The notes: a model not told the origin generated them from the sequence alone. Positions 1 through 26,512 are shown, counted from the first letter of the stretch. The stretch is DNA of 26,512 nucleotides from Bacteroidia bacterium (GCA_035299275.1 DATGWX010000199.1:1-26512), one strand, 5' to 3'. Program-made: numbers and translations.

Positions 1-9
1 CAGGTAACG

Positions 10-543
10 ATGAAACAAATTTTATTATTGATCTGCGCGTTTTTATGGACGATGATTGCCACGGCACAAACCAGCAATGCAGTAGAATTTATTTTGAGTA
101 AAGAAGTGTCTCTTAGCTATACAGGATTTAATTCTATATGGCAGGCGGGCATCGAATCAGGTAATCATCAGATTTATGCAGGGCCCAAAATATCGCTTAA
201 CTACACCTATGTTCCCAGCAAACCGGTGGGAGGCTGGCAATTGGGTTACCGGTACTATTACCTTACCGGAGAAAACGTGAAATCTTTTGCGGCTATCGAC
301 TATCAGGCTTTTCTGCTTAAACCATATAATCCCACAGGCATAAGTACTAAAAAGAGAAATTCTATAAGTGAATTGTCCTTGTCTTTTGGGGTACAACGAA
401 AAATATGGAAAGGTTTAAATGCAACCGGTTCGATAGGTATTGGCAGGTATAAGGAGAATTATCATGACCTGATTATGTCAAAGCAACATAATTATACGGG
501 CTACAACGGAATGGTTAAAATAGGAGTATTGTATGAACTATAA
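10..543 (+). CDS. Secreted hypothetical protein, probable small outer-membrane beta-barrel
   Basis: Sec signal peptide (MKQILLLICAFLWTMIATA-Q). Alternating hydrophobic/aromatic strand patterns (GGWQLGYRYYYL, LSLSFGVQRKIW, MVKIGVLYEL at the C-terminus). Overlaps the next gene by 11 nt. Confidence 0.6.
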   Translation: MKQILLLICAFLWTMIATAQTSNAVEFILSKEVSLSYTGFNSIWQAGIESGNHQIYAGPKISLNYTYVPSKPVGGWQLGYRYYYLTGENVKSFAAIDYQAFLLKPYNPTGISTKKRNSISELSLSFGVQRKIWKGLNATGSIGIGRYKENYHDLIMSKQHNYTGYNGMVKIGVLYEL

Positions 544-1408
544 AATTACCGGTTTACTGTTTGCAACAGTGGCATTTTTGGCACAATCCTGTGTAAAGGA
601 TAAGCTTGAGCCTGTTCAAAATCTTAACAACAATAGAATAGGAGTTATCGGGCATGGTGGGATAGGTTTTCAGTCGCTCAACAATGAGTTGCCACACAAT
701 TCCATAACAAGTCTGCGCAAAGCAGTGGAGGCATACGGGGCTGATGGTGTGGAAGCCGATATTCAGATGAGCAGTGATAAGGTATTGTTTATGTACCACG
801 ATCATTTACTCGAAGAATCAACCAACTGCTGGGGGTGTATGTACAACATGCCCGCAGCGCAAATACGTAAGTGCAGTTATAAGAACCACTTTACCGGCAA
901 TGTGTTGCATGATGAAAAGCTGGCTCGCCTCAGCACTTTAATGGAATCCTTTTATACCAGAGGCGTAAAGCCGATTGTATTTTTTGATATGCGTACTGTG
1001 CCCCAATGTGCAACACCTGTAGAGCAGAAACAGTACATTGAACTACTGAGTGACGAAGTGCTGCGTATTATAAATCAGTATAACGCACGTGAGTGGGTAT
1101 TTGTAGAATCAACCGACTTGGATTTTTTGAAACTGCTTCGTAAAAAAGACAGCAAGGTGAAACTGATGATGGATGGAAACAATGCCAACGGAATGATTCA
1201 GCTGTGTCTTGAAAACGGATTTAATGGGATTGTGGTAGAAAATAAACATTTACACAAGCAACACGTGTTACAAGCGCATCACCATAAATTATTTGTAACT
1301 ACTTTTAATGTTAAAACAAATGCTGACCATGTTGCAGCCATTAACAAGTGGGTTGATTTTATTCAAACCGACAATATCCCCCTCTTACAGCAAATGCTTT
1401 CCCGTTAA
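533..1408 (+). CDS. Glycerophosphodiester phosphodiesterase (GDPD) family lipoprotein
   Basis: Lipobox-like FLAQSC. GDPD motifs: VIGHGG (normally HRG), NSITSLRKA, GADGVEADIQMSSD, MYHD, and C-terminal VDFIQTD. Confidence 0.85.
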   Translation: MNYKITGLLFATVAFLAQSCVKDKLEPVQNLNNNRIGVIGHGGIGFQSLNNELPHNSITSLRKAVEAYGADGVEADIQMSSDKVLFMYHDHLLEESTNCWGCMYNMPAAQIRKCSYKNHFTGNVLHDEKLARLSTLMESFYTRGVKPIVFFDMRTVPQCATPVEQKQYIELLSDEVLRIINQYNAREWVFVESTDLDFLKLLRKKDSKVKLMMDGNNANGMIQLCLENGFNGIVVENKHLHKQHVLQAHHHKLFVTTFNVKTNADHVAAINKWVDFIQTDNIPLLQQMLSR

Positions 1409-1743
1409 CACTCTTTTCTGTCCGAAAGATTTTCCATCAGCTCTTCTGTAAACTCATTCAGTGCTTCGGAAAAAGCTTTTAAACTTTCCGGGTCAATGCA
1501 GTAAGATGATTTTGTGCCGAACACATGCCCTTTAATCAGCCCGGCTTTTTTAAGCTCTTTGAGGTGCTGCGAAACAGTTGACTGGGCCAGTGGCAAATCG
1601 TTCACCAAATCTCCAACGATACATTTATTGTTCTCAGCCAGTTTGCGTAATATAGCAATACGGGCAGGGTGAGCCAACGTGCGGGCAAAGTCAGAAAGGA
1701 AAATTTCTTCTGCGTGAAAGTGGTTTTTCTTATTAAATGCCAT
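1405..1743 (-). CDS. ArsR/SmtB family transcriptional regulator
   Basis: ARTLAHPARIAIL...LPLAQSTVSQHLKELKKAGLI winged-HTH signature and YCID wing. 112 aa. Stop codon overlaps the convergent GDPD stop (ttaa, 1405-1408). Confidence 0.92.
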   Translation of the reverse strand: MAFNKKNHFHAEEIFLSDFARTLAHPARIAILRKLAENNKCIVGDLVNDLPLAQSTVSQHLKELKKAGLIKGHVFGTKSSYCIDPESLKAFSEALNEFTEELMENLSDRKEC

Positions 1744-1755
1744 AGTTGCAATGTG

Positions 1756-1773
1756 TATCGCAAAAGTGCGATA
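1756..1773. promoter_or_regulatory. Palindromic operator TATCGCA-aaag-TGCGATA, likely ArsR autoregulatory site
   Basis: Perfect 7-4-7 inverted repeat 12 nt upstream of the ArsR ATG. ArsR/SmtB repressors typically bind palindromes in their own promoter. Confidence 0.7.
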
Positions 1774-1817
1774 TGCAAACTACAAACGTGTTAAACCACC
1801 GTGAAGTTTGAGTTAAG

Positions 1818-1825
1818 CAAATGTA
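1818..1825 (-). promoter_or_regulatory. Bacteroidota -7 promoter element (TACATTTG) upstream of the ArsR gene
   Basis: Exact TAnnTTTG match on the minus strand, in the intergenic region between the TPR gene stop and the ArsR start. Confidence 0.45.
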
Positions 1826-1835
1826 AAGAGAGGAA

Positions 1836-2540
1836 TTATCTTCTTCCTCCACTCATTAAGTCTTGCAGGTTACGTTGTGCCAGAACAAAATCAGGATATA
1901 TGCGCAAAGCATTTTCAAAATCTTTTTTAGCACCGGGTAAATTTCCCTCACGTGCTTTAAGGAACGCCTGTAAATTATAAACTGCAGCTCTTAAAGGAAC
2001 CTGCTGACTGTAGTCATTCTCAATCTGAATTTCAATGGAATCTTTTTCGATAGTTGCACTATGCAGTATGGAATCAACCAGATTCTTACAATTATCAATA
2101 TTACCCATACTGAATTCCACGGCTGCTGACTGATACAGGTATTGGAAATCATTTGTGGCTTTAAATAATGCGCTGTATGCTTTTAAAACCTTCTCGGGCC
2201 GGCCCAGCTGTTGCTCTGACATAGCCACCAGTTCCATCATACGCAGGTCTTTTGGCTTTTTCTCCAGTACTTTCCCGGCATACCATGAAGCGGGTTGAAA
2301 GTTGTTGATGTTGTAATAAAGTACAGCCAATGTATCATACCAATCAGAATAAACGGTGTCTTCCAGCAGCATTTCGTTAAGCGCTACAGCAGCAGTTTGT
2401 AAGTCACCGGTTTCACGGCAGTGTTTGAAAAGTTTCATGTGGCTGCTCTCTTTCTCGGCTTGCTTTACCTCAGCAGAGTTACAGGCAGAAAGAGCAACGC
2501 ATACCGTTGCAAAAAAAAGAATGTTGTTTAAATATTTCAT
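1836..2540 (-). CDS. Tetratricopeptide-repeat lipoprotein
   Basis: Lipobox VALSAC. TPR-like helical repeats (WYDTLAVLYY, FQYLYQSAAVEF, AKKDFENALRIYPDFVLAQRNL). Starts 3 nt after the M1 peptidase stop. Confidence 0.8.
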   Translation of the reverse strand: MKYLNNILFFATVCVALSACNSAEVKQAEKESSHMKLFKHCRETGDLQTAAVALNEMLLEDTVYSDWYDTLAVLYYNINNFQPASWYAGKVLEKKPKDLRMMELVAMSEQQLGRPEKVLKAYSALFKATNDFQYLYQSAAVEFSMGNIDNCKNLVDSILHSATIEKDSIEIQIENDYSQQVPLRAAVYNLQAFLKAREGNLPGAKKDFENALRIYPDFVLAQRNLQDLMSGGRR

Positions 2541-2543
2541 CAG

Positions 2544-4433
2544 TTACTTGTTGGTGTCTAAAATTTTATCAATGGTAGTAGTGGCAACAGCGTGGTATCC
2601 TTTTCTGGCTTCAGCATAAATATTTTGGGCCATTTTTTTCATTTGTGGCTGTGAGGCCATATTGGTGTACAAAGGTTTAATAAATTTTCGTCTTCCCACA
2701 TCAATAAGAAATTTTTTTAATACCGGATAGGCAGGTTCGTATTGATTGTGTACAACCAACAGTAACCACTCGCAACGTATTTCGCTGTTGGATGAATTGA
2801 AGGAGAAGGTTTTTTGAAGTTCGCTCATTTGAATTGCGGTCAGCTTTCTGGGTAAGCTGCGTAAGAATTGCACCCATTGGTAAGTGTGCCAGTTTTTTGT
2901 GTTTAATCCTGAAGCGCTGTTTCCCGTTTCGAATTTTTTGGCAGCTTCTTTGGCGTTGTTTATATCTTCAGAAACAGGTGGTTCAAATGAAGTAGGCAAA
3001 CCCTTTCCATAAATCCATTCTTGTACATTGGCCTGCTTTTTCAGTTCAGCAGTTGTAAGCAACTGATTGTTGAGTGTTTCAATAAATTGTTCAGTAGTAA
3101 CCGTTTTAAAGGCAAATGAGTCAAAATAATTTCTGAGAAACCTGTCCCATTTTTCTCTTCCGGTAATTTTTTCCAGATGGGTTAAAAAGAATCGCCCCTT
3201 TTCATAAGCAATATCTGAAACAGCATCATCCGGATCTATTCCCTTCAGATTCAGTTTCAGCGAGGTCATCTCGTTTTCTGGCCCAAATTCATCCAACGTG
3301 CGCAGTAATTCCCAATAGCCGGTGTATTCATGCATTTTACCGAATGCTTTTCCGTAAAGGTCTTCCATAATGCGGTTTTCAAAATACACCGTAAACCCCT
3401 CATTGAGCCAGAAGTCGTTCCAGGTATGGTTGGTGGCCAAGTTACCACTCCAACTATGTGCCAGCTCATGTGCCAATAGTGATACTAAAGAACGGTCACC
3501 GGAAGTAATGGTAGGTGTGGCAAAAGTAACGCAGGGATTTTCCATACCTCCGAAAGGGAAACTGGGCGGAAGCACCACCACATCGTATCTGCCCCAACGA
3601 TACGGGCCATATAATTTTTCAGATGAAGCAATCATTTTCGAAAGGTCAGAGAATTCTTTGCTGGCCGATTCAATTATTCCTCCCTCTGCCATTACCCCAC
3701 ATCCTGAACCGAGTGAGCGGAAGTGCAAGTCACCCACACACAGCGCCATCAGGTAAGCGGGTATAGGCTTGTCCATTTCAAAAGCATATACCCCGTTTTG
3801 GTTAACTACAGTATCGTGTGCAGCACTCATAACGGCCATCATTCCTTTGGGCACATGAACTTTAGCGGTATAGGTAAATCTTACAGCCGGTGCATCCTGG
3901 CAAGGAATCCAGCTTCTGGCCAATATGGCCTGAGATTGTGTGTATAAAAATCCTGATTTTTTATCGAGCGTTTGTTGGGGTTCTAACCACTGGAGTGCCG
4001 CAGCCCCTGCATCAGTGTGGTAAGAAATTGTAACCGATTGAGCATGTTCAGGTAAAACAATGTACAAGGCATTTCCCCAGGGGGCTTCATGTTCTTTAAT
4101 ACGAAAAACAGCCTGTTCGTTATCGTTGATGAGTACGTTTTCAATAGAAATATCTCTGGTGTCTAAAACTAAGGTATCGCAAAGGGACAAGCGCTCAATT
4201 TGCCATTTGGCATTACCTTTGAGTTGTTGGGTTGTAAAATCGACTGTAAGTAAAAGGTCAAGATGCTTGAGCCGGTTCTGTTCATAGTTGGCAAAGGAAT
4301 GGAAATCGGGTTGATGAACAACAGAATGGCCTGACTTGGGTTGGTTAATACAGCTTGACAGAAGGAGTAGGCAAGTGAATACTAACAGTTGATAATGTGG
4401 GATGTGTATAGTTTTCCGCTGTCTTTCAGTCAT
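2544..4433 (-). CDS. M1 family zinc aminopeptidase, leukotriene-A4-hydrolase-like, probable lipoprotein
   Basis: SFPFGGMENP exopeptidase motif, HELAHSW (HEXXH), NEGFTVY third zinc ligand, AYEKG catalytic Tyr, C-terminal VGRRKFIKPLY typical of the LTA4H clade. LLLSSC lipobox. Confidence 0.95.
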   Translation of the reverse strand: MTERQRKTIHIPHYQLLVFTCLLLLSSCINQPKSGHSVVHQPDFHSFANYEQNRLKHLDLLLTVDFTTQQLKGNAKWQIERLSLCDTLVLDTRDISIENVLINDNEQAVFRIKEHEAPWGNALYIVLPEHAQSVTISYHTDAGAAALQWLEPQQTLDKKSGFLYTQSQAILARSWIPCQDAPAVRFTYTAKVHVPKGMMAVMSAAHDTVVNQNGVYAFEMDKPIPAYLMALCVGDLHFRSLGSGCGVMAEGGIIESASKEFSDLSKMIASSEKLYGPYRWGRYDVVVLPPSFPFGGMENPCVTFATPTITSGDRSLVSLLAHELAHSWSGNLATNHTWNDFWLNEGFTVYFENRIMEDLYGKAFGKMHEYTGYWELLRTLDEFGPENEMTSLKLNLKGIDPDDAVSDIAYEKGRFFLTHLEKITGREKWDRFLRNYFDSFAFKTVTTEQFIETLNNQLLTTAELKKQANVQEWIYGKGLPTSFEPPVSEDINNAKEAAKKFETGNSASGLNTKNWHTYQWVQFLRSLPRKLTAIQMSELQKTFSFNSSNSEIRCEWLLLVVHNQYEPAYPVLKKFLIDVGRRKFIKPLYTNMASQPQMKKMAQNIYAEARKGYHAVATTTIDKILDTNK

Positions 4434-4471
4434 TATGTGATAAACTTTTAATAATTTTATGTTTTAGTATT

Positions 4472-4493
4472 GTTCAAAAACTTATTTTTGAAC
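4472..4493. promoter_or_regulatory. 9-4-9 inverted repeat GTTCAAAAA-ctta-TTTTTGAAC overlapping a TATTTTTG -7 element (4483-4490)
   Basis: Perfect inverted repeat in the divergent intergenic region between the M1 peptidase and the DUF4468-like gene. Confidence 0.45.
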
Positions 4494-4553
4494 TGTTGTC
4501 AAAAAATATTTCACCACAATATTAGAATAGTGAAGCCAATAAAACGAACCTGC

Positions 4554-5246
4554 ATGAAAAAACTCTTTTCAGTATTAGTGTTCACACTAGCACTGTCTCT
4601 CTCAGGCGTAGCTCAGAACAATGAAGAAAGTCAGGATATTTTCAATGACGTTCAGCCGGCAGAGGAACAACCTGCCGACCCTAATGCGCCATTAAAGGAT
4701 GGGGAAAAAAAGCCTGCTGCACCTAAGCCGTTTGTGAGATTAGTCCTGCCCATAGATTCTGTTACCAGTTTAATCACCTACACAGAGATTGTTGAACAAC
4801 CTGAATCTCAGGCCGACTCCTTATATGTACGTGCTAAGCGTTGGGCAGTGAAAAATTTTACCAAAAACGGAGAGAAACCAAAGGAAATATTTGAAGTAGA
4901 CAAAAAGGACAATAAACTTGTCATAAAAGGGTACATTGATGCAAATGTATACGGCAGCAAATATTCCAAGAAGAACATGGGGTATCATATGTTTACCATT
5001 ACGGTGTGGATTAAAGAGGGCCGGTATAAGTACACCATCACTAACCTGTACAATGTAAATAAACTTTTTGACGGGGATAAAGCTGAACCCACCAAAACAT
5101 ATTTTGAGTACTACAACACTACTACCACCAACCCGAAATCAGCCGATGCTATTTTGCGCGGTGCAGATAGTGATCTCAACAAACTTATAAAAGACCTCAA
5201 GCGCGACATGCGTGATCCCGTTCAAGTGGACGAGGACGATTGGTAG
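4554..5246 (+). CDS. Secreted DUF4468-like protein with acidic/Pro-rich N-terminal linker
   Basis: Start moved from 4470 to ATG 4554, which gives a clean signal peptide (MKKLFSVLVFTLALSLSGVA-Q). ITYTEIVE...DSLYVRAKRW...LVIKG...FTITVWIKEGRYKYTITN pattern matches DUF4468. Confidence 0.7.
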   Translation: MKKLFSVLVFTLALSLSGVAQNNEESQDIFNDVQPAEEQPADPNAPLKDGEKKPAAPKPFVRLVLPIDSVTSLITYTEIVEQPESQADSLYVRAKRWAVKNFTKNGEKPKEIFEVDKKDNKLVIKGYIDANVYGSKYSKKNMGYHMFTITVWIKEGRYKYTITNLYNVNKLFDGDKAEPTKTYFEYYNTTTTNPKSADAILRGADSDLNKLIKDLKRDMRDPVQVDEDDW

Positions 5247-5252
5247 TAGTTA

Positions 5253-5990
5253 TTACTTATCGGTTTTAAAGTAGAAGTCTCCCTTGTTGTAGTGGAGGAA
5301 CGTTTCGCTGCTTAGTAGCATAAGTTTGCCCTCATCTAAACCGTAAGGCTTGTATCCCAATTTTTTCAACGCATCAGCTATCAGTTGTCTGTTCTCGGCA
5401 GAGGAAATCTCAATTTGAATTACAGGTTTGAACCGCTCCAATGTTTTTAGAAAATGCGGGAATATGTGTATTTCGTAACCTTCCACATCACATTTTACAT
5501 AATCTAACCTTTGCAGGTTACTAAAGAGTTGGTCGGGTACTTTCATATCCACCTCATAGGTGTGGGCTATGGAACTATCGTTACCTTCAATAACCTTGGT
5601 TAAGCCGTGGCGAAACACACCCTCTACAACCGGGGTTCCCATCTTTATTTTTTTCTCTTCGCTACCTAAAGCAAAGGGTAGTATTTCAACATTACTACAA
5701 TTGAACCTGCTCAGGTTTTTCTCCAGAATATTTCTGAATAAAGCCACCGGCTCTACTGCATATATTTTCCCTTTGGTAAGGTGAGCCATTCGGGTAGAGT
5801 AATACCCCACATTGGCGCCTAAATCAATACAAACAAAATCGGGCTGAATGATGGTATCGAGGTAAAACAATTCAGGATACTTCTCGCGGTACATCCCTGC
5901 ATTTACCATCCGGATATATGTAGTGCTGATAAGTTGCAGGTACTTTTCTGTGCCCAATGCTGATGCGAGAAACTGACGAATGAATTTCAT
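5253..5990 (-). CDS. FkbM family SAM-dependent methyltransferase
   Basis: IDLGANVGYYS motif I, YAVEPV, FALGS, DYVKCDVEGYE, PVIQIE. Confidence 0.92.
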   Translation of the reverse strand: MKFIRQFLASALGTEKYLQLISTTYIRMVNAGMYREKYPELFYLDTIIQPDFVCIDLGANVGYYSTRMAHLTKGKIYAVEPVALFRNILEKNLSRFNCSNVEILPFALGSEEKKIKMGTPVVEGVFRHGLTKVIEGNDSSIAHTYEVDMKVPDQLFSNLQRLDYVKCDVEGYEIHIFPHFLKTLERFKPVIQIEISSAENRQLIADALKKLGYKPYGLDEGKLMLLSSETFLHYNKGDFYFKTDK

Positions 5991-5993
5991 GGA

Positions 5994-6227
5994 TTAATCT
6001 TTTACTTCTTCGTAATCGGTATAATCACCTTCGTCATTTTTATAACGCTGACGTTTTACCACATCTGTATTTTCAATTCTTACTGACCCTTCTTTTTTTT
6101 CTTCCGGCTTTGGGTGGCTGTGGTAGTAGTGTTTTTCCACTTTCACCATAAAGTTGCCGAACAGCAATCGCATCAGTATTCTGAACAGTATAACTACTGC
6201 TATTGTAGTCAGCAGAAACTTTACCAT
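5994..6227 (-). CDS. Small membrane protein, DUF4834-like
   Basis: N-terminal TM helix, KKEGSVRI segment and C-terminal EGDYTDYEEVKD motif characteristic of this Bacteroidota family. 3-nt gaps to both neighbours. Confidence 0.75.
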   Translation of the reverse strand: MVKFLLTTIAVVILFRILMRLLFGNFMVKVEKHYYHSHPKPEEKKEGSVRIENTDVVKRQRYKNDEGDYTDYEEVKD

Positions 6228-6230
6228 AAC

Positions 6231-9050
6231 TTATTTACTTAAGTACATGGATTTCTCCTTGTACAAATGACGGAAGAATGGGTCGTTAAGGTCTTTGATA
6301 AAACGAATGGCCTCTCCGGTTGACTTCATTTCAGGGCCCAGCTCTTTATTTACCCCGATAAACTTATTAAAGGAGAACACCGGTTCTTTTATGGCATATC
6401 CCTGAAGTTTTTCTTCAATCTTGAAATCTGTTAATTTATGTGTTCCCAGCATCACTTTAGTCGCAATGTTTACGTATGGAACATCGTATGCTTTGGCTAT
6501 AAAAGGCACAGTGCGTGAGGCACGAGGGTTGGCTTCAATTACGTATACCTTTTCATCTTTTATGGCGTACTGTATGTTGAGTAAACCTTTTACACGCATA
6601 TTTTTTGCGAGCTTCACTGCGTACTCAGCCATCGCCTTTTTAACATTTTCACTCAGGCTGAAAGGAGGTAATACAGCACAGGAATCACCGCTATGTATAC
6701 CGGCCGGTTCAATGTGTTCCATCATGCCTACAATGTGTACGTTTTCTCCGTCACTTATGCAATCCACTTCGGCTTCTTCAGCACGGTCAAGGAAATGGTC
6801 AATCAGCACACGGTTGCCGGGCAAGTCGCCCAACAAACTGATAACGGCTGATTCGAGCTCTTCATCGTTGATTACAATTTTCATCCCCTGACCACCTAAT
6901 ACGTATGACGGACGAACCAATACCGGATAGCCTACTTTTTTCGCTACCACAATGGCTTCTTCAGCAGTTTCGGCTACACCGTACATCGGGTAAGGAATGT
7001 CAAGTTCTTTGAGTAAGTCAGAGAACAAGCCGCGGTCTTCAGCAAGGTCCATATCAGCATAAGAAGTGCCGATAATTTTTATGCCTTTTTCGTGCAGACG
7101 TTTTGATAATTTCAACGCGGTTTGTCCGCCCAGTTGTACAATTACACCTTCAGGTTTTTCCAACTCAATAATTTCCCAAATGTGTTCCCAGAATACCGGC
7201 TCGAAGTAAAGTTTATCGGCCATATCAAAATCTGTAGAAACCGTTTCAGGGTTACAGTTAATCATGATGGCTTCGTAACCGCATTCTTTAGCAGCAAGTA
7301 ATCCGTGTACACAGCTGTAGTCGAATTCAATTCCCTGTCCAATGCGGTTAGGTCCTGAACCCAGTACGATAATTTTTTTGCGGTCAGTAGCTACTGACTC
7401 ATTTTCTCCATCAAACGTAGAGTAGAAATAGTTGGTAGGCGAAGGGAACTCAGCGGCACAGGTATCTACAATTTTATATACTCTGCGAATGCCCATAGAT
7501 TTTCTGCGTTCATAAACCTCATCTTCTGAGGTATTGTTGCCCAGCACCCAGGCAATTTGTGCATCAGAGAATCCTTTTTCTTTGAGTTCTACAAATAAGT
7601 CATGAGGAATATTATTCAGACTGAAACGTTTGAGTTCTGTTTCCAGGCGCACAAGGTCTTGTATCTGGGTAAGGAACCAACGGTCAATTCGCGTAAGTTT
7701 TTCTACACTGGAAATGGGTACACCCATGTTAAAGGCATCCTTGATGTGGAATAACCTGTCCCACGATGGAAACTGTAAACTGTGCGCAATCTCTTCCAGG
7801 TTGCGTAACTGATGCCCGTCAGCACCCATTCCTAGGCGTCCGATTTCCAACGACTGGCAAGCTTTCTGTAAAGCCTCGATAAACGTGCGACCAATTCCCA
7901 TAACCTCTCCTACAGATTTCATCTGCAAGCCCAGTTGTTTATCGGCTCCTTTAAATTTATCAAAGTTCCAACGTGGAATTTTTACGATTACGTAGTCCAG
8001 TGCCGGTTCAAAATAGGCAGACGTGGTTTTGGTAACCGGATTTTTTAACTCATCGAGGTTGTAACCAATGGCCAGTTTAGAGGCAATTTTAGCAATAGGA
8101 TATCCGGTGGCTTTTGATGCCAGTGCCGATGAACGGGAAACGCGGGGGTTAATTTCTATAGCAATCAGTTCTTCGTTTTCGGGGTTTACGGCAAACTGTA
8201 CGTTACACCCACCGGCAAAATTACCAATGGAGCGCATCATGTGTATGGCCATGTCGCGCATGGTTTGAAAACACGTGTCACTTAAAGTCATGGCCGGTGC
8301 AACGGTTATGGAATCACCTGTGTGCACGCCCATGGGGTCAAAGTTCTCGATAGAACAGATAATGCACACGTTGTCGTTGCCATCGCGCAGCAGTTCCAGT
8401 TCATATTCTTTCCAACCCAGTACCGCTTTTTCTACCAGTACTTCGTGTGTGGGAGAGGCTTGTAATCCGCGCATTAACGCGGCTTCAAACTCTTCTTTTT
8501 TCCATACAAAACCACCGCCATAACCACCCAAAGTGAAAGAGGGGCGTATTACCAGCGGGAAACCTATTTCCTGGGCAATTTCTTTTCCTTCCAAAAAGGA
8601 ATTGGCTGTTTTAGAAGGTGCTACGGGAATGCCTATTTGCACCATTAACTGGCGGAATTTTTCACGATCTTCAGTAGTTTCAATGGCATGCACATCCACA
8701 CCAATCATACGTACTCCGTATTTTTTCCAGATACCCAGCTCCTCCGCCTCAATGGCTAAGTTCAATGCAGTTTGCCCGCCCATGGTAGGCAGCACAGCAT
8801 CTATCTGGCGTTCTTCCAGAATTTGTACAATTGAATCGGTAGTAAGCGGCAGCAGGTAAATATGTTCTGCAGTTACTTTGTCCGTCATAATGGTAGCGGG
8901 GTTGCTGTTAATGAGCGTAACCTCAATGCCCTCTTCTTTGAGCGAACGCGCAGCCTGACTGCCCGAATAATCAAACTCACAGGCTTGTCCGATAATGATG
9001 GGACCGCTTCCGATAATTAATACTGATTTTATGCTGTTGTCTTTTGGCAC
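6231..9050 (-). CDS. carB: Carbamoyl-phosphate synthase large subunit (short form, no C-terminal MGS domain)
   Basis: GTG start. LIIGSGPIIIGQACEFDYSG, two ATP-grasp halves (RPSFTLGG / RPSYVLGG), NPRVSRSSALASKATGYPIA, GPEMKSTGE near the C-terminus. 939 aa. Confidence 0.98.
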   Translation of the reverse strand: MPKDNSIKSVLIIGSGPIIIGQACEFDYSGSQAARSLKEEGIEVTLINSNPATIMTDKVTAEHIYLLPLTTDSIVQILEERQIDAVLPTMGGQTALNLAIEAEELGIWKKYGVRMIGVDVHAIETTEDREKFRQLMVQIGIPVAPSKTANSFLEGKEIAQEIGFPLVIRPSFTLGGYGGGFVWKKEEFEAALMRGLQASPTHEVLVEKAVLGWKEYELELLRDGNDNVCIICSIENFDPMGVHTGDSITVAPAMTLSDTCFQTMRDMAIHMMRSIGNFAGGCNVQFAVNPENEELIAIEINPRVSRSSALASKATGYPIAKIASKLAIGYNLDELKNPVTKTTSAYFEPALDYVIVKIPRWNFDKFKGADKQLGLQMKSVGEVMGIGRTFIEALQKACQSLEIGRLGMGADGHQLRNLEEIAHSLQFPSWDRLFHIKDAFNMGVPISSVEKLTRIDRWFLTQIQDLVRLETELKRFSLNNIPHDLFVELKEKGFSDAQIAWVLGNNTSEDEVYERRKSMGIRRVYKIVDTCAAEFPSPTNYFYSTFDGENESVATDRKKIIVLGSGPNRIGQGIEFDYSCVHGLLAAKECGYEAIMINCNPETVSTDFDMADKLYFEPVFWEHIWEIIELEKPEGVIVQLGGQTALKLSKRLHEKGIKIIGTSYADMDLAEDRGLFSDLLKELDIPYPMYGVAETAEEAIVVAKKVGYPVLVRPSYVLGGQGMKIVINDEELESAVISLLGDLPGNRVLIDHFLDRAEEAEVDCISDGENVHIVGMMEHIEPAGIHSGDSCAVLPPFSLSENVKKAMAEYAVKLAKNMRVKGLLNIQYAIKDEKVYVIEANPRASRTVPFIAKAYDVPYVNIATKVMLGTHKLTDFKIEEKLQGYAIKEPVFSFNKFIGVNKELGPEMKSTGEAIRFIKDLNDPFFRHLYKEKSMYLSK

Positions 9051-9090
9051 GGATAAAACAATTAAGGATGACCTTTAAATATAAATTGGG

Positions 9091-9098
9091 CAAAGGTA
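9091..9098 (-). promoter_or_regulatory. Bacteroidota -7 promoter element (TACCTTTG) for carB
   Basis: Exact TAnnTTTG match 40 nt upstream of the carB GTG. Confidence 0.65.
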
Positions 9099-9250
9099 AG
9101 CGATTTGACTCAATGAAAAAGCCCTGTGTGAATAAAGGGTGAAAATTATAGAAAAGTGCTGATGCAGCAAGGGTTGTGCAGCAATAGAATCTGATTAGAA
9201 AGTCTGTTGAAGTGGGTGTGCGGGTTGAAAAATGTACTTACCGTTGGGAA

Positions 9251-9742
9251 TCAGTATTTCTGAATCTCTTCATGAAAAAACTCTAATTGAACACCTGCTT
9301 GTTTGAGCATTTCTTCACTTTCGCCACCTGCGTGATATTTGCGCTCACATACCACCCGTTTAATACCACAGTTGATAATGAGCATGGCGCATACACGGCA
9401 GGGGGTCATGCGGCAATACAGCGTTGAACCATCCAGCGATACCCCGTTTTTGGCGGCCTGACAGATGGCATTTTGCTCAGCATGAACGGTACGTACGCAG
9501 TGTTCTGTAATGCTGTCGTCTTCATGAATCACTTTTTTCATCTGGTGGCCCACCTCATCGCAGTGAGGCAAACCAATGGGCGAACCTACATACCCGGTAA
9601 CCAGCAGTTGATTGCCGCGGGCTATTACACAGCCGCTTCGGCCACGGCCACAGGTTGCCCGCTTGCTTATGGCATCCATTACTTCCATAAAATATTCGTC
9701 CCAGGTGGGGCGAATGTAGTGTTCTCCTGTAGTTGTGCTCAT
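9251..9742 (-). CDS. dCMP deaminase (deoxycytidylate deaminase, ComEB/DCD family)
   Basis: RPTWDEYFM N-terminus, RATC, TGYVGSP, HAEQNA and PCRVC zinc/catalytic motifs, LIINCGIKRVV. Confidence 0.93.
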   Translation of the reverse strand: MSTTTGEHYIRPTWDEYFMEVMDAISKRATCGRGRSGCVIARGNQLLVTGYVGSPIGLPHCDEVGHQMKKVIHEDDSITEHCVRTVHAEQNAICQAAKNGVSLDGSTLYCRMTPCRVCAMLIINCGIKRVVCERKYHAGGESEEMLKQAGVQLEFFHEEIQKY

Positions 9743-9746
9743 GGCG

Positions 9747-10295
9747 TCAGTGTTTAATTACCGCATCAATTTGCTGGTAAAGTTCATCGAAAGTTCCGTT
9801 ATTTAAAAGGCTGTAATCAGCCAGTTGCATGCAGGCACTCAGGTTTTGTTTGTTGGGGTCGGTAGAGGTCATTTCGCGGTCTTCATTTTCACTAAAGGTT
9901 TCAAAGGAAACATGGTCGGTTTCTGATCCTCTTTTCAAAATACGGTCATACCGCACCTGTCTGTCAGCATCAACAGATAGCAGAATAAAATTACCCTTGG
10001 CCTTTAAGGCATTTACTTCACCTACCGTGCGTATGCTTTCAATAATGCAGTTGGTGCCGCTGGCCTGCGCTTCTTTAAACAACTCCTCAGCAATAAAACT
10101 GGGGCTGTTTTGTGCCCTGAGTGCATTGGCCGTATGGGTTAATGAATCGCGGTTTACTTCCTTACCCTGCGCCTTAATAATGTTGGTGAGGTACCCGCGC
10201 ACGGAGAAATGTTTAAATTGGTGGTGAGTAGTAAGGTACTCTACAATGGTGCCTTTGCCAGCACCCAATGTGCCTGTAATGCCTATAATTTTCAA
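9747..10295 (-). CDS. P-loop nucleoside-monophosphate kinase-like protein (dephospho-CoA kinase/UPF0200-like)
   Basis: TTG start. Walker A IIGITGTLGAGKGT, IIESIR (Walker-B-like), lid RYDRILKRG, ADYSLLNNGT C-terminus. Stop is 4 nt before the deaminase ATG. Confidence 0.8.
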   Translation of the reverse strand: MKIIGITGTLGAGKGTIVEYLTTHHQFKHFSVRGYLTNIIKAQGKEVNRDSLTHTANALRAQNSPSFIAEELFKEAQASGTNCIIESIRTVGEVNALKAKGNFILLSVDADRQVRYDRILKRGSETDHVSFETFSENEDREMTSTDPNKQNLSACMQLADYSLLNNGTFDELYQQIDAVIKH

Positions 10296-10459
10296 TGCGC
10301 TATTTTTTGGGTGAAATTAATTACCTGAACTGAATTACACAAACCTGAACACAAGTTTTTGAGAAACGACACTTGCTCAGCATATTTAATGAAACGTAGT
10401 ATATTGCATTAGCTAAAAATTAGATTAATCATTACGGTGATTCGAATATTTAAACAGAT

Positions 10460-10939
10460 ATGAGAATATTGTTCATACTTACAGCGGTCTTTATTAACAT
10501 TGAAACAACTGCTCAAGTTGTGAACTCATTGGCTGTAGAAGATGCTGTGATGCAACAAACACCAGTAAAGGAAATAATTATTGGACATTGGATGTATCGC
10601 GACAAAAATACCCTTAAATATTTAACGCTAAATAAAGACTCTACATTTCACTGGCATATTAGCGGTTGTAAAGGTTATCACTATTTAACCGGTAAATTTA
10701 TTTTCTCAATTGACACAATTTATTTATCAGGAAACAAGGATATAAGTAAATTTATTTTTAAGGGTAAAAAAATATTTACTTACTCAGGACGAAGTAATGA
10801 TTATCCAGACTTTCAACCATTGACTAAAACAAGAATAAGAATTTTTTCAAGTGCTCGTAAGGAATACAAGAAATTCACAAGGAAGCATAGAAAAGCAGTA
10901 TATAAAGAGATAGAAAGGGAGGTAAGGAATAAAAGATAA
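10460..10939 (+). CDS. AT-rich secreted hypothetical protein with a lipocalin/NlpE-like beta segment and a basic C-terminal tail
   Basis: Signal peptide (MRILFILTAVFINIETTA-Q). IIGHW...LTLNKDSTF...C...GKF...DTIYL pattern. Two sampled 60-nt lines have 19/60 and 16/60 G+C. Confidence 0.6.
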   Translation: MRILFILTAVFINIETTAQVVNSLAVEDAVMQQTPVKEIIIGHWMYRDKNTLKYLTLNKDSTFHWHISGCKGYHYLTGKFIFSIDTIYLSGNKDISKFIFKGKKIFTYSGRSNDYPDFQPLTKTRIRIFSSARKEYKKFTRKHRKAVYKEIEREVRNKR

Positions 10940-11007
10940 TATGGTGCAATAGGGCTTAGATTACCCACTCGCGCCCCGTGTACCTGTAAAAATAAGTTAG
11001 TTTTCAG

Positions 11008-11025
11008 GGAGGGTATTCACCCTCC
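11008..11025. other. Hairpin GGAGGGT-attc-ACCCTCC
   Basis: Perfect 7-bp stem with 4-nt loop in the convergent intergenic region; no clear U-tract. Confidence 0.45.
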
Positions 11026-11063
11026 ATTCTTTCATGAAACATTCCAAGTAGCAGTATATTCAC

Positions 11064-11081
11064 GCAGGATATTTATCCTGC
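11064..11081. other. Hairpin GCAGGAT-attt-ATCCTGC
   Basis: Second perfect 7-bp stem with 4-nt loop, 38 nt after the first. Confidence 0.45.
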
Positions 11082-11141
11082 AATGGTATTTGGATGTACA
11101 AGTAAGACCTGAAAGTGCATAAACACTGCACCACTCAAAGA

Positions 11142-12542
11142 CTATTTTTTACTCTTAATATTATAGTTGCCCGATTTATTCATCTTTTGGTAATACTTCA
11201 ATTCAGAGTCCTGCATGGTTTTCGATTTTTCTATGCTTTTACTGTAGTTTACATTGATGGAATCTTGTTTGGCGAGTTCAGGACTAAAGCGTACTTTCTG
11301 TTTGGCCTTATTAAAATAGGCCTCATTTTGCACTGCAATCTTTTGGGCCTCTTCAAACTTTCTTTTATCAACGGCTTGTATGGTTTGCTGCAATAAATCA
11401 TTCGACTCAAAAAGATAAACCTGTTGCCACACCTGTTCATTTTCAGTTTTGGCGAGTTCTGCGGTATCAGTTTTTGGTGTAAGGGTAACACTTTTGAGGG
11501 CAGTGGTATTTTCAGCATTTCGGCTCATATTGTTCCAGTTAAATCGGGCTGAAAAATTTAATGGGGCTTGCAATGCCGCAGTGTAAGTAAGCTTCAACAC
11601 ACAGGCTTTAGTTTCTTCAGAGAACACATCGCGCAGGTTGATAACAACTTCCCTGTCATCAGCACGCTCAGCAGTTAAGCCATATAGCCGACTGAATTTA
11701 ACACCTTCAGGCAAAGTAATGTGAATGGACGTGTTTTGCGCATAGAGGTAAAGTAATCCGTTAAGCTCTTTTTTAAATATGCCGGGTATCTCTTCCGGGT
11801 TAGCAATAAAATAATAATTCCCGTTTCCGTTTTCGGCAAGTCCTTGCATCAGGTCTTCATTGTAATCCAGCCCAACCCCGAAAGTAGAAATACTTATTCC
11901 TTGCTCACGAAGTTTCCCCCGTACTATATTGAATAAACTAAGGTTATCGGTAATGCCTTCATTGGCCAAGCCATCAGACATCAGCAATACACGGTTCACA
12001 TAACCACTTTTGTAAGTAGCTTGCACCTGGTTGTATCCCTCTAACATGCCTCCGCTCAAATTTGTGGAACTACCGCTGCGCAGCTGCTGTATAAGATTTT
12101 TCAGGGTGACTTTATTCGTTACCCGTTGAGATGGGAAAAGTGTTTTTACCTCAGAGTCATAGATGACTATGGACAGGTAATCATCAGGTGTAACATGGTC
12201 CACCACAAACATGGCTGCTTTTTTAGCATACTCCAGTTTGGCGCCATCCATGGAGCCGCTGCGATCAATAACCAAAGATAAATTGAGGGGCGTACGCTGA
12301 GTAGAATCTGTACCTCGAAACAAGGGAGCTTTAAATTCAGTATACAGGTAAAGTACTCCCTCATTGGCCAGGTAGTTGTAATGAGCATTGGTGGAGGAGA
12401 AACGTATGTTAAGACTGTCGTTTTTTTCTTCAACTGCCCATGTATGTGAAGTGGCAGGTTGTTTGGAAATACGGTTGGAATGAGCAGTAAGCAGCGCGGC
12501 AATACCTGCAGCCGCTGCAAGAAGCACAAGTTGTCTTTTCAT
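11142..12542 (-). CDS. Secreted von Willebrand factor A (VWA) domain protein, YfbK/COG2304-like
   Basis: N-terminal signal sequence. PLNLSLVIDRSGSM (MIDAS DxSxS), GSSTNL, RVLLMSDGLANEG, ISTFGVGLDYNEDLM, GNGNYYFI. Confidence 0.92.
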   Translation of the reverse strand: MKRQLVLLAAAAGIAALLTAHSNRISKQPATSHTWAVEEKNDSLNIRFSSTNAHYNYLANEGVLYLYTEFKAPLFRGTDSTQRTPLNLSLVIDRSGSMDGAKLEYAKKAAMFVVDHVTPDDYLSIVIYDSEVKTLFPSQRVTNKVTLKNLIQQLRSGSSTNLSGGMLEGYNQVQATYKSGYVNRVLLMSDGLANEGITDNLSLFNIVRGKLREQGISISTFGVGLDYNEDLMQGLAENGNGNYYFIANPEEIPGIFKKELNGLLYLYAQNTSIHITLPEGVKFSRLYGLTAERADDREVVINLRDVFSEETKACVLKLTYTAALQAPLNFSARFNWNNMSRNAENTTALKSVTLTPKTDTAELAKTENEQVWQQVYLFESNDLLQQTIQAVDKRKFEEAQKIAVQNEAYFNKAKQKVRFSPELAKQDSINVNYSKSIEKSKTMQDSELKYYQKMNKSGNYNIKSKK

Positions 12543-12623
12543 AAATAGGGGGTTTATGAAGGTAAAACGTGAATTCTTTTTTTAAAGTATATGGTCAGGG
12601 ATAGAGTGCTTAGCTCGACACGT

Positions 12624-12648
12624 TAACTTTGAAAATTTTGTACATTTG
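12624..12648 (+). promoter_or_regulatory. Two Bacteroidota -7 motifs (TAACTTTG 12624-12631; TACATTTG 12641-12648) upstream of the MORN-repeat gene
   Basis: Exact TAnnTTTG matches. The second overlaps the ORF-track TTG start, which argues that start is not real. Confidence 0.5.
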
Positions 12649-12756
12649 ATGATGGAACACCCAGCACATAAGTCTGAAAAATTGAATACTTCATGCAAAC
12701 AAATATCAGGCGCACGCGTTGCAAATTTGAGCGAGTGGGGGAATGCTACTTATTAT

Positions 12757-13428
12757 ATGAGAAAATTGCATGCGATTTATTTTTCTATAATTTTTATCAT
12801 GGCTTTTGTAATGCAAGCTAAATCTCAAAAAACAGTTTCGGAGAAGTATTATGATAACGGAAAGATTTGGTCTAGGGTAGTTAAAAATATTGATAGTAAT
12901 TACATAGAGTATAGCTATTACAGATTAAATCAGGACTATTGTGTCAGCACCGGTGTTTTATTAAGAGATACATTTGTATCGAATGGCCCATGTTCATGTT
13001 TTTATAGTTCAGGAACAATATATTCAATTAGTAACTTTAACTATGGAAAACAGGATGGCAGGGTTGTAAACTTTCACTTAAACGGGTCTTTAAAGGCGGA
13101 GTACTTTAAACGGGATGGCATTATGTGTGGTTTGTATAAGGAATATTATTCGAACGGGAACATAAAAGTCAAAGGCCGGTATAAGAATAATGTGAGGATT
13201 AAAAAATGGTACTATTTCTACAATAATGCTACTGTTCAGGCTAAAGGTAAGTACTATAAGAAATTCGGAATGGTAAAGCCTTTTTCAATCAATTTGTCTG
13301 ATTCATCGTGTTATACGGAAAACCTCTTGCCTCCTTTTGAGTTTGCAAATGAATACAATCAACTTATGAAAGGAGTTTGGAAGTTATATGATTGCAAAGG
13401 GGTTTTGAAGAAGAAGATTAAATTCTGA
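12757..13428 (+). CDS. Secreted MORN-variant repeat protein (YwqK-like)
   Basis: Start moved to ATG 12757, which gives the signal peptide MRKLHAIYFSIIFIMAFVMQAKS-Q. Repeats YYDNGK, FYSSGT, FHLNGSLK, YYSNGNIKVKG, FYNNATVQAKG. AT-rich (17/60 G+C in a sampled line). Confidence 0.8.
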   Translation: MRKLHAIYFSIIFIMAFVMQAKSQKTVSEKYYDNGKIWSRVVKNIDSNYIEYSYYRLNQDYCVSTGVLLRDTFVSNGPCSCFYSSGTIYSISNFNYGKQDGRVVNFHLNGSLKAEYFKRDGIMCGLYKEYYSNGNIKVKGRYKNNVRIKKWYYFYNNATVQAKGKYYKKFGMVKPFSINLSDSSCYTENLLPPFEFANEYNQLMKGVWKLYDCKGVLKKKIKF

Positions 13429-13476
13429 CTGTGTTCTATAAACACATAATGACAGCAAAGTAAAACTATGATATAC

Positions 13477-13779
13477 CTAGTTTTCTTTCGCTACTCTTTT
13501 CAAAATAGCTAAGCTACCAGTGGGTACAAATTGGGGGTCAATAAGTTTGAGAAGCAATTTTTTACCCTTTTGTTTTTTAATGAATTTTTCAATGGTTACG
13601 GTTTCCTCTTTGGTTGGTGCAGCTTCAAATAGGGCTGCCATTTTCCAGTCAAAGAACTTGCCCGTGTACTTTTCATCAGGGTTGCTGTTGTGTTGCGCAA
13701 GCCTTTCCTCGGGATTTTCCGCATGGCCTATGTAGTGCCTTTGGGCTTTTTCAGAAAATAAAATATAGAGGTAAAACAT
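13477..13779 (-). CDS. Small GIY-YIG nuclease family protein
   Basis: FYLYIL...HYIG motifs, ERLAQHN (catalytic Arg), KYT, and IEKFIKKQK (metal-binding Glu). 100 aa. Confidence 0.9.
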   Translation of the reverse strand: MFYLYILFSEKAQRHYIGHAENPEERLAQHNSNPDEKYTGKFFDWKMAALFEAAPTKEETVTIEKFIKKQKGKKLLLKLIDPQFVPTGSLAILKRVAKEN

Positions 13780-13793
13780 AATTCTTGATCAAA

Positions 13794-13823
13794 TAAAAAA
13801 GCCACCCTGACAATGGGTGGCTT
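13794..13823 (-). terminator. Rho-independent terminator after tRNA-Asn
   Basis: Stem AAGCCACCC (13799-13807) / GGGTGGCTT (13815-13823) with a 7-nt loop, followed on the minus strand by a T-tract (A-run 13795-13800). Confidence 0.8.
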
Positions 13824-13827
13824 CTTG

Positions 13828-13901
13828 CTCCCCGACCTGGACTCGAACCAGGGACCCCATGATTAACAGTCATGTGCTCTAACCAGCTGAGCTATCGAGG
13901 A
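13828..13901 (-). tRNA. tRNA-Asn (GTT); CCA not encoded
   Basis: Minus strand reads TCCTCGA TAGCTCAGCTGGTTAGAGC A CATGA CTGTTAA TCATG GGGTC CCTGG TTCGAGT CCAGG TCGGGGA G. Full cloverleaf, TTCG T-loop, anticodon GTT. Confidence 0.98.
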
Positions 13902-14009
13902 TTTTTTCCCTAAAAGGAGTGCAATATTAGCTTAACCCGTTTAAAAGCGCAATATTTGCAGACATTTTTTTTAAATTAATTTATAATTCAATCTAATTCA
14001 GCAGTAACC

Positions 14010-14936
14010 ATGAGTTTATTAGTAGTAGGCAGTGTTGCCTTTGACGCCATTGAGACCCCTTTTGGTAAAACCGACAAGATAGTTGGGGGTGCCGCCACGT
14101 ATATTTCTATTGCCGCCTCTTACTTTTCCAAAGACATTAATCTGGTTGCTGTGGTAGGAGACGATTTTCCGAAGGAAGATATCGCTGATTTTAAGAAAAG
14201 AGGCGTAAACACAGAGGGCTTGCAGATAAAAGAAGGTCAGAAGAGCTTCTTTTGGAGTGGCAAGTACCACAACGACATGAACAGCCGCGATACGCTGGTA
14301 ACAGAATTGAACGTTTTGGGCGATTTTGACCCCGTTATTCCGGGCACATACCAGGGTGCTGATTTTTTGATGCTGGGTAACCTTACCCCTAAAGTGCAGC
14401 AAACCGTAATTGAACGCATGCACCGCAGACCCCGACTTATTGTAATGGATACCATGAATTTCTGGATGGAAATAGCCATGGACGATTTGCGTAAAACACT
14501 TTCTATGGTGGATGTATTAACTATTAATGACGAAGAAGCACGCCAACTTTCGGGCGAATATTCACTAGTAAAGGCCGCAGCTATCATTCGCAAAATGGGA
14601 CCAAGTACCCTTATCATTAAAAAAGGGGAACACGGTGCGCTGCTGTTTGGCGAGAATGAAGTGTTTTTTGCACCTGCCTTACCGTTAGAAGAAGTATTTG
14701 ACCCAACGGGTGCCGGAGATACCTTTGCCGGTGGCTTTATAGGTTACCTCGCTAAAACAGGCGACATCTCTTTCGAAAACATGAAGCGTGCAATTATGTA
14801 CGGCTCTACCATGGCTTCCTTTTGTGTAGAGAAGTTTGGAACCGAGCGTTTGAAAGAACTGTCGCAAAGCGATATTTACAACCGCATACAACAGTTCCGC
14901 ACATTAACCACCTACGATATAGAGCAGGCAGGTTAA
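14010..14936 (+). CDS. PfkB/ribokinase family kinase (probable sugar or nucleoside kinase)
   Basis: VVGSVAFD, GGAATY, NDEEA, IKKGEHG and the PfkB signature DPTGAGDTFAGG. Confidence 0.93.
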   Translation: MSLLVVGSVAFDAIETPFGKTDKIVGGAATYISIAASYFSKDINLVAVVGDDFPKEDIADFKKRGVNTEGLQIKEGQKSFFWSGKYHNDMNSRDTLVTELNVLGDFDPVIPGTYQGADFLMLGNLTPKVQQTVIERMHRRPRLIVMDTMNFWMEIAMDDLRKTLSMVDVLTINDEEARQLSGEYSLVKAAAIIRKMGPSTLIIKKGEHGALLFGENEVFFAPALPLEEVFDPTGAGDTFAGGFIGYLAKTGDISFENMKRAIMYGSTMASFCVEKFGTERLKELSQSDIYNRIQQFRTLTTYDIEQAG

Positions 14937-14939
14937 TTC

Positions 14940-15362
14940 CTACCAGGGAATACGACTTAAAATAAGCACAAGGGCCACGGTAAAAAATACTGCCGCGTTC
15001 TTGTGCTTAAGCTCATCTGTTGCCGCTTTCTTGGATTTAATGCGCCCTATTTGTGCAATCACTAAACCGATAATCATGGTAAGCGGGTGCTCAATTAGTT
15101 TAAAACGTAAGGCTTTATCGCCCATAGCTGTGCCCATATCTGACAAGGCCAGTTCAATAGCCGGACTCATAAAGAACAGTGCCAGACCCAGCAAAAACTG
15201 CAGGTGTAGCGAGGCAATAAAAAAGGTGCCTATTTTATTGTCGCTGCTTTCAAAGGGTTTTTGGCCCTTCCAACCGGTCCATGATTTGTAAAGTGCCAGA
15301 ACGGCCACAGCCAGCACTATCCAGCGCATGGTGTTGTGTGTATGTAAAAATGCGGTATACAT
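14940..15362 (-). CDS. Small four-TM membrane protein with conserved-looking histidines ('cytochrome b'-like Bacteroidota family)
   Basis: Start moved to ATG 15362 (MYTAFLHTHNTMRW), because the longer start overlaps comEC. Four hydrophobic helices; motifs SLHLQFLLG, IEHPLTM, KHK. Confidence 0.7.
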   Translation of the reverse strand: MYTAFLHTHNTMRWIVLAVAVLALYKSWTGWKGQKPFESSDNKIGTFFIASLHLQFLLGLALFFMSPAIELALSDMGTAMGDKALRFKLIEHPLTMIIGLVIAQIGRIKSKKAATDELKHKNAAVFFTVALVLILSRIPW

Positions 15363-15421
15363 AAGAATTTTTTTAAAGTTGTGTTTGCGAAAATAAAGGA
15401 TTGCTTTCGTAAATTTCAGCA

Positions 15422-17506
15422 ATGAATTTTTGGCAACAGGCACCATTTGCCCGCATACTGCTTCCGTTTACCGGTGGAATTCTAAGTTCCCTGTTCCTGC
15501 ATATACCCGCTACAACTATAGCAGTAGTGGCCATAGTGTCATTACTGCTGTATACCATTTTATTCTTTTATGTGCGTAAACGTATTCAACGTGCCGTTAC
15601 TTTATGGAGCGGAGTGTTGTTACTGGTGGTGTGTTGGAGCTTTGGTGCATTGTGGCACGGGCAATACCACCAGCTCACCAAACAGGAGCATTTTACCTAC
15701 CACAAAAGCAAATACAAAATTGTACAGGTAGTAGAGGCTCCGGTAAAGAAAGAGAAGAGCATTAAGCTGGTAGTGAATGTAGAGGAGGTTATTCGCCATC
15801 AACAGCAGGAAAAGGTTATAGGTAAACTTTTGTTGTATGTGCAAAAGGATGAACAGGCAGAAAGTATACGTTACGGTGACAAACTGCTGTTGAATGTAAA
15901 TGAACGTTTGGTGGAAGAACCCCGGAATCCGGGTGAGTTTAACTACAAACGTTACCTGATGTTCAACAATATTTTTCATCAGGCATATTTGAAAAGCGAG
16001 AGCTACAAGATATTGGAACGTAATGCCGGCAATCCGGTTTTTGCTTACGCCTATAACACACGCGATAAACTGATTGCTATTTTTAAGCAGTACGTGGAAG
16101 GCGAAAAAGAGTTTGGTGTAAGTACAGCATTGGTGTTTGGTTATGTAGATGAACTGGACCCGGAGTTAATTCAGTCGTATTCCAACACGGGAACATTGCA
16201 TGTGTTGGCAGTATCGGGCATGCACGTGGGGATCATCTTTGTGGTGCTTAACTGGATGCTGGGTTTTATGGATTGCAACCGTAAATCGGCCATGCTTAAA
16301 GCAGTGCTCATCGGTATTTTTCTTTGGGGATATTCCATGGTGGCAGGTTTGTCTCCGTCTATACTGAGGGCCGCAACCATGTTCTCCTTTATCACCTTCG
16401 GTCAACTGATTAACCGCAGAAGTCAGATTTACAATACACTGGCTGCTTCGGCATTTATACTTATTTTGTTTAAACCCACCATTATTGCCAGTGTGGGTTT
16501 TCAGCTATCGTATGCAGCGGTATTGGGCATTGTGTTCATTCAACCTAAACTTTACCGTTTACTGTTGTTCCGCAATTATTTTGCTGATTTAATCTGGAAG
16601 ATAACAGCCGTTTCCATTGCTGCGCAAATCACCACTTTCCCCATGGGGCTGCTCTACTTTCATCAGTTTCCCAATTACTTTATTTTCTCTAACCTCATCA
16701 TCATTCCGCTCACTACAGTTATACTGTATGTAGGCATATTACTTATTGTATTCAGTTGGCAAAGCACGGCAGCCTTCTGGATAGGCAAAGCAATTTTCTG
16801 GGGAATAAAAGCAACTAACCTGTTGGTAGAATCCATTGACCGCTTGCCTTTCTCCACCCTCAATGGAATTTCCATCAGCATACCGGAAACCCTGCTGGTC
16901 TATATGATACTGTTTACTTTTATAGGGTACATATTATTGAAAAGAGCATTCTGGATGCAAACGGCCCTGGCTTGTGCTTTGGTGTTGGCGGGCTTCAACA
17001 TGTATGAGAAAAAAGAGCAAATGCAGCAACAGTATTTTATGGTGTACCATGTGCCCGGGCACAGTGCTATGGCAGGTTTTACAGGCTATGATGCACAGTT
17101 AATCACAGATAGTACACTGGCACAAAATGAATCGGCTATACGATTTTATATGCGGCACCATTGGTGGGAGCGGGGTATAACACAAGTAAATAAACATCCG
17201 CTTACCCTGCAGAAAAATTATTTGCTGCACAGTGGCGATAAAAAAATACTGTGGGTGAACAACGGAAAGTTGTTGCACCAAATGGAGGCCACTGATGTGG
17301 ATGCCGTGGTGCTCAGTAAGAACATATGGGTGGATATGCCTTTGCTGAAAGATAAATTTCAGCCTGAACAACTTATATTTGACGGCAGTAACAGCAGTAA
17401 AAAAATACACTACTGGAAGAAGGAAGCAGATAAACTGGCCCTTCGGTATGTAGATGTAACCACCCAAGGAGCTGCACAAATAAACGGATACATCTATGTC
17501 AGATAA
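15422..17506 (+). CDS. comEC: ComEC/Rec2 family DNA uptake channel
   Basis: N-terminal TMs plus OB-like DUF4131 region (YGDKL, PRNPGEFNYKRY), competence-domain HVLAVSGMHVG, LRAATM, GFQLSYAAV, NLIIIP. Confidence 0.93.
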   Translation: MNFWQQAPFARILLPFTGGILSSLFLHIPATTIAVVAIVSLLLYTILFFYVRKRIQRAVTLWSGVLLLVVCWSFGALWHGQYHQLTKQEHFTYHKSKYKIVQVVEAPVKKEKSIKLVVNVEEVIRHQQQEKVIGKLLLYVQKDEQAESIRYGDKLLLNVNERLVEEPRNPGEFNYKRYLMFNNIFHQAYLKSESYKILERNAGNPVFAYAYNTRDKLIAIFKQYVEGEKEFGVSTALVFGYVDELDPELIQSYSNTGTLHVLAVSGMHVGIIFVVLNWMLGFMDCNRKSAMLKAVLIGIFLWGYSMVAGLSPSILRAATMFSFITFGQLINRRSQIYNTLAASAFILILFKPTIIASVGFQLSYAAVLGIVFIQPKLYRLLLFRNYFADLIWKITAVSIAAQITTFPMGLLYFHQFPNYFIFSNLIIIPLTTVILYVGILLIVFSWQSTAAFWIGKAIFWGIKATNLLVESIDRLPFSTLNGISISIPETLLVYMILFTFIGYILLKRAFWMQTALACALVLAGFNMYEKKEQMQQQYFMVYHVPGHSAMAGFTGYDAQLITDSTLAQNESAIRFYMRHHWWERGITQVNKHPLTLQKNYLLHSGDKKILWVNNGKLLHQMEATDVDAVVLSKNIWVDMPLLKDKFQPEQLIFDGSNSSKKIHYWKKEADKLALRYVDVTTQGAAQINGYIYVR

Positions 17507-18275
17507 ACTGGTATTATACGAAGTAAACAACAGAGTCGGGTACATTACACTTAATCGTCCTGAAAAACGCAATGCACTTAATGCAGGTTTTGTAGAGGAA
17601 ATAAAAACGGTATTTAAAGAGGCAGAAGCTGATGTTTCCTGCAAAGTGATTGTACTTCGAGCCAACGGGGACGCCTTTTGCGCGGGTGCTGATTTGGGTT
17701 ATTTGCAATCGTTGCAAACCAACACCTATGAAGAAAATCTGGCCGACTCACAACACCTGATGGAGTTGTTTCGCATGATTCATTTGAGCAGTAAAGTAGT
17801 TATTGCACAAGTGAATGGCCCCGCCATGGCAGGTGGTTGCGGCTTAGCCGGAGTATGTGATTTTTCTTTCGCTACACCAGAATCAACATTTGCGTATACA
17901 GAAGTGAAAATAGGTTTTATACCGGCTATAGTCATGGTTTTTCTGGTGCGTAAAATAGGTGAAGGTAAAGCCCGTGAATTATTACTTACCGGAGATGTAA
18001 TAGATGCAGCCCAAGCACAGCAGATGGGCTTAATCAATTATGTAGAATCCGCAGCTACATTATCAGAGCGTGTACAATCTTTTGCTGAACGCTTGTGCAA
18101 AACAGCCTCGGGGCAGTCATTAAAGTTAGTGAAAGAAATGCTGGCAGGTGTGCAGGACAGAACATTGGAAGAGGCATTGCTGTATGCTGCCACTATGAAT
18201 GCCAATGCCCGGGCCACAGAAGATTGCAAGCGAGGCATCTCAGCCTTTTTGAATAAAGAAAAACTATCATGGTAA
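17496..18275 (+). CDS. Enoyl-CoA hydratase/isomerase, methylglutaconyl-CoA hydratase-like
   Basis: LNRPEKRNAL, FCAGADL, VNGPAMAGGCGL, TEVKIGFIPA, EGI-like RGISAFLNK. Confidence 0.9.
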   Translation: MSDKLVLYEVNNRVGYITLNRPEKRNALNAGFVEEIKTVFKEAEADVSCKVIVLRANGDAFCAGADLGYLQSLQTNTYEENLADSQHLMELFRMIHLSSKVVIAQVNGPAMAGGCGLAGVCDFSFATPESTFAYTEVKIGFIPAIVMVFLVRKIGEGKARELLLTGDVIDAAQAQQMGLINYVESAATLSERVQSFAERLCKTASGQSLKLVKEMLAGVQDRTLEEALLYAATMNANARATEDCKRGISAFLNKEKLSW

Positions 18276-18925
18276 AACGCCTCGCACTTTTTGCAGTTAC
18301 TTTTTTTGCGGTGTTGGTTACACAGGCACAACTGAATGAAGGAGTGGCTTATTATTCGGTAACTTACCCCTCGCTTAAACCGGAAATGCGCAAGTACATA
18401 AATGTTTTGCCCAGCACCATGGTGTTCACTTTCCGACATCACATGTTTGTGAGTGAAGTGTTAACTTCCGGTTCTTACTCCAGAACCATAGGTGATGCAC
18501 GCAGCCGTGATTTAACCATTTTGGCTGAGATGAAAGGCAGAAAAGTAATGGTGCGGAGAAGCGGATACAATTACGAAGAATTAAAACCTAAAGTTTTTGT
18601 TACCTTAAGCAATGAAACTAAAATGATAGCCGGTTACCGCTGTAAAAAGGCAGATGTGATTACGCTGGATTATGAAAACAATACCAGCAATTCTGTAATT
18701 TGGTACTGCGATAGTATTGGTTCGCAAAGTTTCAGTTATGAACAGCATTACCCCCAAATTAAAGGACTGATGATGGAGTACACCGTAAAGCAGGGCGATA
18801 TTGAAATGGTATACACTGTAACCAAAGTAGAAGCAAAGCCGGTGGACAAGAACGTGTTTGTGATTCCCTCATCAGGGTTTGAGTTGATGACCGACCGCGA
18901 ATTTATGCACCTGATGAATAAATAA
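18269..18925 (+). CDS. Secreted GLPGLI-family-like protein
   Basis: Signal peptide. ETKMIAGYRCKKA motif, VIWYCDSI, YPQIKGLMMEY (variant of GLPGLI), VFVIP C-terminus. Confidence 0.75.
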   Translation: MVKRLALFAVTFFAVLVTQAQLNEGVAYYSVTYPSLKPEMRKYINVLPSTMVFTFRHHMFVSEVLTSGSYSRTIGDARSRDLTILAEMKGRKVMVRRSGYNYEELKPKVFVTLSNETKMIAGYRCKKADVITLDYENNTSNSVIWYCDSIGSQSFSYEQHYPQIKGLMMEYTVKQGDIEMVYTVTKVEAKPVDKNVFVIPSSGFELMTDREFMHLMNK

Positions 18926-18943
18926 TACCTTGTTGGTTAAAGT

Positions 18944-19540
18944 CTAGAACAGCTCCAATTGTTCAATGCCCATACTGAAACTTTTACGATGATGTTCCGT
19001 AGTGCCGAATCTGGCTATGGCTTTGCGGTGGTCAACAGTGCCGTAGCCCTTATTTTTATGCCAGGCGTATTGCGGAAACTGTTCATGCAACCTTAGCATA
19101 TAAGCATCACGGTATGTTTTGGCCAGAATAGAAGCCGCTGCAATACTTTGGTACAGTGCATCGCCATCTACCACGCAGCGGTAAGGAATATTTTTATACG
19201 GTTTAAAGCGGTTGCCGTCAATGAGCAACAACTGAGGTGTTGTGCTTAGTTTCCCTGCGGCCGTTTGCATCGCTTTTATGGAAGCATTCAGAATGTTGAT
19301 TTTATCCAATTCATTAACGTCAATTTGAGCTACTGCCCAGGTCAACGCTTTGTTCTCTATCTCATCGCGCAGCAGCAATCTTTTTTTCTCACTCAACTTT
19401 TTGGAATCATCTAACCCGCTGATGCGTTTTGTTTTATCGAGCATAACGGATGCGGCAAAAACCGGCCCGGCCAGGCAGCCTCTTCCGGCCTCGTCACAAC
19501 CAGCTTCCAGCACTTCATACTGATAAAATTTCTTTAACAT
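18944..19540 (-). CDS. rnhB: Ribonuclease HII
   Basis: Start moved to ATG 19540. AGCDEAGRGCLAGPV, DDSKKL, LLIDGN, GDA...SIAAASILAKTYRD, KGYGT...H. Confidence 0.97.
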   Translation of the reverse strand: MLKKFYQYEVLEAGCDEAGRGCLAGPVFAASVMLDKTKRISGLDDSKKLSEKKRLLLRDEIENKALTWAVAQIDVNELDKINILNASIKAMQTAAGKLSTTPQLLLIDGNRFKPYKNIPYRCVVDGDALYQSIAAASILAKTYRDAYMLRLHEQFPQYAWHKNKGYGTVDHRKAIARFGTTEHHRKSFSMGIEQLELF

Positions 19541-19550
19541 ACGGGATACG

Positions 19551-19570
19551 CAAAAATATTGATATGTTTG
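19551..19570. promoter_or_regulatory. Back-to-back divergent -7 elements: TATTTTTG (minus, 19551-19558) and TATGTTTG (plus, 19563-19570)
   Basis: Two exact TAnnTTTG matches in the 42-nt gap between rnhB and the methyltransferase starts. Confidence 0.65.
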
Positions 19571-19582
19571 CATAACAACGCT

Positions 19583-20317
19583 ATGTACCAATACCGCGAA
19601 AGATTTTATAAGCAATACTACCGCAGTCAGGCAGGTAGAAGTAATTTTAAAAGCAACCGGGAAGAAAAACTGCTGCTTGATCAAAAACATTTTGGCAAGG
19701 AAATACTGCCTTTGGTAGATAAAGCTAAAGATGCTCGCATACTGGACATTGGTTGTGGTTACGGTAGTTTGTTATACACGTTTAAAAAGGCAGGTTATAC
19801 CAACTGCATTGGTATTGATTTAAGCGAAGAACAAATTAAGGTGGCACATGAGTTGGGCATTCCCGAAGCAAAACTGGAAGACTTGCGTGTACACCTTAAA
19901 ACTCACCTCAATACTTACGATGTTATTACCGGAATGGACATTATCGAACACTTCAGTAAAGATGAAGTAATCGAAGTGCTCGATTTGGTGCGTGAGGCAT
20001 TAAAGCCGGATGGGTTGGCCCTGTTTCGCACCCCCAATGTAGATGCACCTTACTCTACTGTTTTTTACTTTGGTGATTTTACACATGAAAATTTTCTGAA
20101 CTTTTCTTCAGCTACACAGCTCATGGAAAATATAGGTTTCAGCAAAGTGCAGGTATTGTCGAGTACCTTACTGGTACAAGGCGTTCTTAAAGATTTTATC
20201 AGACGCATTTGCTGGCACGTGATTATATTTTTTGCCCAGCTTACGCTGTTCGCCTCCGGCCGATCAAAGTCAAATGTAATTTTCACACCCAACCTGGTTA
20301 TCCGGGTTAGGAAATAA
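19583..20317 (+). CDS. Class I SAM-dependent methyltransferase
   Basis: Start moved to ATG 19583, just downstream of the plus-strand -7 element. ILDIGCGYG motif [30 protein letters not shown]. Confidence 0.9.
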
Positions 20318-20333
20318 AACACTCCCAACCATT

Positions 20334-21998
20334 ATGAAATCAGACATTGAAATTTCCCGCGAAACTAAATTAGAGCGTATTCAAAAAATTGCTTCCAACA
20401 TTGGTATTGATGAAGAACAATTGGAACTCTACGGCAAGTACAAAGCTAAAGTTGATGCAACTATTGATGAGAGCCGTGTAGCCAAGAGTAACCTCATACT
20501 GGTTACTGCCATTACACCTAACAAGGCCGGTGTTGGAAAAACAACCACCTCAGTGGCACTCGCTTTGGGATTAAATAAAATTGGGAAAAAAGCTATTGTA
20601 GCTTTGCGTGAACCATCACTGGGTCCGTGCTTTGGTATGAAAGGCGGAGCAGCAGGTGGAGGTTATTCGCAAGTGTTGCCCATGGAAGATATTAACCTGC
20701 ATTTTACAGGCGATTTTCACGCCATTACTTGCGCCAACAATACACTGGCAGCATTGATTGATAATTACCAGTATTTTAATAAAGGCTCACAAAAAGCACT
20801 CAAGCAAATTTTGTGGAAACGGGTGCTGGACGTAAATGATCGTTCATTACGTTACATCTTAAGCGGATTAAATGGCAGCACCAACGGTATTCCCGCTGAG
20901 ACAGGTTTTGATATAACTCCTGCATCAGAGATTATGGCCATTTTGTGTTTGTCAAAAAGCGTGGAAGATTTACGTGAACGCATCAACAATATTCTTATTG
21001 GTTACACGTACGACAAAGAACCATTTTATGTACGCGATTTGAAAATGGCGGGTGCCATTGTAACTTTACTGAAAGATGCCATTAAGCCCAACTTAGTGCA
21101 AACCACAGAAAACACTCCGGCTTTTATACACGGTGGTCCGTTTGCCAACATTGCCCATGGATGTAACTCCATTATGGCGACCAAAACTGCCATGATGTAC
21201 GGAGATTACGTAGTAACCGAAGCCGGTTTTGGAAGTGATTTGGGTGCAGAGAAATTCCTCAACATCAAATGCCGTATTGCCGGCTTGTCTCCAAAAGCAA
21301 CGGTGTTGGTAGCTACCTCACAGGCATTGAAACTGCACGGTGGAGTGGATGAAAAGAAAATTAAAGAACCCAACTTAGACGGATTAAAAAACGGATTAAA
21401 GAACCTGCAGCGCCACATTGAAATTTTGCAAAGCTTCGGGCAAAGCGTAGTTATCGGATTCAACCGTTTTGGTTTTGATACACAAGAAGAGCTTGACTAC
21501 ATTGCCAACTGGTGCAAGGAGCAAGGTGCTGATTTTGCCCTGAACGATGGTTTTGCCAAGGGTGGTGACGGAGCCAAAGCACTGGCTGAAAAAGTGATTG
21601 AAGTAATTGAAAACAAACCTTCCAAACCGCTCACTCACACATATGAGTTAACCGATAGTGTGGAAGACAAACTGAACAAAATTGTTCGTACCATTTACAA
21701 AGGCAAAGGAGTTATTTTAAGCAAGAGCGCCAGAACACAGTTGAAAAAAATCAACGAGATGGGCTTTGATAAATTCCCGGTGTGTATTGCCAAAACACAA
21801 TATTCGTTTAGCGATGATGCCAGCCGTTTGGGTGTAGCCGAAGGATTTGATATTACCATCGAAAACCTGGTAGTGAACTGTGGTGCCGGATTTATAGTAG
21901 CTGTAGCCGGTGAAATTATGCGCATGCCCGGTTTACCTAAAGAACCCCAAGCTCTTCATATCGATATGGTGAACGGAGAGATTGTAGGATTGAGTTAA
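20334..21998 (+). CDS. fhs: Formate--tetrahydrofolate ligase
   Basis: [84 protein letters not shown]. Confidence 0.98.
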
Positions 21999-22016
21999 GA
22001 AAGAAAATTAGATTTA

Positions 22017-22065
22017 AAACCCTGACCAGGTCTTTATGCGGGAGTACAAAGACCTGTCAGGGTTT
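22017..22065. repeat. Long inverted repeat (REP-like / bidirectional terminator) AAACCCTGAC(C)AGGTCTTT - 12 nt - AAAGACCTGTCAGGGTTT
   Basis: 18-bp stem with one bulged C, between the convergent fhs and DUF2490 genes. Confidence 0.7.
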
Positions 22066-22075
22066 ATTTATTTAC

Positions 22076-22879
22076 TTAGTTAGGGTTCTTTCTCAAATCC
22101 AGATTAAGAAAGGAGTTTATGATAAAACCCTGATTATACTGAAAAACATTTTGTGTGCGTATTTGACGACCAAGTTGTACTATCTGGCAAAAATAGCCAC
22201 CTTCCACTTTAAATTTTTTATTAAATTGATAACCCAAAAGTAGCCCGGTACGGTTCTGGTCAAAAATGTTTTGCCCCACTTTGTTGCCAAAACCTAAAAA
22301 GACTTCATCATATACAACTGCATAGGGGAAGCGATTTGATTTGTCGACATTATCTGGTTTGCTTTCTAGAGATGAGGCAACCGAAGTAAGTGGTAGTTGA
22401 GCTCTGAACATATACCTCAGTCGATTAACATAAGTCCATTTGTCGCGCTCAGTAGAAGCAGCCGCGTTATATGTGGCCAGCCAGCGTTGTTCCAACATGT
22501 ACCGGTTGCTGAGCTCCAAACGCCCTATTTTTTGTTTAGTAGTAAGTGCCTCATACATCCTGTGTTCAGTAAACTGTTTCCCAAACGTATTGATAGGGTA
22601 CTTCCCGTAAGGATATGTTTCTATCCACCCGTAACCCACACGAAAAACGGCATCATCATTCAGGTGATAGTTAATTCCGGTACGTAGTAAACTTTGTTGC
22701 CAGGTGGTAATAAAATTATTTCTGCGCCACTGGTACTCGATATGTCCGCTCCACTTCTGTGCGAATTTCAGGGTGGAGGTATTGGTGTACCAACCAATAT
22801 TGTTATGGTCATTTATCCGCGGTTGTGCAAATACGTGAATATTGCACAGTACTAATGCCAATGCTGTGTATTTTTTCAT
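22076..22879 (-). CDS. DUF2490 family outer-membrane beta-barrel protein
   Basis: Signal peptide. EYQWRR, QQSLLRTGINY, EHRMYE, NRYMLEQRW, NRLRY, YDEVFL, FDQNR and GYQF motifs typical of DUF2490. Confidence 0.88.
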   Translation of the reverse strand: MKKYTALALVLCNIHVFAQPRINDHNNIGWYTNTSTLKFAQKWSGHIEYQWRRNNFITTWQQSLLRTGINYHLNDDAVFRVGYGWIETYPYGKYPINTFGKQFTEHRMYEALTTKQKIGRLELSNRYMLEQRWLATYNAAASTERDKWTYVNRLRYMFRAQLPLTSVASSLESKPDNVDKSNRFPYAVVYDEVFLGFGNKVGQNIFDQNRTGLLLGYQFNKKFKVEGGYFCQIVQLGRQIRTQNVFQYNQGFIINSFLNLDLRKNPN

Positions 22880-22888
22880 ATTGTATTT

Positions 22889-24544
22889 TTAGCCATTTAA
22901 CTTCATGTACTTTCTGGTTGCATGCGGGTGTGTTGAAAGCGGTTGATGGTTATCTAACCCCACTATTACAAATCGCCCACCGTGCTCTTCATAGTGGTGA
23001 GCCAGTTCTTCCATATGCTCCATTACCGTATGGTCAACCAGTTTCACTTCAGAGAAGTCAACCGTTATATTTTTTCCCTGTGGCAAATTATCCAATTGTT
23101 TTTTCAATCCAATGTAATTACTGAAAATAGCTGAATGTTCTACATCTATAATGTAGGTATGCTCATCAGGCTGTGTAATGGTAAGAAAAGGTTTAAACAA
23201 ACTTTTTAACGGTACACCATTATAGGTGTGAATAATCAGTTTTACTAAAATTCCGGCTGCAATACCAACGAGTAAATCACTGGCAAGTGTGACCACAATG
23301 GTGGAGATAAAAATAAGCAACTGTTCTTTTCCTGTACGGTAAGTTGCAACAAATTCTTTTGGAGAAGCCAGCCGGTACCCCGTAACCATAAGCATAGCCG
23401 CCAAGGCAGCCAGCGGGATTTGGTGAATAACCTGGCTGAGGAAAACTACAAAAATCAGAAGAAAAACTCCATGGAAGAAATTTGCCCAACGGGTTTTGGC
23501 TTGATTGTTTACATTAGCTGAACTACGCACTACTTCGGCAATAATGGGTAAACCACCCAAGGCAGAGGATAAAATGTTTCCTGACCCTTTCGCAAATAAC
23601 TCGCGGTTAAAATTTGATTTACGTTTGTAAGGATCAAGTTTGTCAATGGCCTTTGCGGTTAATAGAGATTCCAGGCTGGCTACTAACGCATAGGTAATCA
23701 TCATTTGAATACCAAAAGAAGTAAACAGGTAATCAAATCTGGGGAATACAATTCCATCTAACACATGCTCCGGGAGAGCTACGAGAAACTTTGGCCCCAG
23801 GGTGTATTCATGCCCGTCAAGAAAAAGGTACTTATGTTCATGTTCTAAATCGAAGAAATGTCCGAGCGGAATAGTAACTAATACCACCAATAATGGTGCA
23901 GGTATCATGTTAACATATTTGTTTTTTACCAGCGGTAAGCCAATCAGAATAATCAAACTTACTATTGCTATTACAGCTACCTCAGGATTCATGTTCATCA
24001 CACTATTCGGAATGGCGGCAATTACTTCGAGCATTTCTTTACCTTCTGGTTTTACACCCACAGCAGTATGAAACTGCTTGGCAAAAATCATAATACCTAT
24101 AGCAGCCAACATGCCGTGCACTACAGATGAAGGGAAGAAATTGCTGAGTACACCTGCTTTTACTAGTCCGAAAAGTAACTGTAATACTCCGCAACCCACT
24201 CCCACAGCCAGTGTAGCCTGGTAGGCAAACATCTCTGTTTCTTCAGGACTTAAACCAGCCGGTGCCATGCTGCGAAAGCCGTCTATACTCATCAGCACAA
24301 TTACAGCTAAACCTGCCGCTGGTCCGTTTATGGTTAAGTAAGAGCCGCTTGTTAAGGAGAGAATCAGCCCCCCCGTTATCCCGGCAATAATGCCGGCCAT
24401 AGGTGGAACACCTGAGGCCATGGCAATGCCCAAACAAAGTGGTAAGGCAATTAAAGAGATAATAAATCCGGAAAGCAAATCGCTTTTCCAGTTTTCTTTA
24501 AGTCCTGCTATTCCGTCAGCAGGGATATATTTTTTTGAAATCAT
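22889..24544 (-). CDS. SulP (SLC26) family anion permease with C-terminal STAS domain; probable bicarbonate transporter
   Basis: DLLSGFIISLIALPLCLGIAMASG, INGPAAGL, ASLESLL, GGLPIIAEVVRSSAN, STAS-like IFSNY...DFSEVKLVDHT. Confidence 0.93.
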   Translation of the reverse strand: MISKKYIPADGIAGLKENWKSDLLSGFIISLIALPLCLGIAMASGVPPMAGIIAGITGGLILSLTSGSYLTINGPAAGLAVIVLMSIDGFRSMAPAGLSPEETEMFAYQATLAVGVGCGVLQLLFGLVKAGVLSNFFPSSVVHGMLAAIGIMIFAKQFHTAVGVKPEGKEMLEVIAAIPNSVMNMNPEVAVIAIVSLIILIGLPLVKNKYVNMIPAPLLVVLVTIPLGHFFDLEHEHKYLFLDGHEYTLGPKFLVALPEHVLDGIVFPRFDYLFTSFGIQMMITYALVASLESLLTAKAIDKLDPYKRKSNFNRELFAKGSGNILSSALGGLPIIAEVVRSSANVNNQAKTRWANFFHGVFLLIFVVFLSQVIHQIPLAALAAMLMVTGYRLASPKEFVATYRTGKEQLLIFISTIVVTLASDLLVGIAAGILVKLIIHTYNGVPLKSLFKPFLTITQPDEHTYIIDVEHSAIFSNYIGLKKQLDNLPQGKNITVDFSEVKLVDHTVMEHMEELAHHYEEHGGRFVIVGLDNHQPLSTHPHATRKYMKLNG

Positions 24545-24561
24545 GTTTGTTTAATTGAAGG

Positions 24562-26430
24562 TTAAGAAGAACGATAAGGAATGTCTTTGGTGTTATGGAT
24601 GTAAGGACCAAGAAACACCCGGGCATAAATGCGTATCAGTGATATACCATCAACAATCAGGCTCACCGCAACAATAGCAGCCAGCACAAATTGATTTTCA
24701 TGGATATGACTGAAAATTAAATCCTCACCAATAAAGGTGGGAGTAATGGGAAATCCGGACAAACCCAGACAGGCCAGAAAGAATACGAAGGCCACTTTTT
24801 TGTACTTTACCGCATAACCATAAAACCGATGTAGTGATATGTTGCGTTCTTTTTCTCTGATGTATTGCAAGCACAGGTAACCGACTGTGCCTGACAGTAA
24901 CACACCACTTAGGTAAACCAAGGAATGACTGTAGTCAAAGTGTTCATTGTACGAAATGGCCAATACCGTAAAGCAGTGATTAAGCACAATCAGAATCAGG
25001 GTCATGCGTGCATTTTTACGCTCCACAAAAGAACGAAGTACCATAATAAGTCCCAACGCGGCCAGTACAATCGACATGTAGTTTTTGAGAAAATAAGGAA
25101 TGTACTGTTGGTGGTAGAGTGTGTAAAGGCCTGTTATCAGAACAGCACTGTAAATAACAATGGCTTGTTTTGTTTTCATGTAGCTTACTTTATTCCCTAC
25201 TGTTTTAAGTGCGCCCCACACGTATTTGTACATGAGCCAGTCAAGATTAAACTCTTTTATGCTAAGCATGTACAAGGTGTAAGAAAAGCGCTTCAGCCAT
25301 TTTTTTTCCGGAGTATGATCGGGAGGAGTGAAGTGATAGAATTGCTCACGTATGAGGTAACTTACCAGTGACGGGGAAACCAGCAACTGATACGTACGTA
25401 AAAAAGCATTTCCTGCAAAGTGCATCAAGGCGAGTGTTTCGAATCCTGCCGCTACTTCAATAAAGATAATCCCTATTTGAGCGGCCGATGCGTAGGCAAT
25501 CTGGCTTTTTACCGATGATTGTACGCGGGCAATTAAAGTAGTCACAACTGCTGTAGTCAATCCCAGTATACCAATGATGACTCTCACAGAATATTGATGC
25601 TCCCAGAAGTTGTACGTGCGCAACAATAAAAACACTCCGATATGTACCGATAAGGAACCATAAAAAATAGCACTGGAGGGTGTGGGTCCTTCCATTGCTC
25701 TGGGCAACCACGAAGAAAACGGCAGTTGAGCAGATTTGGCAGCAGCGGCTATCAACAACATCAATGAAATAAAAACACCAACCAGACTATGGCTTTGTAA
25801 ATGCTCATGTACCAATTCATAGTTGTTGAGCTTGATGAAGGTGATGTTTTCATGCCACAAATGATGACTCATCCACATAGCCAGCAGTATTCCTACATCG
25901 CCAATACGGTAAATGCTGAACACCTTCATGGCATTTTTAACCGGCAAATACCTGTGACGGTAAAATGCAATTAACAGGAAAGAGGATATTCCTAAAATCT
26001 CCCAACCCATAAATAGAGTCTCGAAATTTCCTGAAAGTACTGTGATGTTGTATCCTGTGTAAAAGAAAAGAATGGTGTTAAAGAACCTTTTATAGCCGGT
26101 TTCGCGGTGCATATAAAAACGGCTGTATACGGTTACCATTAGTGTTAGCAGGCCTCCAACCAGTAAATACACCAAACTGATTTTATCAAAGAAAAAATCC
26201 AGAGTGAATAAATATCCGGGTGATTCATAAATAACAAGTTCGCTCAAGTTGAGCATTGGGTGTCCGTTCAATAACCAGTATACACTAAAGGAGAGCAGAA
26301 GTAAAAAATTAAGTCCAACGGTAGCAAATACAGCAGAAGAAATAGTGGACTCCTTTTTTTCGTTTATGGTAAGGCTCAACACAAACCCTATAATAGGTAT
26401 GAAGATGAAAAAATGAAGTATATTCTCCAT
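24562..26430 (-). CDS. NuoL/MrpA-like proton-conducting membrane subunit; probable DabB/MpsA-type inorganic-carbon transporter subunit
   Basis: FFDKIS, YSRFYM, GWEILGISSFLLI, YRIGD, KSAQLPFSSWLPRAMEGPTPSSA. No other nuo genes adjacent; flanked by SulP and a probable DUF2309 tail. Confidence 0.85.
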   Translation of the reverse strand: MENILHFFIFIPIIGFVLSLTINEKKESTISSAVFATVGLNFLLLLSFSVYWLLNGHPMLNLSELVIYESPGYLFTLDFFFDKISLVYLLVGGLLTLMVTVYSRFYMHRETGYKRFFNTILFFYTGYNITVLSGNFETLFMGWEILGISSFLLIAFYRHRYLPVKNAMKVFSIYRIGDVGILLAMWMSHHLWHENITFIKLNNYELVHEHLQSHSLVGVFISLMLLIAAAAKSAQLPFSSWLPRAMEGPTPSSAIFYGSLSVHIGVFLLLRTYNFWEHQYSVRVIIGILGLTTAVVTTLIARVQSSVKSQIAYASAAQIGIIFIEVAAGFETLALMHFAGNAFLRTYQLLVSPSLVSYLIREQFYHFTPPDHTPEKKWLKRFSYTLYMLSIKEFNLDWLMYKYVWGALKTVGNKVSYMKTKQAIVIYSAVLITGLYTLYHQQYIPYFLKNYMSIVLAALGLIMVLRSFVERKNARMTLILIVLNHCFTVLAISYNEHFDYSHSLVYLSGVLLSGTVGYLCLQYIREKERNISLHRFYGYAVKYKKVAFVFFLACLGLSGFPITPTFIGEDLIFSHIHENQFVLAAIVAVSLIVDGISLIRIYARVFLGPYIHNTKDIPYRSS

Positions 26431-26432
26431 GA

Positions 26433-26510
26433 TTAGCCGTGTTGAAATAAATGAACAGGAATATCTTCATCTGTTGACTCAATGAGCGAATGAAAATCAC
26501 TCACCTCAGG
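26433..26510 (-). CDS. 3' end of an upstream gene (partial), probably DUF2309/DabA
   Basis: Open frame from the window edge, ...PEVSDFHSLIESTDEDIPVHLFQHG*, stops 2 nt before the DabB-like ATG. It resembles the '(L/I)(I/E)E..EE.(L/I)PV' C-termini I recall for Bacteroidota DUF2309 proteins. Only 25 codons are visible, so the call leans on context. Confidence 0.5.
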   Translation of the reverse strand, partial: PEVSDFHSLIESTDEDIPVHLFQHG

Positions 26511-26512
26511 AA

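What the first reader, a model, noticed from the sequence alone, without database searches (positions are those of the whole stretch)
22076..26510. Candidate multi-component inorganic-carbon uptake operon (DabA tail - DabB - SulP/STAS - DUF2490) in a presumed heterotroph
Seen: four same-strand genes with gaps of 2, 17 and 9 nt. Known: DUF2309 + NuoL-like pairs (DabAB, S. aureus MpsAB) are energised CO2-to-HCO3- pumps, and SulPs with the E(V/I)VRSSAN motif often accompany beta-carbonic anhydrases. Inference: one operon combines an energised DAB pump, a second bicarbonate carrier and an outer-membrane barrel, a carbon-concentrating toolkit serving anaplerotic or biosynthetic carboxylases rather than Rubisco. 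Bicarbonate-using CarB and the C1 enzyme Fhs lie in the same window. DAB itself is known; the extended architecture is the possibly undescribed part. The DabA call rests on only 25 visible codons.
Basis: partly seen in the sequence, partly recalled or inferred. Interest (0 to 1): 0.7.

Follow-up and report, generated by a model that had tools for sequence, protein, structure and literature searches.

The report
DabAB CO2 pump with SulP and porin
A freshwater or sludge Bacteroidia bacterium with no Rubisco found carries one operon joining a known energised CO2-to-bicarbonate pump (DabAB) to a distinct SulP anion carrier and an outer-membrane barrel, a layout conserved across many Bacteroidia families that I did not find described, so it looks like an envelope-spanning inorganic-carbon uptake unit.

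Summary
On the minus strand lie the dabA 3' end (26433-26512), dabB (24562-26430), a SulP/STAS gene (22889-24544) and a DUF2490 gene (22076-22879). The gaps are 2, 17 and 9 nt, and a strong hairpin closes the unit.

The rest of dabA (795 aa, PF10070, E 3e-217) is on the neighbouring contig. About 13 codons are lost in the assembly gap. All zinc-site residues of the solved DabA2 structure are kept.

The extended layout is not chance. Of 43 DabA-seeded loci sampled evenly across the class, 28 carry this SulP clade ("type A") beside dabAB. In 26 of those 28 an outer-membrane barrel also lies in the cluster, usually right after the SulP gene. The barrel is either DUF2490 or an unrelated OprP/ExtI-like porin of about 440 aa. 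The two swap within one genus. A second SulP clade pairs with a beta-carbonic anhydrase instead.

My best reading (about 0.6) is CO2 capture by DabAB plus bicarbonate entry through barrel and SulP, feeding carboxylases in a cell where no Rubisco was found. The SulP and barrel substrates are inferred, not shown.

I found no paper describing this layout. An earlier scan note on the same window (e1-5330770) proposed the barrel idea.

The parts
26433..26512 (-). 3' end of dabA (last 25 codons plus stop). The body of the gene is on contig C198 of the same genome (L001:3-2387, minus strand).
   Evidence: The tail is identical to the DabA C-terminus of G002, and about 13 codons are missing between the contigs. 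Zinc site C331, D333, R335, H502, C517 aligns to C351, D353, R355, H524, C539 of H. neapolitanus DabA2, chain 9rd0_A (residue roles from PMC13144422).
24562..26430 (-). dabB, the NuoL-like membrane subunit (622 aa). Its ATG lies 2 nt after the dabA stop.
   Evidence: Pfam PF00361 and PF00662. All NCBIfam NuoL and Mrp hits fall below their cut-offs. It sits next to DabA in all 56 clustered loci. PDB sequence search: NuoL E 1e-40, DabB2 (9rd0_B) E 2e-25.
22889..24544 (-). SulP/SLC26 anion transporter with a C-terminal STAS domain (551 aa), the 'type A' clade. TM10 signature EVVRSSAN starts at residue 337.
   Evidence: Pfam. Below the cut-offs for the BicA, DauA and sulP NCBIfam models. The clade has 100/100 support in the tree. 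It co-occurs with DabA in the sampled genomes.
22076..22879 (-). DUF2490 (PF10677) outer-membrane beta-barrel (267 aa), last gene of the unit.
   Evidence: Pfam 133.6 bits against a cut-off of 29.8. AF2 model: pLDDT 84.7, N-terminal helix, then 11 long strands by DSSP. Best structural matches are 12-stranded barrels: PcoB Z 14.2, NanC Z 13.2, KdgM Z 12.5; Foldseek gives NanC prob 1.0.
22017..22065 (-). Hairpin with a U-tract just after the DUF2490 stop, lying between the convergent DUF2490 and fhs genes. Likely a terminator closing the unit.
   Evidence: RNA fold -28.8 kcal/mol, z-score -7.6, none of 200 shuffles as stable. Sequence read.

Best explanation
This is an inorganic-carbon supply operon with two routes.

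(1) DabA-DabB is a DAB/MpsAB-type vectorial carbonic anhydrase. CO2 that diffuses in is hydrated at the DabA zinc site, and cation flow through the NuoL-like DabB makes the reaction one-way. Bicarbonate is trapped in the cytoplasm.

(2) The type-A SulP is an ion-coupled bicarbonate importer in the inner membrane. The DUF2490 barrel is the outer-membrane channel that lets the charged anion reach it. CO2 needs no such channel.

Together the two routes would supply bicarbonate whether the water holds mostly CO2 or mostly bicarbonate. The likely consumers are two biotin carboxylases and CarB, in an organism where no Rubisco was found.

Shown here: gene identities, an intact DabA catalytic site, the operon layout, the conserved linkage, and the barrel fold. 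Inferred: the substrates of the SulP and the barrel, the direction of transport, and co-transcription.
For: DabA zinc ligands and the Asp-Arg dyad are all conserved (with PMC13144422).

Of 43 DabA-seeded loci drawn evenly across the class, 28 have a type-A SulP in the cluster (one split by a contig end), 7 have a type-B SulP with a beta-CA, and 8 have none. In 26 of the 28 type-A loci an outer-membrane barrel gene lies in the cluster, usually right after the SulP.

The barrel is either DUF2490 or an unrelated roughly 440-aa porin, c3 (hhalign probability 3.7%). c3 folds like OprP/OprO (TM 0.58-0.61) and weakly matches the ExtI oxyanion porin model. The two barrels alternate between close SulP relatives, including within the window's genus. 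Positional replacement suggests equivalent roles.

Genome-level co-occurrence: 39 of 53 genomes with a SulP hit at E <= 1e-95 also have DabA, out of 201 searched. The SulP-barrel pair can sit apart from dabAB in genomes that still carry DabA (G011, UKL13-3).

The alternative partner of DabAB, SulP plus beta-CA, ties SulPs at this position to inorganic carbon.

No Rubisco or PEP carboxylase was found; two biotin carboxylases were.

Literature: MpsAB and CA are interchangeable in heterotrophs (PMC6689103). DAC genes are absent from autotrophs with pH optima above 8.3, while SulPs predicted to be bicarbonate carriers are more abundant at high pH (PMC10880623).
Against: No SulP of this clade has been characterised. 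It scores far below the BicA model (109 bits against a cut-off of 880) and is only distantly related to any solved SLC26 protein, so bicarbonate is a guess from context.

DUF2490 is found in 166 of 201 sampled genomes, often in several copies. Only about 17 of roughly 340 genes lie next to these modules (compared), so the family as a whole is not bicarbonate-specific.

A preprint reports a buried charge network inside many DUF2490 barrels, which could mean a plugged lumen.

SulP relatives at 46-52% identity exist beside no dabAB: a Leptospira genome has no DabA match at all, and two Melainabacteria-type and one Leptospiraceae locus show no dabAB within 8 kb.

In S. aureus a third gene, mpsC, proved dispensable.
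Confidence: 0.6

Rival explanations
1. The SulP-barrel pair takes up another scarce oxyanion, such as sulfate, and is linked to DabAB because the SulP works as an anion/bicarbonate exchanger. DabAB would build the outward bicarbonate gradient that pays for uptake.
For: The Pfam family is 'sulfate permease'. The barrel that alternates with DUF2490 resembles phosphate and selenite/tellurite oxyanion porins. Mammalian SLC26 chloride anion exchangers are among the solved relatives; that they exchange bicarbonate is my own knowledge.
Against: Characterised bacterial SulPs are symporters (BicA, SLC26Dg; own knowledge). The parallel architecture of SulP plus beta-CA next to DabAB points to inorganic carbon as the cargo. 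No sulfate-assimilation genes recur in the clusters.
Confidence: 0.15
2. The unit serves pH or ion homeostasis rather than carbon supply. DabAB hydrates metabolic CO2, releasing a proton inside, and the SulP and barrel export the bicarbonate. The net effect would be cytoplasmic acidification in alkaline water.
For: MpsAB was first described as a membrane-potential and Na+ system. The nearest complete genome, UKL13-3, came from a cyanobacterial lake co-culture, and several related MAG records are named after lakes, ponds or reservoirs. That such blooms raise pH is my own knowledge.
Against: DAB and MpsAB rescue CA-free cells by supplying bicarbonate. Exporting the product would waste the energy spent. 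The window's DNA is also found in sludge, biofilm, wastewater, freshwater sediment and soil-labelled metagenomes.
Confidence: 0.12
3. There is no functional link: the SulP and DUF2490 genes are unrelated neighbours of dabAB.
For: 8 of 43 sampled dabAB loci have no SulP, and mpsC in S. aureus is dispensable.
Against: The linkage recurs across many sampled Bacteroidia families in two gene orders, with short gaps and genome-level co-occurrence.
Confidence: 0.05

Closest known systems
DAB2 (DabA2-DabB2) of Halothiobacillus neapolitanus; MpsAB of Staphylococcus aureus
   Same: A PF10070 subunit with the Cys2His zinc site and Asp-Arg dyad, paired with a PF00361 NuoL-like subunit. Two adjacent genes. 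No DabC-like multi-helix subunit was seen. A heterotroph context, as for MpsAB.
   Different: DabA matches DabA2 only at E 7.6e-57, and DabB is closer to NuoL than to DabB2. A SulP, an outer-membrane barrel and a small leader ORF are conserved partners here. None of these is reported for DAB or MpsAB, and mpsC is unrelated and dispensable.
BicA (cyanobacterial SulP Na+/bicarbonate symporter)
   Same: SLC26 fold with a STAS domain, working beside a CO2-hydrating pump as in cyanobacterial carbon-concentrating systems.
   Different: Scores 109 bits against the 880-bit BicA cut-off, and matches the solved BicA chain (6ki1) only at E 4e-19. Substrate unknown. Paired with an outer-membrane barrel.
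SulP plus beta-carbonic anhydrase pairs and fusions
   Same: Present in the same lineage. Type-B SulP-CA sits beside dabAB in 7 sampled loci. Relatives of the window's organism carry a SulP-CA fusion elsewhere in the genome.
   Different: The window's SulP belongs to the other clade (100/100 support), which pairs with porins and never with a CA.
OprP/OprO anion porins and the ExtI porin; NanC/KdgM/PcoB 12-stranded channels
   Same: c3, the alternative occupant of the slot, has the OprP/OprO-like fold and size. DUF2490 has the 12-stranded monomeric channel fold.
   Different: No sequence-level membership: c3 scores 56 bits against the 150-bit ExtI cut-off. DUF2490 is only listed as a putative porin family, TC 1.B.81, with no function established.

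Membership tests
DAB / MpsAB (DabA, PF10070) | Full-length PF10070 domain | tested here: met
   E 3.3e-217, profile positions 2-747 of 747, on contig C198. The window holds only the last 25 codons.
DAB / MpsAB (DabA, PF10070) | Zinc ligands Cys-His-Cys and the Asp-Arg dyad | tested here: met
   C331, D333, R335, H502, C517 align to C351, D353, R355, H524, C539 of chain 9rd0_A. Their roles are given in PMC13144422.
DAB / MpsAB (DabA, PF10070) | Adjacent PF00361 membrane partner (DabB) | tested here: met
   2-nt gap in the window. DabA and DabB are adjacent in 56 of 56 clustered loci.
DAB / MpsAB (DabA, PF10070) | Energy-coupled CO2 hydration; rescue of carbonic-anhydrase-free E. coli in air | not testable with these tools
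   Needs complementation and 14C uptake assays.
SulP / SLC26 | Sulfate_transp membrane domain plus C-terminal STAS | tested here: met
   PF00916 at 209 bits; STAS at 24.8 bits against a cut-off of 22.6.
BicA bicarbonate transporter (NF050096) | Score above the curated equivalog cut-off | tested here: not met
   109.1 bits against 880. DauA likewise: 173 against 614.
DUF2490 (PF10677; TC 1.B.81 putative porin) | Pfam domain above the gathering score | tested here: met
   133.6 bits against 29.8.
DUF2490 (PF10677; TC 1.B.81 putative porin) | Outer-membrane beta-barrel with a signal peptide | tested here: met
   AF2 model with an N-terminal helix followed by a barrel. Z 12.5-14.2 to the 12-stranded barrels PcoB, NanC and KdgM. 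The signal peptide is inferred from the N-terminal hydrophobic helix only.
DUF2490 (PF10677; TC 1.B.81 putative porin) | Open, anion-selective pore | not testable with these tools
   Ten of the 18 invariant residues are Arg or Glu. Whether they line an open pore needs bilayer recordings or a solved structure.

The most novel reading that the evidence does not exclude
The type-A SulP with its barrel (DUF2490, or the unnamed OprP/ExtI-like porin) is a dedicated two-membrane bicarbonate uptake path genetically coupled to DabAB. That would make these barrels the first outer-membrane bicarbonate channels I know of. It would also give a function to a subset of DUF2490 and to a Pfam-less porin family. 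A conserved small leader protein would be a further, unknown component or regulator.
Probability: 0.35. Interest if true: 0.7.

Novelty: new variant of a known kind. Interest (0 to 1): 0.55.

Why it matters
DAB/MpsAB pumps are known as two-gene systems, or three-gene systems with DabC. Here a distinct SulP clade and an outer-membrane barrel are conserved partners across many Bacteroidia families. This suggests that heterotrophs in fresh water and sludge run a small CO2-plus-bicarbonate uptake kit resembling that of cyanobacteria.

It gives testable functions to three uncharacterised protein groups: a SulP clade, a subset of DUF2490, and a Pfam-less porin family. It also raises the little-studied question of how bicarbonate crosses the outer membrane.

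Practical interest lies in dark or anaplerotic carbon fixation budgets, and in parts for engineering bicarbonate uptake.

Tried and rejected
- The search for related loci with the DUF2490 alignment failed because no stretch was conserved enough. The SulP protein was used instead.
- Homology between c3 and DUF2490 is rejected: hhalign probability 3.7%.
- A profile of c3 finds no solved structure by sequence.
- A conserved RNA element upstream of dabA, as an alternative to the small ORF: no Rfam match at E <= 1, and pN/pS of 0.20 and 0.32 favours coding.
- The sigma-70 promoter and generic terminator scans were at chance level. The Bacteroidetes-type TAnnTTTG motif upstream of the small ORF is also at chance count.
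- Expression: no RNA holder was listed for this DNA.
- The link between the E(V/I)VRSSAN motif and beta-CA was not seen.
- CarB and Fhs as functional context are rejected; the synteny holds only in the closest genomes.
- LysR or CA upstream of dabA: not present.
- Complex prediction was not used, because no protein-protein binding is claimed.
- Literature searches for the layout found nothing. The library lacks most subscription journals.

Full report
**What is in the window.** The last 4.4 kb hold four minus-strand genes:
- a 25-codon open frame ending at 26433;
- a 622-aa NuoL-like protein (24562-26430; PF00361 and PF00662);
- a 551-aa SulP/STAS transporter (22889-24544);
- a 267-aa DUF2490 protein (22076-22879; PF10677, E 8.6e-39).

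The gaps are 2, 17 and 9 nt. Directly after the DUF2490 stop sits a hairpin of -28.8 kcal/mol (z -7.6), between DUF2490 and the convergent fhs gene. Generic promoter and terminator scans inside the unit are at chance level.

**The DabA call.** The window is contig C199 of a 2.5-Mb, 83%-complete genome. Contig C198 carries a 795-aa frame that runs off its first base and matches PF10070 from end to end (E 3e-217). In genome G002 (95-97% protein identity) the locus is unbroken: LigB-type dioxygenase, small ORF, DabA (833 aa), DabB, SulP, DUF2490, then fhs on the other strand. Its DabA C-terminus matches the window tail exactly. About 13 residues fall in the assembly gap.

Aligned to the solved H. 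neapolitanus DabA2 (9rd0_A), the protein keeps C331, D333, R335, H502 and C517. These correspond to the zinc ligands and Asp-Arg dyad whose mutation impaired DAB2-dependent growth under CO2 limitation. DabB is closer to NuoL (E 1e-40) than to DabB2 (E 2e-25). It is nonetheless adjacent to DabA in all 56 clustered loci.

**Organism.** The closest records are uncultured Bacteroidia MAGs and the complete genome 'Bacteroidetes bacterium UKL13-3'. The DNA occurs in sludge, biofilm, wastewater, freshwater sediment and soil-labelled metagenomes.
- Rubisco was not found in the genome or in five relatives, four of them 99% complete and one 90%.
- PEP carboxylase was not found. Two biotin carboxylases were.
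- No beta-CA was found in the incomplete genome.
- Four same-genus relatives carry a beta-CA only as the C-terminal part of a 742-767-aa SulP-CA fusion elsewhere in the genome. G012, from another genus of the family, has a stand-alone beta-CA gene just downstream of a SulP paralog.

**Is the extended layout conserved?** PF10070 was found in 53 of 201 genomes drawn evenly across the class. I fetched 48 of these loci. Five belong to a distant DabA clade (27-29% identity) and have no SulP.

Among the 43 loci of the window's clade:

| Partner in the dabAB cluster | Loci |
|---|---|
| SulP of the window's clade (type A), just after dabB or just before dabA; one split by a contig end | 28 |
| Second SulP clade (type B), usually followed by a beta-CA | 7 |
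| No SulP | 8 |

The two SulP clades separate with 100/100 support. The SulP-seeded loci from relatives and from 185,579 species genomes show the same picture.

At genome level, 39 of the 53 genomes with a SulP hit at E <= 1e-95 also have DabA. Ten of the 14 exceptions are 738-773-aa frames at 35-43% identity, which look like fused paralogs rather than type A. Related genomes are not independent, so I give no statistic.

**The barrel slot.** In 26 of the 28 type-A loci a gene for a signal-peptide protein also lies in the cluster, usually right after the SulP.
- In 9 loci it is DUF2490.
- In 17 loci it is 'c3', a 435-455-aa family with no Pfam match.

The two families are not detectably related (hhalign probability 3.7%).
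- c3 folds as a large porin whose best-covering matches are OprP and OprO (TM 0.58-0.61). It weakly matches the ExtI selenite/tellurite porin model. It also clusters with proteins of which 12% carry Porin_O_P.
- DUF2490 folds (pLDDT 84.7) as a small barrel closest to the 12-stranded channels PcoB, NanC and KdgM (Z 12.5-14.2).

c3 and DUF2490 alternate between close SulP relatives. Within the window's own genus, G000, G002 and G004 have DUF2490, while G001, G003 and G005 have c3. Such replacement in a fixed slot argues for equivalent roles, most simply as an outer-membrane channel serving the SulP.

The SulP-barrel pair can also sit away from dabAB in genomes that still carry DabA (G011, UKL13-3). 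The operon is therefore two modules that are usually joined.

**Mechanism.** DabAB acts on CO2, which crosses membranes unaided. A SulP acts on an anion, which needs a path through the outer membrane. That explains why the barrel usually follows the SulP gene rather than dabAB.

The parallel arrangement of SulP plus beta-CA beside dabAB, together with the genome-level co-occurrence, makes bicarbonate the most economical substrate. The kit would then cover both inorganic-carbon species. [quoted passage not shown]

This part is inference. The SulP is far below the BicA and DauA cut-offs and distant from every solved SLC26 protein. DUF2490 occurs in 166 of 201 sampled genomes, mostly in other contexts. 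A preprint reports a buried charge network in many DUF2490 models.

The rivals are uptake of another oxyanion by exchange against bicarbonate, and bicarbonate export for pH control.

- The VRSSAN core is common to both SulP clades. The Glu-preceded form is confined to the porin-linked clade and absent from all 10 CA-linked SulPs.
- CarB and Fhs are housekeeping neighbours, and the synteny is shared only with the closest genomes.

**Further component.** A 105-150-aa ORF heads these operons, upstream of dabA or of the type-A sulP, and sometimes both. It has an N-terminal hydrophobic helix, an acidic patch and a C-terminus ending [FLW][RK][IL]. In the window's genome it is L001:2511-2861. Values of pN/pS of 0.20 and 0.32 favour coding, and no Rfam family matches.

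**Literature.** Searches found no description of a DabAB-SulP-barrel operon. DUF2490 is listed only as a putative porin family.

**Caveat on sources.** The 201-genome tallies include the unpublished genomes G116 and G199. Only the DUF2490 count rests on matches in them.

Noticed in passing
L001:2511-2861 (-), contig C198 of the window's genome; also L023:4061-4411 and L090:7575-7910: A small ORF family (105-150 aa) heads the operon, upstream of dabA or of the type-A sulP. It has an N-terminal hydrophobic helix, an acidic patch and a C-terminus ending [FLW][RK][IL]. There is no Pfam or NCBIfam match. pN/pS of 0.20 and 0.32 suggests a real gene.
   Followed up: partly
L024:9999-11306 (+) and 23 further loci: c3 is a 435-455-aa signal-peptide protein with no Pfam match. 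It has an OprP/OprO-like porin fold and a weak match to the ExtI porin model. It occupies the slot after the type-A sulP in place of DUF2490.
   Followed up: partly
L039, L059, L067, L069, L072, L074, L082, L084: A second operon type: small ORF ending ...EVYSPPE, type-B SulP, cytoplasmic beta-CA, dabA, dabB. A cytoplasmic CA beside an energised CO2 pump looks like a futile cycle and is unexplained.
   Followed up: partly
L022:2483-3217 (G004) against window 22076-22879: In G004, DabB and SulP are 98-99% identical to the window's proteins and Fhs is 100% identical. DUF2490 is only 67% identical. This suggests allele replacement or fast divergence of the surface protein.
   Followed up: no
G002:C11:47919-50051 and G001:C65:11296-13428; own genome G000:C225:3118-4074: Same-genus relatives carry their only beta-CA as a SulP-CA fusion (742-767-aa frames). 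The window's genome shows a partial second SulP at a contig end and no beta-CA.
   Followed up: partly
G000:C222:1188-1850: An alpha-carbonic anhydrase match (E 1e-36, 504-aa frame) is present in the window's genome but in none of four same-genus relatives. It may be strain-specific or contamination (estimated at 3.2%).
   Followed up: no
L040-L044: A distant DabA clade (27-29% identity to the window's DabA, higher Pfam scores) occurs in five sampled genomes. No SulP lies nearby.
   Followed up: no
L125:4495-9599: In a Leptospiraceae MAG a 52%-identical SulP lies directly after complex-I or group-4-hydrogenase-like genes (PF00361, NuoD-like, NuoB-like with Fe-S domains).
   Followed up: no
L090:7575-12515: UKL13-3 has small ORF, SulP, DUF2490, an OmpR-type response regulator and a histidine kinase, with dabA about 1 Mb away. 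An OmpR-type regulator (cluster c6) also recurs near five other loci.
   Followed up: partly
window 9251-10295 (-): A P-loop kinase-like ORF (AAA_18) sits 4 nt upstream of a dCMP/cytidine deaminase ORF. The domain calls of the other scan note are confirmed; nothing further was tested.
   Followed up: no
L091, L098, L106, L122 (record titles): Contigs carrying this Bacteroidia-type locus are titled Methylacidiphilales, Bifidobacterium, Bifidobacteriaceae and Comamonadaceae in public records. These look like mislabelled MAGs.
   Followed up: no
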